Shown here: in pieces, positions 1 to 64,000 of the stretch | Position numbering within the stretch: position 1 is the stretch's first letter | How the letters are laid out: each line of letters begins with the position of its first letter | Sequence record: SRR31156797_2750 | DNA length: 64,000 nt | Direction: 5' to 3' (one strand) | Program-made: the position numbers and the translations under genes | The notes under the pieces: model-generated | What the model was told of the DNA's origin: nothing | The model's input: only the letters and a program-made list of their open reading frames with translations | Databases searched by the model: none

Positions 1-997
1 TATCGCGAATGTGTTCTGCTTCGACAGCCTGTTGTCTGGAAAGAATTTTTTGGTGACGTTCTCTCAGAAGAAGGCGAGTCAGTATGGCAAGACCGATAAG
101 GACAAAAGTTGTTAAAGACATGCCCAAAGTTCTTTCCCATAAAGCACTTTGTTCCAATAGATAGAGAATCTCCCAGTTCATACCCGGAATGGATCGAGTA
201 TTTTCAAAAAAACGTTCCTTATTTATAATTACTTCATCCATGAAGCCCATTCGTGTCGTGTGTTTTGATGGAAGATGCTTGAGTTTTAATTTTGGATATT
301 GGCCGCGTTCATTGATTTTTTTCAGTGTATCATTCGAGAGAGGTTTTAATGTCCTATATTTCCAACTTGGACGACTCGACAAGATAATGACTCCATTGGC
401 GTCAACGACGAATACAGTCTCGCCACCTTCTTGCCATAGGTTCTCCAGAGACGAGAGAACTATTTTGGCTACAGCGACACCAATAATCTTTTCGTTGCTA
501 CTGATTGGGTGAGAAATATAAAATCCGGGTTCTCCAATCGTTATACCAACACCAAAAAACATACCATTTTTACCAAGGATGGCATCTTTAAAATATGGAC
601 GAAAACTCAGATTTAAACCAATGAAGTTCTTTGGTTTTTTCCAGTTACTCGATGCGATGACAATTCCATTTTCATTAATTACATAGACAGCGGCAGAACC
701 CGAATTAAGACTTGCAGATTCCAGAAAAGAGTTTACTTCCCCAACATGACCATCACCTTCAAGAAGATCCCTAACAATCTCCGTTTCCGAGATAAGAAAC
801 GGAAGATATTCATGTTTTTTGAGAGCCGACTGGAGAGTGCTTTCGTATAATGTTAGTCGTTCATTGGAAACGCGATCGAGATCTTGGATGTAGTCATACT
901 GAACAATTAAGGCCACGAGCACCGGGATGCCGATCATGAACATGAACGTCAAGAGAATCGGAATTGCTTTGGCCTTATATGTCTTGAATAACTGCAT
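1..997 (-). CDS. Membrane sensor protein with DctB-like periplasmic dCache domain, 5' part only (continues past window start)
   Basis: Hand translation from ATG 997: MQLFKTYKAKAIPILLTFMFMIGIPVLVALIV (TM)...RLTLYESTLQSALKKHEYLPFLI...NLSFRPYFKDAILG...GITIGEPGFYISHPI, which are DctB-type sensor motifs. Absent from the ORF track because its stop lies outside the window. Output domain not visible. Confidence 0.75.
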   Translation of the reverse strand, partial: MQLFKTYKAKAIPILLTFMFMIGIPVLVALIVQYDYIQDLDRVSNERLTLYESTLQSALKKHEYLPFLISETEIVRDLLEGDGHVGEVNSFLESASLNSGSAAVYVINENGIVIASSNWKKPKNFIGLNLSFRPYFKDAILGKNGMFFGVGITIGEPGFYISHPISSNEKIIGVAVAKIVLSSLENLWQEGGETVFVVDANGVIILSSRPSWKYRTLKPLSNDTLKKINERGQYPKLKLKHLPSKHTTRMGFMDEVIINKERFFENTRSIPGMNWEILYLLEQSALWERTLGMSLTTFVLIGLAILTRLLLRERHQKILSRQQAVEAEHIRD

Positions 998-1253
998 ATG
1001 AATACTCGTTATTTGCTGAGTGTTGTAGTCGTCAATGTGACCTTTTTGAATTACCCGATGTTATATGCGGTCAGTATATTGGTTTGATATTGAGAAACTC
1101 TTCGGCGAAAAACCGCTTGTTTTATAGCGTGTGAAAAAAGCTATGCTTTTTACAAATTTTCTAACTATTTGATTTAATATGTTTTTAAATATTCTGTTGC
1201 AGTCGAAGTTACTTTGATTAAGCAAGAACAGTACCGGGACGAATCTAACAGGG

Positions 1254-3437
1254 CTACTTTTGGAAATTGTCTGTGGTTACAATCTGCATATCGGGAGTAA
1301 ACCATATAGCTGACGCCATAGGATATTCTTTTTTCATGATATTTTTACCTTTATGAGGTCCAAGAATAAAGAGTGCGGTTGCTAATGCATCTGCCTTTTC
1401 CGCGCTGTTGGCGATGACGGTAACCCCCACCGATGCGTTGGCAGAACTCATATCGGATGGATTAATGATATGGTGTCGAAGTTCTTTCTTTCCATGGTCT
1501 TCGACGGTGACAAACTGTTGATAGTCCCCAGAGCCACATACTCCTTTTTCACGAACCGTAATGGTTTGATATACCGCATCGGAACGAGGATGCCGTATGC
1601 CGACGGTCCAATCTTTGTCACCAAAACAATAGAAATCTCCCCCGGCCTCTACGATGCCTGATTGGATGCCCTGTTTACGAAGCAGGGTAACTGCGGCATC
1701 AATGATCGTGCCTTTGGCTATTCCTCCGAGATCAAGAGCCATTCCGTGTTTTTTCAGTCGAATACGTTTGTTTTTATCATCAACGGCGATCATGTTGTGA
1801 TCGACAAGTCCCTTTTTCATCTGGGTCAAAGTTTCATCAAGAGCATAGTAGAGAGGAGAGGTCGTTAATGCACCAATTGTCGGGTCAAATGCCCCGTCAG
1901 TTTTTTTACTATATTCGAGGGCTCGATTGATAAGGGCGTATGATCTGGTTGACGGCGTTACCCAATATTGGCCGGCTCCTCGGTTGATTCTTCCGATTGA
2001 ACCATCCAAATTGCGATGATCGTAATCTTTTTGCAGCATCCTCATGGCGGTGATTGTTTTACGAGCGGCTTTGTCTGCGGCAGCCTGACTTCGTGCCGTG
2101 ATGGTCAGATTAATTATTGTTCCCAGGCCGACGTCGGTGAATCGGTATATATTTTCGTCTTTGTTTACGGGGAAAAGATGTGTTTGAGGAATAGCCAAGA
2201 AATATAGAGGAATTGCGGCTAGCAATGCGCAACAAAGGGCACCACCCCATGAAAGTGTTTTTCCCCAATACAGGTGATTTCGAAAGCTGGAAGAAAGCAG
2301 GGGAATACAGGAAAAAACACCTATTATCGCAACCAATTGCAAGGCTGGTGCAACCGAGTGAGTGATTTGAATCAAAAATCCGCCAAGAAGTGGGCCAAGA
2401 AGAAATCCGAGTCCGGCAGCAAAATGTGTTGTACCAAAGGCCATGCCTTGATTTTTGGACATATCTGATGCGGCGGCCATAGAGGCAGGAATGGATATGG
2501 CGGTTCCAAGCCCCATAACTGCTCCCCAGAGAATAAAATGCCATGGTTCTTTACTTGTTCCGAGGGCAAAGAGGGCGCTTGCGCTGAGGAGCATACCAAA
2601 AACAATCGAGCTGAGTTGTGTCTTCTGGGCATGCAATCTTCCCATGAGCGGAAGGCATATGCTTGTTGTAAAGGTTGGTATTGCATATAAAACAGCAATT
2701 TCAAATCCGGTCCATCCCAAGTTTATCGTCAGAAGAATCGGATAAAAAGCTGTGAGTAGTCCAATTCCAAGAGTCCGACCGAATATGGAGCATAGAAGGT
2801 ATGTCGCATCAAGTTTTCCGAGAACAGAGTGCTGGGCAGTGTTTTCATTTCTGACTGTTTGCGTGTTTTTAGGTAGAAAAAAAAGGATAATCAATGATGA
2901 CAGCCCCATGCAAATGGACAAACCCAGAAGCGGTGGTTTGATGGAGCGGTTAAGATAAAGGAAACCACCAAGAAGAGGCCCGCAAAAAAGGGCGATGTTG
3001 AACGCCATCGAATATAATGCAAACCAACGCGGAAGTTTTTTTGTGGGGCCATTCCCACCCAATGTGGCCATTCCAATTGGTTTGATAAGACCGGAAACAA
3101 TCCCCAAGGTAAATTGAATGGCGTAGAGAACCGTTAAATCCGCATGGAAAAAGTACAGTAAGGGAGCAACACTCCCAACCAATGTCGTGATAAGGAGCGG
3201 CAAACGTGGGCCAACCTTGTCTCCTAAAAGACCCGCAACCGGTGCTATCAGCAATTTGGCAAAATAGTATCCCGCAAAAGCACTTCCAAGCCAGATGCCG
3301 CTGATTCTTTCATCGAAAGATAAGAGCGGAATAGTAAATGAAAATAGTCCGATACCTAATGTAGAAAAAAGTCCGCTTGAAAGTATTGCCCAAAAGATGC
3401 GGCCAGAATGGGGAATGTGGGGATCAGAAGTGCTCAT
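1254..3437 (-). CDS. Fusion of an MFS transporter (N-terminal) and a FAD:protein FMN transferase, ApbE family (C-terminal)
   Basis: About 12 hydrophobic segments with MFS motif A (GLLGDKVGPR), one extra TM segment, then ApbE motifs FDPTIG, LDLGGIAKG, VEAGGD, SGDYQQF, HHIINP, ADALATA, all in one uninterrupted frame. Confidence 0.9.
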   Translation of the reverse strand: MSTSDPHIPHSGRIFWAILSSGLFSTLGIGLFSFTIPLLSFDERISGIWLGSAFAGYYFAKLLIAPVAGLLGDKVGPRLPLLITTLVGSVAPLLYFFHADLTVLYAIQFTLGIVSGLIKPIGMATLGGNGPTKKLPRWFALYSMAFNIALFCGPLLGGFLYLNRSIKPPLLGLSICMGLSSLIILFFLPKNTQTVRNENTAQHSVLGKLDATYLLCSIFGRTLGIGLLTAFYPILLTINLGWTGFEIAVLYAIPTFTTSICLPLMGRLHAQKTQLSSIVFGMLLSASALFALGTSKEPWHFILWGAVMGLGTAISIPASMAAASDMSKNQGMAFGTTHFAAGLGFLLGPLLGGFLIQITHSVAPALQLVAIIGVFSCIPLLSSSFRNHLYWGKTLSWGGALCCALLAAIPLYFLAIPQTHLFPVNKDENIYRFTDVGLGTIINLTITARSQAAADKAARKTITAMRMLQKDYDHRNLDGSIGRINRGAGQYWVTPSTRSYALINRALEYSKKTDGAFDPTIGALTTSPLYYALDETLTQMKKGLVDHNMIAVDDKNKRIRLKKHGMALDLGGIAKGTIIDAAVTLLRKQGIQSGIVEAGGDFYCFGDKDWTVGIRHPRSDAVYQTITVREKGVCGSGDYQQFVTVEDHGKKELRHHIINPSDMSSANASVGVTVIANSAEKADALATALFILGPHKGKNIMKKEYPMASAIWFTPDMQIVTTDNFQK

Positions 3438-3553
3438 ACTGATTCATGTCCTGATTTGAGTCTTTCTGACTATAAATAGCCATGAATGGCAAGCTGTTCG
3501 TGTGTTTACAAGGACATTACACCAAGAGAATAAGTTGAATTTGTTACTCGAAC

Positions 3554-3598
3554 ATAAAAGAAGACCTTGCAAAAAATATATGCAAGGTCTTCTTTTAT
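3554..3598. terminator. Rho-independent terminator (18-bp perfect inverted repeat) after the TPR gene
   Basis: ataaaagaagaccttgca / tgcaaggtcttcttttat. Confidence 0.8.
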
Positions 3599-3624
3599 TT
3601 CAATTTTACATGATTTGTAGATGG

Positions 3625-5715
3625 TTAGAACGGATAAACCAAAGTGCTGTCTGTATTCTTTTGTTTGCCTATTTTTTTGTTAATGGCATCAATACGGGCT
3701 TTCGCAGCTTCGCGTTGTTCTTTGCGGGCAGCATTGCGGACAACCGTTCCGAGCAAGCGTTTGGCCGTTTCGTATTTCCCTCGTTTTTCATAAATGAGAG
3801 AAGCTCGATACATCGCTGTCAGCGCCCAAATGTTTTCTTGTGGGTACTGCCAGGCCAGTTTTAGATAATAATCCAAGGCCTTATCCATATTCCGCATGGC
3901 GTGTTCGCCTTCGCCTAACCAGAATAATGTTTCAGCCTGAAGGGCGGTCGTCATAGTGGCACGATTGTCCCACATGGCCAGCAATTCTTTTTGTGCTGTT
4001 TTATATTCTTTTCGCTGTTGATACAGCAATGCCATACGTAAACGGGTCATGACAGGGATAGCTGTGCCGGTTTTGACCATTTCCTTATATGTATCTAGTG
4101 CAGCGGACTGTCTGCCGGAATCAAGTTCAATACGTGTTTTGATGTCTAACCATGAGGTTTTAAGGTTTGAGGGAAGGCTTGGTTCATCTATTTGGTTCAA
4201 ATAAAATGCGCTTAACTGTAAATTTTTGGCCTTGGCTGCATCATTTGCCAAATAGAGGAGACCTTGAATACCAAAGGATGAATCATCAAAGAGAAAAGCA
4301 GACCGTTTAGCCAAAGAAATAGATGGTTTATCATTAAAGAGTTGTTGCCAGTATGCAAGCAATAACAATTTGTCCAAGGGATATCGATCCAGAGAAAGCG
4401 AAGCAAGCTGTTTACTCGGTGCTGTTGTCCAGAAAGGAGCTTCGGTTTGAGCGTTTACATCTTGTCCGGCTGCACCGGAAAGGGCGGTCAAAATGGGGTA
4501 TAAGGCATAGGATATAGCCGGTTTTTCTGGTAGGATATTGTTAAAGTTGTCCTTGAAGGTTAGGAGTCCTGCAAGACGAAGTGAGATAGGAAGATTTTTT
4601 TTATTTGAAGAATTCCAGATAGTTTTGGATGTTATAACATCGCCGCTTGATAATGTTAAAGCAAGTTTAAAGTTTGTGAGAAGGGCGGATGTTTGCTCAG
4701 AAATGAGCATGGATCCCAGTTCATTATCAATCGCCTTTTTGGCGTTATCAAGAGACATGGTTAGCAAATTATTTCTGAATTGAGTCCATGGTCCTGAATG
4801 AGGATTGCCCAGAAACCACTGACTTCTGGATATGGAATAGGGAGCCAGAAGATTTCCAGCCCAAAAAGCATTGGCTTTTAGATAATTTCCGGTGGTGAAA
4901 GGTGCAAGGTCCGTAGGTAGGGTGCCATTTTCAAGGAAGATTAATATTGATTCCCAGAAAATTTTGACGGTTTCTTGTGAAATTTGGTCAATCTGATTCT
5001 TCGCTTCATCAAACTTTTCCAATGACGCTGAAGCCATGGCCTGTGCAATTAATTTTGTATCCTCAGGGAGGAGGAACGGAGCTGTTACGGACGGAGGTGT
5101 TTTCGTTCCTGTTGCGTTTTCTTCTTTTAATTTCGAAGGCTTAGCAGTTGTGAGTGTTTTAGTAACGTTCCAGAAATCATCATTCCACACACGCTGTCCA
5201 ACGGCCATCACCAAGTTGAGTGCTTCATGTTGAGAAGATCTGGAAAGAGTATGATTTGCAGTATATGACCAGTACATTTTGAGCCAGACATCATGCCATA
5301 TGTCATCAAGTTCAGGTTCTGCTTTTAAACGACGTTGGGCGGCTGAATCATCCATGAATTTTGTAGCCTGAGTGAACCAGAGGACGGCCTTTGAAAGGTC
5401 ACCTAGTCCACGATATGCCTGACCACCAAGCCACAGTCTTTCCGCTTCAAGAGATCGATCATTAAAAGCGGGTGTCATTTCAATTATTTCAAGTGTTTTT
5501 GATGGTGAATTAAGATTCAAATACACTTGGGCCCGTTTGAGTATTGCCTCAGGAGAGTCTTCTGTAGCCTCGGTTGTATATTCCTTTTCAAGACGATCCC
5601 AAGCACCATAATGTTCAAGCCATTGTTGAAAGGTCTGTTTTTGTGCTGCCAGACTGTTTGTACTTGGAACAAGCAAGCAGACGATTAAAGCGAAAAAGGA
5701 GAGCGAAAGTTTCAT
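3625..5715 (-). CDS. Exported tetratricopeptide-repeat protein
   Basis: Signal peptide (..SLAA), with helical TPR-like repeats at both ends (e.g. AETLFWLGEGEHAMRNMDKALDYYLKL). Confidence 0.75.
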   Translation of the reverse strand: MKLSLSFFALIVCLLVPSTNSLAAQKQTFQQWLEHYGAWDRLEKEYTTEATEDSPEAILKRAQVYLNLNSPSKTLEIIEMTPAFNDRSLEAERLWLGGQAYRGLGDLSKAVLWFTQATKFMDDSAAQRRLKAEPELDDIWHDVWLKMYWSYTANHTLSRSSQHEALNLVMAVGQRVWNDDFWNVTKTLTTAKPSKLKEENATGTKTPPSVTAPFLLPEDTKLIAQAMASASLEKFDEAKNQIDQISQETVKIFWESILIFLENGTLPTDLAPFTTGNYLKANAFWAGNLLAPYSISRSQWFLGNPHSGPWTQFRNNLLTMSLDNAKKAIDNELGSMLISEQTSALLTNFKLALTLSSGDVITSKTIWNSSNKKNLPISLRLAGLLTFKDNFNNILPEKPAISYALYPILTALSGAAGQDVNAQTEAPFWTTAPSKQLASLSLDRYPLDKLLLLAYWQQLFNDKPSISLAKRSAFLFDDSSFGIQGLLYLANDAAKAKNLQLSAFYLNQIDEPSLPSNLKTSWLDIKTRIELDSGRQSAALDTYKEMVKTGTAIPVMTRLRMALLYQQRKEYKTAQKELLAMWDNRATMTTALQAETLFWLGEGEHAMRNMDKALDYYLKLAWQYPQENIWALTAMYRASLIYEKRGKYETAKRLLGTVVRNAARKEQREAAKARIDAINKKIGKQKNTDSTLVYPF

Positions 5716-5888
5716 GGTCCCTCAAATGCCGTAAACGGCTTTTTATTGTCTTCGATTAGGCATTCTTATCAGTCTCGAAAAAAACTCTCAATGGTGAGTT
5801 TGTAGAAGTTGAACCATCGAACGCAAAAAAGGGGATGTCTGATTTTTAACGGAAGTTATTAAAGTTGTTTTACACTTCATTTGTTAAA

Positions 5889-5916
5889 AGTTTACATAAT
5901 TTACATTATGAGACAA
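5889..5916 (-). other. dif: dif site (XerC/XerD chromosome dimer resolution site)
   Basis: Minus strand reads TTGTCTCATAA-TGTAAA-TTATGTAAACT, an 11-6-11 layout closely matching E. coli dif GGTGCGCATAA-TGTATA-TTATGTTAAAT. Intergenic and AT-rich; xerD lies 2.4 kb away. Confidence 0.85.
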
Positions 5917-6103
5917 ATTCATAAACAATTGAAATACATGATTTGTTCTGACTTAAAGCTCACAGTGTCTCAGGTCGTCTCCGTCCGTCAGCTTATCAGT
6001 AAGTCGGTCGGTGGCGTTAAATGCTTTGTGCGGTAATTCGGTTGATTTTATGGCCTGCAGGTCGAATTGATCGGGCAAAACCGTTAGAGGCTGAATGAGA
6101 GCC

Positions 6104-6136
6104 AAAAAAAAGGCCCTGTTCAGGGCCTTTCTCTTT
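6104..6136. terminator. Terminator for the dapL-folK-small ORF transcript (potentially bidirectional)
   Basis: aaaaaaaaggccctg ttc agggcctttctcttt. Confidence 0.75.
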
Positions 6137-6155
6137 GTATGATGTGTTGAAAGTT

Positions 6156-6434
6156 CTATTCGTCGTCTTTTTCGATGGTCGTAGCTTGAATTTGCTTCAA
6201 GTATTTGTCCCGACATTCATAGGAACAGAACATGTGAACCTTGTCCCCTTCCCGAACTCGAATGGAACTGTCTTTTTCGACATACGTACCGCAAACCGGG
6301 TCTTTGACCATTTCGCCGGAGGCTACTTTATCCTTGATGACCTTTTCGCTTTGCATTTCCTTTTTCTTCTTGTCGCCCATGAAGAGCTTGTAAACAAGAA
6401 AAAGTGCTACGCCAATGACCAGGAATTTCAGCAT
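6156..6434 (-). CDS. Small membrane-anchored YHS/TRASH-type metal-binding protein
   Basis: N-terminal TM segment, then DPVCGTYV...FCSYEC motif. Confidence 0.75.
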   Translation of the reverse strand: MLKFLVIGVALFLVYKLFMGDKKKKEMQSEKVIKDKVASGEMVKDPVCGTYVEKDSSIRVREGDKVHMFCSYECRDKYLKQIQATTIEKDDE

Positions 6435-6458
6435 GGTATGTCTCTTTTGTGTATTGGG

Positions 6459-6959
6459 TTAGGCTTTTTGCCAGATTTTTCTATCTTCGATCTGGTATTC
6501 AATGGCATCCAAGGCTTCATCGACGGTTGTTCCATCGGGGAATACATAGTCCGGTGCAATTTCTTTGAGAGGAACGAGAACAAAAGCCCTTTCCTTTGCT
6601 CGTGGATGCGGTAAAGTCAGGAAATCCATGTCCATGGTCACGTCACCCCAGGCAACGATATCCATATCCAACGGCCTAGGCCCACCCTTTACCGTTCTTT
6701 CACGTCCCATTTTAGCTTCAATAGCCGTACACGTGGACATAAAACCTTGTGGTGACCAAATTTCGGCATCGATTTCCAATGCGATTACTTGGTTAGTAAA
6801 CCACTGTTGATCCTTGACTTCGCCCTGCGGTTCGGTCTCGTAATATTCGGATACTGCCTTGAGACGTATCTCATCTCCATAGTCTTCCAGCTTAATTAAT
6901 GCTTCGTGCAGATTGTCTTCGGTGTCTCCAATGTTGGAGCCGAGGCTGACATAGCATAT
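6459..6959 (-). CDS. folK: 2-amino-4-hydroxy-6-hydroxymethyldihydropteridine diphosphokinase (start non-canonical and uncertain: 6959, 6971 or 6980)
   Basis: Frame is open upstream of the ORF-track start and encodes ICYVSLGSNIG, YETEPQG, WFTNQV; downstream GPRPLDMDI, LTLPHPR, RAFVLVPL. Confidence 0.9.
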   Translation of the reverse strand: MCYVSLGSNIGDTEDNLHEALIKLEDYGDEIRLKAVSEYYETEPQGEVKDQQWFTNQVIALEIDAEIWSPQGFMSTCTAIEAKMGRERTVKGGPRPLDMDIVAWGDVTMDMDFLTLPHPRAKERAFVLVPLKEIAPDYVFPDGTTVDEALDAIEYQIEDRKIWQKA

Positions 6960-8125
6960 TACAGTTTCGATATTCTGGATACCGCCTCCTCAAGCAGATC
7001 GTTATTCACAGTCAGGGAGATACGAAAATACCCTTCTCCCGGTGTTCCGAAACCATTGCCGGGTGTGAGTACAACGCCTGTCTGTTTCAGGACGTTCGTC
7101 ACGAATTCCGACGAGTTATTTCCATCAGGTACATTGCACCACAAATAGAAGGAAGCGTCGGGGACGCGATGGTTTATGCCCACCTTGGTCAAGGCGGCAC
7201 TGACCACGTCTCTGCGTTCCTTATAAATGGCGCGGAATTTTTCAGCGTAGGGTTCGCCGTTGCGAAGCGCTGCGATACCGGCCTCCTGAACAGCTTGGAA
7301 AATGCCTGAATCCACATTTTCTTTGATCTTGCCCAGACCGGCGACCAGATCACTGTTACCTACAGCCATGCCGACACGCCAGCCAGTCATGTTGTAGGTT
7401 TTGGACAGTGAGTGGAATTCGATGCATACCTCTTTGGCATGTTCGCATTCCATGATTGAAATAGGACGATTGTTCGGATCGTAGTAAATTTCAGTGTAGG
7501 CGGCGTCAGAGATGACGATTACGTTGAATTCACGGGCTTTTTCAATCAGTCGATCATAAAATTCTTTGGTGGCTGTAGCTGCTGTCGGGTTGTTGGGATA
7601 GCAGACAAAGATCATCTTGGCCTTGGACCAAGTGTCATTGCTGATTGCTTCAAGGTCAACCAGATAGTCGTTTTCTTCCAGCAGTGGCAGATATTCAACT
7701 ACTCCACCGGCAAATTCAGTTGCTACACCATAGACCGGGTAATTGGGCGTAGCCACAAGAGCCAAGTCGCCAGGGTTGATATATGCCAGCGGGAAATGAG
7801 CAATGCCCTCTTTGGAGCCGATAAGGCTAACCACTTCGGTTTGAGCGTCAAGGTCCACGTCAAAGCGTTCCTTGTACCAGTCTGCCACGGCCTGACGATA
7901 GGCTGGCATGCCTACATACGAAGGATACTGGTGATTAACGGGCTTTTTAGCTCCTTCATACAGAGCCTCGATGATAAAGTCCGGTGTGGGGAGGTCTGGA
8001 TCACCGATACCCAGGCTGATGATGTCCATGCCCTTGGCGGCCACTTCTGCTTTGGCCTTGTCGATGGCTGCAAAAAGATATGGGGGCAGCGTTGAAAGGC
8101 GGTCGGCCAATTTAAAATTAGACAT
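6959..8125 (-). CDS. dapL: LL-diaminopimelate aminotransferase
   Basis: Class I PLP aminotransferase: LPPYLFA, SLGIGDPD, YPNNPT, SLSKTYNMTGWRVG. SD AAGGAG before ATG 8125. Confidence 0.88.
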   Translation of the reverse strand: MSNFKLADRLSTLPPYLFAAIDKAKAEVAAKGMDIISLGIGDPDLPTPDFIIEALYEGAKKPVNHQYPSYVGMPAYRQAVADWYKERFDVDLDAQTEVVSLIGSKEGIAHFPLAYINPGDLALVATPNYPVYGVATEFAGGVVEYLPLLEENDYLVDLEAISNDTWSKAKMIFVCYPNNPTAATATKEFYDRLIEKAREFNVIVISDAAYTEIYYDPNNRPISIMECEHAKEVCIEFHSLSKTYNMTGWRVGMAVGNSDLVAGLGKIKENVDSGIFQAVQEAGIAALRNGEPYAEKFRAIYKERRDVVSAALTKVGINHRVPDASFYLWCNVPDGNNSSEFVTNVLKQTGVVLTPGNGFGTPGEGYFRISLTVNNDLLEEAVSRISKL

Positions 8126-8162
8126 GTATGAATTCTCCTTAAATTTCTTCAATGCAAGCACT

Positions 8163-8191
8163 TTCATAATTGCGGCTTGACCCTGTGTCAA
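8163..8191 (-). promoter_or_regulatory. Putative sigma70 promoter of dapL
   Basis: TTGACA-17 nt-TATGAA on the minus strand. Confidence 0.55.
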
Positions 8192-8336
8192 TCCGAACTG
8201 TTGCGCTTTGGGCAGTCCCTTGGTAGCACCTCAAGAGTCAGTAGTGCCGTTTACTTGTATCCAATGTCAGGGCTACTCTTATTCTTATGATATCATCCAA
8301 TACTTTAATTGTATCAAATATGATCTGGTCGTGATC

Positions 8337-9260
8337 ATGAATCGAAAAAATAATAATAAATTAAGCAAAAACGTAAACCATCCATGGGTTGATCGTTATT
8401 TGGAATATGTTTTAATCGAAAAGGGGCTGTCAGAGAACAGTTTGGCCGGTTACGCCGAGGACTTACATTCCTTGTTGGCCTTTTTGAATGACAAATCCTT
8501 TTTGCTGAAGGACCTTTCGGACAAGACTCTCTTTCTTTATTTGACATATTTACGGGCCAAGGGGCTGAAAAGTCGCTCTTTAGCTCGTCATCTGTCATCG
8601 CTCCGTGGTTTTTTTGCATATGCCGTCGGTGAAAAGTGGTACAAGGAAGATCCCGGACATCTTTTGGAGAACCCTAAACTTCCAAAGAAACTCCCAGAAT
8701 TTTTGACCAAAGAGGAAATATCCCGCCTACTCGCTTTACCCGATACTTCCACCAAGCTTGGAATGCGGGACAAAGTCATGTTGGAGCTATTGTATGCGGC
8801 AGGTCTGCGTGTTTCAGAACTTATTGCGATGAAAGTGCTCGATTTTGATCCGCAGGTGGGTATGCTTAGAGTCTTTGGCAAGGGAGCTAAGGAACGTCTC
8901 ATACCAATTCATTACACGGCGCAAGACTATTTGAATCAATATATTGAATTTACCCGCCCTTCTTTTAAGCCAGTTGAGGATTTCATGTTTCTCAATCGTT
9001 CCGGTAAAGGATTGACTCGCCAAGGTGTATGGAAGTTAATCAAGAAATTTGCTACATTGGCTGAGATAAAGCGATCCATATCTCCGCATACCTTCAGGCA
9101 TTCTTTTGCCACACATCTTTTGGAAGGTGGTGCAGATTTGAGGACGGTACAACTGCTTCTTGGGCATGCTGATATCAGTGCTACGGAGATTTATACGCAT
9201 GTGGAGTCCAATAGGCTGAAGAGCCTTCACCAAAGATTTCATCCTCGCTCATCAATGTGA
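8337..9260 (+). CDS. xerD: Site-specific tyrosine recombinase XerD
   Basis: EKGLSENSLAGY, LELLYAAGLRVSEL, GKGAKERLIP, SPHTFRHSFATHLLEGGADLR, LLGHADISATEIYTHV, HPR end. ATG 8337 preferred over TTG 8208. Confidence 0.92.
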   Translation: MNRKNNNKLSKNVNHPWVDRYLEYVLIEKGLSENSLAGYAEDLHSLLAFLNDKSFLLKDLSDKTLFLYLTYLRAKGLKSRSLARHLSSLRGFFAYAVGEKWYKEDPGHLLENPKLPKKLPEFLTKEEISRLLALPDTSTKLGMRDKVMLELLYAAGLRVSELIAMKVLDFDPQVGMLRVFGKGAKERLIPIHYTAQDYLNQYIEFTRPSFKPVEDFMFLNRSGKGLTRQGVWKLIKKFATLAEIKRSISPHTFRHSFATHLLEGGADLRTVQLLLGHADISATEIYTHVESNRLKSLHQRFHPRSSM

Positions 9261-9284
9261 GTCTGAGAACAGAGTAAAAATATA

Positions 9285-11972
9285 ATGACTAAGAAACAAC
9301 CGAAACTCTCCGCGCCAACGGTTATTACCGCCCATGCCAATGCGGATTTTGATGCTTTGGCTGCTATGGTCGCTGCCAGTAAGCTTTATCCTGATGCCGT
9401 GCTTATTTTCCCGGGAAGTCAGGAAACAAATTTGCGTAATTTTTTCATTGAAAGCACAATTTATCTTTTTAATTTTAAGGCATTCAAGGATATTGATCCC
9501 GCATCGGTAGAACTGCTCGTGGTAGTCGATACCCGTCAACGCTCGCGCATTCCGCATGTTCGTCCTGTGCTGGATAATCCGAATTTACGTATTCATTTAT
9601 ATGATCATCATCCCGATAGCGATGAAGATTTGCCCGCTGAAAAAAGTGTGGTGAAGTTTTGGGGGGCAACCACTTCTATAATTGTTGATGAAATTCGGGA
9701 GCGAGGATTGACCTTGAATATGGAGGAAGCCACCCTTCTCGGCCTTGGCATCTATGAAGATACAGGGTCGTTTGCTTTCAACACTACCACGCCGCATGAT
9801 TTTAAGGCCGCGGGCTGGCTCAAGCAACAGGGCATGGATATTGAGGCTGTGTCTGAGCTTCTATCACGAGAATTGTCTGCGGCACAGGTTACCTATCTCG
9901 GAGAATTGCTCAAAAATGCAAAGACATATGACATTCATGGAGTGGATGTCATTATTACGGAAATTTCTACAGATAGGTTTGTCCCCGACTTTGCTTTGTT
10001 GGTCCACAAACTTATGGATATGGAAAAAATTAAGGTCGTTTTTGCTTTGGGCAGGATGGCTGATCGAATCCATGTTGTTTCTCGTTCACGGAATCCAGAC
10101 GTCAATGTCGGTCAAATTTGTTCGTCGCTTGGTGGCGGAGGACATGAGGCAGCCGCCTCGGCCACAGTCAAGGATAAGACGTTGGCAGAATTGCGTGATG
10201 ACCTGTTTGCATTGTTTTATTCTCAAATTAATCCTCAGATCGTGGTGGATGGGTTGATGTCTCGGCCACCGGTTGTCATTGAGGGTGACAAAACCATGGC
10301 CGACGCTGTGGAACTCATGACGCGCTATGGCCTCAAAGATGTGCCGGTTGTTTCTGCCAATACAATGAAATGTATTGGTATTATGGGGCATAAGACAGCT
10401 GATAAGGCGCTTTCTCATCATCTTGGTGATGTAGGCCTCAGTGAATATATGACCCGCAAGTTCGAGACTGTAGAAGTCAAGACGGATTTGTATCGCGTGA
10501 TGGAGATTATTTTGAGTAATCGTCAGCGAATGCTACCGGTTGTTGACGGAGAAGAACTTGTCGGCGTTATCACCCGTACTGATTTAATGAATATGCTTAT
10601 AGACGAGCCTGCGCGTATTCCAGATTCCTTGTTGCCGGATAGGCGTAGAGAGCGAAATATTGCCGCTCAAGTGAAAAATCGTCTTCCACAGAAGATGCTT
10701 ACTCTGTTGAAATGTGCTGGCGAACTTGGTCAGGAACTGGGGTGGGAAATTTACGCTGTTGGCGGTTTTGTTCGAGACATTCTTCTTGGAAGGCCGAATT
10801 TTGATCTTGATTTGGTCGTTGAAGGTGATGGGATTGAATTTGCGCGAAAATTTGCAAGCTTGTCAGGCGGTCGTGTCAAGGCACATTCCAAGTTCAAAAC
10901 CGCTGTCGTCATTCTTGATGACGGTCAACGTGTTGACGTAGCAACAGCCCGTCTGGAGTATTACGAATATCCTGCTGCCCTGCCAACGGTTGAGCTGTCA
11001 TCCATAAAAATGGATTTATATCGTCGAGATTTTACAGTGAATGCTTTGGCACTGCGGATTAACCCCGGTCGTTTTGGCCAACTTGTGGACTTTTTTGGTG
11101 CAGAACGAGATATCAGAAATCGAACTATTCGAGTTTTGCATTCATTGAGCTTCGTTGAAGATCCGACCCGTATCCTTCGGGCTATTCGATTTGAACGTCG
11201 TTTTGATTTTCAAATCGGCGGTCAGACCATGCGTCTCATTAAAAATGCTTTGAATCTTGAGCTGTTCAGCAAACTTTCCGGCACTCGCGTTATGCATGAA
11301 CTGCAATGGATCATGAATGAGGAAGATCCACTTGCCTGCTTTATAAGGATGCAGGAACTCGGAATAATGGCTGCAATTCACCCTCTCCTCAAGTTGACCA
11401 AGGACAGGGTTCAAATTTTAACTGAGTTGGGCAAAGTTCATAGTTGGTATAAGCTTTTGTATCTGGAGCCTGAAATTACGTCCTGGAAGCTCTATATCCT
11501 TGGCATGACTATGGGGATTAAGCGAGAAGATATCGGACAAGTGACTACTCGTTTGCACTTTACTCGAAAAGAAGAGCGAGATTTCAAGCAGTTGCGAGAT
11601 ATGATTGGTGATGCTCTCATGAAGCTTATGGGGTGGCGTGAAGGAAAATCCAAGTTGAGCCGTTTATACTCCATCCTGCACCCCATTCCGGTGGAGGGTA
11701 TTTTATTTCTCATGGCTCGGAGCCGGAAAGAACATATTCGCCGTAATATTTCTCAATATCTCGCTCGATTGCGTTATATTGAAATTGATGTCGACGGTAA
11801 GGATTTATTGAATTTAGGGATAGAACCGGGGCCGATTTATACCGTCATCCTTGATAGGCTGATGCGTGCAAAAATTGATGGCCGTGTAGAGACTCGCGAG
11901 GAACAGTTGGAGATGGCAATAAAAATTTTCAAAGATGACCTGGCTCAAAATGGAGATTCTACTGAAAACTAA
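9285..11972 (+). CDS. DHH/DHHA1-CBS-class II nucleotidyltransferase (A-adding-type tRNA nucleotidyltransferase)
   Basis: HANADFD and YDHH (DHH), GGGGH (DHHA1), CBS pair, VGGFVRD..DLD, RRDFTVNA, EDPTRILRAIRF. Confidence 0.85.
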   Translation: MTKKQPKLSAPTVITAHANADFDALAAMVAASKLYPDAVLIFPGSQETNLRNFFIESTIYLFNFKAFKDIDPASVELLVVVDTRQRSRIPHVRPVLDNPNLRIHLYDHHPDSDEDLPAEKSVVKFWGATTSIIVDEIRERGLTLNMEEATLLGLGIYEDTGSFAFNTTTPHDFKAAGWLKQQGMDIEAVSELLSRELSAAQVTYLGELLKNAKTYDIHGVDVIITEISTDRFVPDFALLVHKLMDMEKIKVVFALGRMADRIHVVSRSRNPDVNVGQICSSLGGGGHEAAASATVKDKTLAELRDDLFALFYSQINPQIVVDGLMSRPPVVIEGDKTMADAVELMTRYGLKDVPVVSANTMKCIGIMGHKTADKALSHHLGDVGLSEYMTRKFETVEVKTDLYRVMEIILSNRQRMLPVVDGEELVGVITRTDLMNMLIDEPARIPDSLLPDRRRERNIAAQVKNRLPQKMLTLLKCAGELGQELGWEIYAVGGFVRDILLGRPNFDLDLVVEGDGIEFARKFASLSGGRVKAHSKFKTAVVILDDGQRVDVATARLEYYEYPAALPTVELSSIKMDLYRRDFTVNALALRINPGRFGQLVDFFGAERDIRNRTIRVLHSLSFVEDPTRILRAIRFERRFDFQIGGQTMRLIKNALNLELFSKLSGTRVMHELQWIMNEEDPLACFIRMQELGIMAAIHPLLKLTKDRVQILTELGKVHSWYKLLYLEPEITSWKLYILGMTMGIKREDIGQVTTRLHFTRKEERDFKQLRDMIGDALMKLMGWREGKSKLSRLYSILHPIPVEGILFLMARSRKEHIRRNISQYLARLRYIEIDVDGKDLLNLGIEPGPIYTVILDRLMRAKIDGRVETREEQLEMAIKIFKDDLAQNGDSTEN

Positions 11973-12104
11973 TGTGTTTCGCGCTTGCCCTCTTGTGGTA
12001 AGCGGTGTAGAAAAATTTCAAATTTACGGTGTCTATGGTATGATGCCTCAATCTATGGTGTCAGGCTTTGATATATTCAGTCAGATGCAAGGGATAGATA
12101 TTAA

Positions 12105-12593
12105 ATGGAAGTTTTGTGGGCGCCTTGGCGTCTGAACTACATACTCGGCCCCAAGCCGGATGAATGTGTTTTCTGTATTCCGGAAGATTCGTCTGAAGAT
12201 GAAGAGCGATGTATCTTGGCAAGAGGAAAATACTGTTTTGTTATCATGAACAAATTTCCATATAATAATGGTCATCTCATGGTGACGCCGTATAGACATG
12301 TGAGTAATCTGACGGATTTGACACTTGATGAATCCAATGATTGCATGCTTTGGCTAAGGTATTGTACAACTATTTTAGAAAAAGCTTTCAATCCTCAAGG
12401 GATCAATATGGGACTCAATCTTGGGGAAGCAGCAGGTGCCGGGATTGCTCAGCATCTGCATTTTCAGATTGTCCCTCGTTGGAATGGAGACGCTTCATTC
12501 ATGGCCGTTTTTGGGGAGACAACAGTCATCCCGGAACACTTGAATTCAACTTACAGCACTCTCAAGCCGCTGTTCGATGAAATAACTGTTTAA
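12105..12593 (+). CDS. HIT family hydrolase (Ap4A phosphorylase-like)
   Basis: LWAPWR, CVFC, NKFPYNNGHLMV, HLHFQIVPRW. Confidence 0.85.
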   Translation: MEVLWAPWRLNYILGPKPDECVFCIPEDSSEDEERCILARGKYCFVIMNKFPYNNGHLMVTPYRHVSNLTDLTLDESNDCMLWLRYCTTILEKAFNPQGINMGLNLGEAAGAGIAQHLHFQIVPRWNGDASFMAVFGETTVIPEHLNSTYSTLKPLFDEITV

Positions 12594-12603
12594 GGAGATT
12601 TTC

Positions 12604-12960
12604 ATGCGTTTTATCAAAGTCCTGTTTTTGTTGGCTCTTTTTGTTTTTTCCATCCTTTTCTTCAGCCAGAATATTGAATCGCTGCAGCAGGAATTGACGC
12701 TGATTTTGGATGTCCCCTATATCGCCACGTTGCATTCTATTCCTCTGCCCTTCAGCGTTTTGATTTTGGCTGCATTCGTTGCCGGCTCACTGTTGACCAT
12801 GATTTATTTCATCGTTGACAAGTTCCGTGCCTGCTCCAAACTCAAGGAATGTCGTACTCGTATGGCTAGCCTCGAACAGGAACTCAACTCTTTGCGTAAT
12901 TTGCCTATCAGTGAAGAACCCTACACTGAGACCAAGGAAAACGAAGAAGAGAACGCATAA
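12604..12960 (+). CDS. lapA: LapA family lipopolysaccharide assembly protein
   Basis: Two TM segments with FFSQN motif, C-terminal coiled coil ending LNSLRNLPI; upstream of the LapB-like gene. Confidence 0.7.
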   Translation: MRFIKVLFLLALFVFSILFFSQNIESLQQELTLILDVPYIATLHSIPLPFSVLILAAFVAGSLLTMIYFIVDKFRACSKLKECRTRMASLEQELNSLRNLPISEEPYTETKENEEENA

Positions 12961-12968
12961 GGATTTAT

Positions 12969-14120
12969 ATGGTTTGGCAATTTTTCAATCGTAAGAAGGC
13001 ATCTACCTTCGACGAGAATGTCAAGGCTGCTCGTGAAGCTGGTGGTGGAATTTCTCTCCCCGTTCAGGATACCCGTGCGGCTATTGAGGAGCTCAGCCAG
13101 GTCGTCAAAAACGATCCGGAAGCGGTTGAAATTTATCTTGCTCTCGGTAGTTTATATCGTTCGCAGGGCGAGATAGAGCGTGCCATTCAAATTCGAAACA
13201 GTCTTATAGTCAGACCTGGCCTTGATCGAGAGTTCAAGGCCAGGGCCTGGTTTGAATTGGGTCGCGATTTTAGACGGGCAGGTTTTCTTGATCGTGCAGA
13301 TAAAGCTTTTTTGGAAGCTCGTTCACTTGGTCAGGATCCGTCCGCCATCCATCAGGAAATGGCTCGTTTGGCTGCAGAACGCGGTGATTTTGAAAAAGCT
13401 GCCGAATCCTACGGACAGCTGAATCTTCCTTTGCCCCAAGCTCATTATCTTGTTCGCCTTGCTCTCGATCGTTTTTCCGAAGGAAATAATTCTCAGGCGC
13501 ATAGAGCGTTGCGGCATGCCATTCGTGCTTACCCTGGAGCTGTTGAAGCGTGGCTTGAGCAGATTGTACAGGCGTATCGGACGGGTAATGCGGGTAAGGT
13601 TGCTGATATTCTTGGACAAGCCCTTGAGCATGTCGCGCCCGATTTGCGTTTTGTGCTCTTTGAAGGTCTGTTTCTTGCCGTTAACCGTGCTGAAATAGCA
13701 AAACAAAATTCTTTTGGCGAAGAAAATGAATGGTCAAGTGTCTGCAACGATGAAAAGTTGGTCAATGACATATTGCCAATTATTGAGAAACAAGACCCTG
13801 ATGTTCTCTTGCTCTATTATGGAGCCATGTTTCTGCTTCGTATTGAAGATCAGGAAAATGCACAGTCCTGGCTTGAAAAGGCATTGATGCTTCAATCTGA
13901 TTTTTGGATGGCTCGACTTGAGCTTTTCGAATTGTCTCGCATTGATCAGACATTAACGCCTTTTTACAAGGAACAACTTTCATTTTTTACAGGTCGAGCT
14001 CGTAAGGTTCGTCGTTTTTATTGTCGTCGCTGCGGCTTGAAGCGGGACCAACTGTTTTACAACTGCCCCCGTTGCCGAAGCTGGCATTCCATTGCTTTCC
14101 GCACGGATATTTCCGAATAA
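12969..14120 (+). CDS. lapB: LapB-like TPR protein with C-terminal rubredoxin-like domain
   Basis: ALGSLYRSQGEIERAIQIR, LGRDFRRAGFLDRA, CRRCG...CPRCRSW. Confidence 0.75.
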   Translation: MVWQFFNRKKASTFDENVKAAREAGGGISLPVQDTRAAIEELSQVVKNDPEAVEIYLALGSLYRSQGEIERAIQIRNSLIVRPGLDREFKARAWFELGRDFRRAGFLDRADKAFLEARSLGQDPSAIHQEMARLAAERGDFEKAAESYGQLNLPLPQAHYLVRLALDRFSEGNNSQAHRALRHAIRAYPGAVEAWLEQIVQAYRTGNAGKVADILGQALEHVAPDLRFVLFEGLFLAVNRAEIAKQNSFGEENEWSSVCNDEKLVNDILPIIEKQDPDVLLLYYGAMFLLRIEDQENAQSWLEKALMLQSDFWMARLELFELSRIDQTLTPFYKEQLSFFTGRARKVRRFYCRRCGLKRDQLFYNCPRCRSWHSIAFRTDISE

Positions 14121-14141
14121 ATCCAACATCTCAGGTTTCAC

Positions 14142-16772
14142 GTGGCTAAGAAAAAACTGACGCCTATGCTTGAGCAGTACCTCCGTTTCAAGGAGGAAAA
14201 TCCAGGCTGCCTTCTTTTCTTTCGTATGGGCGACTTTTATGAGTTGTTCTTCGAAGATGCTGAGATTGTAGCCAGAGCTGTTCAAATTGCTCTGACCAGT
14301 CGTAATCCAAATGACGAAAATCCTATTCCCATGTGTGGTATGCCCCATCATTCAGTGGAACCATACCTGAGCCAATTGCTTGACAAGGGATACAAGATTG
14401 CCATCTGTGATCAAGTGGAAGATCCCAAAGAAGCCAAGGGCTTGGTCAAACGGGATGTGACTCGAGTGCTCACGCCCGGTACGGTTGTCGAGGACTCGAA
14501 TCTCAAATCGAAAGCCAATAATTATCTTGGTTCATTGTTTTGGGATGAGACAAAGGATGCAGGCGGTATTGCTTGGCTTGATTTTTCTACTGGTCAATGG
14601 GCTGGACTTCATAGCCGTCGAGAGGTCGAACTTTGGCAATGGATGATGAAGATTAGCCCGAGCGAGTTGCTTCTTCCTCAAGGCAAAAAGATACCTCCTC
14701 AATATAATGAATTGAGTGCACAGGTAACCAGTGTTGCACCAGCGGGCTATTTTGATTTGATAGCCTCTAAGAATCGTGTTTTGGAAATGCAGGCTGTTGC
14801 AGATCTCGAGAGCCTCGGGTTAAGCGGCAAGAATGAATTGACTCGTGCCTGTGGCGCCCTTTTGACCTATCTTGAACAGACTCAAAAAGGTGACTTTGGG
14901 CATTTGGGTGAATTCAAACCGTTAAATTTGAGTAAACATCTGCTTTTGGATGAGATTACCGAACGAAATCTTGAAATTTTCAGGCGTCTTGATGGGAAAA
15001 CCGGACTTGGTACCTTATGGCATGTTCTTGATCGGACAAAGACCCCTATGGGGGGGCGTCTACTCGAAGCTCGTTTGCGTCAGCCTTGGCGACAACTTTC
15101 GCCCATTGACAAGAACCTTGATTGTGTCACGTTTTTCTTTAATCAGGATCAATTACGTTCAGATATTCGGCATGCGCTGGATTCAGTCTATGACCTAGAG
15201 CGTCTTTCCACTCGTATTTTCTTGGGGCGTGCTAATCCTAAAGATTTCATTGCCTTGCGGAAAAGCCTTTCAATGCTGCCCGTGCTTCATGCATGCCTGA
15301 AAAAACAGGAACTTGAAGTCGCTCCTGAATTGCGCAAAGTGTATCGCAAATGGGATGGCATGGATGATCTAACCGCCCTACTTGAATCAGCCCTTGTGGA
15401 CAGCCCTCCTCCTGTGATTACGGACGGTGGATTGTTCAAGAAAGGATATGATTCAGTTTTGGATGAGTTTATCGAGTTGAACGAACACGGCGAAGATAAG
15501 CTTAAGCAATTACACGAAAAAGAATTGTCTGCCCATGATATCCCTAAGCTCAAACTTGGGTTTAACAAGGTCTTTGGCTATTACTTCGAAGTTTCCAAGG
15601 CGTACAAAGGACAGGTGCCGGAACATTTCATTCGTCGTCAGACTTTGGTCAACAGCGAACGGTATATTACCCCTGAGCTCAAGGAAATGGAGGATCGGAT
15701 TATTTCGGCCTCTGATGAACGTAAAAGCCTTGAGTACAAGTTGTTTCAGGATTTGCGTGAGCGTCTTGCTCAAGCTAGGGACCGTTTTTTGTTCATGGCT
15801 GATATCGTCGCTGCATTGGATTATTGGCAGGGACTTGCTGAAGCTGCCCGAGTCAATGAATGGAACCGCCCCCTTCTTCATGATGGTATGGAAATTGAAA
15901 TTGAAGCAGGACGTCACCCTGTGGTGGAAGAAGCTATGGGAGCTTCCAATTATATCCCCGGTGACTTGCGGATGGATAAAGATCGACGCATTTTGCTTAT
16001 TACCGGTCCAAATATGGCTGGTAAATCTACGGTATTGAGACAGGTGGCTATTTTGACCATTATGGCTCAGATTGGCTCGTTTGTTCCAGCCAAATCCGCA
16101 CGACTCGGATTGGCGGATCGTGTTTTTTCTCGTGTAGGAGCTTCGGATAATTTGGCACAAGGACATTCCACTTTTATGGTGGAAATGACTGAAACTGCAC
16201 GTATTCTTCGGCAGGCTACCAAGCGAAGTCTGGTCATTTTGGATGAAATCGGTCGTGGGACCAGTACCTATGACGGACTTTCACTTGCGTGGGCTGTGGT
16301 CGAAGAGCTTTCTTCCCGCGCTAGTGGTGGGATTCGTACCCTGTTCGCCACCCACTACCATGAATTGACAGCCCTTGAAGGCAAGGTTGAAGGGTTGCGT
16401 AACCTCAATATCGCAGTCAAGGAATGGAAAGGTGACATCGTCTTTTTGCGCCGGCTGGTGCCCGGTCCTGCTGATAGAAGTTATGGTATTGAAGTGGCTC
16501 GACTGGCTGGCGTGCCTCGTGGCATAGTGGAACGCGCGCGAGAAATCCTTGCGAAGCTCGAAGAAAAGTCGCAGGATAACCAATCCAAAGGGGCTGTTGA
16601 GCGAGCATCACAGACTTTATTGCCCGGATTTGGTGCTCCTCCCATAGAAATTTCGGGAGAATTGGTCGAACATCCGATCATCACTCAACTCGTTGACCTT
16701 GATGTGGATGGCATGACCCCCATTCAGGCTTTGATGTTGCTTAATCAATGGAAGGACATGATCAAGGAATAG
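14142..16772 (+). CDS. mutS: DNA mismatch repair protein MutS
   Basis: TPMLEQY, RMGDFYELF, TGPNMAGKST, STFMVEM, DEIGRGTS, ATHYHEL, SYGIEVA. GTG start. Confidence 0.97.
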   Translation: MAKKKLTPMLEQYLRFKEENPGCLLFFRMGDFYELFFEDAEIVARAVQIALTSRNPNDENPIPMCGMPHHSVEPYLSQLLDKGYKIAICDQVEDPKEAKGLVKRDVTRVLTPGTVVEDSNLKSKANNYLGSLFWDETKDAGGIAWLDFSTGQWAGLHSRREVELWQWMMKISPSELLLPQGKKIPPQYNELSAQVTSVAPAGYFDLIASKNRVLEMQAVADLESLGLSGKNELTRACGALLTYLEQTQKGDFGHLGEFKPLNLSKHLLLDEITERNLEIFRRLDGKTGLGTLWHVLDRTKTPMGGRLLEARLRQPWRQLSPIDKNLDCVTFFFNQDQLRSDIRHALDSVYDLERLSTRIFLGRANPKDFIALRKSLSMLPVLHACLKKQELEVAPELRKVYRKWDGMDDLTALLESALVDSPPPVITDGGLFKKGYDSVLDEFIELNEHGEDKLKQLHEKELSAHDIPKLKLGFNKVFGYYFEVSKAYKGQVPEHFIRRQTLVNSERYITPELKEMEDRIISASDERKSLEYKLFQDLRERLAQARDRFLFMADIVAALDYWQGLAEAARVNEWNRPLLHDGMEIEIEAGRHPVVEEAMGASNYIPGDLRMDKDRRILLITGPNMAGKSTVLRQVAILTIMAQIGSFVPAKSARLGLADRVFSRVGASDNLAQGHSTFMVEMTETARILRQATKRSLVILDEIGRGTSTYDGLSLAWAVVEELSSRASGGIRTLFATHYHELTALEGKVEGLRNLNIAVKEWKGDIVFLRRLVPGPADRSYGIEVARLAGVPRGIVERAREILAKLEEKSQDNQSKGAVERASQTLLPGFGAPPIEISGELVEHPIITQLVDLDVDGMTPIQALMLLNQWKDMIKE

Positions 16773-16777
16773 GATTT

Positions 16778-17224
16778 ATGCGTAAACAGATTGTCCGTGC
16801 CACCCTACTTATTCTTGTGTTTGTATTCCTGTCCGGCTGTGCCCTTGGTCGCAAGGAATGGCCTACGTCTGTAAACAGTGAAGATACTTTTAAATTGAAA
16901 CTTATGGAAGGCGTCCGACAGGACGGCTGCCTTCTGTTACAGGTCGCTGTAACTGGAGCTTCCAATCGTCTTTGGCGTGCGAGTGTCCAATATGAAGCTG
17001 TTGGTACTGAGGAAGGGCAAGGCTGTGAAGGTTGTCCCTTTGTTCCCAGAAACGCAGTTCATTTTACCCGTGATCAAAAAGGTTTTAATATGGCAGGTAA
17101 CACACTTCAGTTGAGCATTTGCGGCCTTGAACCCGGAATAGATTATCGATTCCGAGTGGCCGGTAAAAGTGAGTTGTCTACCATGTCCATAGAATACACC
17201 GATGTCTTTGAAGCTTTACCGTAG
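16778..17224 (+). CDS. Lipoprotein with CxxC motif
   Basis: Lipobox FLSGC, GCEGCPF, and a beta-rich C-terminus (GLEPGIDYRFRV, Fn3-like). Confidence 0.7.
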   Translation: MRKQIVRATLLILVFVFLSGCALGRKEWPTSVNSEDTFKLKLMEGVRQDGCLLLQVAVTGASNRLWRASVQYEAVGTEEGQGCEGCPFVPRNAVHFTRDQKGFNMAGNTLQLSICGLEPGIDYRFRVAGKSELSTMSIEYTDVFEALP

Positions 17225-17318
17225 CTCTGATTTTGTTTGATATGAGAAAAGTATTGGATGATACAGAAAGATACAGCGTAGATATTCATCACATCACTTT
17301 TTAGGAGATAGAATACAT

Positions 17319-18557
17319 ATGCATCATTTCGAATACCGAGACGGAGTTCTGTCCGCTGAAGAAGTCAGCGTCACTGCTCTTGCAGAAGAATACGGCACTC
17401 CGCTGTACATTTATTCAGCCGCGACCCTCAGGCGTCACTTTAAGGCTTTTGATTCTGCTTTTGATGAGTTGGATCATTTGACCTGTTATTCTGTCAAAGC
17501 CAATTCAAATTTGGCGGTTCTTAAATTGTTGGCTGCTGAAGGCGCTGGCATGGATATCGTTTCTGGCGGAGAATTGTATCGTGCGCTTAAAGCCGGTGTC
17601 GCTCCTGAAAAAATAGTTTATTCCGGTGTGGGTAAACGTGATTCCGAAATTCGTGAAGCCCTTGATGCTGGAATTTTGATGTTCAATGTGGAATCCATCG
17701 CAGAACTCAAAAGAATTAACGCAGTTGCCAGTGATATGGGCATGACGGCCAAGGTGAGTTTCAGGATTAACCCGGATGTTGATCCGCAGACCCATCCGTA
17801 TATTTCGACGGGTATGCAGGAAAACAAATTTGGATTGGATATTGAAAATTCGTTAGCGGCCTATAAACTGGCTTCCGAGTTGGAAAATGTTGAACCTGTG
17901 GGCATGGATTGTCACATTGGTTCCCAGCTTACTAAAATTGATCCATTCCTTGAAGCTTTAGACAAGCTTTTGGCTTTTAATGAGACGTTAAAAGGACTTG
18001 GTATTACTATTAAATATCTTGATCTTGGTGGTGGACTCGGTATCTCCTATGAAGAGGAAGAACCTCCCCACCCTTCTGAATTCGGTAAAGCTTTGAGCGC
18101 AAAACTAAAAGGTTTGCCGTTGAAGGTTATTTTTGAACCCGGGCGTGTCATTGCAGGCAATGCCGGTATCATGGTGACTCAGGTGGTTTATACCAAGTCC
18201 AATCCCACAAAAAACTTTTTGATTGTGGATGGCGCCATGAATGATTTGATTCGGCCGAGCCTGTACGGTTCCTATCATCGTATTGGTGAGGTGGAGCTTA
18301 AAGGTCGTCAGCACAAGCATTTTGATGTTGTTGGTCCCATTTGTGAGTCCGGTGATTTTCTGGCTCGTAATCGTGAGTTGCCGACAGTTGAACAAGGAGA
18401 ACGTTTGGTCGTTTATTCAGCCGGGGCTTACGGTTTTACCATGGCCTCGAATTATAACACCCGTCCCCGTGCCTGCGAGTTGTTGGTAGATGGCAGCACC
18501 GTAACGGTTGCCCGAAAACGGGAAACATACGAAGATCTTATTGCAAATGAACTCTAG
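17319..18557 (+). CDS. lysA: Diaminopimelate decarboxylase
   Basis: YSVKANSN, DIVSGGEL, HIGSQ, DLGGGLG, EPGR, GPICESGD, GAYGFTMASNYN. Confidence 0.97.
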   Translation: MHHFEYRDGVLSAEEVSVTALAEEYGTPLYIYSAATLRRHFKAFDSAFDELDHLTCYSVKANSNLAVLKLLAAEGAGMDIVSGGELYRALKAGVAPEKIVYSGVGKRDSEIREALDAGILMFNVESIAELKRINAVASDMGMTAKVSFRINPDVDPQTHPYISTGMQENKFGLDIENSLAAYKLASELENVEPVGMDCHIGSQLTKIDPFLEALDKLLAFNETLKGLGITIKYLDLGGGLGISYEEEEPPHPSEFGKALSAKLKGLPLKVIFEPGRVIAGNAGIMVTQVVYTKSNPTKNFLIVDGAMNDLIRPSLYGSYHRIGEVELKGRQHKHFDVVGPICESGDFLARNRELPTVEQGERLVVYSAGAYGFTMASNYNTRPRACELLVDGSTVTVARKRETYEDLIANEL

Positions 18558-18559
18558 TC

Positions 18560-18592
18560 AAAAGGCCGGGAGTTCGCTCCCGGCCTTTTTTA
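18560..18592 (+). terminator. Rho-independent terminator after lysA
   Basis: aaaaggccgggag TTCG ctcccggcctttttt. Confidence 0.85.
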
Positions 18593-18608
18593 TTTTCAGG
18601 ATATAATC

Positions 18609-19349
18609 ATGCCAAGACTTAATTCCTTTTACCTTTCGCCGGAGTTGTGGCCTTCAAAAATCGGAGAGCATGTTGCGTTGGAGGGGCAGGAAGTGCGTCA
18701 TATGGGAACAGTTCTTAGAACTGAGCCGGATCAAACGGTCAGACTTTTTGATGGACAAGGACATGACGGGCTTTTTTCTGTTCGCGATATTAAAAAACGT
18801 GGAGCTTTGCTTGAGGCTATTCAGCTGGAGAATCATTCCCGCCCAGTTCACGGAATAACATTGGCTATCGGTTGGGGAAAATCCAAGCGAAGAAATTATC
18901 TTTTAGAAAAGATAGTTGAACTTAAAGGATTTGGGGTTGTTTTTTGGCAAGCCATACGGAGTCAGGGAGTTGTCCCTACCCATCCCAAGGATTCTTGGAC
19001 AGACAAAAATATTCAGGCAGCCAAACAATGCGGGGCATATTTTCTTCCTGAGTTGCAAACATTGCCCGGTGGCGTTGACTCGTTGATCTCCATGGCAGAA
19101 GAATATGACAATCGAATTGTTGCGTGGGAATCCGATGATATTACGACGCTTTTGTCACCTGCCATGCTTGCAAATGGGCATACACTTGTTGTCATAGGGC
19201 CGGAAGGCGGTTTCGAAGATCGCGAAGCCCGAAAATTGGTGGAAGCTGACTTTGTCCCTGTTACTTTTGGAGATTCCATTTTGCGTTGGGAAACGGCTGC
19301 TGCCTATTGTCTTAGTCTAGCCATGTTTGGTACACGGGAAGCGTCATGA
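18609..19349 (+). CDS. rsmE: 16S rRNA m3U1498 methyltransferase
   Basis: RHMGTVLR, AAKQCG, VIGPEGGF, ILRWETAA. Confidence 0.9.
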   Translation: MPRLNSFYLSPELWPSKIGEHVALEGQEVRHMGTVLRTEPDQTVRLFDGQGHDGLFSVRDIKKRGALLEAIQLENHSRPVHGITLAIGWGKSKRRNYLLEKIVELKGFGVVFWQAIRSQGVVPTHPKDSWTDKNIQAAKQCGAYFLPELQTLPGGVDSLISMAEEYDNRIVAWESDDITTLLSPAMLANGHTLVVIGPEGGFEDREARKLVEADFVPVTFGDSILRWETAAAYCLSLAMFGTREAS

Positions 19350-20569
19350 AGCTTGAAATAGAAGAAACACACCCTCTTGCCGATAGAATTCGTCCTGCTT
19401 CGTTGGAGGATTTTGTCGGACAGGGACATATTCGAAATCGGATTGAAGCTTTTTCCAAGTCCAAAAGGATGCCGAGTTTGTTACTGTTCGGACCTCCTGG
19501 ATGTGGAAAATCAACTTTGGCATTGTTACTTGCCAAGTTGACCGGCAAGAAATTTTTGCGGGTAAGCGCACCTGAAGCTGGTTTGACAGCTCTTCGTAAG
19601 AAGTTGCCGGGACAGGATATTCTCATTCTTGATGAGCTGCATCGTTTTTCCAAGGCCCAACAGGATTTTTTCCTTCCCATTTTGGAGACCGGTGAAATTA
19701 TTTTGCTGGCAACGACCACGGAAAATCCTTCTTTCAGCGTGACCCGTCAATTGTTGTCACGGCTTCATGTTCTGCGACTTCGTCAATTGAGTCGTGAGGA
19801 GTTGGTCAATGTAAGTACTCGAGGTGCAGAGGAACTTGGCGTTGATCTGGAAGAAGAAAGTCATAAAATGCTGGCAGCCATGGCTGGCGGAGATGCTCGT
19901 ACACTACTTAATTTACTTGAATATACTTCAGAACTCCCCAAAGAGAAACGGTGCCCGGAATGCCTGCGTGATTCATTGCCGGAAATTGTTGTCCGTGGAG
20001 ATCGAGATGGTGATTCGCACTATGAGTTGGTGTCTGCTCTTATCAAATCAATTCGTGGCAGTGACCCGGATGCGGCACTTTATTATTTGGCCTGTCTTAT
20101 CGAAAGTGGAGAAGACCCACGATTTATCACTCGTCGTCTGATTATTTCATCATCGGAAGATATTGGTCTTGGTGATCCACATGCTCTGAGTCATGCCATG
20201 GCCTGTCATCAGGCCGTTGAGACCATTGGTATGCCTGAAGGGTTCATTCCCATGTCTCAATTAACAGTTTACCTTGCACTGGCACCCAAGAGCAATTCGA
20301 CATACGCCGCTTATCATACTGCACAAAAAGAAGTGCGAGAGAACGGTCCAAAGCCTGTTCCCTTGCATTTACGGAATGCTACATCTTCCCTTCAACGAGA
20401 ATGGGGATATGGGCGCGGTTATCTTTATCCGCACAATTTCCCGAAATCATGGGCGGATCAGGACTATCTGCCCAGTGAACTCGCAGGCCGAAAATTCTAT
20501 CATCCCAAAGATCAAGGCGAGGAACCAAAACTTATGGCATGGTTGAAACAGTTTCGTCGAAGTCGTTGA
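19346..20569 (+). CDS. rarA: Replication-associated recombination protein A (MgsA/RarA)
   Basis: PLADRIRP, GPPGCGKS, DELHRFSKAQQD, ATTENPSF, KSIRGSDPDAALY, VPLHLRNA. Confidence 0.93.
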   Translation: MKLEIEETHPLADRIRPASLEDFVGQGHIRNRIEAFSKSKRMPSLLLFGPPGCGKSTLALLLAKLTGKKFLRVSAPEAGLTALRKKLPGQDILILDELHRFSKAQQDFFLPILETGEIILLATTTENPSFSVTRQLLSRLHVLRLRQLSREELVNVSTRGAEELGVDLEEESHKMLAAMAGGDARTLLNLLEYTSELPKEKRCPECLRDSLPEIVVRGDRDGDSHYELVSALIKSIRGSDPDAALYYLACLIESGEDPRFITRRLIISSSEDIGLGDPHALSHAMACHQAVETIGMPEGFIPMSQLTVYLALAPKSNSTYAAYHTAQKEVRENGPKPVPLHLRNATSSLQREWGYGRGYLYPHNFPKSWADQDYLPSELAGRKFYHPKDQGEEPKLMAWLKQFRRSR

Positions 20570-20580
20570 TTTATTAATGT

Positions 20581-20614
20581 AAAAGCGCTGATTAATATAT
20601 TGATCAGCGCTTTT
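20581..20614. terminator. Bidirectional terminator between convergent genes
   Basis: aaaagcgctgat...atcagcgctttt. Confidence 0.8.
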
Positions 20615-20637
20615 CTTCATTTGTTACTTTAAGAAAG

Positions 20638-21921
20638 TCATAGTCGGGATTTATACAATTTTTGCCACTCATCAAGAAAAAGAATTGCGGTATCGAGGTC
20701 GGAGAGCTTTCCTTGTTGCTGACGAACTGCCCAGACAAGATCTTCAAAAGATACATTTTCGGGAAGGCCTAGTTGTCCGAGCAATTTGCGAATATCCGTT
20801 TCCAGTTCCGGTGGATAATCTGCGGCGAATAAGGATGAGGCAGACTTGGGTTTTGGCCACCCAGGAATACAGTTTGCCGTGAATTCCATGAGCGTTTGCA
20901 TACGTTTGGCATAGGTATGCTCCCGAAGCACCCGTGTGCGACTTTTGGCTGCATATTCTTTGCGCTCATCGGGTTTTTTCAGGAAATACTCTATCTTTTC
21001 AGTGAATTCCGACATGCTTGTGAATGTTGCTAGTTCATCGTCGTTGAAAGCGTCATCCATGAGACTGCGTTTATCCACCAGTTGAAATGCGCCGCAGGCC
21101 GCTAATTCGAATGTCCGTGGATTGATGAAGTCTCCACCCGTGACCAATTCTTTCGTTTGGACGCTGGAATGCAGATTCAAATTGATGGCGGTCGCGTTGA
21201 ATATTTTAACGCAATCTTCCGATGAAATACGCGCTCCTTTGAGTTGTACCAACGGTTCCAGTACATGGTCTCCTTCCCATTCGGTTCCCCAGATTTTTAA
21301 GTCAAATTTGACTAATTCCCTGAAGGCTACCCTGCGATTAGGATAGCCTGCACCCATGAATGAGATGTCAGAACCGAATTTACGGTGTTCGACAGGTGAT
21401 AAGTCTGACGGTTTGTGAAAATCGGGTTGAGCGGCAAGTGGAAGATAAAGCACGTTGGACTGTCCTACTGATGCAAGATCCTCAAAGAATTTACCTTTTT
21501 GAATGACTGCGAAAATGTCATACAAAGGCGCAAACGCTTTCCAATAAGTGAAAAGTCGATAGTCTTCCACAAACCACATGGCCGTGACAACGCCATCTCG
21601 ACGGAGTCTTTTGAGTGCCTGTCGATTGAGTGGAGCCTGAGCCATGGATAAAACCATGTCGGGTTCAAAGGTTTCGACTTTGGCCAGTACGGATTGGCTG
21701 ACAACATTCAAGAAGGAATTCTGCAAATAATCCAATCTGTCAGAAGTCACCTTGAGGTTGTTCAAGGAGTCGTAAGCAGGATAAAAATCCGGTGCTTCAA
21801 AAACTTCAACCAGATGGCCTTCTTCCTTGAGCGCTGAGGCCACGTATCGGCCAATGGAAAGAGATCCGCCATATAAGGGCAGAATGACAAGTATGCGTAA
21901 ACTATCCATTGATTTTTCCAT
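20638..21921 (-). CDS. Glycosyltransferase, CgeB/DUF3880-like
   Basis: AMWFVED, SFMGAGYPNR, INLNLH, INPRTFELAACGAFQL, EHTYAKRM. Start 21921 or 21909. Confidence 0.8.
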   Translation of the reverse strand: MEKSMDSLRILVILPLYGGSLSIGRYVASALKEEGHLVEVFEAPDFYPAYDSLNNLKVTSDRLDYLQNSFLNVVSQSVLAKVETFEPDMVLSMAQAPLNRQALKRLRRDGVVTAMWFVEDYRLFTYWKAFAPLYDIFAVIQKGKFFEDLASVGQSNVLYLPLAAQPDFHKPSDLSPVEHRKFGSDISFMGAGYPNRRVAFRELVKFDLKIWGTEWEGDHVLEPLVQLKGARISSEDCVKIFNATAINLNLHSSVQTKELVTGGDFINPRTFELAACGAFQLVDKRSLMDDAFNDDELATFTSMSEFTEKIEYFLKKPDERKEYAAKSRTRVLREHTYAKRMQTLMEFTANCIPGWPKPKSASSLFAADYPPELETDIRKLLGQLGLPENVSFEDLVWAVRQQQGKLSDLDTAILFLDEWQKLYKSRL

Positions 21922-23164
21922 TGTTTTCAAAGTCTTGTGGTGTCGCCATCCAGTCTTTTTCCCGATAGAATTCTTGAGCAAATAAATGCTCTTTTTCGAA
22001 GCATTCAGATCCTTCCCCCGTAAGATACTGGTGAATGAAGTTTCTGAAAATCGTTCGTTGGCTATCGTCTTTGTCTACACCGGCAAACGGGATATAAATT
22101 TGTCCTAAAGCGTCGAAACCGGATTTAAATCCGATAAGTCCTTCAGGTGCATGTCCTTTTTTCTGTGTGACCAGAAAACGCTGGAATTCTGGTGAAGTAA
22201 AAGGAGAAATACATTTAACTCCATTATCACACGGTTTGGTTTCCAGGCATGGGAGGCAGTCTGTTATACCTTGATACACAGTGTGCCCCACACCATAAGG
22301 ACCGGTTTCAAAGCACCATGCCGAAGACAGGAAAAATGCCGTAACCGGCGTTCCTAGATGGGCGGCAAGATGCATGGTTCCTGTGTCGGGAGTCAGCAGC
22401 ATGTCGAGTGAGCCGACAATATCGACAAGGTCGTTCCAGTTTGTTTTGCCTGCCAGGTTTTGTGTTTTGGTTTGAAGTGAAGGTGGTAAGTTCTTGAGAA
22501 CCGCTTGCCCCGCTGCTTGCTCCGCTTTTCCGCCGAGCAGAATAATCGAGTCTGCTTTTTGGGAGGCTCCAAATGTTGCTGAAATGGTCGCAAGAAGTTG
22601 GGGTGGTAATGAGCGACGAGATTCGCGTCCTGCGAGCACAATACCAATTCCCCCGCCTTTGGGAGTGGCTGGTGGATTCACTTTGGTTGGTGCGATCATG
22701 TCCGGGCAATATCCCGCCCAGAAGTCTACGAGATTCATGCCCAAACGTCGCAGGTTGGACCAGCGCATGGCCATGGCGGGCCAAGTGCCAGTAATTTCTT
22801 GTCCATTGTGCCAAGAATACCCTTCCACTTTATCCGGGGGAAATAATGCGGCCAGTCGAAAGTTAAGTCCTGAAAAATTGAGGTTGTAGACGGTGTCGAA
22901 GTCAATTGCTTGCAATTCGGCAAAAGCCCGCCGGTTTTCAACGAGCATTTTCAGGAGTGCTGTTGAGGCGTCCAGACCGGTCCCATGCGCTGTAATCGAA
23001 TGTATGACAGCATCAGGATAAACCAATTGTGCCAACGGTTTTAGTGAGGTGTCAACACAGAGATGCACCACACCGTTATTTCGTGCGGAAAGAGTCGTAA
23101 CAAGCCGTTTTGTTTGGATAAGGTCTCCGAAACGGGCCAGCTGTATAACAAGATAGTTTTTCAT
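21902..23164 (-). CDS. Glycosyltransferase family 9 (heptosyltransferase-like)
   Basis: IQLARFGDLIQ, NLAGKT, TPDTGTMHLAAHLGTP. Confidence 0.85.
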   Translation of the reverse strand: MKNYLVIQLARFGDLIQTKRLVTTLSARNNGVVHLCVDTSLKPLAQLVYPDAVIHSITAHGTGLDASTALLKMLVENRRAFAELQAIDFDTVYNLNFSGLNFRLAALFPPDKVEGYSWHNGQEITGTWPAMAMRWSNLRRLGMNLVDFWAGYCPDMIAPTKVNPPATPKGGGIGIVLAGRESRRSLPPQLLATISATFGASQKADSIILLGGKAEQAAGQAVLKNLPPSLQTKTQNLAGKTNWNDLVDIVGSLDMLLTPDTGTMHLAAHLGTPVTAFFLSSAWCFETGPYGVGHTVYQGITDCLPCLETKPCDNGVKCISPFTSPEFQRFLVTQKKGHAPEGLIGFKSGFDALGQIYIPFAGVDKDDSQRTIFRNFIHQYLTGEGSECFEKEHLFAQEFYREKDWMATPQDFENNGKING

Positions 23165-23268
23165 TCGTATTTTCACGGCGTCAAAAATGTATCGTAACTT
23201 CAATGATTATTGCAAGAACCGGGCAATTTCTCATTTTACATGTCCTTGCGCATTGGTTATCAAGAGGC

Positions 23269-23946
23269 ATGCAATATTACCCGATCTTTTTGAATCTGGA
23301 AAACAAAGCGTGCCTTGTTGTCGGTGCAGGCGGGGTTGGCAAACGGAAAATTCAGTCCCTGCTTGATTCCGGAGCCGGTCATGTGACCATCGTCGATACC
23401 TGTGAAGTTGACGTTGAAATGGAATCGATTTTAGGGTCGCATACTGTGATTTTTCAGTGTCGTGAATTTGTTGAGAGTGATCTTGATGATAAATTTTTGG
23501 TGATTGCCTGTACTTCGTCTGAGGCGGTGAACCAGCGCATCAGTAAGCTTTGCGCGGATCGTAACATTTTGTGTAATGTTGCTGATCAACCTGAAAAATG
23601 CAGTTTTATTGTTCCGGCTACCATTAAGCGTGGCGACCTGACCATAGCAATCTCAACAGCAGGCCAAAGTCCTGCTATGGCAAAGTGTATTCGTAAAGAT
23701 TTACAGGAAAGTTTTGGTGATGAATATGCCGTTCTCCTGTCGCTTATGGGCCGTATTCGTCCGTTGATACTTGGCCTTGGACAAGAGACAAAACAGAATA
23801 CTGCGGTTTTTCGATCTTTGGTTAATTCGAATCTATTGGTAGCTATAAAGAACAAGAACCTTGACGCTGCCAGGGAAATACTTAAAGAATCTTTGCCCGA
23901 ACCGTTGTACGCCAACATCCCGGAGATACTTGATGGGCTTATTTGA
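23269..23946 (+). CDS. sirC: Precorrin-2 dehydrogenase (SirC / CysG N-terminal type)
   Basis: YYPIFLNL, VVGAGGVGKRK, CNVADQPEKCSF, IAISTAGQSP. Confidence 0.85.
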   Translation: MQYYPIFLNLENKACLVVGAGGVGKRKIQSLLDSGAGHVTIVDTCEVDVEMESILGSHTVIFQCREFVESDLDDKFLVIACTSSEAVNQRISKLCADRNILCNVADQPEKCSFIVPATIKRGDLTIAISTAGQSPAMAKCIRKDLQESFGDEYAVLLSLMGRIRPLILGLGQETKQNTAVFRSLVNSNLLVAIKNKNLDAAREILKESLPEPLYANIPEILDGLI

Positions 23947-24745
23947 TATGCTCCATATTTTTATTATCGCACTGTATGCGCTTGGCACCGTGCTTTTTTT
24001 GACCGGAATTACCGCCGGTAACGAAAAGCTTAAAAGGATTGCCATATGGCTTGCTGTTATTGGTTTTACTTTTAACACCATAGACTTAGGGGTAATCCTC
24101 ACAAGTGATCCCACCGCGCTCAGTGGGGGGACATTCTATTTTAATATTTTGGCTTGGAGCGTCTTGGCTATTTACTTTTTTCTTTGGTGGCGGTTGCGGC
24201 TTGAATTTTTGGCGATCACCGCTTTGCCGCTGGCTTTGCTTTTGTTTGTGTCATCCATGGCTTTGGGCGGTATTCGGGTAATCATGCCTCCTCAATTGAC
24301 CGCTCTCTTTTTTGGTTTGCACATAGGGTCCCTTGTGCTGACGCTTGGAGCGCTCATGATGGCTTTGGGAGCCGGTGTTGCCTTCATTTACTACAATCGA
24401 AAACTGAAGACCAAGGCGGGCCTTGCCAGCATGGGAAGCGCTGTTCCCTCTTTGGAGAAGTTTGATACTGTGAATCGATGGGCTGTGGCCATTGGATTTC
24501 CTTTGTATACGCTGGGGCTTTTTTCCACGTTCTTTTGGTACTGGATCGCACCCAACAAGGAATTTACTTGGGATATTATGAAAATCGGTTCCTTAGCCGT
24601 TTGGTTTCTCTATGCATTTCTTTTTCATCAACGAATTGTATTGGGGTGGCGTGGTCGTAAACCCGCCATTCTTGCCATTTGGGTTTTTGTCGGCATGTGC
24701 ATTTCCCTTATACATCACACCATCACTTTTCGAGTAATGCCATGA
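23933..24745 (+). CDS. CcsA/HemX-family integral membrane protein
   Basis: About 8 TM segments, LHI, PSLE, GFPLYTLG, WDIMKI, GWRGRK; located between sirC and hemA. Confidence 0.8.
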   Translation: MGLFDMLHIFIIALYALGTVLFLTGITAGNEKLKRIAIWLAVIGFTFNTIDLGVILTSDPTALSGGTFYFNILAWSVLAIYFFLWWRLRLEFLAITALPLALLLFVSSMALGGIRVIMPPQLTALFFGLHIGSLVLTLGALMMALGAGVAFIYYNRKLKTKAGLASMGSAVPSLEKFDTVNRWAVAIGFPLYTLGLFSTFFWYWIAPNKEFTWDIMKIGSLAVWFLYAFLFHQRIVLGWRGRKPAILAIWVFVGMCISLIHHTITFRVMP

Positions 24746-26115
24746 ATAGACAAATCATTCTTATAGGCCTCAACCACCGGACTGCCGGTGTTGATGTGCG
24801 TGAAAAATTCGCTCTGACTGATGTGGAGAATTTTGAGCAGGGACTGATGGCACATTGTCCTGTGCTTGAATGTATGGCCCTCTCCACTTGTAACAGGGTG
24901 GAGATTATTGCTGTTGCCAAAAAAATATCCAAACGAGAAGTTGTTGATTCGATAATTCAATATTGGGCTGCCATCTGTAAAGGCGACCCTGCTTTGCTTT
25001 TGGATAATACCTACAACTATTCTGGCCTTGAGGCTGTGAAGCACGTTTTTTCTGTCGCTAGTAGTCTGGATTCCATGGTTATGGGTGAGCCGCAGATCCT
25101 CGGTCAGCTTAAAGATGCATACCGGGCCGCTGTAGCTAAGGGGACAGCCAAAACCATTGTAAATCGCTTGCTTCATAAATCATTTTCCGTTGCCAAGCGT
25201 ATTCGTACCGAAACGGCCATTGCCTCCAGTGCGGTCTCCATCAGTTTTGCTGCAGTTGAGTTGGCGCGCAAGATTTTTGGTGATCTGGAAGGCACCAAGG
25301 CAATGCTTGTAGGTGCTGGTGAAATGGCAGAGCTGGCTGCAACGCATCTACTGCGTAATGGTGTTCAGGATGTTATTATTGCCAATCGGACACTTTCTCG
25401 CGCCAAAGAGTTGGCTGACAATCTTGGTGGCGAACCTATTCAAATCGAAAATATGCCGGATCGTTTGCATGAAGTTGATATTGTCATTAGTTCAACAGGC
25501 TCCCCGGTTGCTGTAATCAAGGCCAAGGACGTCAAATCCGTCCTCAAGCGGCGTAAAAACAAGCCCATGTTTTTCATCGACATTGCAGTGCCCCGTGATA
25601 TCGACCCTGACGTCAATATTTTGGACAACGTATATCTTTACGATATTGATGACCTCAAGGAAGTTGTTGAAGATAATATGGCGCAACGTCACGAAGAAGC
25701 CGCCAAGGCCAGAACTGTCGTTGACCTCGAAACAGATACTTTTGGTAATTGGCTGCATTCGTTGAATCTTCAGCCGACCATTGTCGACTTGGTGGAAAAG
25801 ACCGAAGACGTGGCACATCGGGAATTGAATAAGACGTTGAAAAGGATTGGTCAGGTGGATGAAAAGACGCGGAACGCGTTGGAAACACTTGTTCTTTCCG
25901 TGGCTCATAAATCCATGCATGAACCGATTTGTTTCCTGAAACGTCGGACTCAAGAAGAAGGTTCCGCCGAACGATTCATCGATTTGGCGCGGCGAATGTT
26001 CAATCTGGATGATGAATCTATCCCCGCAGAAGCCCATCTTGATCGAAAGAGTAGCACCTGTTCGGCAGAAGACATCAATGATCTTATTGAAGCATCAAAG
26101 AACAAGGAACAATAA
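24742..26115 (+). CDS. hemA: Glutamyl-tRNA reductase
   Basis: GLNHRTA, LSTCNRVE, SLDSMVMGEPQILGQ, VGAGEM, DIAVPRDI. Confidence 0.97.
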   Translation: MNRQIILIGLNHRTAGVDVREKFALTDVENFEQGLMAHCPVLECMALSTCNRVEIIAVAKKISKREVVDSIIQYWAAICKGDPALLLDNTYNYSGLEAVKHVFSVASSLDSMVMGEPQILGQLKDAYRAAVAKGTAKTIVNRLLHKSFSVAKRIRTETAIASSAVSISFAAVELARKIFGDLEGTKAMLVGAGEMAELAATHLLRNGVQDVIIANRTLSRAKELADNLGGEPIQIENMPDRLHEVDIVISSTGSPVAVIKAKDVKSVLKRRKNKPMFFIDIAVPRDIDPDVNILDNVYLYDIDDLKEVVEDNMAQRHEEAAKARTVVDLETDTFGNWLHSLNLQPTIVDLVEKTEDVAHRELNKTLKRIGQVDEKTRNALETLVLSVAHKSMHEPICFLKRRTQEEGSAERFIDLARRMFNLDDESIPAEAHLDRKSSTCSAEDINDLIEASKNKEQ

Positions 26116-26462
26116 TGCGTAGTTATCTGATAGAAGATTTGGTCGACAAGGATTATCAGGCTGTTGTTGCCGCTTTTGAGGAACTGGGATTCAAAGGACC
26201 TCTTGATGGCATCTATTATCTGCCTTTGCCTGTCGAATTGTTGCAGCGTGAACAACAAGATCACCAGAAAGAATGTGGTCCGTATTTTATGGCTCTCGAA
26301 TGTATTGAAAAAGAAGATGAAAACGTTTTGAAATTGGAATTGTTGGTTCGCGGAAGACAGAAGATGCGTTGCTCCTGTATTTCATACGCCACCCCGGACC
26401 AACGAGCTCATATGCTTGAGTATTTGGACCAATTTATCGATGAATTGGAAATTTCTATCTAG
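26115..26462 (+). CDS. Hypothetical protein
   Basis: Translationally coupled to hemA (TAATG overlap), SD AAGGA; LELLVR..MRCSC motif. Confidence 0.75.
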   Translation: MRSYLIEDLVDKDYQAVVAAFEELGFKGPLDGIYYLPLPVELLQREQQDHQKECGPYFMALECIEKEDENVLKLELLVRGRQKMRCSCISYATPDQRAHMLEYLDQFIDELEISI

Positions 26463-26464
26463 TT

Positions 26465-27475
26465 ATGTTCAGTGTGCCTGAAAATTTTCCTGCTACGCTT
26501 CAGGATCTTTTGCCAAAATGGGCACACTTTTGTTTGTATGTTGAAAAATTCATAATCCGTGAATTAAAACAGGAACTTTCTGGAAAACATCTTCTTATAG
26601 GTTTTTCTGGTGGTGTCGATTCTACCGCCCTGCTTCTTGTTCTTCACTACCTTTCTCAGAGAAATGATTTTCGGCTGACGGCAGTCCACTTGAATCATCA
26701 GTTACGCCCTGAGGCGGATGATGATGCTCAATGGTGTTCATCTTTTTGTGAATCTCTTGGTGTTGAGTGTGTGGTCGAATCCAGAGATATTGGGGCTTTT
26801 GCAGAAAAAAAAGGCGTTGGACTTGAAGAAGCTGGACGTAATGCCCGTTACGCATTGTTTCAGAATGTGAAAAATGACACAGGCGCAGATTACATCGTTT
26901 TGGGACATCAATTGGATGATCTCAGTGAAGATGTTGTAATGCGTCTTATTCGAGGGACAGGATGGCCCGGATTGTCAGGTATGGCTGGGTATGACCCTCA
27001 GCGCTCTCTTATACGTCCCCTACTTTTGATTCCAAAATCCACATTGATTGCTTTTGTCACCCAATTAGGTGTTGAATGGCGTGAAGATGCGTCGAATAAC
27101 GAATTAAACTGGACTCGCAATCGAGTTCGGAACGAAATTCTTCCACTTATTCAAAAAGAAAATCCTAATTTTTGGCAATCCGTGAGTCGTTTGTGGAAAA
27201 TCGGTCGTATTGAGCAGGATTATTGGCAATCTATGGCGTCTTTCTCTTCGGAAATCCTAGAAAATAATTTTCTAAAGACTGCTCATCAAGCACTCCGTCT
27301 TCGGTTATACAAGTCATGTCTTGATCAACTTGGTTCGGGTCAGGTTTTAGCTGATTCACTATTTAAACTTGATGAAGCATGGCAGGATAAAAAAGTTGGA
27401 TCTACTTTTCAGTTTCCCGGTGAAAAGACTGCGACAATTACTGCCGCAGGTGTGGTTTTCGCCTGCACCCATTGA
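26465..27475 (+). CDS. tilS: tRNA(Ile)-lysidine synthetase
   Basis: SGGVDS PP-loop, NHQLR, EEAGRNARY, GHQLDD, RPLL, RNRVR. Confidence 0.93.
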   Translation: MFSVPENFPATLQDLLPKWAHFCLYVEKFIIRELKQELSGKHLLIGFSGGVDSTALLLVLHYLSQRNDFRLTAVHLNHQLRPEADDDAQWCSSFCESLGVECVVESRDIGAFAEKKGVGLEEAGRNARYALFQNVKNDTGADYIVLGHQLDDLSEDVVMRLIRGTGWPGLSGMAGYDPQRSLIRPLLLIPKSTLIAFVTQLGVEWREDASNNELNWTRNRVRNEILPLIQKENPNFWQSVSRLWKIGRIEQDYWQSMASFSSEILENNFLKTAHQALRLRLYKSCLDQLGSGQVLADSLFKLDEAWQDKKVGSTFQFPGEKTATITAAGVVFACTH

Positions 27476-27500
27476 CTTCCGCAACTCCCCGGTATAAGAG
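27472..27500 (+). promoter_or_regulatory. Putative sigma70 promoter of adk
   Basis: TTGACT-17 nt-TAAGAG. Confidence 0.5.
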
Positions 27501-27573
27501 CATGTGATCTTTTGCACAATGTGCTGAAGCGTCATGCAGGCGCTTCGCTTTCTTATCATCAGGAGGAGTTATT

Positions 27574-28239
27574 ATGAATATTCTGATTTTCGGCCCCAAC
27601 GGCTCCGGTAAAGGCACCCAGGGTACCCTGGCCAAAGACAAGTACGGTCTGGATCACATTGAATCCGGTGCAATTTTCCGCAAGCATATCGGCGGCGGCA
27701 CCGAACTCGGCATGAAAGCCAAGGAATTCATCAACAAGGGCGAACTCGTTCCTGATGATATCACCATCCCCATGGTTTTGGATGTACTGTCCAGCTCCAA
27801 GGACGGCTGGCTGCTCGACGGTTTCCCCCGCTCTTTGGTTCAGGGCGAAAAGCTTTGGGAAGCTTTGCAGAAAGACGGAGAGAAGCTCGATTACGTTATC
27901 GAAATCAAGTTGCCTCGTGAAATTGCAAAGGGTCGTATCATGGGCCGTCGCCTGTGCGAAAACAACCCGAATCACCCCAACAATGTTGGTATCCCGGTTA
28001 TCGCTCCTGACGGTGACAAGTGCCGCGTCTGTGGTGGTGCTCTGTCAGCTCGCGACGACGACCAGGACGAAGCTGCAATCGACGTGCGTCATAATATCTA
28101 CTACGATGAAGAGACCGGCACCATGGCTGCTTGTAACTTCTACAAGAATATGAAAGACGGTGGGTTCAAGTTCATCGAATTGAACGGTGAAGATTCCATC
28201 GACGCTATCAAAGATTACCTGATGAGCCAGCTCGTCTAG
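27574..28239 (+). CDS. adk: Adenylate kinase (metal-binding LID type)
   Basis: GPNGSGKGTQ, GELVPD, LLDGFPR, LID motif C-x5-H-x15-C-x2-C; strong SD AGGAGG. Confidence 0.95.
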   Translation: MNILIFGPNGSGKGTQGTLAKDKYGLDHIESGAIFRKHIGGGTELGMKAKEFINKGELVPDDITIPMVLDVLSSSKDGWLLDGFPRSLVQGEKLWEALQKDGEKLDYVIEIKLPREIAKGRIMGRRLCENNPNHPNNVGIPVIAPDGDKCRVCGGALSARDDDQDEAAIDVRHNIYYDEETGTMAACNFYKNMKDGGFKFIELNGEDSIDAIKDYLMSQLV

Positions 28240-28260
28240 TTCTTCTTTTCAGTATGATTT

Positions 28261-28295
28261 AAGCCTCTTTCGCTTAAGCGGAAGAGGCTTTTTTT
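28261..28295 (+). terminator. Terminator after adk
   Basis: aagcctctttcgc ttaa gcggaagaggcttttttt. Confidence 0.85.
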
Positions 28296-28445
28296 ATGTT
28301 CTTTTAATTTGTTTATGACCATGCTTGAATATGAGTAGGGTCAGGCACAGTATGTTTTTGCCTGCCAATAAAAATGTGTGTTAGACTAATTGTTTCGTCG
28401 TCTGCGTTTATTTTTTTCATTGTAAAGAGGGATTGTCTATTGCGC

Positions 28446-28483
28446 AAAAAAAAAGGGAAGGACCATTTGCCCTTCCCTTTTTT
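28446..28483 (-). terminator. Terminator after secF
   Basis: a9-gggaagg ... ccttccc-t6. Confidence 0.8.
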
Positions 28484-28503
28484 ATTTATCGTGTGTCGAA
28501 GAA

Positions 28504-29571
28504 CTATGCTTCGGCTTCCTGCAAGTCTGCAGCTCCAGGGCCAAATCCAAGCAGGATCGGGCTGGCGACAAAGATGGAGGAATAGGTACCCACACCAACG
28601 CCGATGAGCAGAGCCAAGGCGAAGTCATGGATAACGCTGCCGCCCAGTACAAACAGGCAGAAGACAACCAACAAGGTCGTTACTGATGTCATGATTGTAC
28701 GCGACAGGGTTTGGTTTACTGCGGTGTTGATAACCGAGGCGAACGTGGTGTTGCCTTTGCGGGCATTGTTGTTTTCACGGATACGGTCAAAGACAATGAT
28801 GGTATCATTGAGTGAATATCCGATGATGGTCAACAGTGCTGCGATAATGGTCAGGTCGAATTCTTTGCCAAGTATGGAAAAGATGCCGACTGTAATCGCC
28901 ACGTCGTGTATAAGTGCTGCAACCGCCCCTAGCGCGTAGTTGAGTTTTAGGTACCAGCATAAACCGACGGTGATGACGAGTGCGGCAATGATCAGCCACC
29001 CCATTTCAACACCGAGCAGACCGATACCATATACGCCGAAGCCCAGAGCCGCAGCCATGACGCCTGCAACAGTCCATCTTTGTTCGAAGCGACCAGAGAT
29101 GTACACAGCAATGAGAAGAACTGCGTAGAACAGTGCTTCTAGAGCTTTTGTTCGCAAATCCGCGCCAACCTTGGGACCGACCATTTCGAGACGTTGTATC
29201 TCAAAATGTGCGCCATCAAGGTTGCTTGATAATGCGCTGGTTACCCTGCTCCGTACATCTTCTGAGGTGATGTTGGAGCTTGAGGTGCGAATCAGGTATT
29301 CATGATCGCCTTCCAGACCCAAGGTCTGAACGACAAGGCCGGGCAGTTCAACGCCACTTACGGCGCTTTTGACCATTTCTACATCTGTGGTTTTATCGAT
29401 CTTTACCTGGACGATCATGCCGCCAGCGAAATCGATGCCGTACTTGGGGCCACCCTTGATGAGAAGGGAGCCAAGACCGGCCAGGATGATAACCGCTGAA
29501 ATAGCAAAGGCGATCTTCCTGAGTCCGATGAAGTCTATTTTGGTATCAGGTTTGATTATTTGAAGTCCCAT
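28504..29571 (-). CDS. secF: Protein translocase subunit SecF
   Basis: GIDFAGG, VGPKVG, HDV, GYSLNDTIIVFDRIRE, GTYSSIF. Confidence 0.96.
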   Translation of the reverse strand: MGLQIIKPDTKIDFIGLRKIAFAISAVIILAGLGSLLIKGGPKYGIDFAGGMIVQVKIDKTTDVEMVKSAVSGVELPGLVVQTLGLEGDHEYLIRTSSSNITSEDVRSRVTSALSSNLDGAHFEIQRLEMVGPKVGADLRTKALEALFYAVLLIAVYISGRFEQRWTVAGVMAAALGFGVYGIGLLGVEMGWLIIAALVITVGLCWYLKLNYALGAVAALIHDVAITVGIFSILGKEFDLTIIAALLTIIGYSLNDTIIVFDRIRENNNARKGNTTFASVINTAVNQTLSRTIMTSVTTLLVVFCLFVLGGSVIHDFALALLIGVGVGTYSSIFVASPILLGFGPGAADLQEAEA

Positions 29572-29581
29572 TGTCTTCCCC

Positions 29582-31177
29582 TTAGATGCTCAGCTTGGCG
29601 CTATCGGAGCGGCTCTTTAAGTACAAGTCGAACAGGATGCGCGACACGAAGATTGCCGTGAACATGGACGTTATGATGCCCAAGGTCAGTGTGACGGCGA
29701 AGCCGCGAACAGGTCCGGTACCGAATTGATAGAGGATGACTGCCGCAATGACCGTCGTCACGTTAGCGTCGAGGATGGTCAGGGTCGCCCTGCCATATCC
29801 TTCAGCTACGGCCTGCGATGCGGACAGGCCGCGTCGCAATTCCTCGCGGATGCGTTCGAAGATAATTACGTTGGCATCAACAGCCATACCGATAGTCAGA
29901 ATGATACCGGCAATACCCGGCAGAGTCAGCGTGGCGCCAAAAGCTGCCAGGCCGCCCATGATGAGCATGATATTGATGCAAAGCACAACGTCCGCTACCA
30001 GTCCGGCAAAGCCGTAGTAAATGGCCATGAAGCCAAGTACCATTGCCATACCGATGAAGGCGGACATGATGCCGTTGTCGATGGATTCCTGTCCCAAGGA
30101 CGGGCCTACACTACGCTGTTCCAGAATTTCAACCGGAGCAGGCAGAGAACCGGCGCGAAGTACTACTGCGAGGTCGCGGGCTTCTTCTCGGCTAAACTGG
30201 CCAGTAATGGAAGCACGTCCACCAGAGATACGCTCCTGAATGACTGGCGCGGAATACACTTTGCCGTCCAGAACGATGGCCATACGCTTGTTCACGTTGT
30301 CAGTCGTCAGGTTGGTGAAAATGGAACCACCGCGTGCATTAAATGTAATGGAAACATATGGAGCGTTCCAATTATCAAGAAGCACCTTGGCATCGGTTAC
30401 ATATTCACCGGTCAAGACCGCGTCACGTTTTAAAACGATTGCAGATTCGGCGTAATCACCGCTCGGCAATTTCTTGAGCAAAACGGAAAGCTCACGGCCG
30501 GGAGCAAGGATGCCTTGCTTGGCTTTGGCGATATCAGCAGTATCGTCCACCATCTTGAATTCAAGATGAGCGGTCTGGCCAATGATTTTGATTGCGCGTT
30601 CAGGATCTTGCAAACCGGGCAACTGCACTTGAATACGATTGTCCTGCTGTTTACGAATATCCGGTTCGGCAACACCGAACTGGTCAATCCTGTTGCGAAT
30701 GGTTTTGATCGCCTGCTCCATGGTCAGCTTTTCGATATCACTACGATATTGTGGTGATATGGACAGGATGTATTCTTCCTTACCGCCATCCATGATTTTG
30801 GTGTCTTCAATAGTGAACTGTGTGTAGTCAGTAATGACTTTTTCGAATGCCTCTTTCTGTTCACTTTTGAGAAGCACGACTTCGATTTGCGATTCATTCA
30901 AAACGTTTGGACGCAGAACAAAGATTTCTTTGTCGCGAGCCACGGCTTTGAGGTCGTCGCCGAGTCGGGCGAGGTTGTTGTCCATGGCGGTATCCATATC
31001 CACTCCAAGAGTGAGGTTGATACCACCTTTGAGGTCAAGGCCGAGGTTGATGGAGTCGCCTGGCAGAATTTTGCCTATTGCTGACTCCTTGAAGCCCGGT
31101 ATGGATGGCAGCATGTAGGCCAATCCAAGAACCAGGACGACGAGAGCCGTGACGGCTCTCCAACGCAAACTTTGCAT
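29582..31177 (-). CDS. secD: Protein translocase subunit SecD
   Basis: LGLDLKGG, RIDQFGVAEP, LRAGSLPA, VGPSLG, GMAVDANVIIFERIREE. ATG 31177 with SD GGGAG. Confidence 0.96.
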   Translation of the reverse strand: MQSLRWRAVTALVVLVLGLAYMLPSIPGFKESAIGKILPGDSINLGLDLKGGINLTLGVDMDTAMDNNLARLGDDLKAVARDKEIFVLRPNVLNESQIEVVLLKSEQKEAFEKVITDYTQFTIEDTKIMDGGKEEYILSISPQYRSDIEKLTMEQAIKTIRNRIDQFGVAEPDIRKQQDNRIQVQLPGLQDPERAIKIIGQTAHLEFKMVDDTADIAKAKQGILAPGRELSVLLKKLPSGDYAESAIVLKRDAVLTGEYVTDAKVLLDNWNAPYVSITFNARGGSIFTNLTTDNVNKRMAIVLDGKVYSAPVIQERISGGRASITGQFSREEARDLAVVLRAGSLPAPVEILEQRSVGPSLGQESIDNGIMSAFIGMAMVLGFMAIYYGFAGLVADVVLCINIMLIMGGLAAFGATLTLPGIAGIILTIGMAVDANVIIFERIREELRRGLSASQAVAEGYGRATLTILDANVTTVIAAVILYQFGTGPVRGFAVTLTLGIITSMFTAIFVSRILFDLYLKSRSDSAKLSI

Positions 31178-31307
31178 GAAAACTCCCTTAATACGAAATA
31201 GTTGCAACCTTTTTGCACCACCCTTGCAATAAACGCAAGTACGGACCGGGCCACGATAAAATCGTGGTCCGGTCCGTTAGGATGTCGCAAAAACTGGTTG
31301 CAAGAAC

Positions 31308-31658
31308 CTACTTTTTGTCAGCTGCCGGTGCGCCGCCGTCTTTGTCGGCAACAAATCCGCGCTTGATAACGACATTAACGCCGGTTGCAATCTCAATGGT
31401 GAGATTGTCGCCATCGATATTTACGATGGAGCCGAGAATGCCGCCATTGGTCCATACCTTATCACCCTTTTTCAGGGCTTCAAGCATGGCCTTGTGCGTC
31501 TTCTGCTTTTTTTGCTGAGGGCGAATGAGCAGAAAGTAGAAAATGGCGAACATGAGGACCAGCATGGGCAGCGGGCCGCCGAGAATGCCGCCCAGACCGC
31601 CTGCCTCGCCACCGCCCGCGGGCGGAGCCATGGCATAGGCTACGGAATCGAAGAACAT
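31308..31658 (-). CDS. yajC: Preprotein translocase subunit YajC
   Basis: FYFLLIRPQQKK, LKKGDKVWTNGGILG. Confidence 0.95.
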   Translation of the reverse strand: MFFDSVAYAMAPPAGGGEAGGLGGILGGPLPMLVLMFAIFYFLLIRPQQKKQKTHKAMLEALKKGDKVWTNGGILGSIVNIDGDNLTIEIATGVNVVIKRGFVADKDGGAPAADKK

Positions 31659-31704
31659 AGGTTCCTCCAGAAAAGGTTAATAATGTTGCAGTCTTCTGAG
31701 CTAT

Positions 31705-32466
31705 CTAACAGGGAACATACAGATTGCCGTACGGTCGATGTGAGAACGGACGAATCTTCACAAAGTTCTCACTCATTATTTCCGTGCTGTCCAGCTTCAA
31801 TTCGTTGGCGTAATCTTTAACTAAATCTTCAATAATTTTCAAATCTTCAGAATTCACGGGTTGAGCGTTCAAACCAGGACCGAGTTGATTCTCAGGAACG
31901 TCTCCGCGAACATAGATTACACCGCCATGCATTCCTGTACCGAGACTTCGTCCCGCCACAGGCGCATCAGACTTATCAGAAAACATACCCAAGAGCAAAA
32001 TAATTCCGCCAGCCATGTATTCTCCGAGGAAGTCCCCAGCTTTTCCACCAACAACAATTTTCGGTTGATGATCAAGGTAGGCTTTCATATGAATTCCGAC
32101 CCGGTAGCCTACATCACCTTTGATGAATATTTCGCCGCCACGCATAGCGTACCCGATGACATCCCCAGCAATCCCTTCAATGATGATGCGGCCATTATCC
32201 ATGGTATTCCCGACACCATCCTGAGCATTGTTATGAATACGGATTTTGGGGCCACGCATAAATGCTCCCAGATCCTGTCCCGGAACACCATAAACATCAA
32301 ATGTCAGGTCCCCTTCCAAGGCCGTGGCGATATAACGCTGCCCATTGCATTCCTTGAGAGTGAAATCGGTCACGCCGTTTTTGATAAGTTCTCGAATTTC
32401 TTCGTTAAACTGCTTGTAGTATGTCCGCCCTGCCGTGAGGGTCTTCTTTTTTCTTTTGGCTGTCAT
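31705..32466 (-). CDS. Glutamate synthase GXGXG (C-terminal beta-helix) domain protein, stand-alone
   Basis: NGQRYI, GVPGQDLGAFM, GDVIGYAMRGG, GDFLGEYMAGG, GTGMHGG. Confidence 0.88.
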   Translation of the reverse strand: MTAKRKKKTLTAGRTYYKQFNEEIRELIKNGVTDFTLKECNGQRYIATALEGDLTFDVYGVPGQDLGAFMRGPKIRIHNNAQDGVGNTMDNGRIIIEGIAGDVIGYAMRGGEIFIKGDVGYRVGIHMKAYLDHQPKIVVGGKAGDFLGEYMAGGIILLLGMFSDKSDAPVAGRSLGTGMHGGVIYVRGDVPENQLGPGLNAQPVNSEDLKIIEDLVKDYANELKLDSTEIMSENFVKIRPFSHRPYGNLYVPC

Positions 32467-33564
32467 TTAATCCTCCAGATCCACGATGACGGGTTCGCCC
32501 GCCTTGGGCATCCAGACTCTATCCAGTTCTGGGCAAACATCACGCACTGCCGATTCCTCGGAAGACATGAAGACCATGTCATCTTTTTCAGCCACCAGCA
32601 GCGGTCTGAGCTTAATGCGGTCGTTTAGTCCCATGAGCCGGTTGTTGTCTGCGACCAGAATGGCAAAGGGACCGTTGAGCATGCCAGGACCATAAGTAGC
32701 GCGAAGTGTCGTGTACAATTCTTTATCTTCGTCATCCATACGTTCGATTTCATCCCAGAAAGGCGGCGCAAAGCATTTTGCCGTCATTTCCCAAGACAGA
32801 CCGTGTTTACGGATGAGCATGTCCAACTCATAGGCCACGACTTCAGTATCTGTCATCATGGTGCAGAGATAATCATGTTCACACAAGTAACGCCGATTAA
32901 TGCCATAAGATGAAATTTCACCGTTGTGGACAATAGACCAATTCAGGATGGTGAACGGATGTGCTCCACCCCACCAACCGGGAGTATTCGTCGGAAAACG
33001 GTTATGGCCAGTCCAGATATAGGCCGAGTATTCTTCCAAGCGAAAGAATTCAGCGATATCTTCAGGAAAGCCAACCCCTTTGAATGCCCCCATGTTTTTA
33101 CCACTGGATACGACAAATGCGCCGGCAACGGTGGTGTTAATTTTCATGACCACGGCAACGATGTAATCCTCTTCCGGCAATTCCCAAAATTCGTTGTCTG
33201 GTTTTTCAGGTACAGTTACGAAATACCGATTGAACTTCGGCGGATTGGGAATAGCTAAAGTCCGTCGTGTAGGGATCGGTTCGTAATAATGCAGATCAAA
33301 ATATTGTTTGATCATTTCTTCCGAACCTTTGATGGCAGCATCGTCATCACACATCATGTGGAAGCAGTATTTGTCTGCATGATCAGGGTATATGCCGTAG
33401 GCAGCAAATCCGCCACCAAGGCCGTTTCCTCGATCATGCATACAAGCCATGGCTTGAATAGGCATGTCACCCGGAATCAATCCACGTTTCTTGTTGATGA
33501 CGCCGAATATTCCGCAACCGGAAATATCCTTTTCGAAATCATAATATCTATCAGGCGCTTTCAT
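32467..33564 (-). CDS. Class II glutamine amidotransferase, stand-alone glutamate synthase domain 1
   Basis: SGCGIFG (Ntn Cys after a short propeptide), HNRFPTNT, AHPF, HNGEISSY, TDTEV, DRIKLRP. Confidence 0.9.
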   Translation of the reverse strand: MKAPDRYYDFEKDISGCGIFGVINKKRGLIPGDMPIQAMACMHDRGNGLGGGFAAYGIYPDHADKYCFHMMCDDDAAIKGSEEMIKQYFDLHYYEPIPTRRTLAIPNPPKFNRYFVTVPEKPDNEFWELPEEDYIVAVVMKINTTVAGAFVVSSGKNMGAFKGVGFPEDIAEFFRLEEYSAYIWTGHNRFPTNTPGWWGGAHPFTILNWSIVHNGEISSYGINRRYLCEHDYLCTMMTDTEVVAYELDMLIRKHGLSWEMTAKCFAPPFWDEIERMDDEDKELYTTLRATYGPGMLNGPFAILVADNNRLMGLNDRIKLRPLLVAEKDDMVFMSSEESAVRDVCPELDRVWMPKAGEPVIVDLED

Positions 33565-33587
33565 GTAATCCTCTCAGAAATCGCTAA

Positions 33588-34862
33588 TTACGCTTCGGGG
33601 TTCCAGGTTTTCCGGAAGAAATCATCAGGCCACATAAGCACATCAGGCTCACCGGCCAAAAGTTGCTTCTTGGCCTCTTCTGGGATGGGCATCTGGAATT
33701 TGACAAATGCGGTATACATACCCGCCATATCGATATCACCCACCAGAACATAGCCCACTAGATGGTCGTTTTGAAAGACCAGCTTGCGGTAGCTTTTTTT
33801 CTTTTCATCTAAAGTGATAGAGGCCGTATACGACTCGTCTCCTTCGGGGGGATTGACCGTTCCAACCGAAATAGTTGGCAGGCCATAGAACGAGATGGAA
33901 TTCATGGCCAATGACCCTTTGAACTCTATATCTGTGCCAGTCATGTTTTTACCGGCACAGAAGCCTTGATTGTAGGCATTTGTCCAGATGGGGATGACCC
34001 GATCATCACCGAACAGCAAATCTTTGGCCTGAGCGACATCGCCCGCCGCAAATATGCCGTCGGCGCTGGTGCGCATATGGTCATCTACATGAATGCCTCG
34101 GTCCACTTCGATACCAGCATTTTTGGCCAGTCCATAATTGGGAACAACGCCGATGGCGATGACCACCACATCGGTCTGCAAGAAATCGCCGTCAGTCAGG
34201 TGGACACCCTTGAGCTTGCCGTCCGCATCTCGTTGAATTTCCTTAGCCGAAACGCCGCAGCGGACGTTCAGGCCGACTTCAGCAAGCCGTGAACCGGCCA
34301 GCGAAGCAGCGTTTTCATCAAAAGCAAGACTGAGTATGCGGGGAGACAGTTCCAGAATGGTGACGTCAACACCGCGATCAAATAGGGATTCACCGGCTTT
34401 CAGGCCAATAAGTCCGCCTCCGATGACAACAGCCCTTTTTATTTCCTTGGCTTTGGAAATAAGCGTCTGTGCATGTTCAAGATTGGTGAAGTTATACACG
34501 TCGGTACCATCAGACCCCGGAATGGGAGGTGTGAACGGGATACCGCCCGTGGCAACAAGTAGATTTTCGAATTCAATGGTCTCGCCTTTATCAGTGGTCA
34601 CGGTCTTGGCCTTGGAATCAATGCCAGTGACTGTTGTGCCAAGCTTAAGGGAAACTTTGCTTTTTTCATAAAATTCCTGAGGGCGAAGTGCCAAACGGTC
34701 TGGCCCTATCTTGCCTGCAAGGAGGTAGGAAATGAGCGGACGACCATATGCCGGAGAATCCTCGGCACCGATAATCAGGATCTCGTTGTCGGTATCTACT
34801 TTGCGGATACCCTCGATGGCACCGATGGAAGCGATGCCATTACCAATGATGACGTATTTCAT
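33588..34862 (-). CDS. NAD(P)/FAD-dependent oxidoreductase (NirB N-terminal / rubredoxin-reductase-like)
   Basis: IIGNGIA, VATGG, VIGGGLIG, AIGVVPN, FAAGDVA. Confidence 0.88.
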   Translation of the reverse strand: MKYVIIGNGIASIGAIEGIRKVDTDNEILIIGAEDSPAYGRPLISYLLAGKIGPDRLALRPQEFYEKSKVSLKLGTTVTGIDSKAKTVTTDKGETIEFENLLVATGGIPFTPPIPGSDGTDVYNFTNLEHAQTLISKAKEIKRAVVIGGGLIGLKAGESLFDRGVDVTILELSPRILSLAFDENAASLAGSRLAEVGLNVRCGVSAKEIQRDADGKLKGVHLTDGDFLQTDVVVIAIGVVPNYGLAKNAGIEVDRGIHVDDHMRTSADGIFAAGDVAQAKDLLFGDDRVIPIWTNAYNQGFCAGKNMTGTDIEFKGSLAMNSISFYGLPTISVGTVNPPEGDESYTASITLDEKKKSYRKLVFQNDHLVGYVLVGDIDMAGMYTAFVKFQMPIPEEAKKQLLAGEPDVLMWPDDFFRKTWNPEA

Positions 34863-34871
34863 GATCGCTTC

Positions 34872-35318
34872 CTACCTTTCCTCGAATTTTAGGGCTTGAT
34901 TAGGGCAGGCCTGAACACAAGCTGGGCCTTCTTCACGTCCTTCACACAGGTCACATTTGACGATTTTACTCTCTGTGGGATGTCTACGAATAGCTCCATA
35001 TGGACATGCCATGAGGCAGGACCAGCAACCAACGCATTTATTCCGATCATATACGGTGCGCCCGGTTTCTGGATCTTTGTGTAAACCTCCGGAAATACAA
35101 GCAGCTACACATGAGGGTTCGTCACAGTGACGACAGCTGATAGCAACGCAGGTATCGCCTTTTTCAAAGACTTTTTTACAAGGAGACAGACCATCTTTGC
35201 TCCGCTCTTCGCGGTAAGCGACAATCAAATCCTTGGATTTTGAATGTGCAGTGATACAAGCCAACTCGCAAAGATGGCAGCCAATACAGTAATCTTTATC
35301 CGGATAGACTCTTTTCAT
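34872..35318 (-). CDS. 4Fe-4S multicluster electron-transfer protein (CooF/DmsB-like)
   Basis: CIGCHLCELAC, CRHCDEPSCVAAC, CVGCWSCLMACP, KCDLC...ACVQACP. Confidence 0.9.
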   Translation of the reverse strand: MKRVYPDKDYCIGCHLCELACITAHSKSKDLIVAYREERSKDGLSPCKKVFEKGDTCVAISCRHCDEPSCVAACISGGLHKDPETGRTVYDRNKCVGCWSCLMACPYGAIRRHPTESKIVKCDLCEGREEGPACVQACPNQALKFEER

Positions 35319-35330
35319 GGTGTCCTCCGC

Positions 35331-36860
35331 TTAACGCCCGGCATGCTTGATGCCGAGAATGTCGAGTTCAGTGTCGGAAATACCCACACCGCGAAGCTTA
35401 TCACGGTTGCCGCGTAGGGATTCAATTGAGTTTAGTCCCATGCCGCCAAGCATTTCTTCGATTTCATGGCCCCAAGCCCGAATGAGGTTGGTCAATTTTT
35501 TTGCCGCGATATCCGGGTTCTGACGTTTGGACAGCTTGGGATCGTTAGTGGCGATGCCCCATGGACATTTACCGGTGTAACAACGTCCGCAAATGGTACA
35601 ACCGACAGCAATCAGGGTCGCTGTACCGATGTAGACAGCGTCAGCGCCAAGAGCGATGGCCTTGACCACATCTCCGGCACATCTAATACCACCCGCTGCA
35701 ACGATGGAGACATTGTTGCGGATTCCTTCGTCGCGAAGACGTTGGTCAACCTGTGCCAAAGCCAGCTCAATGGGAATACCGACGTTGTCTCGAATCATGG
35801 CTGGTGCCGCGCCTGTTCCGCCTCGCATACCGTCAACGGTAATAATATCTGCACCAGCCCGGGCAATACCGGAGGCGATAGCAGCAACATTATGTACCGC
35901 GGCAATTTTGACAGAAACCGGGACCTTGTATTCGGAGGCCTCTTTTAATGCGTAAATGAGCTGAAGCAGGTCTTCGATGGAATATATATCGTGATGCGGT
36001 GCCGGAGAAATTGCGTCTGAACCAATGGGGACCATTCGCGTTTCTGACACCATGTCATTGATTTTTTCACCGGGCAGATGACCGCCAATACCAGGCTTTG
36101 CGCCCTGCCCTACTTTGATTTCAATACCTGCACCAGCTTTGAGATAGTCAAGATGTACGCCGAAACGACCGGACGCTACCTGCACGATGGTGTTTTTACC
36201 ATATTTGTATAATGACTTGTGTAAACCGCCTTCACCTGTGTTGTAAGCAGTGCCGGTTGCTGTGGCAGCTCGAGCCATTGCACGGTGAAGGTTGAAGTTG
36301 ATGGCACCAAAGCTCATGGCAGCGAACATGATTGGTATATCAAGTTCAAGCTGCGGTGTAAGTTTGGTATTCAGCTTGGGCTTGCCGGTCTTTTTATCTG
36401 TTGTAATATCCAACTTTCTGGGCTTCGCGCCAAGAAATGTTTTGAGTTCCATGGGTTCGCGCAGTGGATCAATGGAGGGATTGGTGACCTGACTGGCGTC
36501 GAGCAACATGCGATCCCAGTATACGGGAATATCCACGGGAGAGCCCATTCCGGCTAGAAGAACACCACCAGTGTCAGCCTGTTTATATATATTCTGTAAG
36601 AATACGGGACGCCACAGATTGTTGGTTCTGAAGTCGGAAGGCTTGTTAACAATGTTTAGGGCAGCCGTGGGGCACAAGGCCTCACAACGATGACAGCCAA
36701 TACACTTGGTGTTGTCGTGCATGACTTTTTGTCGGGCCTCATCCCAATAATGTGCTTCATATGAACATTGGCGGACACAGACCTTGCAATTGATGCACAG
36801 GTCTTTGTCCCGTTCAATACAAAACTCATGGTAATTTTTGTTGATGGGCTGAAAAAGCAA
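35331..36860 (-). CDS. Archaeal-type glutamate synthase FMN subunit with N-terminal 2x[4Fe-4S] domain
   Basis: Two CxxCxxCxxxC motifs, AMSFGA, NTGEGG, QVASGRFGV, EIKVGQGAKPGIGGHLPGEK, SPAPHHDIYSIEDL, GCTICGRCYTGKCPWGIAT. TTG 36860 after SD AGAGG. Confidence 0.92.
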   Translation of the reverse strand: MLFQPINKNYHEFCIERDKDLCINCKVCVRQCSYEAHYWDEARQKVMHDNTKCIGCHRCEALCPTAALNIVNKPSDFRTNNLWRPVFLQNIYKQADTGGVLLAGMGSPVDIPVYWDRMLLDASQVTNPSIDPLREPMELKTFLGAKPRKLDITTDKKTGKPKLNTKLTPQLELDIPIMFAAMSFGAINFNLHRAMARAATATGTAYNTGEGGLHKSLYKYGKNTIVQVASGRFGVHLDYLKAGAGIEIKVGQGAKPGIGGHLPGEKINDMVSETRMVPIGSDAISPAPHHDIYSIEDLLQLIYALKEASEYKVPVSVKIAAVHNVAAIASGIARAGADIITVDGMRGGTGAAPAMIRDNVGIPIELALAQVDQRLRDEGIRNNVSIVAAGGIRCAGDVVKAIALGADAVYIGTATLIAVGCTICGRCYTGKCPWGIATNDPKLSKRQNPDIAAKKLTNLIRAWGHEIEEMLGGMGLNSIESLRGNRDKLRGVGISDTELDILGIKHAGR

Positions 36861-37137
36861 GACTGATACCTCTTTACGTTTGTTGCCAAAAAAGTCATCT
36901 CGCATTCAAGATGATTGGAACTTGGCCTTAAACTTTTCACAATTCGGGGAATATTGAGAGTCCTCCGAAGAGAAAATAGAAAAACACAAGTACTATTACC
37001 CTGTCAAGAGAAGTTTTAACCATCTGTATTTATTGGTTTTGTAAATAAATGACAAAGTTGAAAACAGGCTAAAAGAGTCTGAAATAGCTTAAAAGCTGCA
37101 AAAAAAGCAGCTTAATATGTGCAGATCCTTCGCCTCC

Positions 37138-37166
37138 TTGACTTTGCGAGCGTCTAACCGTAAGAA
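37138..37166 (+). promoter_or_regulatory. Putative sigma70 promoter of the leader-symporter transcript
   Basis: TTGACT-17 nt-TAAGAA, the same pattern as the adk and dapL candidate promoters. Confidence 0.55.
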
Positions 37167-37173
37167 GTAAGCC

Positions 37174-37263
37174 ATGAACACGTACCAAAACCGCTTTAGC
37201 TTCTTTTCCTTTTTTAGCTTTCGCTTTTTTAGAAGCGCCTGCGGTCTTGGGGTGTACGTGTAA
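37174..37263 (+). CDS. Phenylalanine-rich attenuator leader peptide (29 aa)
   Basis: Hand translation MNTYQNRFSFFSFFSFRFFRSACGLGVYV*; 8 Phe within codons 8-19; followed by antiterminator and terminator. Confidence 0.85.
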   Translation: MNTYQNRFSFFSFFSFRFFRSACGLGVYV

Positions 37264-37304
37264 CAACTAATTTTACATGACATCCACAACAAGGGCCGTA
37301 GGCG
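37236..37304 (+). promoter_or_regulatory. Antiterminator hairpin of the attenuator
   Basis: 37236-37248 pairs with 37292-37304 (13 pairs, 3 G-U); 37250-37263 pairs with 37273-37285. Confidence 0.8.
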
Positions 37305-37328
37305 ACAAGCTTACGGCCCTTTTCTCTT
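37291..37328 (+). terminator. Attenuator terminator
   Basis: aagggccgtaggc gacaa gcttacggccctt then ttctctt; lies upstream of, not after, the structural genes. Confidence 0.85.
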
Positions 37329-37376
37329 GTGCCGCAAGCTTGATGCTACGGCCCGAAACAACGAGGGGCATCCGTT

Positions 37377-37523
37377 ATGATGTTGGGTTTCGGGAGTGTT
37401 GAGATCGCATTGGCGTTTTGGCTGAGCATTGGTGCGACTATTTTGTGTGTAGTTTACGGAATTGTGAATTGGAACAATTCTGGCGAGCCTACAAAGATCG
37501 TAAAATTCGGGGAGGATCGGTAA
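37377..37523 (+). CDS. Small single-TM symporter accessory protein (48 aa)
   Basis: MMLGFGSVEIALAFWLSIGATILCVVYGIVNWNNSGEPTKIVKFGEDR*; SD GAGGGG; its stop abuts the symporter ATG (TAAATG). Below the ORF-track size cutoff. Confidence 0.85.
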   Translation: MMLGFGSVEIALAFWLSIGATILCVVYGIVNWNNSGEPTKIVKFGEDR

Positions 37524-39131
37524 ATGGAAGGTAAAATCCTCGGAATTATTATCTATTTATGTGGCATATTTTATCTAGGGTATCGTGCCTGGAAAAACAC
37601 AAAACAATCTACGGACTATATGCTTGCAGGTCGTGGCATGAATCCTTTTGTCCTTGCCATGTCTTACGGTGCGACTTTTGTTTCAACTTCAGCCATTATT
37701 GGCTTTGGCGGAGTGTCCGGCATGTTTGGCATGTCTTTGCTCTGGCTAACTTTTTTGACCATATTTGTCGGTATTTTCATCGCCATGGTCTTTTTTGGTA
37801 AACGCACACGGCGCATGGGGCTGGCTCTTGATTCTCACACGTTCCCTGAACTTTTGGGAAGACGTTATAAATCAAAATTCATTCAACAATTTTCAGGTGT
37901 TGTCATATTTGTATTTATTCCGGTATACGCTGCCGCTGTTCTTATCGGTATTTGTCGGATGCTTGAGGTGGCATTTCCCGCTGTGAGTTATGGGGCATGG
38001 TTGCTTATTGTGACAGCCATTGTTGCCATGTATGTCATTACCGGCGGTCTCAAAGCCGTCATGTACACAGACGCCTTTCAGGGGACGATTATGGCTGCGA
38101 TGATGCTTATCTTAATTGTTACCACCTACTCACTTCTTGGTGGTATGACTGAAGCTCATCAGGCATTGACTGATATGATTAATTTGGTACCTGCCAAATT
38201 GCAGCAAGGTGGCCTCGTCGGCTGGACAACCGGACCGCATTTGCAGTCTCCAATAGGTCTGACCATCTATACTACTATTATATATGGTGTCGGTATTGGT
38301 GTTTTGGCGCAGCCACAGTTGGCCATTCGATTCATGACTGTACCGTCTGACCGCGAGTTAAACCGAGCTGTTGCCATCGGCGGTGTCTTCATTCTTCTGA
38401 TGACCGGTGTCGCATTTCTTGCGGGCGCATTGTCCAATGTTGTTTTCTATAAGGAGTTCGGCAAGATATCTATTGTCATGGCCGGCGGTAATTTTGATAA
38501 AATTATCCCTCTTTATATCGACAAGATTATGCCGGGTTGGTTTTCAGGTCTTTTCCTTGTCGCCATGTTTGCGGCAGCCATGTCCACCATGAGCTCCCAG
38601 TATCATGTAGGCGGCACTTCGCTGTCCCGTGATTTTTTGGAACAGCACATATCCATTGGCAATGCTGGATCTTCAATGAAACTTAATCGGTTGGGAGTAA
38701 CTGTTGCTGTTATCGCTACCCTGATTTGGGCGTGGCTTCTACCCGGTGGAGTTATTGCGCGTGCCACGGCCTTTTTCTTTGGCCTGTGTGCGGCATCCTT
38801 TCTGCCCATCTATGTTTTGGGGCTTTATTGGAAAGGTATGACTAAAATCGGGGCCAAAATATCCATGGTCGGTGGTTTCGTTTTCTCCATGTTCTGGCTT
38901 TTGTTCATTCACCTTAAGGAAGCCGCACCAATTGGATTGTGTCAGGCTTTGACCGGACAAGTGACCTTGGTGGCAAACACGTCAAAAGGTTCGTGGATCT
39001 GGTTGCTTCAATGGGTTGACCCCAATGTTGTCGCCCTGCCCGTTTCGTTAGCTTTGGCAGTCGGCATAAGTCTTGCCACCCGACGAATGGAACAAAAACA
39101 TCTTGATCTCTGCTGGGACGGTCTATGCTAA
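37524..39131 (+). CDS. Sodium:solute symporter (SSS/PutP family)
   Basis: DYMLAGR, SYGATFVSTSAIIG, ITGGLKAVMYTDAFQG, AQPQLAIRF, FAAAMSTMSS, GLYWK; about 13 TM segments. Confidence 0.93.
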   Translation: MEGKILGIIIYLCGIFYLGYRAWKNTKQSTDYMLAGRGMNPFVLAMSYGATFVSTSAIIGFGGVSGMFGMSLLWLTFLTIFVGIFIAMVFFGKRTRRMGLALDSHTFPELLGRRYKSKFIQQFSGVVIFVFIPVYAAAVLIGICRMLEVAFPAVSYGAWLLIVTAIVAMYVITGGLKAVMYTDAFQGTIMAAMMLILIVTTYSLLGGMTEAHQALTDMINLVPAKLQQGGLVGWTTGPHLQSPIGLTIYTTIIYGVGIGVLAQPQLAIRFMTVPSDRELNRAVAIGGVFILLMTGVAFLAGALSNVVFYKEFGKISIVMAGGNFDKIIPLYIDKIMPGWFSGLFLVAMFAAAMSTMSSQYHVGGTSLSRDFLEQHISIGNAGSSMKLNRLGVTVAVIATLIWAWLLPGGVIARATAFFFGLCAASFLPIYVLGLYWKGMTKIGAKISMVGGFVFSMFWLLFIHLKEAAPIGLCQALTGQVTLVANTSKGSWIWLLQWVDPNVVALPVSLALAVGISLATRRMEQKHLDLCWDGLC

Positions 39132-39156
39132 CTATTCAATGTTATTAGGAAAACAT

Positions 39157-39191
39157 GGGTGCCGGAAGAATCAAGCCGGCACCCTTTTTTT
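39157..39191 (+). terminator. Terminator after the symporter
   Basis: gggtgccgg...ccggcaccc ttttttt. Confidence 0.85.
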
Positions 39192-39261
39192 ATGAGTAAT
39201 TGACAGCCGCACGCATTGCGCACATAAAAAGCCATTCACGAACAAAAGGATTGGATAAAAT

Positions 39262-39720
39262 ATGAAAAAGATCGATGTAAACGTCAAATTCCTGCACCCA
39301 GTCTGGGAAGAAAATGAACTTGCCTATGCAACCGAACATTCTGCCGGACTTGATTTGCGTGCTTGTATTGACACTGAGGACCTTGAAATCGGTCCCGGTG
39401 AAAAGGCTGCCATTCCTGCTGGAGTTGCCATTGAAATCCGTGAACCGAGTATTGCCGGTTACGTTTTTTCACGCAGCGGCCTTGGCACCAAGGATGGCCT
39501 GACCGTTAGTCAGGGCGTTGGCGTTATTGATCCCGATTATCGTGGTGAGATTAAGGTTTCCCTGCTGAACACCTCGGACAAGGTGCGACGAATTAAGCGC
39601 GGACAGCGCATCGCACAATTGGTGTTCATGCCCATCTTCCAAGCTGCCATTCTTCCGGTCGAGGAACTCGGCGATACGAACAGAGGCGCTGGAGGATTCG
39701 GGTCTACGGGAAAACATTAA
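39262..39720 (+). CDS. dut: dUTP diphosphatase
   Basis: SAGLDL, RSGLG, GVIDPDYRGEI, RIAQLV, RGAGGFGSTG. Confidence 0.97.
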   Translation: MKKIDVNVKFLHPVWEENELAYATEHSAGLDLRACIDTEDLEIGPGEKAAIPAGVAIEIREPSIAGYVFSRSGLGTKDGLTVSQGVGVIDPDYRGEIKVSLLNTSDKVRRIKRGQRIAQLVFMPIFQAAILPVEELGDTNRGAGGFGSTGKH

Positions 39721-39738
39721 CTCAATAGAGATATAGAA

Positions 39739-40956
39739 ATGAGCAATAAATTCGATGAAATAGTTAAAAAAGAAAATGCCCTCCTCTGTAACACTTATGG
39801 TCGGTACCCGTTGGCTATTTCCAAGGCCAAGGATTGCAGATTATATGACCTTGATGGCAATGAGTATTATGATTTTCTGGCAGGCATCGCGGTATGCAGC
39901 CTTGGTCACAGCCGTGAGGATTTGGCAGAAGTCATGGCCGAGCAGGCTAAGAAATTGGTTCATGTTTCCAACCTGTTTTATCAGGAACCGCAACTGGTAC
40001 TGGCTGAAAAACTTTTAAGCACATGCAATGCCGAAAAAGTCTTTTTCTGTAACTCTGGTGCAGAAGCTAACGAAGGAGCCATTAAGCTTGCCCGCAAGTA
40101 TATGGCCACAGTTAGAAAAGATGATCGTTACGAAATTATCACCTTAGAAAAATCCTTTCATGGCAGAACGTTGTCCACACTGACGGCGACTGGGCAAACA
40201 GGTCCAATCAAGGACGGTTTTTCTCCATTACCTGAAGGATTCATTACGGTTCCCTTTGGTAATGTGAATGCCTTACGTGGGGCTATTGGCAAGAATACGG
40301 CTGCAATTATGATTGAAATGGTCCAGGGAGAAGGCGGTGCTCGTCCTCTGCCAAGTGATTATGTTAATGATATCGTTCAGCTGTGCAAAGAAAATGGTAT
40401 TCTTCTTATTGTCGACGAAGTTCAGACGGGCGTATGCCGGACCGGGAAAATGTGGGCGCATCAGCATTATAATATTACGCCTGATATTTTTACTTCTGCC
40501 AAGGCGTTGGCCAACGGTCTGCCTATGGGGGCTGTGTTGTGTACGGATGAACTTGCCAAGGGCTTCACGCTTGGCTCTCATGGCACCACATTTGGTGGTG
40601 GAGCTGTTGTATCCGCTGTTGCTGCCAAAGTTCTGGACATCATGATTGACGAAAAAATGGCAGAACACGCATGGGACATGGGAGAATTTGCCGTAGCAGA
40701 AGCACAAAAATTGAAAGCCAAGTATCCCGATAAAATTGCTGGAACCCGTGGCCTTGGATTGTTGTTCGGTATTGAACTGACTTTTAATGGTGCGAATGTC
40801 TGGAAGGCGTTACTTGAGCATAAAATGGTTTGCAACCTCACTCAGGGAACCATTTTGCGTCTAGTGCCTCCCCTGACTATTACAAAAGAAGATATCACAG
40901 TCTTCATGAATGTTTTGGATACAATACTTGAAACCGTAGAAATCCAGTCCGCTTGA
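39739..40956 (+). CDS. argD: Acetylornithine aminotransferase (class III PLP)
   Basis: DFLAGIAV, HVSNL, FFCNSGAEANE, SFHGRT, VQGEGG, DEVQTG, AKALANG, HGTTFGG. Confidence 0.9.
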   Translation: MSNKFDEIVKKENALLCNTYGRYPLAISKAKDCRLYDLDGNEYYDFLAGIAVCSLGHSREDLAEVMAEQAKKLVHVSNLFYQEPQLVLAEKLLSTCNAEKVFFCNSGAEANEGAIKLARKYMATVRKDDRYEIITLEKSFHGRTLSTLTATGQTGPIKDGFSPLPEGFITVPFGNVNALRGAIGKNTAAIMIEMVQGEGGARPLPSDYVNDIVQLCKENGILLIVDEVQTGVCRTGKMWAHQHYNITPDIFTSAKALANGLPMGAVLCTDELAKGFTLGSHGTTFGGGAVVSAVAAKVLDIMIDEKMAEHAWDMGEFAVAEAQKLKAKYPDKIAGTRGLGLLFGIELTFNGANVWKALLEHKMVCNLTQGTILRLVPPLTITKEDITVFMNVLDTILETVEIQSA

Positions 40957-41001
40957 CCGCTCACTGTGTAGAGCGTATCTTTTAAAAAGAGGTACGTTGT
41001 C

Positions 41002-41214
41002 ATGAGTGGCGTCGCTCCTATAGGTTCGGTCAATGAGTATCAGCCCCTTACCCGAGAGGATGAGCGGGAACGTATTGAGCCGGACAATCAACCTCCTGTG
41101 CATGAAAAGTCCACAGAGGCTGTACAGGGAGCTGTTCGTAAGCAGTCCGAAAATGAAACCATTTACGGATTTAAATACACGGGCAGAGGCTCATTCATTG
41201 ATAAGGTATTCTAA
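41002..41214 (+). CDS. Small hypothetical protein (70 aa)
   Basis: SD AGAGG, co-directional with neighbours, fills the gap; followed by a hairpin at 41243-41268. Confidence 0.6.
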   Translation: MSGVAPIGSVNEYQPLTREDERERIEPDNQPPVHEKSTEAVQGAVRKQSENETIYGFKYTGRGSFIDKVF

Positions 41215-41298
41215 TTGATACCAACGATATAATACATCATACAAGGCCGGGACATGGTTCCCGGCCTTACCATATGCAACCACTGGAGACACCACGAC

Positions 41299-42162
41299 AT
41301 GTCCACCCTTTTGAAGATCGAAATTGTCATTGCCGATGAACTGGCTGATGAAGCCGAAGGATTTATATCCACCAGAGTTGCTCATGGATGGGAAGAAGGC
41401 GAAGCTGAAAACGGTCGTCGAATGACAATCTTTCTCGAAGATCACCCTTCTGGCAGACAGATTGCGCAAGATTTTCAAGCACAATTCCCAAAAGCATCCG
41501 TAATTTGTTCAGAAGAAGAACCGCAGGATTGGGTCATGGCATGGAAGGACTTTTTTACCCCTGTCAATTGTGGTGAAACATTCAAGATTTTTCCTCCGTG
41601 GCTTAATGAAGATGCGAAAAACGGTACTACGCATATTGTTATTGAACCCAAAATGGCTTTTGGAACAGGACATCACCCGACGACATCATTGTGTTTGGGG
41701 ACAATTGGGACACTGGCAAAGGAAAAACATATTCATTCGGGGCAGACTTTTCTCGACCTTGGAACCGGGTCTGGTATCCTTGCCATTGGCCTTGCCAAGG
41801 CTGGTTTGACCGGTGTGGGCTTGGATATTGACCCGATTGCCATCCCATGTGCCGTTGAAAATGCAGAAATTAATGACGTTGCAGATTCTGTTGAAATGGC
41901 GGTCGGAACCATTGAGTGCCTTGATGAAGATGCGAAGTTTGATTTGATTGTTGCCAACATTCTTTCCGGCCCGCTTATTGAAATTGCTTCGGACATCCTT
42001 GCTCACATTGCTCCCGGCGGTTCTCTTGTCCTTTCTGGAATTTTGGCTGAAAAACAGTCTGATGCCGTGGCCCAGGCTTATGACAGACGAGGAATAGGCA
42101 TGCCGCAACGGTTTGTGGAAGGCGAATGGGTCTGCCTTGTCTGGGAAAACATCAAGAGATAG
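41299..42162 (+). CDS. prmA: Ribosomal protein L11 methyltransferase
   Basis: DWVMAWK, IEPKMAFGTGHHPTT, LDLGTGSGILA, VANIL, LSGIL. SD GGAG before ATG 41299. Confidence 0.93.
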   Translation: MSTLLKIEIVIADELADEAEGFISTRVAHGWEEGEAENGRRMTIFLEDHPSGRQIAQDFQAQFPKASVICSEEEPQDWVMAWKDFFTPVNCGETFKIFPPWLNEDAKNGTTHIVIEPKMAFGTGHHPTTSLCLGTIGTLAKEKHIHSGQTFLDLGTGSGILAIGLAKAGLTGVGLDIDPIAIPCAVENAEINDVADSVEMAVGTIECLDEDAKFDLIVANILSGPLIEIASDILAHIAPGGSLVLSGILAEKQSDAVAQAYDRRGIGMPQRFVEGEWVCLVWENIKR

Positions 42163-42167
42163 CACCC

Positions 42168-42818
42168 ATGTCTCAAGCTGACACAATTTTAGGCATGTAT
42201 GAAGCCATGCACGCTGCACTTGGCGATAGCAATTGGTGGCCCGGCGAAACACCTTTCGAAATTTCGATAGGGGCTATCCTGACACAGAATACGAACTGGA
42301 CGAATGTTGAAAAGGCCATCGACAATCTCAAGAATGCTGACTTGCTGTCGCCTGAAGCGATGCATGATCAGGATATCCATGAATTGGCAGGATTGATTCG
42401 TCCGGCTGGATATTACAATATTAAGGCTCGTCGGATATTTAACTTTCTCGCATTTCTGAAAAATGAAGTTTCCTACGATTTGTTGGCATTAAAAGAGTCT
42501 TCTTTGGAAGATGTCCGGCCCAAAGTACTTGGTGTCAATGGAATCGGGCCGGAAACAGCCGATGCAATTCTTTTGTATGCACTTGAGTTTCCAACCTTTG
42601 TCGTCGATACATATACAGCCAGACTCGTCCACAGACACGGATTGGCTTTCGAAGGAATTGATTACCACGAGCTTCAATCTCTTTTCATGGACGTTTTGCC
42701 GCAAGATGTGGCAATGTACAATGAATACCACGCCCTTATAGTCCGCATCGGCAAGGATTGGTGTAAAAAGAAACAAGGGCTGTGTGACACCTGCCCCCTA
42801 AAACACTTTTTAGAGTAA
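42168..42818 (+). CDS. Endonuclease III-related HhH-GPD protein
   Basis: WWPGETPFE, GAILTQNTNW, IRPAGYY, GIGPETAD, EYHAL, C-x5-C-x2-CP. Confidence 0.88.
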   Translation: MSQADTILGMYEAMHAALGDSNWWPGETPFEISIGAILTQNTNWTNVEKAIDNLKNADLLSPEAMHDQDIHELAGLIRPAGYYNIKARRIFNFLAFLKNEVSYDLLALKESSLEDVRPKVLGVNGIGPETADAILLYALEFPTFVVDTYTARLVHRHGLAFEGIDYHELQSLFMDVLPQDVAMYNEYHALIVRIGKDWCKKKQGLCDTCPLKHFLE

Positions 42819-42826
42819 CAGACTGA

Positions 42827-43933
42827 ATGTATAAGCATTTTCTACTTATTCTTCTTATGACTTTACTCCTGACCGGCGTTGTCTTTGCTCAGGATGAAGG
42901 TGATATGTTGCATGAATCATTGCAACAAGAGCACGAACGTGCTGACGAGAATGAACAAAAAGTTCGTGATTTGACTCGGAAGGCCGGACGAATTTCAACC
43001 CGCCTTTCGGACATTGAACACGATGTGAAGTATTTGCAGGGAAAGATTCGCAAGCAGGAAAGATTTCTCAGCAAGATTAAAGAGAATGAACGCAAAGCTC
43101 GACAGGATCATTTTGCACTGGAAGAGGAAAAGCAACGGATATCCCTTGAGCTTTCCGGCTTGATGCAAACCTTGTGGCCCGTTCATTTACAAAATGTGCG
43201 TGCTCGATTTGAAGGCGTTGACAGTTGGGCAATGTTTGACCGTCGATTTAATTGGCTGGCTGAGATTTATGGGGCAACCAGTGATAAATTGGACGAAGCT
43301 CATGAAAATTCTAAACAAATCGCCAAAAATCTTGAGCAACAACGACTTTTGGAAGTTGAGGCTGAAAAACAACTCGCTAGTATTAACAAGAATAAAGATC
43401 GTTTGTTGGGCAACAAATATACCCTTCGAAAGAATTTGAAGACAATCCGCAAACAACGACAAGATGTTGAAACTGAGTTAACCGAGATTCTTTCGACTAT
43501 TGAAGATCTTAAGTATCAGTTGCAATCTCAAAAAACCAAACGATTTTCTCTTTATAAGCGCACCCTTCCGTGGCCTGTTCAAGGACGCTTGGTGTCTGGT
43601 TTTAACCTTCGGGCAAAGCCGCCGATTCGTGGATTGGTCATTAGGACAAAAGAAGGTGCCAATGTTCAAGCTGTTTTTTGGGGCAAGGTTGTCCACAACG
43701 ATACTTTGCGGGGGTTTGGACATGTGGTGATTCTTTATCATGGATATGATTATTACAGCCTTTACGCCTATTTGGCAGATACTTTTGTCAGGAATGGACA
43801 AGAGGTTGAGAAAGATGAACCCTTGGGAACAGTTGGTTTTTATCCCAAGGCCGATGGGCCTGGATTGTATTTTGAATTGCGTTTTCATCAAAAACCAATT
43901 AATCCAAGAAATTGGTTAACAGCTTTAAAATGA
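42827..43933 (+). CDS. EnvC-like murein hydrolase activator (coiled coil + M23 domain)
   Basis: Signal peptide, long coiled coil, LPWPVQG, YSLYAYL, LYFELR..PINP. Confidence 0.85.
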   Translation: MYKHFLLILLMTLLLTGVVFAQDEGDMLHESLQQEHERADENEQKVRDLTRKAGRISTRLSDIEHDVKYLQGKIRKQERFLSKIKENERKARQDHFALEEEKQRISLELSGLMQTLWPVHLQNVRARFEGVDSWAMFDRRFNWLAEIYGATSDKLDEAHENSKQIAKNLEQQRLLEVEAEKQLASINKNKDRLLGNKYTLRKNLKTIRKQRQDVETELTEILSTIEDLKYQLQSQKTKRFSLYKRTLPWPVQGRLVSGFNLRAKPPIRGLVIRTKEGANVQAVFWGKVVHNDTLRGFGHVVILYHGYDYYSLYAYLADTFVRNGQEVEKDEPLGTVGFYPKADGPGLYFELRFHQKPINPRNWLTALK

Positions 43934-43984
43934 TAATCGTTAACCCTTTATAATACTCAGGACTCCGTTTTTCGGGAGGCTTTC

Positions 43985-45271
43985 ATGCGCGTCACGCTTT
44001 GGATAGTTACATTTCTTCTTCTTTTTACTCTTACCATCGCCCCTGCACCGACCATGGCAGGCAGGGAAGATCATTTTGAGGCGCTCAAACGCTTCTCCCA
44101 GATTCTTGACTTGGTTGAAGGGCACTACGTAAAGCCTATTTCCAAAAAGGAACTCATCGACAATTCCATTAAGGGAATGATTGAACAGTTGGACCCCCAT
44201 TCCGCTTATTTGACCCCGGAAGATTTCAAAGAAATGCAAGTTGATACTGCTGGTAAGTTCAGCGGTATCGGTATTGAAATCAGTCAGGAACAGGGCCGCA
44301 TTCTTGTAGTTTCTCCCATTGAAGATACCCCTGCATACAAGGCCGGTCTGCTTGCCGGTGATCTTATTCTTGAAATCAACGGCGAGTCGACTCAAGGCAT
44401 GACTTTAATGGACGCTGTAAAGCGTATCCGCGGAGAGAAAGGAACGACAGTTACCTTGCTCATTCTGCACAAGGAATCCAACAAGCCTGTGGAAGTGCCT
44501 ATCGTTCGCGGCACTATTCCCATCGTTAACGTCAAGAGCCAGTCTCTTGAGGATGGATATTTATACCTCCGTTTAACCAAGTTTCAGGAATCCTCCACTC
44601 GTAATCTGCGTGAAGAAATCGAGAAATATCAGAAGAATCATACCCTCAAAGGTATTGTCTTTGACTTGAGAAATAACCCCGGAGGTCTTCTTGGTCAGGC
44701 GGTTTCCGTCGCCGACACCTTTATCGAAGACGGTACAATTGTTTACATTCAAGGAAAGGACAAGGCCAATCGTAAAGACTTCTATGCCACCAAGAATTCC
44801 AATGAAATCAAGGTGCCTCTTGTTACATTGATCAACGCTGGTTCTGCTTCGGCTTCCGAGATCGTAGCTGGCGCTCTTCAAGATCACCATCGCTCTCTCA
44901 TTGTCGGTGAAGGTTCCTTTGGCAAGGGGTCGGTGCAAACCATTATTCCCATGTCTGATGGTTCCGGCATTAAATTGACTACCGCGTTGTATTATACTCC
45001 CAGCGGACGTTCCATTCAGGCCACCGGGATTGAACCTGATCTTCGTATTCCTTTCGTGGCCCCCAACAAGGACGACGATGCCGGTATGCGCGACAGGTTT
45101 ACCCTTCGGGAAAAAGACCTGAATAGACATCTTGAGAACGGCTCCAAGTCGTCCAAGAGTGGTAAGGATGCTGACGCAGAAAAGGCCAAAGATATGCTTG
45201 CTCGTGACAACCAGCTTCGTATGGCTTTGGAATTGGTCAAAAGCCTGCCGAAACTGAGAGAAATCAGATAA
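43985..45271 (+). CDS. S41A carboxyl-terminal processing protease
   Basis: LDPHSAY, GIGIEI (PDZ), DLRNNPGGLL, SASASEIVAGALQD, SFGKGSVQ. Confidence 0.93.
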   Translation: MRVTLWIVTFLLLFTLTIAPAPTMAGREDHFEALKRFSQILDLVEGHYVKPISKKELIDNSIKGMIEQLDPHSAYLTPEDFKEMQVDTAGKFSGIGIEISQEQGRILVVSPIEDTPAYKAGLLAGDLILEINGESTQGMTLMDAVKRIRGEKGTTVTLLILHKESNKPVEVPIVRGTIPIVNVKSQSLEDGYLYLRLTKFQESSTRNLREEIEKYQKNHTLKGIVFDLRNNPGGLLGQAVSVADTFIEDGTIVYIQGKDKANRKDFYATKNSNEIKVPLVTLINAGSASASEIVAGALQDHHRSLIVGEGSFGKGSVQTIIPMSDGSGIKLTTALYYTPSGRSIQATGIEPDLRIPFVAPNKDDDAGMRDRFTLREKDLNRHLENGSKSSKSGKDADAEKAKDMLARDNQLRMALELVKSLPKLREIR

Positions 45272-45289
45272 ATAAGGAAGACCGTTCCC

Positions 45290-46540
45290 ATGGACGATCG
45301 CCCTACTGAACAGACCGATAACAAGACCGGGTTCGATGGATTCCTGCAAAGGATCTATCGGCCCGGTCCTCTTATTTTTCTTTTTATTGTCGCTTTTCTT
45401 GGACTCGTCTCTTTTGGATATTTTCTTTTGACAGAAGAAACTCCTCCTCCCTCTGTTTTGGCATCAGCTCCAACCCCTGACACTCCATCCACAATAATTC
45501 CTGTAAAGCAAACACCCATTGCCAAGGTCTATGAGGAAGAAACAGCCGAGATGGAGGACTTCGTCAAACAGGCCGATTTCGCAATCCTTGAGACATTACG
45601 AGAGCTTGCTGTTGCTATGAGTGATCTTGATTTGGTGGATGTGGAACTTCGCCAGTACGAAGGGCACAGCTATCATTATCAAGTGTTGCAACTTCCCAGA
45701 GTAAAGGACAGAAACAATTTCCTTGTAACTTTAAGAAGACATATTTTTGAGCGTCTGCCTGACGCTATTCTTCTCGATAATGGTGATAATGAGGCCATTA
45801 TTCGAATTAATGATCTCCCCACACATCGGTTGTTGTTAGAAGCAAAACCTGAAATTATTGTCCGTCCTGAAGCAAAAAAACCAAAACTGGCTATTGTTAT
45901 AGATGACATTGGCGAAAATCACACCGTCCTCAAAGGATTGCTTGACCTTGATCTGCCTTTGACTTTCGCGGTCTGGCCCCATGCAAGCCATACAAAGGAT
46001 TCCATTTCTCTCATCGGCTTGAAAAAACGGGATTTAATTATCCATTTCCCCATGGAGCCCAAGGGATATCCCAAAGTCAAACCGGGCGAGGACGCCCTTT
46101 TCGTCAATATGACTACAACTCAGATCCAACAGCAGATCGCTGAAAATTTGAGTAAAGTCCCGCAGGCTATTGGGGTCAATAACCACATGGGGTCCCGTTT
46201 TACGGCTTTTTCTCCTGGAATGAAGACTGCCTTAACGGAATTTAAGCGACGTGGATTATTCTTTTTGGATAGCATGACATCTGCCCAAAGCGTTGGGCGT
46301 CAGACCGCCCAATCTGTTGGTATTCCGTTTTACAAACGGGATATCTTTTTGGATAATGTCAAGGACGTGAACGCTATTGTTCATCAACTCAAAAAAACAG
46401 AGCGTGTAGCGGCCCGTCAAGGAACTGCCATTGCTATCGGCCATCCATACAAAGAGACTTTGGCCGCCTTGAAACAATGGCAGGCTGACAGAAAGCTATC
46501 GATTCAAATCATTTCTCTTTCACAAATTTCGCCCAAATAA
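45290..46540 (+). CDS. Divergent polysaccharide deacetylase family protein (YibQ-like)
   Basis: IVIDDIG, HFPMEP, NNHMGS, FLDSMT, RDIFLDN, AIGHP. Confidence 0.88.
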   Translation: MDDRPTEQTDNKTGFDGFLQRIYRPGPLIFLFIVAFLGLVSFGYFLLTEETPPPSVLASAPTPDTPSTIIPVKQTPIAKVYEEETAEMEDFVKQADFAILETLRELAVAMSDLDLVDVELRQYEGHSYHYQVLQLPRVKDRNNFLVTLRRHIFERLPDAILLDNGDNEAIIRINDLPTHRLLLEAKPEIIVRPEAKKPKLAIVIDDIGENHTVLKGLLDLDLPLTFAVWPHASHTKDSISLIGLKKRDLIIHFPMEPKGYPKVKPGEDALFVNMTTTQIQQQIAENLSKVPQAIGVNNHMGSRFTAFSPGMKTALTEFKRRGLFFLDSMTSAQSVGRQTAQSVGIPFYKRDIFLDNVKDVNAIVHQLKKTERVAARQGTAIAIGHPYKETLAALKQWQADRKLSIQIISLSQISPK

Positions 46541-46812
46541 ACGTTTTTTGGGCTTGGTTGGCATTTTAAATAGGGCACATCTGTATTGTGCTCCCTGTTT
46601 GTTTTTATAGAAATATATACATTATTAGTTTATCCAGAATACATTGGTTTTATTGTTATATGCAGTGATGTTGATGTTGATATTTGAGAAAATCTTATAA
46701 TTTTCTAGAAAATTTCGACTGAATTTACGCCTTTTTATTGCCTAATAAGGGACTCCCGTGTAAAAATACATTTAAGCAATTATCTGTTTTGGTCGATAAG
46801 GAATATTGAACC

Positions 46813-46828
46813 CGGCCCGCTTTTTGCT
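46813..46828 (+). promoter_or_regulatory. Putative sigma54 (-24/-12) promoter of fliM
   Basis: cGGcccgctttttGCt, with exact GG-N10-GC spacing; AT-rich upstream region. Confidence 0.6.
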
Positions 46829-46909
46829 AACGTATTTAAGGTATTCAAATTTCCGGCATCGCCGGTGAAAAACGGGCCGAATATTCGGCAAAAATGAGGC
46901 TTTCTCCCA

Positions 46910-47887
46910 ATGAGCAAAATCCTCGAACAAGATGAAGTTGATGCCCTGCTCCGAGGTTTATCCGGTGGGGACGTCGAAACAGAAACCGAGATACCGGAGG
47001 ACGATACCGGTGTTGTCGCGTTTGATCTGGCCAATCAGGACAGAATCATTCGTGGTCGTATGCCGGTCCTTGAGATCGTCAACGATCGTTTCGCACGTCT
47101 ATGCACCAATGCGCTGGCTAATACCATGCGTAAGCGGGTGGACATCAATCCCATCTCCATTGACATGTCCAAGTTCGGTGACTTCATGCGCTCTCTGCCG
47201 GTCCCGACGTCCATTTCCATTTTTAAGATGGACCCGCTTCGAGGAAATGCCCTGCTCGTCGTCGACTCCAGACTCGTTTTTGCCTTAGTCGAAAATTTCT
47301 TTGGTGGTGCAGGCAGTCAGCCCAAGGTCGAAGGTCGTGATTTTACGCCCATCGAACAGGCCATTGTCGAACGTGTGGTGAAAATTGCTTTGGCAAACAT
47401 GGAAGAATCGTGGAAGCCTGTGCATGAAGTTCATGTTGAAATGGTTCGTACCGAGGTTAACCCGCAATTTGCAGCCATTGTTCCGCCATCAGATGTTGTT
47501 ATTGTCGTCACGTTTGAAGTTGAGTTGGAAAATGCCATTGGTTCTCTCATTGTTTGCCTTCCCTATGCGACAATGGAACCCATTCGTTCAAAGTTGCATG
47601 CATCTTTCCAATCAGAACGTCTTGAAGTCGATCATGTTTGGATTAATCGTTTCAAAGAACGTCTCATGGAAACCCCTGTTGAAATGGTTATTCGCATGGG
47701 ACGGACTTCCATTAGCGGTCGTCAGTTGCTTTACCTTCAGGAAGGCGACATCATACTTCTCGATACGGACGAAGATGAACTGTTGGAAGCAGAAGTCGAA
47801 GGAATTCGTAAATTTCATGGTTTGCCCGGTCGAGTCAAAGGCAACAAATCTTTTCAAGTGGTCAAGGAAGAGGAAATTCGTTTTTAA
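46910..47887 (+). CDS. fliM: Flagellar motor switch protein FliM
   Basis: ILEQDEVDALL (CheY-binding peptide), RIIRGRMPVLE, GRDFTPIE, NPQFAAIV. Confidence 0.96.
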   Translation: MSKILEQDEVDALLRGLSGGDVETETEIPEDDTGVVAFDLANQDRIIRGRMPVLEIVNDRFARLCTNALANTMRKRVDINPISIDMSKFGDFMRSLPVPTSISIFKMDPLRGNALLVVDSRLVFALVENFFGGAGSQPKVEGRDFTPIEQAIVERVVKIALANMEESWKPVHEVHVEMVRTEVNPQFAAIVPPSDVVIVVTFEVELENAIGSLIVCLPYATMEPIRSKLHASFQSERLEVDHVWINRFKERLMETPVEMVIRMGRTSISGRQLLYLQEGDIILLDTDEDELLEAEVEGIRKFHGLPGRVKGNKSFQVVKEEEIRF

Positions 47888-47912
47888 TTTTTCTGCAAGA
47901 AATCATTTATAC

Positions 47913-47937
47913 GGGCCGCTTCATGCGGCCCTTTTTT
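47913..47937 (+). terminator. Terminator after fliM
   Basis: gggccgc ttcat gcggccc tttttt. Confidence 0.85.
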
Positions 47938-48019
47938 ATGATCAACGACTGAAATGCCTTGACTTTGCACTCTCCAATTGGTCAAATTTTTTCTTAATTT
48001 GAGAGAAGGAGTCTGTTTC

Positions 48020-48970
48020 ATGAAAAAGTTGTTTTTGACTATGGCAGCAATTTTGTTGCTTGCCACCACCGCTTTTGCCGGTAAATCCTATGTTGTTTCC
48101 GTGACCCAGATCGTCGAGCATCCAGCCTTGGACGCGATGCGTAAAGGTGTTGCCGATCGACTCAAAGAAAAGGGCATTGATGCTACATTCAATGTTCATA
48201 TCGCTCAGGGAAATTCTGCCACCAATCTGCAGATAATTGGTCAAATCATGGGCGAACAGCCCGATGTTGTTTTGGCTATTGCCACTCCCGGAGCGCAGGC
48301 TGCAGCACAGAAAATCCATGACCGCCCCATCGTTTTCACTGGTGTCACCGACCCGGTAGACGCAGGGCTTGTCAAAGATTTGCAAAATAGCGATGGCAAA
48401 AATGTGACTGGTATGTCTGATTTTAGTCCTATGGATAAACATGTTGCCTTGATTCAGGAAATTGTGCCCTCCACTAAAACGATTGGTGTGATTTATAATG
48501 CAGGCGAGCCGAATTCCGTTGCTCTTGTCGGTGCATTACGCAAAAATGTCGCCAAGGCCGGATTGAATCTCGAAGAAGCCACCATTGCCAATTCAAGCGG
48601 TGTGTATCAGGCCGCCAAGAGCCTGATAGGTCGTTGTGACGTTGTATATATCCCGACTGACAATACGGCTATCTCTGCCCTGGAATCAGCTATCAAGGTC
48701 TGTACACAAAGTCAGGTTCCCCTGATTGTTGGAGACGTTGATTCAGTTGCTCGTGGTGCTATCGCTGCTGTGGCTGTCGACTACTATAAAATGGGATTAC
48801 AAACCGGTGATATGATTGTTAGAATACTTGTGGATGGCGTGAAACCTGCCGATATGCCAATCGAGTTTCTCAATGATCTCAAATTGCATGTGAATAAAAA
48901 AGCCGCTGCAGCCATGGGCGTAACTTTGCCAGATTCAACGATAAGCCGTGCAGCCAAGGTTATTGAGTAA
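48020..48970 (+). CDS. ABC transporter substrate-binding protein (TrpX-like family)
   Basis: Signal peptide, QIVEHPALD, IATPGAQA, VTDPV, NVTGMSD, EPNS, YIPTDN. Confidence 0.88.
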   Translation: MKKLFLTMAAILLLATTAFAGKSYVVSVTQIVEHPALDAMRKGVADRLKEKGIDATFNVHIAQGNSATNLQIIGQIMGEQPDVVLAIATPGAQAAAQKIHDRPIVFTGVTDPVDAGLVKDLQNSDGKNVTGMSDFSPMDKHVALIQEIVPSTKTIGVIYNAGEPNSVALVGALRKNVAKAGLNLEEATIANSSGVYQAAKSLIGRCDVVYIPTDNTAISALESAIKVCTQSQVPLIVGDVDSVARGAIAAVAVDYYKMGLQTGDMIVRILVDGVKPADMPIEFLNDLKLHVNKKAAAAMGVTLPDSTISRAAKVIE

Positions 48971-49002
48971 CCCCGCATTTGCTTATTCTGTCTAATAAGT
49001 AT

Positions 49003-49032
49003 AAAAGGCGCGTTGCTTAAACGCGCCTTTTT
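49003..49032 (+). terminator. Intercistronic terminator-like hairpin
   Basis: aaaaggcgcgtt gctta aacgcgccttttt. Confidence 0.7.
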
Positions 49033-49089
49033 CGTTGTTTCGTCGAGGGAGTGTTTTGGCTTGATTGTCGACTCATTTAGGAAGCAAAT

Positions 49090-49989
49090 ATGACCAGTTA
49101 TGCTTTTTTCGGTGCTTTGGAGCAAGGATTCGCCTATGGCCTCATGGTCATTGGTGTTTATTTGACATTCCGAGTACTGGATTTCCCGGACCTCACCGTT
49201 GATGGTAGCCTCCCTCTTGGGGCAGCCGTCTCTGCTGTGGCCGTAACCTCAGGGTATTCACCGTTTCTTGCTATTATGATGGCAGCTGGAGCGGGATTTC
49301 TTGCAGGAATGGTGACCGGTATACTCAATACAAAATTTAAAATTCTGCATCTGCTCGCCTCTATTTTGACCATGATCGCTCTGTATTCAATTAATCTGCG
49401 AATTATGGGCCGACCAAACATGGCCTTACTCGGACAGAATACCGTTGTTGACTGGTTCATGGAGTTGACCGGACTCCTACCGTACTATTCTACCCCACTT
49501 CTTTTCTTTATTCTTTGTCTGGTAATTGTCATTATACTTATTTGGTTCCTGCATACAGAACAGGGACTTGCTTTTCTGGCAACTGGCAACAACATGCAAA
49601 TGATCACCAGTCAAGGGGTCAACACGGATACCGTGATTATCTTCGGCGTAGGCTTGTCCAACGCATTGGTGGCCACATCCGGCGCACTTGTTGCTCAGAA
49701 TCAAGGGGCGGCTGACGTCAACATGGGGGTGGGAACTATCATTGCCGGTTTGGCTTCAGTTATCCTTGGTGAAACGATTTTTGGTGATAAAACTATTGGA
49801 CGAGCGCTTATCGCAGCCCTTCTCGGGTCCGCTTTGTATCGTATAGCCATTGGTTTGGCTCTAGGTCTTAAACTCGGTTCTTTTTCCATCACCCCAAGTG
49901 ATTTGAACTTGATTACGGCCCTTCTCGTTGTAGTGGCTTTGGTGGCTCCCAGAATGAAACGAAAATTTCTCGCAGGGAGGTCCAAATGA
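49090..49989 (+). CDS. ABC transporter permease (TrpY-like)
   Basis: TFRVLDFPDLTVDGS, LYSINLRIMG, SNALVA, DVNMGVG. Confidence 0.9.
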   Translation: MTSYAFFGALEQGFAYGLMVIGVYLTFRVLDFPDLTVDGSLPLGAAVSAVAVTSGYSPFLAIMMAAGAGFLAGMVTGILNTKFKILHLLASILTMIALYSINLRIMGRPNMALLGQNTVVDWFMELTGLLPYYSTPLLFFILCLVIVIILIWFLHTEQGLAFLATGNNMQMITSQGVNTDTVIIFGVGLSNALVATSGALVAQNQGAADVNMGVGTIIAGLASVILGETIFGDKTIGRALIAALLGSALYRIAIGLALGLKLGSFSITPSDLNLITALLVVVALVAPRMKRKFLAGRSK

Positions 49990-50780
49990 TCTCCATAGCT
50001 GGTGTAAGCAAAGCCTTCAATAAAGGCGATGTCAATGAAGTAACTGCTCTTAATGGGGTAAACCTTGAAGTAAAAGATGGTGATTTTATTACGATCATTG
50101 GCTCCAATGGCGCAGGAAAATCCACTTTTCTCAATTCTTTGGCAGGTTCATTCTTTATTGATTCAGGAAAGATCATTCTAAATGACGTAGATATCACTAA
50201 GTGGCCTGAATACAAACGGGCCGGGCTCATAGGCCGGGTTTTTCAGGACCCTTTGCTTGGTACCTGTGCCGGAGCAACTATTGAACAGAATCTCGCCATG
50301 GCTAACAAGCGAGGGTTGTTTCGAGGGTTATCCAGAGGGGTTAAAAGTAAGGACCGTGATTTCTTCAAGGAAAAGTTGGCTGTGCTTGGCTTGGGGCTTG
50401 AAGATCGGCTTAAGACGCATACTGGTTTACTGTCCGGTGGGCAACGACAGGCCTTGACCATGTTGATGGCGACATTAGTCCGCCCTCGCCTGCTGTTGTT
50501 GGATGAGCACACAGCGGCTCTTGATCCCAAGACAGGAAGTATGGTTCTGGGGCTTACCGAAGAAATTGTCAGTGCACAGGAACTGACAACATTGATGGTG
50601 ACGCACAACATGAATCAGGCAATTGCCATGGGCAACCGACTTATCATGTTTCATCGTGGTAAAATCGTTCTGGATATTAGTGGGGAAGAAAAAACAAATC
50701 TCAAGGTCGAAGACCTGCTTCAACGTTTCTCGAAGTTGCGCGGTGAAGAAGGTGTCTCCGACCGGATGCTGCTGAGCTAG
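49986..50780 (+). CDS. ABC transporter ATP-binding protein (TrpZ-like)
   Basis: GSNGAGKST, VFQDP, LSGGQRQ, LLDEHTAALDP. Confidence 0.92.
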   Translation: MISIAGVSKAFNKGDVNEVTALNGVNLEVKDGDFITIIGSNGAGKSTFLNSLAGSFFIDSGKIILNDVDITKWPEYKRAGLIGRVFQDPLLGTCAGATIEQNLAMANKRGLFRGLSRGVKSKDRDFFKEKLAVLGLGLEDRLKTHTGLLSGGQRQALTMLMATLVRPRLLLLDEHTAALDPKTGSMVLGLTEEIVSAQELTTLMVTHNMNQAIAMGNRLIMFHRGKIVLDISGEEKTNLKVEDLLQRFSKLRGEEGVSDRMLLS

Positions 50781-50866
50781 GGGTGTTCAGTACTGTCCTT
50801 TGGCAAGAACTGGCATTTTTATGCCAACGCGTATAAAAAACAATAACTGACAAGACGGAGGCTATT

Positions 50867-51289
50867 ATGGCTATCGAACAAACTTTTTCTATCATCAAAC
50901 CCGATGCAGTGGGTCGTGGTCTTATCGCTGAAATTCTGAAAATGATCACCGATTCCGGTCTGAAGATCAAAGGCATGAAAATGATGCACATGGATCGTGC
51001 CAAAGCCGAAGGTTTTTATGCCGTACACAAGGAACGTCCCTTCTTTGGTGAATTGGTCGATTACATGATTTCCGGTCCCGTAGTTGTTTCCTGTTTGGAA
51101 GGTGAAAACGCTATCGAAGCATACCGTAACCTGATGGGCGCCACCAACCCGGCCGACGCTGCAGAAGGCACCATTCGTGCTGCTTACGGCGAAAATATCC
51201 AGAACAACTCCTGCCACGGTTCCGACGGTCCTGACACCGCCAAGACCGAGGTGGCATACTTCTTTAACAACGACGAGCTGGTGGGATAA
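50867..51289 (+). CDS. ndk: Nucleoside diphosphate kinase
   Basis: [30 protein letters not shown]. Confidence 0.96.
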
Positions 51290-52092
51290 TGACTCATACT
51301 ATCGGGTTCATAGGCGTTGGCAATATGGGGACAGCCATTCTCAAAGGGCTGACCTCGCGTGATGATATCAAACTGCATGGATTCGACCTGCACGCGGATA
51401 ATTTGGTCCGGGCTGGTAAGGAATATGGTCTGATTGCGGAAAAAAGCGCTCAGGATCTCGCCAAGGCATGCGACTACATCATTGTGGCCGTCAAGCCACA
51501 ACACGCCGAACCCGTGATTAAGGAAATTGCGGCATCATTGGATATGTCCAAATGTCTGATTTCCATTTGTGCCGGTCTTTCACTTGGAAAGTTCGAAGAA
51601 TGGACTGAAAACAGATGTGCCGTGGTACGGGTCATGCCCAACACCCCCGCGCTGGTCAATGAAGGAGTGTCTGCCATTTGTCTGGACAATACCAATCTCA
51701 CTGATGAGATGAAAGTATTTGTCCCAGCCATGTTTAAAGGAATCGGTCAGGCGCACATTTTGCCGGAAAAACAATTTGATGCCTTTACCGGTGTTATTGG
51801 TTCCGGTCCGGCCTATGTCTTCTATTTTATGGAAGCAATGATTGAATCCGGTGTTGCTCTCGGCCTGACTCGGCCACAAGCAACGCAAATGGTTGAGGGG
51901 CTTTTCCTTGGCTCATCAAAATTGGCAGCGGAAAGTGATCTTTCTGTCACCCAATTGCGTGAAATGGTAACATCCCCTGCCGGTACGACGATCCGTGCTC
52001 TTATGCACTTTGATCGACAGGCAGTTAAGGGCGACATCATTGACGGTGTTTTTGAATCATACTTTCGAAGTATCGAACTCGGTAAAAACTAG
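51289..52092 (+). CDS. proC: Pyrroline-5-carboxylate reductase
   Basis: GFIGVGNMG, AVKPQ, RVMPNTP, GSGPAY, VTSPAGTT. Confidence 0.95.
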   Translation: MTHTIGFIGVGNMGTAILKGLTSRDDIKLHGFDLHADNLVRAGKEYGLIAEKSAQDLAKACDYIIVAVKPQHAEPVIKEIAASLDMSKCLISICAGLSLGKFEEWTENRCAVVRVMPNTPALVNEGVSAICLDNTNLTDEMKVFVPAMFKGIGQAHILPEKQFDAFTGVIGSGPAYVFYFMEAMIESGVALGLTRPQATQMVEGLFLGSSKLAAESDLSVTQLREMVTSPAGTTIRALMHFDRQAVKGDIIDGVFESYFRSIELGKN

Positions 52093-52124
52093 AAAAAAGG
52101 GGCTTCATTTGAAGCCCCTTTTTT
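52093..52124. terminator. Bidirectional terminator between proC and cbiB
   Basis: aaaaaaggggcttca tt tgaagcccctttttt. Confidence 0.85.
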
Positions 52125-52141
52125 CTTTTAAATCTATAGAG

Positions 52142-53092
52142 TTAAAAGGCTAATGACAACAGGCCCAATATTGGAATAAACACCCAAGCCGCTATGATTC
52201 CTGTCTTATCGCACAAGTCGATTAACGAACGAATCATGGATTTGTCCCACAGCTTACCATAAGGACCGAGTACAGGTTTTTCCTTAACCATACCAAAATA
52301 CACGGTTGGTCCACCCATTTGCCCTTTAATGAGCCACGCAGCGGCGGCCATGGGCCATCCTGCATTAGGGCTTTCCATTTTCTTGGCATCTATTTTGAAA
52401 TACGTTTTTGTTTCTTTTACATTCAGACCACGTAATTTGCCTGCAAAAATCATTAAAAAGGCTGTGATGCGTGCAGGTAACCAGGCGAGGATATCGTCAG
52501 TTATAGCAGCACCACGTCCAAGATCATTAAATCTTTCGGTTCGATATCCCCACATGGAATCCATGGTACTGACTGTCTTGTAAGCCCATAATCCACCGGG
52601 CCCAAACAGGCAGAGATAAAATAGTGGAGCGACAAAGCCATCGTTTAAATTTTCGCTGACTGTTTCTGCGAGAGTACGACGAATACCGTTGGCGTCAAGT
52701 TCACTCGTATCCCGGCTGACCAACATGGCTATGGCTTTGCGTGCTCCGATAATGTCACCGGATTCCAATATATGAAGAACTTTACGAGATTCTTTGATCA
52801 AGCAACCGAGAGCTAATCCTGCATATGAAAAGTACAAACTGATAAGAATGCCGAGATATGGGATAGCCGTGATCAAAGCAACAATCCCCCAAGAGACTGA
52901 AGCAAAGAACAACACGGCTATCCAACCTGCAAGGCCAAGGTTAACTTTGACCTTGCGGGCTGTATTCTCATAAATATCAAGCCCTTTTCCAATAAAACGT
53001 ACGGGGTGTGGCAAACTCTTTGGATCACCAAGTATGCTGTCTAGCATGACAGCCAAGGTGGGGATGATGAGAGCGGATGGGAATGTAGGCAT
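52142..53092 (-). CDS. cbiB: Adenosylcobinamide-phosphate synthase (start uncertain)
   Basis: GDP..LPHPV, LVSRDT, ETVSENLNDG, YKTVSTMDSMWGY, SPNAGWP. ATG 53092 lies just after the rpoD terminator with no clear SD. Confidence 0.9.
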   Translation of the reverse strand: MPTFPSALIIPTLAVMLDSILGDPKSLPHPVRFIGKGLDIYENTARKVKVNLGLAGWIAVLFFASVSWGIVALITAIPYLGILISLYFSYAGLALGCLIKESRKVLHILESGDIIGARKAIAMLVSRDTSELDANGIRRTLAETVSENLNDGFVAPLFYLCLFGPGGLWAYKTVSTMDSMWGYRTERFNDLGRGAAITDDILAWLPARITAFLMIFAGKLRGLNVKETKTYFKIDAKKMESPNAGWPMAAAAWLIKGQMGGPTVYFGMVKEKPVLGPYGKLWDKSMIRSLIDLCDKTGIIAAWVFIPILGLLSLAF

Positions 53093-53098
53093 GGTAAT

Positions 53099-53134
53099 AA
53101 AAAAGGCCGGGAAGAGACTCACTCTCCCCGGCCT
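53099..53134 (-). terminator. Terminator after rpoD
   Basis: Minus strand aggccggggagag...tcttcccggcctttttt. Confidence 0.8.
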
Positions 53135-53141
53135 GTGTCGT

Positions 53142-54887
53142 TTAGTTTTCGAAGTAAGATCGCAGCAAAGCGCTTCTAACGGGATGGCGTAACTTGCGTA
53201 AAGCCTTGGCCTCGATCTGACGGATACGTTCACGGGTAACGTTGAAGAGCTTGCCTACTTCCTCAAGGGTGTGATCAGACTTTTCGCCGATACCGAAACG
53301 TTTTCTGAGCACCTGTTCCTCTCTCGGAGTCAGGTCGGACAAAACAGAGGCAATTTGTTCACCAAGTTTGGTGGATACCACCTCTTCGGCAGGCGCGGTG
53401 GCCTTCTTGTCTTCAATGAAATCACCCAAGCTCGAATCTTCCTCGTCTCCAATGGGAGTTTCAAGGGAAATGGGTTCCTTGGCAATTTTGAGAACCTTTT
53501 TGACTTTTTCAAGCGGATAATCCATGCGCTCGGCGATTTCTTCCGGGGAAGGATCGCGACCCAATTCCTGTACAAGGTAACGAGAGGTGCGAATAAGTTT
53601 GTTGATGGTCTCAATCATATGCACCGGGATGCGGATGGTTCTGGCTTGATCCGCGATAGCACGGGTGATGGCCTGACGAATCCACCATGTTGCATATGTG
53701 GAGAATTTATAACCGCGCTGGTATTCGAACTTGTCCACAGCCTTCATCAAACCGATGTTGCCTTCCTGAATAAGATCCAGGAATTGCAAACCGCGGTTAG
53801 TGTATTTTTTAGCAATGGAAACGACCAGACGCAGGTTGGCGCGAATAAGTTCCTGCTTAGCTTGCAAAGCGGTACGGTTGCCACTCTTGATACGCCACAG
53901 AACTTCTTCCAAGTCATGTACGGAATGACAGCATTTATCCTGAAGACGCTTCATGATCTCCAGTTTACCAGCCAGCATTTCCTTGAAAGAGAAGAACTCT
54001 TCAACAGTCATGCCCAATCGGTCTGCGGCGACCACGGGATTAACTTCGCGATCATCGACTTGCTTGAACAATTCTTCAATCTCGCTCTTGGTCATGCCGA
54101 CAGAAAGAATATAAGCAGAAAAGTCACGCTGGCAGTTGTGCATTTGGCGGACATAATCGTTGACCGTTTCAATAATGCGATCAATAAGCGTCTTTTCCAA
54201 CTTAATATCGCGCAGTCGAGTGACGACCTCTTCCTTATAACTAAGGATATCTTTCTGAACGCCGTACACGCGCTTGTCCAAGCAGGCGCAGTAGTCGAGC
54301 TTTTCGTAAATCTTGTGTTTTTTGTTGTAGAGTTCTTTGACCTCTGCGAGCAGGAAAATAACTCTTTGACGCTGGTTCATTTCATCTTCGGAAGGATCGT
54401 CTTCCTCAATGGTTTTAACCACGTCTTTCAGTTTGATGCGTCCATCTTCAAGGTCTTCACCCACTGCGATGAGTTCTTCAACGGCAACAGGGACCTCAAT
54501 CAAGGAATAGAGAACGTCCAACTCGCCGTTTTCAATCTTCTTGGCGATTACGACTTCACCTTCACGGTCCAAAAGGCCTACAGCGCCCATTTCACGCAAA
54601 TACATGCGTACAGGGTCAGTGCTGCGAGAGGCGTATTCTGCAGAATCTTCCTCTTTTTCGTTTAAGGCCAGTTCCTTGTCAGGATTCATTTTCTTGTGAG
54701 TCTCTTCCGAGTCCACAATAGCAATGTCCATCTGTTCAAAGATGGCATGAATTTCTTCCAACTGTTCCGTGGAGTTGTAATCAGCAGGCAGTGCCTTGCT
54801 TAACTCCTCGTATGTCAGGAATCCTTTTTTCTTACCTGCAGCGATCAAAGATTTGATCTGTTGGATTTCCTTAATGTTGCTCATCAT
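53142..54887 (-). CDS. rpoD: RNA polymerase primary sigma factor
   Basis: [64 protein letters not shown]. Confidence 0.98.
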
Positions 54888-56625
54888 CCCTCCTGCGAGA
54901 TTCTTTCAAGGCCAAGAGTTCCATTGCCCGATGGGTATCGCCGTTTTGCTGTGCCTGGCGTATGGCCTCTGTGAGCTGCCGTTTGTTCATTTTGTCTTGT
55001 CCAAACGTGATTTTATTACAAATATGATTCCATTCGTCCAGTAAATCCCGGCCGGAAAGAATGTTGCTCCGCATTTCTTCGCGACACCTGTAGTAGAAGC
55101 CTTTTTCTTGTTCGTTCAGCAGGCTCGTTATATGGCCTGGCTGCGTATTTACAAGCTTCTCCCAAAGTGCTTTCGCCCAATCGGTGCGAAGAATGCGGTC
55201 AAATCCTCTTTCTGCCAGATGGGACACATAGTCTGGATACTGAATTGGAAACCGCAAAAAATACCGATCATCCGTATCATCCTTGCCGACAGCCATTGCC
55301 GCCTGTTGTCGCTGCTTGCTTGGTTGACGTCGTTGAGGCTGCTGTTGCGTATTGCGCGACGGTGACATTGCACCGGCATCGCGTCTGAAGTCAGCCTCCG
55401 ACAAACCAAGTCCGCCAGCTAAACGAGGCAGATAGTATGCCCTCAATGATGCATCGGACAAATCCGACAAAAAACTTTTAGCCCACGCCATGATTTCCCT
55501 GGGGGCGAATTGATCCCTCAAGGTTGTCATGCAAAAATCAAGTCCGTCCGGGGCAGCAGACATGCATGCCTCGAAACCTTCGGCTCCTTTTGCCTGAAGA
55601 AGACTGTCCACATCTTCCCCATCAGGCATGAGAACAACTTTACAGGCCACACCTTGCAGAAGAATCATCCTGCTTGATTTGAGTGCGGCCTTACGTCCTG
55701 CTCCATCACCGTCAAAGACAAGGTCAACGCGAGAGCAAAATCCAGTCAATCGCTTCACTTGGTCCAGGGTCAGGGCTGTTCCCAACACACCACAGGAGTC
55801 TGTGTAGCCAAATTGATGGAGCGATATTACATCCATGTACCCTTCGGTCAAAATAGCCCGTTTGGAACGGGTCATAGTAGACCGAGCCAAGTTCAACCCA
55901 TACAAGTGATCGCCCTTCTTGTAGATAGGAGTATCCGAACTGTTCAGATACTTGGGTTCTCCATCTGTAATAATTCTACCGCCAAAGGCAATAACCCGAC
56001 CCGATAAATTTTGAATGGGAAAAATCAATCTTCCACGAAACCTATCGTAAATATTGCCTTTATCATTTTTTGACAAAAGTCCGGCTTCAACACCTTCATC
56101 AGGTGATCTTCCTTTTGTCTTAAGAAAATTGTCTAAACCGTGCCAATCATCTGGACTGTAGCCAAGATCGAATTTTTCGATCATTTCTTGAGTCATACCC
56201 CGATTGGTCAGGTATTTCATGGCATGGTTTCCGGCCCCCATGCGTAGATTTCGTTGAAACCAGTCACTGGACTCGTGGTGCATATCAATGAGTTTCTGTT
56301 TACGCGCTTTACGCTCCGCAGCATGCGGGTCGCGTGGCACGTTGGAAAGCTCGACACCAGCTTCAGCGGCCAATTGTTCCAAAGATTCCCGGAACTCAAG
56401 ACCGTTAATACGTCCATAAAAATCAATAACGTCACCCGAGGCCTGACATCCAAAACAATAGAAGAATCCCTCCTCGTCATTGACTGACATGGAAGGTTTA
56501 GTCTCTTGATGAAAAGGACAAGCCCCCATCCACCGGCCAGATACCGGTTTCAGGTCTACGTAACGGCGCACTATGTCCGAAATGTTGATACGGGCCTTAA
56601 CGGCCTCAACACCGCTTCTGTCCAC
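54871..56625 (-). CDS. dnaG: DNA primase
   Basis: CPFH..CFGC zinc finger, DRFRGR, KYLNS, EGYMD, FDGDGAG. GTG start. Confidence 0.97.
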
Positions 56626-56647
56626 CAGATGCCTCCAAACTCAAGAA

Positions 56648-58945
56648 TTACTTGAGTTTCACTTCGGTCATACCGTCCCCGCCCCGATCTTCGGGTGCCA
56701 AGGAAAATTTTTCTACCGCAGGATAATATTTTAAAAATTCATGAACTTCGCGACGTAACGCCCCTGTTCCACGGCCATGCACTATCTCAAGTTTTCCAGC
56801 ACCTTTAAGCAGGGCTCCGTCAATAGCTCGCTCCAATTCGCTGATGGCCACGTCTGATCGATTGCCTCGAAGATCAACTTCAACAACAAGATCGCTTGGT
56901 GCCGGGGCAGTCTTTTGGAACCCTTTTGAGGCAGCCTTCTGTGTCTTGCCCACAGGCCCAAGGTGTTCCGCCTTGACCCACATTGCAACGCCGTTAATAT
57001 CGACCTTAGCCTGTTTTTTCTTTGCGTTAATTTCAAGCACGGTGCCAGACTTGTTCCAAGCCAGATACGATACTTTTTTGCCCGGGACAATATCTGCGAA
57101 GGTAAAGGCAGGCTCTTTTTTTTGCTCTGTGCCTATTTCTTCAACCTGCATGCGGACTTGCGCGAGTTTTTTTCGTGTCTCTTTTCGACCTATTTTTTCA
57201 GCTTGCCACTGCTTGACAACATTTTGGGCACTATTTTGAATGTCGTTGAGTAGCTTGGTGCGTTTCTTTTCAAAATTCGCTTCCAGTTTGACACGTTTTT
57301 GCTCAATTTTGCCCCGTTCTCTTTCAATGGCATCCAGTTCATCTTCCTTTTTGACTGCCATGGCATTAAGACGATCCAGCACTGATGTGGTGTCAGAACC
57401 GTCCAAAAGAAGGTATTGCTGTGCACGTGACAAAATTTCAGAGGGCAAGCCGTGTTCCTTGGCTACATCCAAAGCGATAGAAGCCCCGACCTGATCATAG
57501 GCCAATTTGAACAAAGGTTTTTTTGTGCCCGGATCAAACAGTACGCTTGCAGCACGAACAGATTCATTGGCCATAGCGTAGGCTTTTAAGGCCGGAAAAT
57601 GAGTGGCTGTAAAGGTCGTAGTTTGCCGTTCGACCAAAGAATCAATGACAGCCTGAGCCAAAGCCGCTCCCTGAGTTGGGTCGGTTCCAGCGCCAAATTC
57701 ATCAAGAATGAAAAGAGATTGGCTTCCCACCTGATCCCATACACGTTTCAAATATTGAATCTGTGCGGTAAAAGTGGACACATTCTCTTCAAGGCTCTGC
57801 TCATCTCCCATAATAACAAAAACTTCAGACCAAAAAGGCAACCGACTGCCTTCTGCAGCAGGAACCGGCAACCCGGCAAAGGCCATTAATCCTATAAGGC
57901 CAACGGTCTTCAAACAAACGGTTTTACCACCTGCATTACCGCCGCTGACGATCATTGCCTTTTGCCCTTCCAGCAATTCGATGCTGAGAGGTTGCACGGA
58001 ATCATCAGTCAAAGCCAAAAGCGGATGTCGAGCCTTGATAAGATTTGGGGTACCGCTCTCCACGACTTGTATCGTGCGTCCATTGTATGATTGGGCAAGC
58101 TCAACCTTGGCCATGAGAACATCGAGAGAAACAAGCCCCTGATAAGACTCATAGACTTCTTGAAATTCACTACGAATAAGTTCGGTAAGATACAGGAGAA
58201 CCTTGTATTCCTCTTCCCGTTCTTCCCGCTTCAATTCCTGGAGCCTGTTATTGGTCTCCACAAGAAACATTGGTTCAAAGTAGCAAGTTTCACCGGTCTG
58301 AGAATAATCGTGAATGATGCCTTTGGTTTTGTTCTTGTAGTTCGCTTTGATGGGCAGGACATATCGATCCGAGGAGACCGTCATGAATTCGTCCTGCATG
58401 GCCGAACTCATGTTCTCCTGAATGATAAAATCTTTAACTCGTTTGGTGCACCGTTGGTGGATAGAACGTATTTCCTGCCGAACTGCCAACAGATCAGGCG
58501 AACTTTCATCCTTGATCTGCCCTTCCACATCAAGGCAACGCCCTATACCGGAAACGGTTTTTTGGGGCCACGAATACGCGAACAGAGTTTCGGTGAGCGT
58601 ATCCCACTCCCTTTCCTTAAACCGCTCAAGAGATTCTCGAGCGGTCTTAGCCATTTCCAATATTACCTTAAGTGCAAAAAGCGCGTCTTGATCGAGAACG
58701 GCTTTGTCACTTTCAAGGTGCGGGAATATGGCGTCCATTTCAGGGAATGGGCGAAGTTTAAAACCGGATTCTCCAACCCAGGCTGCAGCCTGTTCAAAGA
58801 GTATTCCGGCTGTGCAAACTTCTTCAAAAGTTGCAAGTGGGCGGATTTCCAAACACGACGAAGCGCCGGGCTCGGAAACAGCAAAGCCGGACAGCGCCCC
58901 GAGAATTTTGGGGAACTCCAATACGTGGAATGTTCTGGATTCCAT
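56648..58945 (-). CDS. mutS2: MutS2 (Smr-domain ATPase)
   Basis: HDYSQTGET, SGGNAGGKT, STFTA, LDEFGAGTDP, coiled coil, Smr domain (DLRG..IVHGRGTGALR..GGDG). Confidence 0.93.
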   Translation of the reverse strand: MESRTFHVLEFPKILGALSGFAVSEPGASSCLEIRPLATFEEVCTAGILFEQAAAWVGESGFKLRPFPEMDAIFPHLESDKAVLDQDALFALKVILEMAKTARESLERFKEREWDTLTETLFAYSWPQKTVSGIGRCLDVEGQIKDESSPDLLAVRQEIRSIHQRCTKRVKDFIIQENMSSAMQDEFMTVSSDRYVLPIKANYKNKTKGIIHDYSQTGETCYFEPMFLVETNNRLQELKREEREEEYKVLLYLTELIRSEFQEVYESYQGLVSLDVLMAKVELAQSYNGRTIQVVESGTPNLIKARHPLLALTDDSVQPLSIELLEGQKAMIVSGGNAGGKTVCLKTVGLIGLMAFAGLPVPAAEGSRLPFWSEVFVIMGDEQSLEENVSTFTAQIQYLKRVWDQVGSQSLFILDEFGAGTDPTQGAALAQAVIDSLVERQTTTFTATHFPALKAYAMANESVRAASVLFDPGTKKPLFKLAYDQVGASIALDVAKEHGLPSEILSRAQQYLLLDGSDTTSVLDRLNAMAVKKEDELDAIERERGKIEQKRVKLEANFEKKRTKLLNDIQNSAQNVVKQWQAEKIGRKETRKKLAQVRMQVEEIGTEQKKEPAFTFADIVPGKKVSYLAWNKSGTVLEINAKKKQAKVDINGVAMWVKAEHLGPVGKTQKAASKGFQKTAPAPSDLVVEVDLRGNRSDVAISELERAIDGALLKGAGKLEIVHGRGTGALRREVHEFLKYYPAVEKFSLAPEDRGGDGMTEVKLK

Positions 58946-58968
58946 CTATGAGCCGTTTGGTTGGAAAG

Positions 58969-59415
58969 TTAGGAAAGCTTGGATTTGACCAGTCCACTGG
59001 CTTTTTTGCCGTCAACTTGCCCTTTGTGTGCGCCGAGAACGGCTTGCATCACCTTGCCCATGTCAGCCATAGAAGAAGCTCCGAGGTCAGCAATAGCCTT
59101 CTCGATAGCAGCTTCCAACTCTTCATCGGACAAAGATTGAGGGAGATACGACTCAAGTGCTGTGAGTTCTTCGGCCTCAATTTTGGCCAAATCATCTCTG
59201 CCTGCCTTGGTGTATTGATCAAAGGAATCCTTGCGTTGCTTGACCTGCTTGGCAATGAGATCAAGAACGACATCGTCGGGAAGACCATCGGACCTTTCTT
59301 CGACCATGCGGTTTTTAATGGCCGTCTTGAGATGTCTCAAGACGGCCACTTTTACCGTCGATTTAGCCTTGTAGGCCTCGATGTAGTCTTTGTCTATTTT
59401 TTTTGACAGACTCAT
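58969..59415 (-). CDS. GatB/YqeY domain protein
   Basis: KQRKDS, GRDDLA, YLPQSLS, DMGKVM, VDGK; follows rpsU. Confidence 0.92.
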   Translation of the reverse strand: MSLSKKIDKDYIEAYKAKSTVKVAVLRHLKTAIKNRMVEERSDGLPDDVVLDLIAKQVKQRKDSFDQYTKAGRDDLAKIEAEELTALESYLPQSLSDEELEAAIEKAIADLGASSMADMGKVMQAVLGAHKGQVDGKKASGLVKSKLS

Positions 59416-59417
59416 GG

Positions 59418-59618
59418 CTACATGTTGCGCATCTTGCGCATTTTTTTAGCAAGCCTTTTCTTAGCGGCAGCTTTCTTTTTCTTCTTCTGCACGCTGGGCT
59501 TTTCGTAGTGCTGACGTTTTTTCAGCTCGGACAAAATCCCGGCCTTCTCTACCTGCTTCTTGAAGCGACGCAGAGAGATGTCGAAATTGTCATTATCGTC
59601 AAAGTAAACACCCGGCAA
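59418..59618 (-). CDS. rpsU: 30S ribosomal protein S21
   Basis: [22 protein letters not shown] start with SD GGAGGTGA. Confidence 0.95.
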
Positions 59619-59743
59619 AGTAAATCACCTCCTCGGTGAACAGCCCGCGCCTTTGGCGGGCAAGCGAAATAAGAGATACTACATATACGTATCAAAATGG
59701 GATTGCAACAGATAAATATAAAAATATCCCACAGGCTCCACAA

Positions 59744-59782
59744 AGACAAAGGCCTGTCGATTTATTCGACAGGCCTTGTTTG
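59744..59782 (-). terminator. Terminator after hup and the small ORF
   Basis: aaggcctgtcga tttat tcgacaggcctt; U-rich tail on the minus strand. Confidence 0.75.
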
Positions 59783-59798
59783 TCATGTAAAATTAATT

Positions 59799-59972
59799 CT
59801 AGTGTTCAGCGTTTTTTGCGTCACGCAAGGATTGCAAAACGGTGACTGCCAGTGCAACACCGAGAACGCCAAGAACAACATAGAGGACACCAAAAAAAAC
59901 AAAATGGTCTGGCATCCACCAGGGAAGGTCCTGGAAAAGAGGGCTATGAACGGTTTCACCATGTATCATCAT
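59799..59972 (-). CDS. Small single-TM membrane protein (57 aa), not in the ORF track
   Basis: MMIHGETVHSPLFQDLPWWMPDHFVFFGVLYVVLGVLGVALAVTVLQSLRDAKNAEH*; SD GGAG; lies between the hup stop and the terminator. Confidence 0.8.
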   Translation of the reverse strand: MMIHGETVHSPLFQDLPWWMPDHFVFFGVLYVVLGVLGVALAVTVLQSLRDAKNAEH

Positions 59973-59987
59973 AGGATTGTCTCCAAA

Positions 59988-60260
59988 TTATTTAACGGCG
60001 TCCTTGAGGATCTTGCCGGGACGGAATTTGACGACCTTGGTGGCCGGGATCTTGATTTCGGCGCCAGTGCGGGGATTACGGCCAACACGAGCTTTACGTT
60101 CTTCAACAACGAAGGTGCCAAAACCAGTCAGGGTCAGCTTGCCATCTTTGACCAGAGTACCTTCGACGGTATCCAGAAAAGCATTCAGAGCACGCTCTGC
60201 ATTTGCTTTAGTCAGGTTGGCTTTCTCCGCAATTTTGACAACCAATTCAGCCTTTGTCAT
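59988..60260 (-). CDS. hup: HU family DNA-binding protein
   Basis: MTKAELV, GFGTF, RVGRNPRTG, KFRPGK. Confidence 0.96.
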   Translation of the reverse strand: MTKAELVVKIAEKANLTKANAERALNAFLDTVEGTLVKDGKLTLTGFGTFVVEERKARVGRNPRTGAEIKIPATKVVKFRPGKILKDAVK

Positions 60261-60534
60261 CAGTCCTTCCTCCTCAATGAAATAATTCCTTTACGTATCT
60301 GGGTAAAAGTACGGGCAGAGATGAAACTGCGCTCGCACCTTGTTTCCTTCAACAACTCACCCCTCGCCTTTAAATGAACTTTTGGCCTGTGTCCAGTCCG
60401 GTCGTTCAAATATTGCGAAAAAACCCATGCCCTACCAAGGTTTCGGGTGTTTTTAAACTCAGTGAATTTAATCAGAAACAGTATTTTCCCTCTCAAGTCA
60501 ATAGAGAACGGCCTTTTTGTTGTGAAAAAATGAA

Positions 60535-61317
60535 CTAAAGTCGTTTTGACAGGCTGGAAAACTGTTTTGGAGTTAAGTTTTCCGGACGAACCTTTGGACT
60601 TACCCCTTCTGATTCAAACCACTCTTCAATTGAATCATTCCATCGTTTTTTCAATATGGTTGAAATCTGCTTTCTTCGTTGTTGAAAGAGAAGTTTGATC
60701 AATTCAGACAATTTTTTCGGATCAGAGGGCCATTGCTCAATAGGGAGCGGATCAAATCGAACGACAGCCGAATCAATTTTAGGTTGAGGTCTAAAGACGG
60801 TGGGCGGGACTTTAAACAAATACGTCGTTGTGCAAAAATTCTGCACCCACGCCGTCAGGCCGCCGAAGGCCTTGGTCCCCGGTTGTGCCGTCAATCGATT
60901 TGCAACTTCGTGCTGAACCATAAAGACAGCCTTTTGTAGAGTATTTACCTTGCTGACAATGTCCCAAATCAATTTTGAACCCACATTGTATGGTAAATTG
61001 CCAATGATTTTACATGGGCCTTCATTCAATGATTCCCAAGGGAACTTAAGCGCATCCGTTTTGATGACTTCCAGGTTTGCCCATCTTTCATCAAGACGTT
61101 GAGCCAATTCATCGTCCATTTCCAGAGCAACAATTTTGTGCGCATCAGTTTCCATAAGGAATTCTGTCAAAGCGCCCCGCCCTGGTCCAATTTCTATAAT
61201 ATAGTCGTTTTCTGTCGGAACAATGGCATCTACAATTTTTCGGCAGATATTTTGATCTTTAAGAAAATTTTGGCCCAAGCTTTTCTTGGCCCTGTGCTTT
61301 GGTCGTTCGTCAGACAT
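60535..61317 (-). CDS. rsmA: 16S rRNA dimethyladenosine transferase
   Basis: KKSLGQNFL, EIGPGRG, GNLPYN, FRPQPKIDS. Confidence 0.95.
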   Translation of the reverse strand: MSDERPKHRAKKSLGQNFLKDQNICRKIVDAIVPTENDYIIEIGPGRGALTEFLMETDAHKIVALEMDDELAQRLDERWANLEVIKTDALKFPWESLNEGPCKIIGNLPYNVGSKLIWDIVSKVNTLQKAVFMVQHEVANRLTAQPGTKAFGGLTAWVQNFCTTTYLFKVPPTVFRPQPKIDSAVVRFDPLPIEQWPSDPKKLSELIKLLFQQRRKQISTILKKRWNDSIEEWFESEGVSPKVRPENLTPKQFSSLSKRL

Positions 61318-61430
61318 ATCTTTTCTCCGTGTGCCATGGATAGCTGAACACCATTTATCTGGCAACATCATTGACACCATATAAATTCAAAACGTATGAG
61401 TCTTTGTTATCTATTTTTTAGGAGGATTTT

Positions 61431-61949
61431 ATGAATTTACGCCACTATGTGAGAGACATTCCCGATTATCCCAAAAAAGGTATCACCTTTTACGATATAA
61501 CTCCGATTCTCAGCAGTCCCGAAGCATTTAAATATGTCATGGACCAGCTTTATGAAAAGTATAAGGATTGTGGGGCTGAAAAGATCGTGGCAGCCGATGC
61601 TCGTGGTTTTATTTTTGGCGCACCCTTGGCTTTGAGAATGGGGATTCCATTTATTCCTGTCCGTAAGCCCGGCAAGCTTCCTTTCAAAAACCGTTGCGTC
61701 ACCTATGACCTTGAATACGGTTCTGACACTTTGTGCATGCACGTTGATGCCGTTGATCAAGGCGACAAAATTCTGATGATTGATGACTTGCTGGCGACAG
61801 GTGGTACTGCAGAAGGCATGGTACAGCTCGTCAAAGAGGCAGGCGGAGAAATTGTCGGCTGTGGTTTTGTCATTCAACTCAGCTTCCTTGATGGCGACAA
61901 GGTCATGAAGGCTGCTGGTGTTAATCACGATTTTCTTATTGAAGTATAG
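61431..61949 (+). CDS. apt: Adenine phosphoribosyltransferase
   Basis: ARGF, RKPGKLP, YDLEYG, IDDLLATGGT. Confidence 0.95.
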   Translation: MNLRHYVRDIPDYPKKGITFYDITPILSSPEAFKYVMDQLYEKYKDCGAEKIVAADARGFIFGAPLALRMGIPFIPVRKPGKLPFKNRCVTYDLEYGSDTLCMHVDAVDQGDKILMIDDLLATGGTAEGMVQLVKEAGGEIVGCGFVIQLSFLDGDKVMKAAGVNHDFLIEV

Positions 61950-61963
61950 TATAAGGACACGTC

Positions 61964-62713
61964 ATGACCAAAATAGGCATCATCGGCGGGAGCGGACTGG
62001 ATAATCCGGACCTCATACAAGATGCACACGATGTTGAAGTAGAGACCTCCTATGGCTCCCCTTCTGCTCCGCTTAAGGTAGGAACAATTGCAGGGAAAGA
62101 AGTTGTTCTGCTTGCACGACATGGTCGGGAACACACAATTCCACCTACTTTCGTAAACTATCGTGCTAACATTCAGGCGCTGAAGAACGCTGGCTGCTCG
62201 TTAATTCTTGCGACAACCGCCTGTGGCTCTTTGCGTGCTGGAATTGACCGTGGACACCTTGTTATTCTTGATCAATTTATTGATTTTACTCGCCGCAGAC
62301 CGGTCTCTTTTTATGAAGAATTTGAACCGCATGGAGCTGTTCATACCGGTATGGCTGACCCCTTTGATAAAACTTTGCGTGGTGTATTCAATCAGGCATG
62401 CGACTCTCTTGATCTCACACACCACAAGACAGGTACTGTCATTACCATTGAAGGTTCTCGATTTTCCACTCGGGCGGAATCCAACATGTTTCGCATGTGG
62501 GGTGCCGATGTAATCAACATGTCTGTCGCACCCGAATGCATACTCGCCAATGAGGCCGGTGTTCCTTATGCCGCAGTAGCCATGTCCACTGATTACGATT
62601 GTTGGAAGACTGATGAAGCCCCTGTGACTTGGGAAGAAATCCTTGAAGTTTTTCAGGGAAATGTGGAAAAAGTTACTTCTTTGCTTGTCGAAGTTATTAA
62701 AAATATAGATTGA
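61964..62713 (+). CDS. mtnP: S-methyl-5'-thioadenosine phosphorylase
   Basis: GIIGGSG, RHGREH, NYRANI, EGSRFSTRAES, STDYDCW. Confidence 0.9.
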   Translation: MTKIGIIGGSGLDNPDLIQDAHDVEVETSYGSPSAPLKVGTIAGKEVVLLARHGREHTIPPTFVNYRANIQALKNAGCSLILATTACGSLRAGIDRGHLVILDQFIDFTRRRPVSFYEEFEPHGAVHTGMADPFDKTLRGVFNQACDSLDLTHHKTGTVITIEGSRFSTRAESNMFRMWGADVINMSVAPECILANEAGVPYAAVAMSTDYDCWKTDEAPVTWEEILEVFQGNVEKVTSLLVEVIKNID

Positions 62714-62718
62714 TTTTA

Positions 62719-64000
62719 ATGAATACGAATCAAACCACTGTATCCGTTCCAACCAAATGTGATCTGCTTGTTCGAGCAGATGTAGTTGTTACACAGGATG
62801 CGGACCGTCGGGTTATTACTGGTGCCGGCGTAGCTGTCACCGATGGCCTTGTCGTAGAAGTCGCTGAATATAATGAACTTGAAGCCAAATTCCAACCGAC
62901 TCAACGATTGGATATGTCTGGCAAAATGCTTATGCCTGGACTTGTCAACGGACATACGCATTTACCCATGACGCTTTTTCGCGGTTATGCCGATGATCTA
63001 CCACTCATGGAATGGCTTGAAGATCATATCTGGCCCGTGGAATTCCAATTAACCGATGAAATTCTCACCATCGGAGCAGACATTGGTTGTTGTGAGCTAA
63101 TCAAGACTGGCTGCACCGCTTTCCTTAATGGCTATTTTCACGAGTATGTCACTGGTGACGCGGCCAATGCAGCCGGTTTGCGAGCGGTTTTAGGCGAAGG
63201 TTTCTTTCATTTCCCTTCACCGCATTTCCCCACGGCCAATGATTGCTGGGATACAATACGCACCTTGAATGCCCGCTATGATAAAAATCCCCGCATACGA
63301 ACGGCAGTCACCCCACATGCCGCGTTCACCGTTAACCCAGATGAATTACAGGCCAGCTTTGAACTGGCGATTGACCTGGACATTCCGTGGCAGGTGCATC
63401 TGGCTGAATCTTCTGTAGAAACATCTGTCTGTCTGGAGAAGCATGGTAAGCGCCCTGTGGAACTCCTCCGCTCTCTTGGCTTGTTGACATCAAGAACCAC
63501 CCTTCATCATTGTGTTGATGTAACGGATGATGAGATCGCGCTTCTTGCTGATAATGACGTGAATGTCGTTCATAATCCGGCTTCCAATCTCAAATTGTGT
63601 TCAGGCCTTTCGCCGGTACAAAAGATGGTGGATGCAGGAGTGACGGTTGGCTTGGGAACTGATGGGGCTTCAAGTAATAATCAATTGAATATGTTTCGTG
63701 ATATGGCTTTGGCGGCTTTGATAGGCAAAGTCCGTCATGAGGATGCTTCGGCAGTAAACGCACAAACCGCTCTTGATATGGCAACTATCAATTCAGCCCG
63801 TTGTCTCGGTTGGCCTGAACTTGGACGTATCGAAGAGGGGTGCCCGGCGGACATGATTGCACTTGATCTAGGCAGTCCAAATCTTATGCCAATGTTCTCG
63901 CCTGTCTCTCATGCCGTATATGCGGCAACAGGCATGGAAGTGTGCATGACCATGGTCGCTGGGAAAATTCTCTATCTTTATGGAGATTTCAGAACTATCG
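62719..64000 (+). CDS. mtaD: Amidohydrolase, MTA/SAH/5'-deoxyadenosine deaminase type, partial (continues past window end)
   Basis: Hand translation: PGLVNGHTHLPMTLFRGYADDLPLMEWL..IWP, PHA, HLAES, HNPASNLKL, LGTDGASSNN. Confidence 0.8.
   Translation, partial: MNTNQTTVSVPTKCDLLVRADVVVTQDADRRVITGAGVAVTDGLVVEVAEYNELEAKFQPTQRLDMSGKMLMPGLVNGHTHLPMTLFRGYADDLPLMEWLEDHIWPVEFQLTDEILTIGADIGCCELIKTGCTAFLNGYFHEYVTGDAANAAGLRAVLGEGFFHFPSPHFPTANDCWDTIRTLNARYDKNPRIRTAVTPHAAFTVNPDELQASFELAIDLDIPWQVHLAESSVETSVCLEKHGKRPVELLRSLGLLTSRTTLHHCVDVTDDEIALLADNDVNVVHNPASNLKLCSGLSPVQKMVDAGVTVGLGTDGASSNNQLNMFRDMALAALIGKVRHEDASAVNAQTALDMATINSARCLGWPELGRIEEGCPADMIALDLGSPNLMPMFSPVSHAVYAATGMEVCMTMVAGKILYLYGDFRTI

What the first reader, a model, noticed from the sequence alone, without database searches (positions are those of the whole stretch)
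37138..37328. Unannotated phenylalanine-sensing ribosomal attenuator controlling a transporter operon
Seen in sequence: a 29-codon ORF (37174-37263, MNTYQNRFSFFSFFSFRFFRSACGLGVYV) with 8 Phe in 12 consecutive codons. Its 3' third (37236-37263) pairs with 37273-37304 as a long antiterminator, and 37291-37303 alternatively pairs with 37309-37321 as a terminator with a U-rich tail. The two structures share 37292-37303, so they are mutually exclusive. Established: this is the logic of the enterobacterial pheL/pheM and trpL attenuators. Inference: a ribosome stalled on Phe codons leaves segment 2 free and allows read-through, while a ribosome reaching the stop covers segment 2 and causes termination. 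I know of no described Phe leader-peptide attenuator in sulfate reducers or in front of an SSS transporter.
Basis: partly seen in the sequence, partly recalled or inferred. Interest (0 to 1): 0.92.

Follow-up and report, generated by a model that had tools for sequence, protein, structure and literature searches.

The report
Phenylalanine leader-peptide attenuator before a symporter
A short phenylalanine-rich reading frame followed by two competing RNA hairpins sits in front of a two-gene sodium/solute transporter operon; it is conserved in related sulfate reducers and most likely raises transporter expression when phenylalanine runs short, by a textbook mechanism in a new place.

Summary
A 29-codon uORF (37174-37263) has 8 Phe in 12 codons. 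A 13-bp intrinsic terminator (37291-37321) follows it. A long alternative hairpin (37236-37263 with 37273-37304) uses the terminator's 5' arm.

The element is conserved. Of 23 orthologous symporter loci with enough upstream DNA, 20 carry a uORF with at least 6 Phe in 12 codons. Phe codons change only synonymously, neighbouring codons vary freely, and the stop position is fixed.

A paralogous Phe leader with the same segment 2 and terminator design precedes aroA' (ADH synthase, the aromatic-pathway entry enzyme) in the same genomes. In Halodesulfovibrio the orthologous symporter has a Tyr-rich leader instead. This points to ribosome-mediated attenuation that senses aromatic aminoacyl-tRNA, and to an aromatic amino-acid importer.

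The start codon lies 35-39 nt after the -35 box in 41 of 44 leaders, mostly without a Shine-Dalgarno motif. The leader mRNA is therefore probably leaderless.

Three caveats apply. There are no expression data. Antiterminator covariation is not significant. Equilibrium folds always favour the terminator, so the switch must be kinetic.

Verdict: a real, well-supported new member of a known kind, of moderate interest.

The parts
37138..37143 (+). -35 box TTGACT
   Evidence: TTGAC is invariant in alignment A1. It lies 35-39 nt before the uORF ATG in 41 of 44 leaders.
37161..37166 (+). -10-like hexamer TAAGAA, 17 nt after the -35 box and 7 nt before the ATG
   Evidence: The TA at hexamer positions 1-2 is nearly invariant. 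The strict promoter scan did not call it because position 6 is A. Its function is inferred.
37174..37263 (+). Leader peptide uORF, 29 codons plus TAA. It has no Shine-Dalgarno motif and is probably translated from a leaderless mRNA.
37195..37230 (+). Regulatory Phe codon run: 8 Phe in codons 8-19 (7 TTT, 1 TTC)
   Evidence: Phe positions are conserved with TTT/TTC exchanges, while spacer codons 9 and 15 vary.
37190..37204 (+). Segment 1, which pairs with 37231-37245 (11 pairs in two helices)
   Evidence: It appears in the MFE of the whole leader. 90% of cells are paired in A1, but covariation is not significant.
37236..37248 (+). Segment 2 (CGCCTGCGGTCTT), codons 21-25 of the uORF, complementary to the terminator's 5' arm
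37249..37285 (+). Upper stem-loop of the antiterminator. It contains the stop codon (37261-37263).
   Evidence: The sequence is variable between species.
37291..37304 (+). Segment 3, which is both the terminator 5' arm and the antiterminator 3' arm
37309..37329 (+). Segment 4 (terminator 3' arm, 37309-37321) and U-rich tail
   Evidence: Six pairs show changes on both sides, a count that 0 of 500 shuffles reach.
37377..37523 (+). Symporter small accessory protein, 48 aa
   Evidence: NCBIfam NF045580, E 8e-15.
37524..39131 (+). Sodium:solute symporter family transporter, 535 aa, substrate unknown
   Evidence: PF00474, E 7e-50. It scores below every equivalog cut-off in NCBIfam.
39157..39191 (+). 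Intrinsic terminator that ends the two-gene operon: GGGTGCCGG, a 10-nt loop, CCGGCACCC, then T7
   Evidence: Sequence and fold. The scan missed it because it allows loops of at most 8 nt.

Best explanation
This is a ribosome-mediated (leader-peptide) transcription attenuator that reads the supply of Phe-tRNA(Phe). It controls a two-gene operon for a sodium:solute-family symporter and its small accessory subunit.

Transcription starts at or within a base or two of the AUG of a 29-codon leader, so the mRNA is leaderless (inferred). When Phe-tRNA is scarce, the ribosome stalls within codons 8-18. Segment 2 (37236-37248) stays free and pairs with segment 3 (37291-37304) as it emerges. The long antiterminator hairpin forms, the 3:4 terminator cannot form, and RNA polymerase reads into the transporter genes. 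When Phe-tRNA is plentiful, the ribosome runs through codons 19-29 to the stop. It masks segment 2 and then the upper stem, segment 3 pairs with segment 4, and transcription stops near 37323-37329.

The choice is kinetic (co-transcriptional), not thermodynamic.

The same design of leader controls aroA', the entry enzyme of aromatic biosynthesis, in the same genomes. In Halodesulfovibrio the orthologous symporter has a Tyr-rich leader. The transporter is therefore most likely an importer of aromatic amino acids (Phe, and probably Tyr).

Shown here: the sequence features, their conservation and the pairing potential. Inferred: translation of the uORF, the start site, stalling, the 3' end and the transporter's substrate.
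For: Anatomy.

Conservation:
- 22 of 25 genomes of the genus have the symporter at 67% identity or more.
- 20 of the 23 loci with 700 nt of upstream DNA have a uORF with at least 6 Phe in 12 codons. One more (L022) has 4 Phe plus 4 Tyr, and 2 (L023, L024) have none.

Codon-level pattern in 18 leaders of 29 codons:
- Codons 2-5 vary freely.
- Phe positions are kept with TTT/TTC exchanges.
- Spacer codons 9 and 15 vary (G/S/R/N and S/G/C/D).
- Codons 20-27 are almost fixed at the nucleotide level.
- The stop position is fixed while its identity varies (TAA 10, TAG 6, TGA 2).

Terminator: 94.8% of cells are paired, and 6 of 13 pairs change on both sides, a count that 0 of 500 shuffles reach.

Antiterminator:
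- 92% of cells are paired, against 38-45% when the partner columns are slid.
- In 33 of 35 leaders the best complement of the terminator's 5' arm anywhere between the ATG and the terminator starts 5-11 nt after the Phe run, at -16 to -33 kcal/mol.
- In 29 of 35 leaders, at least 8 nt of that arm pair with the uORF 3' part in the MFE of the transcript cut before segment 4.

Single-sequence covariations seen:
- L025: segment 3 A>C is matched by T>G in both segment 2 and segment 4.
- L012: segment 3 C>T is matched by segment 4 G>A, while the segment 2 G still pairs.

Ribosome-mask folds of the transcript ending at 37308 give 10-12 of 13 antiterminator pairs with the A site on Phe codons 8-18, and 0 of 13 on codons 19-28.

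Regulon logic:
- A paralogous leader (MHNITTRFFFFFSFYFKNACGLGVH plus a terminator) lies directly upstream of ADH synthase/aroA' in G001.
- One search found the same arrangement in seven further loci (L037-L040, L047, L062, L063). L052, L053 and L056 add three more by ORF N-terminus, with a Pfam DeoC/LacD aldolase match for L053 and L056.
- Halodesulfovibrio symporter orthologues carry MNTINHHMNSYFYAYYGYRVIKTCGSVECV. Their aroA' carries a Phe/Tyr/Trp leader.

Promoter geometry: the ATG lies 35-39 nt after TTGAC in 41 of 44 leaders (36 nt in 26 of them). An SD-like motif is present in only 7 of those 41.
Against: - There is no transcript or ribosome data. No RNA run holds the locus.
- Antiterminator covariation is not significant. 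Only 2 pairs change on both sides, a count that 76 of 500 shuffles reach, because segment 2 is nearly invariant.
- Covariation of the 1:2 helix is not significant either.
- At equilibrium the full-length leader forms the terminator (13 of 13 pairs) under every ribosome position tried, including stalls on Phe codons.
- For the truncated transcript the model also allows 9 of 13 antiterminator pairs with a ribosome at the stop codon, and 11 of 13 with no ribosome at all. The classical 'superattenuation' is therefore not predicted, and the replete-state outcome rests on steric and kinetic arguments.
- The -10-like hexamer ends in A, not T, and the strict scan does not call a promoter here.
- The transporter's substrate is unknown. 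It falls below all NCBIfam equivalog cut-offs, and no informative solved relative was found.
- Two orthologous loci (L023, L024) and L078 lack a leader.
- The related genomes are kin, so the counts overstate independent support.
Confidence: 0.85

Rival explanations
1. The region is a constitutive small RNA, or a leader that ends at the hairpin and is not controlled by translation. On this reading the T-rich tract is an RNA feature and the open frame is incidental.
For: The hairpin is a strong stand-alone terminator of -23.5 kcal/mol. At equilibrium it always forms. Terminated attenuator RNAs can act in trans in other bacteria, such as rnTrpL of Sinorhizobium (PMC6614838, abstract seen in the listing).
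Against: - The ATG is in frame with the Phe run and at a fixed distance from the promoter in 41 of 44 leaders.
- Changes in the T-rich tract are the synonymous TTT/TTC type, and the stop position is fixed.
- In Halodesulfovibrio the tract is replaced by TAT/TAC codons for another aromatic amino acid. That makes sense only at the codon level.
- A trans-acting role could coexist with attenuation and would not replace it.
Confidence: 0.05
2. The uORF encodes a functional small hydrophobic protein, for example a third membrane subunit of the transporter, and the hairpin merely lowers downstream expression.
For: The C-terminal motif (S/N)ACGLGV is conserved in many leaders. The operon already encodes one very small accessory protein.
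Against: - The conserved C-terminal codons are fixed at the nucleotide level and are exactly the stretch complementary to the terminator arm.
- The N-terminus is free to vary.
- The same leader precedes a soluble biosynthetic enzyme gene, aroA'.
- The peptide changes to a Tyr-rich or mixed aromatic sequence in orthologues.
Confidence: 0.03
3. The element is an attenuator, but it senses general translation or elongation capacity, or a bound factor, rather than Phe-tRNA specifically.
For: Poly-Phe/UUU tracts can be slow or slippery to translate in general. No experiment ties the response to Phe. With no ribosome on the RNA, the truncated transcript still forms the antiterminator.
Against: The regulatory codons track aromatic amino acids across paralogous and orthologous leaders, and one target is the aromatic-pathway entry enzyme. 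No Rfam riboswitch or T-box matches.
Confidence: 0.05

Closest known systems
Enterobacterial pheL-pheA and pheM-pheST attenuators (and trpL, hisL)
   Same: Both have a short leader ORF with a run of Phe codons, an intrinsic terminator, and an antiterminator that shares the terminator's 5' arm. The position of the ribosome decides which hairpin forms. (Mechanism as summarised in PMC11802643 section 7 and PMC3082878 abstract, both seen as passages or listing.)
   Different: - There is no sequence relationship and no Rfam hit.
- The target is a transporter rather than a biosynthetic enzyme or a tRNA synthetase.
- The leader has no Shine-Dalgarno motif and is probably leaderless.
- The stop codon lies inside the upper antiterminator stem.
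- The 1:2 hairpin competes only weakly, so no superattenuation is predicted.
Corynebacterium glutamicum aroR leader before aroF (DAHP synthase)
   Same: It is a leader peptide with aromatic codons (Phe-Tyr-Phe) that controls the entry enzyme of the aromatic pathway and responds to Phe limitation (PMC11802643 section 7, passage read). It is the functional analogue of the paralogous aroA' leader found here.
   Different: It is from a different phylum, a different entry enzyme (DAHP synthase versus ADH synthase) and has far fewer regulatory codons. No transporter target is mentioned in the passages I read.
Polycysteine leaderless short ORFs of mycobacteria
   Same: They are leaderless short ORFs with runs of one amino acid's codons that act as amino-acid-responsive attenuators of downstream operon genes (bioRxiv 10.1101/834739, title and abstract seen in the listing).
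   Different: They occur in Actinobacteria, sense Cys rather than Phe, and I did not read the mechanism details. Leaderless status here is inferred from promoter spacing only.
Putative attenuator ahead of the Desulfovibrio vulgaris aroA' supraoperon
   Same: It is in the same bacterial family and has the same first gene as the paralogous leader found here. It is listed as a predicted attenuator in PMC1173090 Table 7 (passages read).
   Different: That listing gives terminator/antiterminator predictions from a website. The passages I read mention neither a leader peptide nor a transporter.

Membership tests
Ribosome-mediated (leader-peptide) transcription attenuators | Short upstream ORF with a cluster of codons for one amino acid | tested here: met
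   8 Phe in 12 codons. The feature is unique in the window. It is conserved in 20 of 23 orthologous loci.
Ribosome-mediated (leader-peptide) transcription attenuators | Intrinsic terminator between the uORF and the first structural gene | tested here: met
   13-bp stem plus U-rich tail. Covariation is seen in 6 of 13 pairs, a count that 0 of 500 shuffles reach.
Ribosome-mediated (leader-peptide) transcription attenuators | Alternative antiterminator that uses the terminator's 5' arm and a segment inside or just after the uORF, placed so that a stalled ribosome leaves it free | tested here: met
   33 of 35; 29 of 35. Pairing is conserved (92% of cells), but covariation is not significant.
Ribosome-mediated (leader-peptide) transcription attenuators | Upstream 1:2 hairpin that sequesters segment 2 when the leader is not translated | tested here: inconclusive
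   The hairpin is present and 90% paired. It is predicted to lose to the antiterminator in the truncated transcript.
Ribosome-mediated (leader-peptide) transcription attenuators | Controlled genes serve the supply of the sensed amino acid | tested here: inconclusive
   The symporter's substrate is unknown. The paralogous leader controls aroA', and orthologues carry Tyr-rich leaders.
Ribosome-mediated (leader-peptide) transcription attenuators | The uORF is translated and read-through rises on starvation for the amino acid | not testable with these tools
   No RNA runs hold the locus.
Any curated Rfam leader, riboswitch or T-box family | Match to the family covariance model at its gathering score | tested here: not met
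   There were only 3 hits at E 1.3-5, all far below the gathering scores and from unrelated families.
Leaderless leader ORFs (as in mycobacteria and corynebacteria) | Transcription starts at the A of the AUG, with no Shine-Dalgarno motif | tested here: inconclusive
   The -35 / 17-18 nt / TAnnnA / 6-7 nt / ATG geometry holds in 41 of 44 leaders, and 34 of those 41 lack an SD-like motif. No 5'-end data exist.

The most novel reading that the evidence does not exclude
The two-gene operon encodes a so far unrecognised two-subunit SSS-family importer for aromatic amino acids. Its leader is translated from a leaderless mRNA, and its codon content has been retuned between genera: Phe in Pseudodesulfovibrio, Tyr in Halodesulfovibrio, and a Phe/Tyr mix in L022. 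Together with the aroA' leaders this forms a family-wide aromatic attenuation regulon in Desulfovibrionaceae. It would be a rare case of leaderless ribosome-mediated attenuation outside Actinobacteria.
Probability: 0.45. Interest if true: 0.6.

Novelty: new member of a known kind. Interest (0 to 1): 0.5.

Why it matters
It gives a concrete, testable functional lead (Phe/Tyr uptake) for an uncharacterised symporter-plus-accessory-subunit family. It extends classical leader-peptide attenuation to Desulfovibrionaceae, with both a transporter and the archaeal-type aromatic-pathway entry enzyme as targets. It also offers a natural series (Phe, Tyr, mixed aromatic; leaderless versus SD-led) for studying how attenuators are duplicated, moved and retuned. 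The mechanism itself is textbook, so a specialist would be interested rather than surprised.

Tried and rejected
- **Minus strand.** ORFs 37069-37266 and 37089-37292 (65 and 67 aa, Lys-rich) were considered. I dropped them because the substitution pattern fits the plus-strand frame.
- **Rfam.** Nothing relevant was found.
- **RNA evidence.** No RNA holder was listed. The 4 runs, all from one study, are held as contigs only.
- **Literature.** I searched for a Desulfovibrio Phe leader, for the transporter's substrate and for the accessory protein name. The only related item is the 2005 listing for the D. vulgaris aroA' supraoperon. The DvH fitness paper reports no gene specific for Phe utilisation (PMC10102598, passages). 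Supplementary tables were closed and might hold fitness data for orthologues.
- **Other Phe leaders in G001.** The pattern (TTY)5 gave 21 hits. Apart from the symporter and aroA' sites, the 11 regions inspected showed no ATG-plus-terminator design. Leaders with fewer than 5 consecutive Phe codons would be missed.
- **Cognate versus non-cognate duplex test.** Across 24 distinct leaders the means were -17.2 and -15.7 kcal/mol, and 6 of 10000 permutations matched the cognate mean. The test is weak: ranks were mostly unimpressive, two rows (L021, L042x) had mis-set segments, and the sequences are kin.
- **Exact look-up of the leader peptides in the protein collection.** They are not present.
- **Solved structures.** Only distant SGLT-type relatives were found.
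- **Earlier findings.** None were recorded for this genome.

Full report
**1. The observation**

On the plus strand an ATG at 37174 opens a 29-codon frame, MNTYQNRFSFFSFFSFRFFRSACGLGVYV, that ends with TAA at 37261-37263. Eight of codons 8-19 are Phe (7 TTT, 1 TTC).

A hairpin at 37291-37321 has 13 pairs (8 G-C), a 5-nt loop and a U-rich tail. When the RNA is cut before the hairpin's 3' arm (37225-37306), it folds into one long hairpin. In it 37236-37263 pairs with 37273-37304 at -37.0 kcal/mol, z = -6.05, and 0 of 200 shuffles fold as well. The two structures compete for 37293-37303.

The whole leader, 37138-37335, folds at -64.2 kcal/mol with z = -3.9. That fold shows a 1:2 hairpin, a middle hairpin and the terminator.

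This is the only place in the window, in six frames, with at least 7 Phe in 12 codons. Base composition predicts about 4e-4 such places per window. No Rfam family matches.

**2. Surroundings**

The element lies in a divergent intergenic region. Upstream, on the minus strand, are:
- a glutamate-synthase-like Fe-S flavoprotein (35331-36905);
- a ferredoxin;
- a pyridine-nucleotide-disulphide oxidoreductase.

Downstream on the plus strand are a 48-aa 'symporter small accessory protein' (NF045580, E 8e-15) and a 535-aa sodium:solute symporter. The symporter matches PF00474 at E 7e-50 but falls below every NCBIfam equivalog cut-off, so its substrate is unknown.

A strong intrinsic terminator follows the symporter: 39157-39184 plus T7. 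A TTGACA-type promoter then precedes dut. The attenuated unit is therefore two genes. It does not include dut, argD or prmA.

**3. Conservation**

Record titles place the close relatives in Pseudodesulfovibrio. Of 25 genomes of the genus, 22 have the symporter at 67% identity or more.

Of 25 orthologous loci, 23 had 700 nt of upstream DNA; L018 and L020 are cut short. Among those 23:
- 20 carry a uORF with at least 6 Phe in 12 codons;
- L022 carries a mixed Phe/Tyr leader;
- L023 and L024, from another genus, carry none.

Eighteen leaders have exactly 29 codons, and their codon table is what a regulatory leader peptide predicts:
- Codons 2-5 are free to change the amino acid.
- The Phe positions are kept and differ only by TTT/TTC.
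- The spacer codons between them vary (G/S/R/N and S/G/C/D).
- Codons 20-27 are nearly fixed at the nucleotide level.
- The stop codon keeps its place while changing identity (TAA 10, TAG 6, TGA 2).

**4. Structures across species**

On a 22-sequence alignment (A1), the three helices behave as follows.

| Helix | Cells paired | Pairs changed on both sides | Shuffles reaching that count |
|---|---|---|---|
| Terminator (3:4) | 94.8% | 6 of 13 | 0 of 500 |
| Antiterminator lower helix (2:3) | 92% (38-45% when slid) | 2 of 13 | 76 of 500 |
| 1:2 helix | 90% | 3 of 11 | 60 of 500 |

Covariation therefore supports the terminator but does not support the antiterminator or the 1:2 helix on its own. 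Segment 2 hardly varies, and many of its partners are U-G pairs that tolerate purine changes in segment 3.

Individual cases are nevertheless telling. In L025, a segment 3 A>C is matched by T>G in both segment 2 and segment 4. In L012, a segment 3 C>T is matched by G>A in segment 4, while the segment 2 G still pairs.

Two alignment-free checks agree with the design:
- In 33 of 35 leaders the best complement of the terminator's 5' arm anywhere between the ATG and the terminator starts 5-11 nt after the Phe run.
- In 29 of 35 leaders, at least 8 nt of that arm pair with the uORF's 3' part in the MFE of the transcript cut before segment 4.

**5. A regulon, not a single site**

A DNA search of 201 genomes of the family found a second, paralogous leader in the same genomes. 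In G001 it reads MHNITTRFFFFFSFYFKNACGLGVH, is followed by a terminator, and lies directly upstream of 2-amino-3,7-dideoxy-D-threo-hept-6-ulosonate synthase (aroA'; TIGR01949, E 1e-121). This enzyme is the entry step of the alternative aromatic pathway.

The same arrangement occurs in L037-L040, L047, L062 and L063. By ORF N-terminus it also occurs in L052, L053 and L056, and Pfam confirms the aldolase family for L053 and L056. Two genomes of another genus have a Phe-rich uORF before a distant SSS paralogue (L045, L050).

In Halodesulfovibrio the orthologous symporter (65-67% identity) is preceded by MNTINHHMNSYFYAYYGYRVIKTCGSVECV. This leader has five Tyr and one Phe, with the same segment 2 and terminator design. 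The aroA' gene of the same genomes has a leader with NFYFWFFFSY, which contains all three aromatic amino acids.

A T-rich tract replaced by TAT/TAC codons makes sense only if the codons are read. It also points to aromatic amino acids as the common theme of the symporter and aroA'.

**6. Promoter and start**

In 41 of 44 leaders the ATG lies 35-39 nt after the T of a TTGAC box: 36 nt in 26 leaders, 37 in 8, 35 in 6 and 39 in 1. A TAnnnA hexamer sits 6-7 nt before the ATG. Only 7 of the 41 have an SD-like motif. The base before the ATG is usually a pyrimidine.

I infer that transcription starts at or next to the A of the AUG, so the leader peptide would be translated from a leaderless mRNA. This is inference. 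The -10-like hexamer ends in A, and the strict scan does not call it. The Halodesulfovibrio aroA' leader is different, with an SD and a promoter further upstream.

**7. How it most likely works**

I masked a 28-nt ribosome footprint at successive A-site codons and folded the RNA.

With the transcript ending at 37308, before segment 4 exists:
- The antiterminator forms (10-12 of 13 pairs) when the A site is on Phe codons 8-18.
- It cannot form (0 of 13) on codons 19-28.
- At the stop codon the model still allows 9 of 13 pairs, but these would have to close around the ribosome. I judge that sterically and kinetically unlikely beside the local 3:4 hairpin.
- With no ribosome the antiterminator also forms (11 of 13), so classical superattenuation is not predicted.

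With the full-length RNA the terminator forms in every case. The decision must therefore be made co-transcriptionally, as in the classical systems.

**8. Comparison with known systems and novelty**

The logic is that of pheL, pheM and trpL. The closest functional analogue of the aroA' leader is aroR of Corynebacterium glutamicum (PMC11802643, passages). Leaderless amino-acid-sensing short ORFs are described in mycobacteria (10.1101/834739, abstract).

A putative attenuator before the D. vulgaris aroA' supraoperon was listed in 2005 (PMC1173090, passages). My searches found nothing on a Phe leader before an SSS transporter, or on this transporter's substrate.

I file the element as a new member of a known kind. 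The mechanism is ordinary. The target, the taxon, the probable leaderless start and the Phe-to-Tyr retuning are new details.

**9. Verdict**

The finding is real and correctly interpreted.

| Claim | Confidence |
|---|---|
| Phe-sensing ribosome-mediated attenuator | about 0.85 |
| Leaderless start | about 0.6 |
| Aromatic amino-acid importer | about 0.6 |

Interest is 0.5.

Noticed in passing
L061:846-923 (G001:C1, about 305 kb from the symporter locus): A second, paralogous Phe-rich leader (MHNITTRFFFFFSFYFKNACGLGVH) with its own terminator lies directly upstream of ADH synthase/aroA'. It has the same -35 / -10 / ATG spacing.
   Followed up: yes
L071, L074, L075 and L076, about 330-250 nt upstream of the symporter operon: Halodesulfovibrio orthologues of the symporter have a Tyr-rich leader (YFYAYYGY) instead of a Phe-rich one, with the same segment 2 and terminator design.
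   Followed up: partly
L090 and L091, about 380-230 nt upstream of aroA': The Halodesulfovibrio aroA' leader contains Phe, Tyr and Trp codons (NFYFWFFFSY). Unlike the others, it has a Shine-Dalgarno motif and a promoter further upstream.
   Followed up: partly
L045:1484-1576 and L050:1478-1558: A Phe-rich uORF (FFFFSFSFF) precedes a distant SSS-family paralogue (24% identity to the window's symporter) in another genus. Complementarity to its terminator arm is weak (-7 to -11 kcal/mol).
   Followed up: partly
window 37091-37119: A perfect 7-bp inverted repeat, AAGCTGC-A7-GCAGCTT, sits in the divergent intergenic region upstream of the promoter. On the minus strand it reads as a hairpin with a T7 loop. 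Its role is unknown.
   Followed up: no
window 39157-39245: A strong intrinsic terminator follows the symporter gene, and a TTGACA-17-CATAAA promoter-like site follows it before dut. dut, argD and prmA are therefore outside the attenuated unit.
   Followed up: partly
L084 (G001:C1:2626516-2626539, minus strand): A (TTC)8 microsatellite lies in what looks like an intergenic stretch. It has no start codon or terminator design.
   Followed up: no
L023, L024 and L078: Orthologous symporter operons in two other genera have no leader uORF or terminator upstream, so the attenuator is not universal for this transporter.
   Followed up: partly
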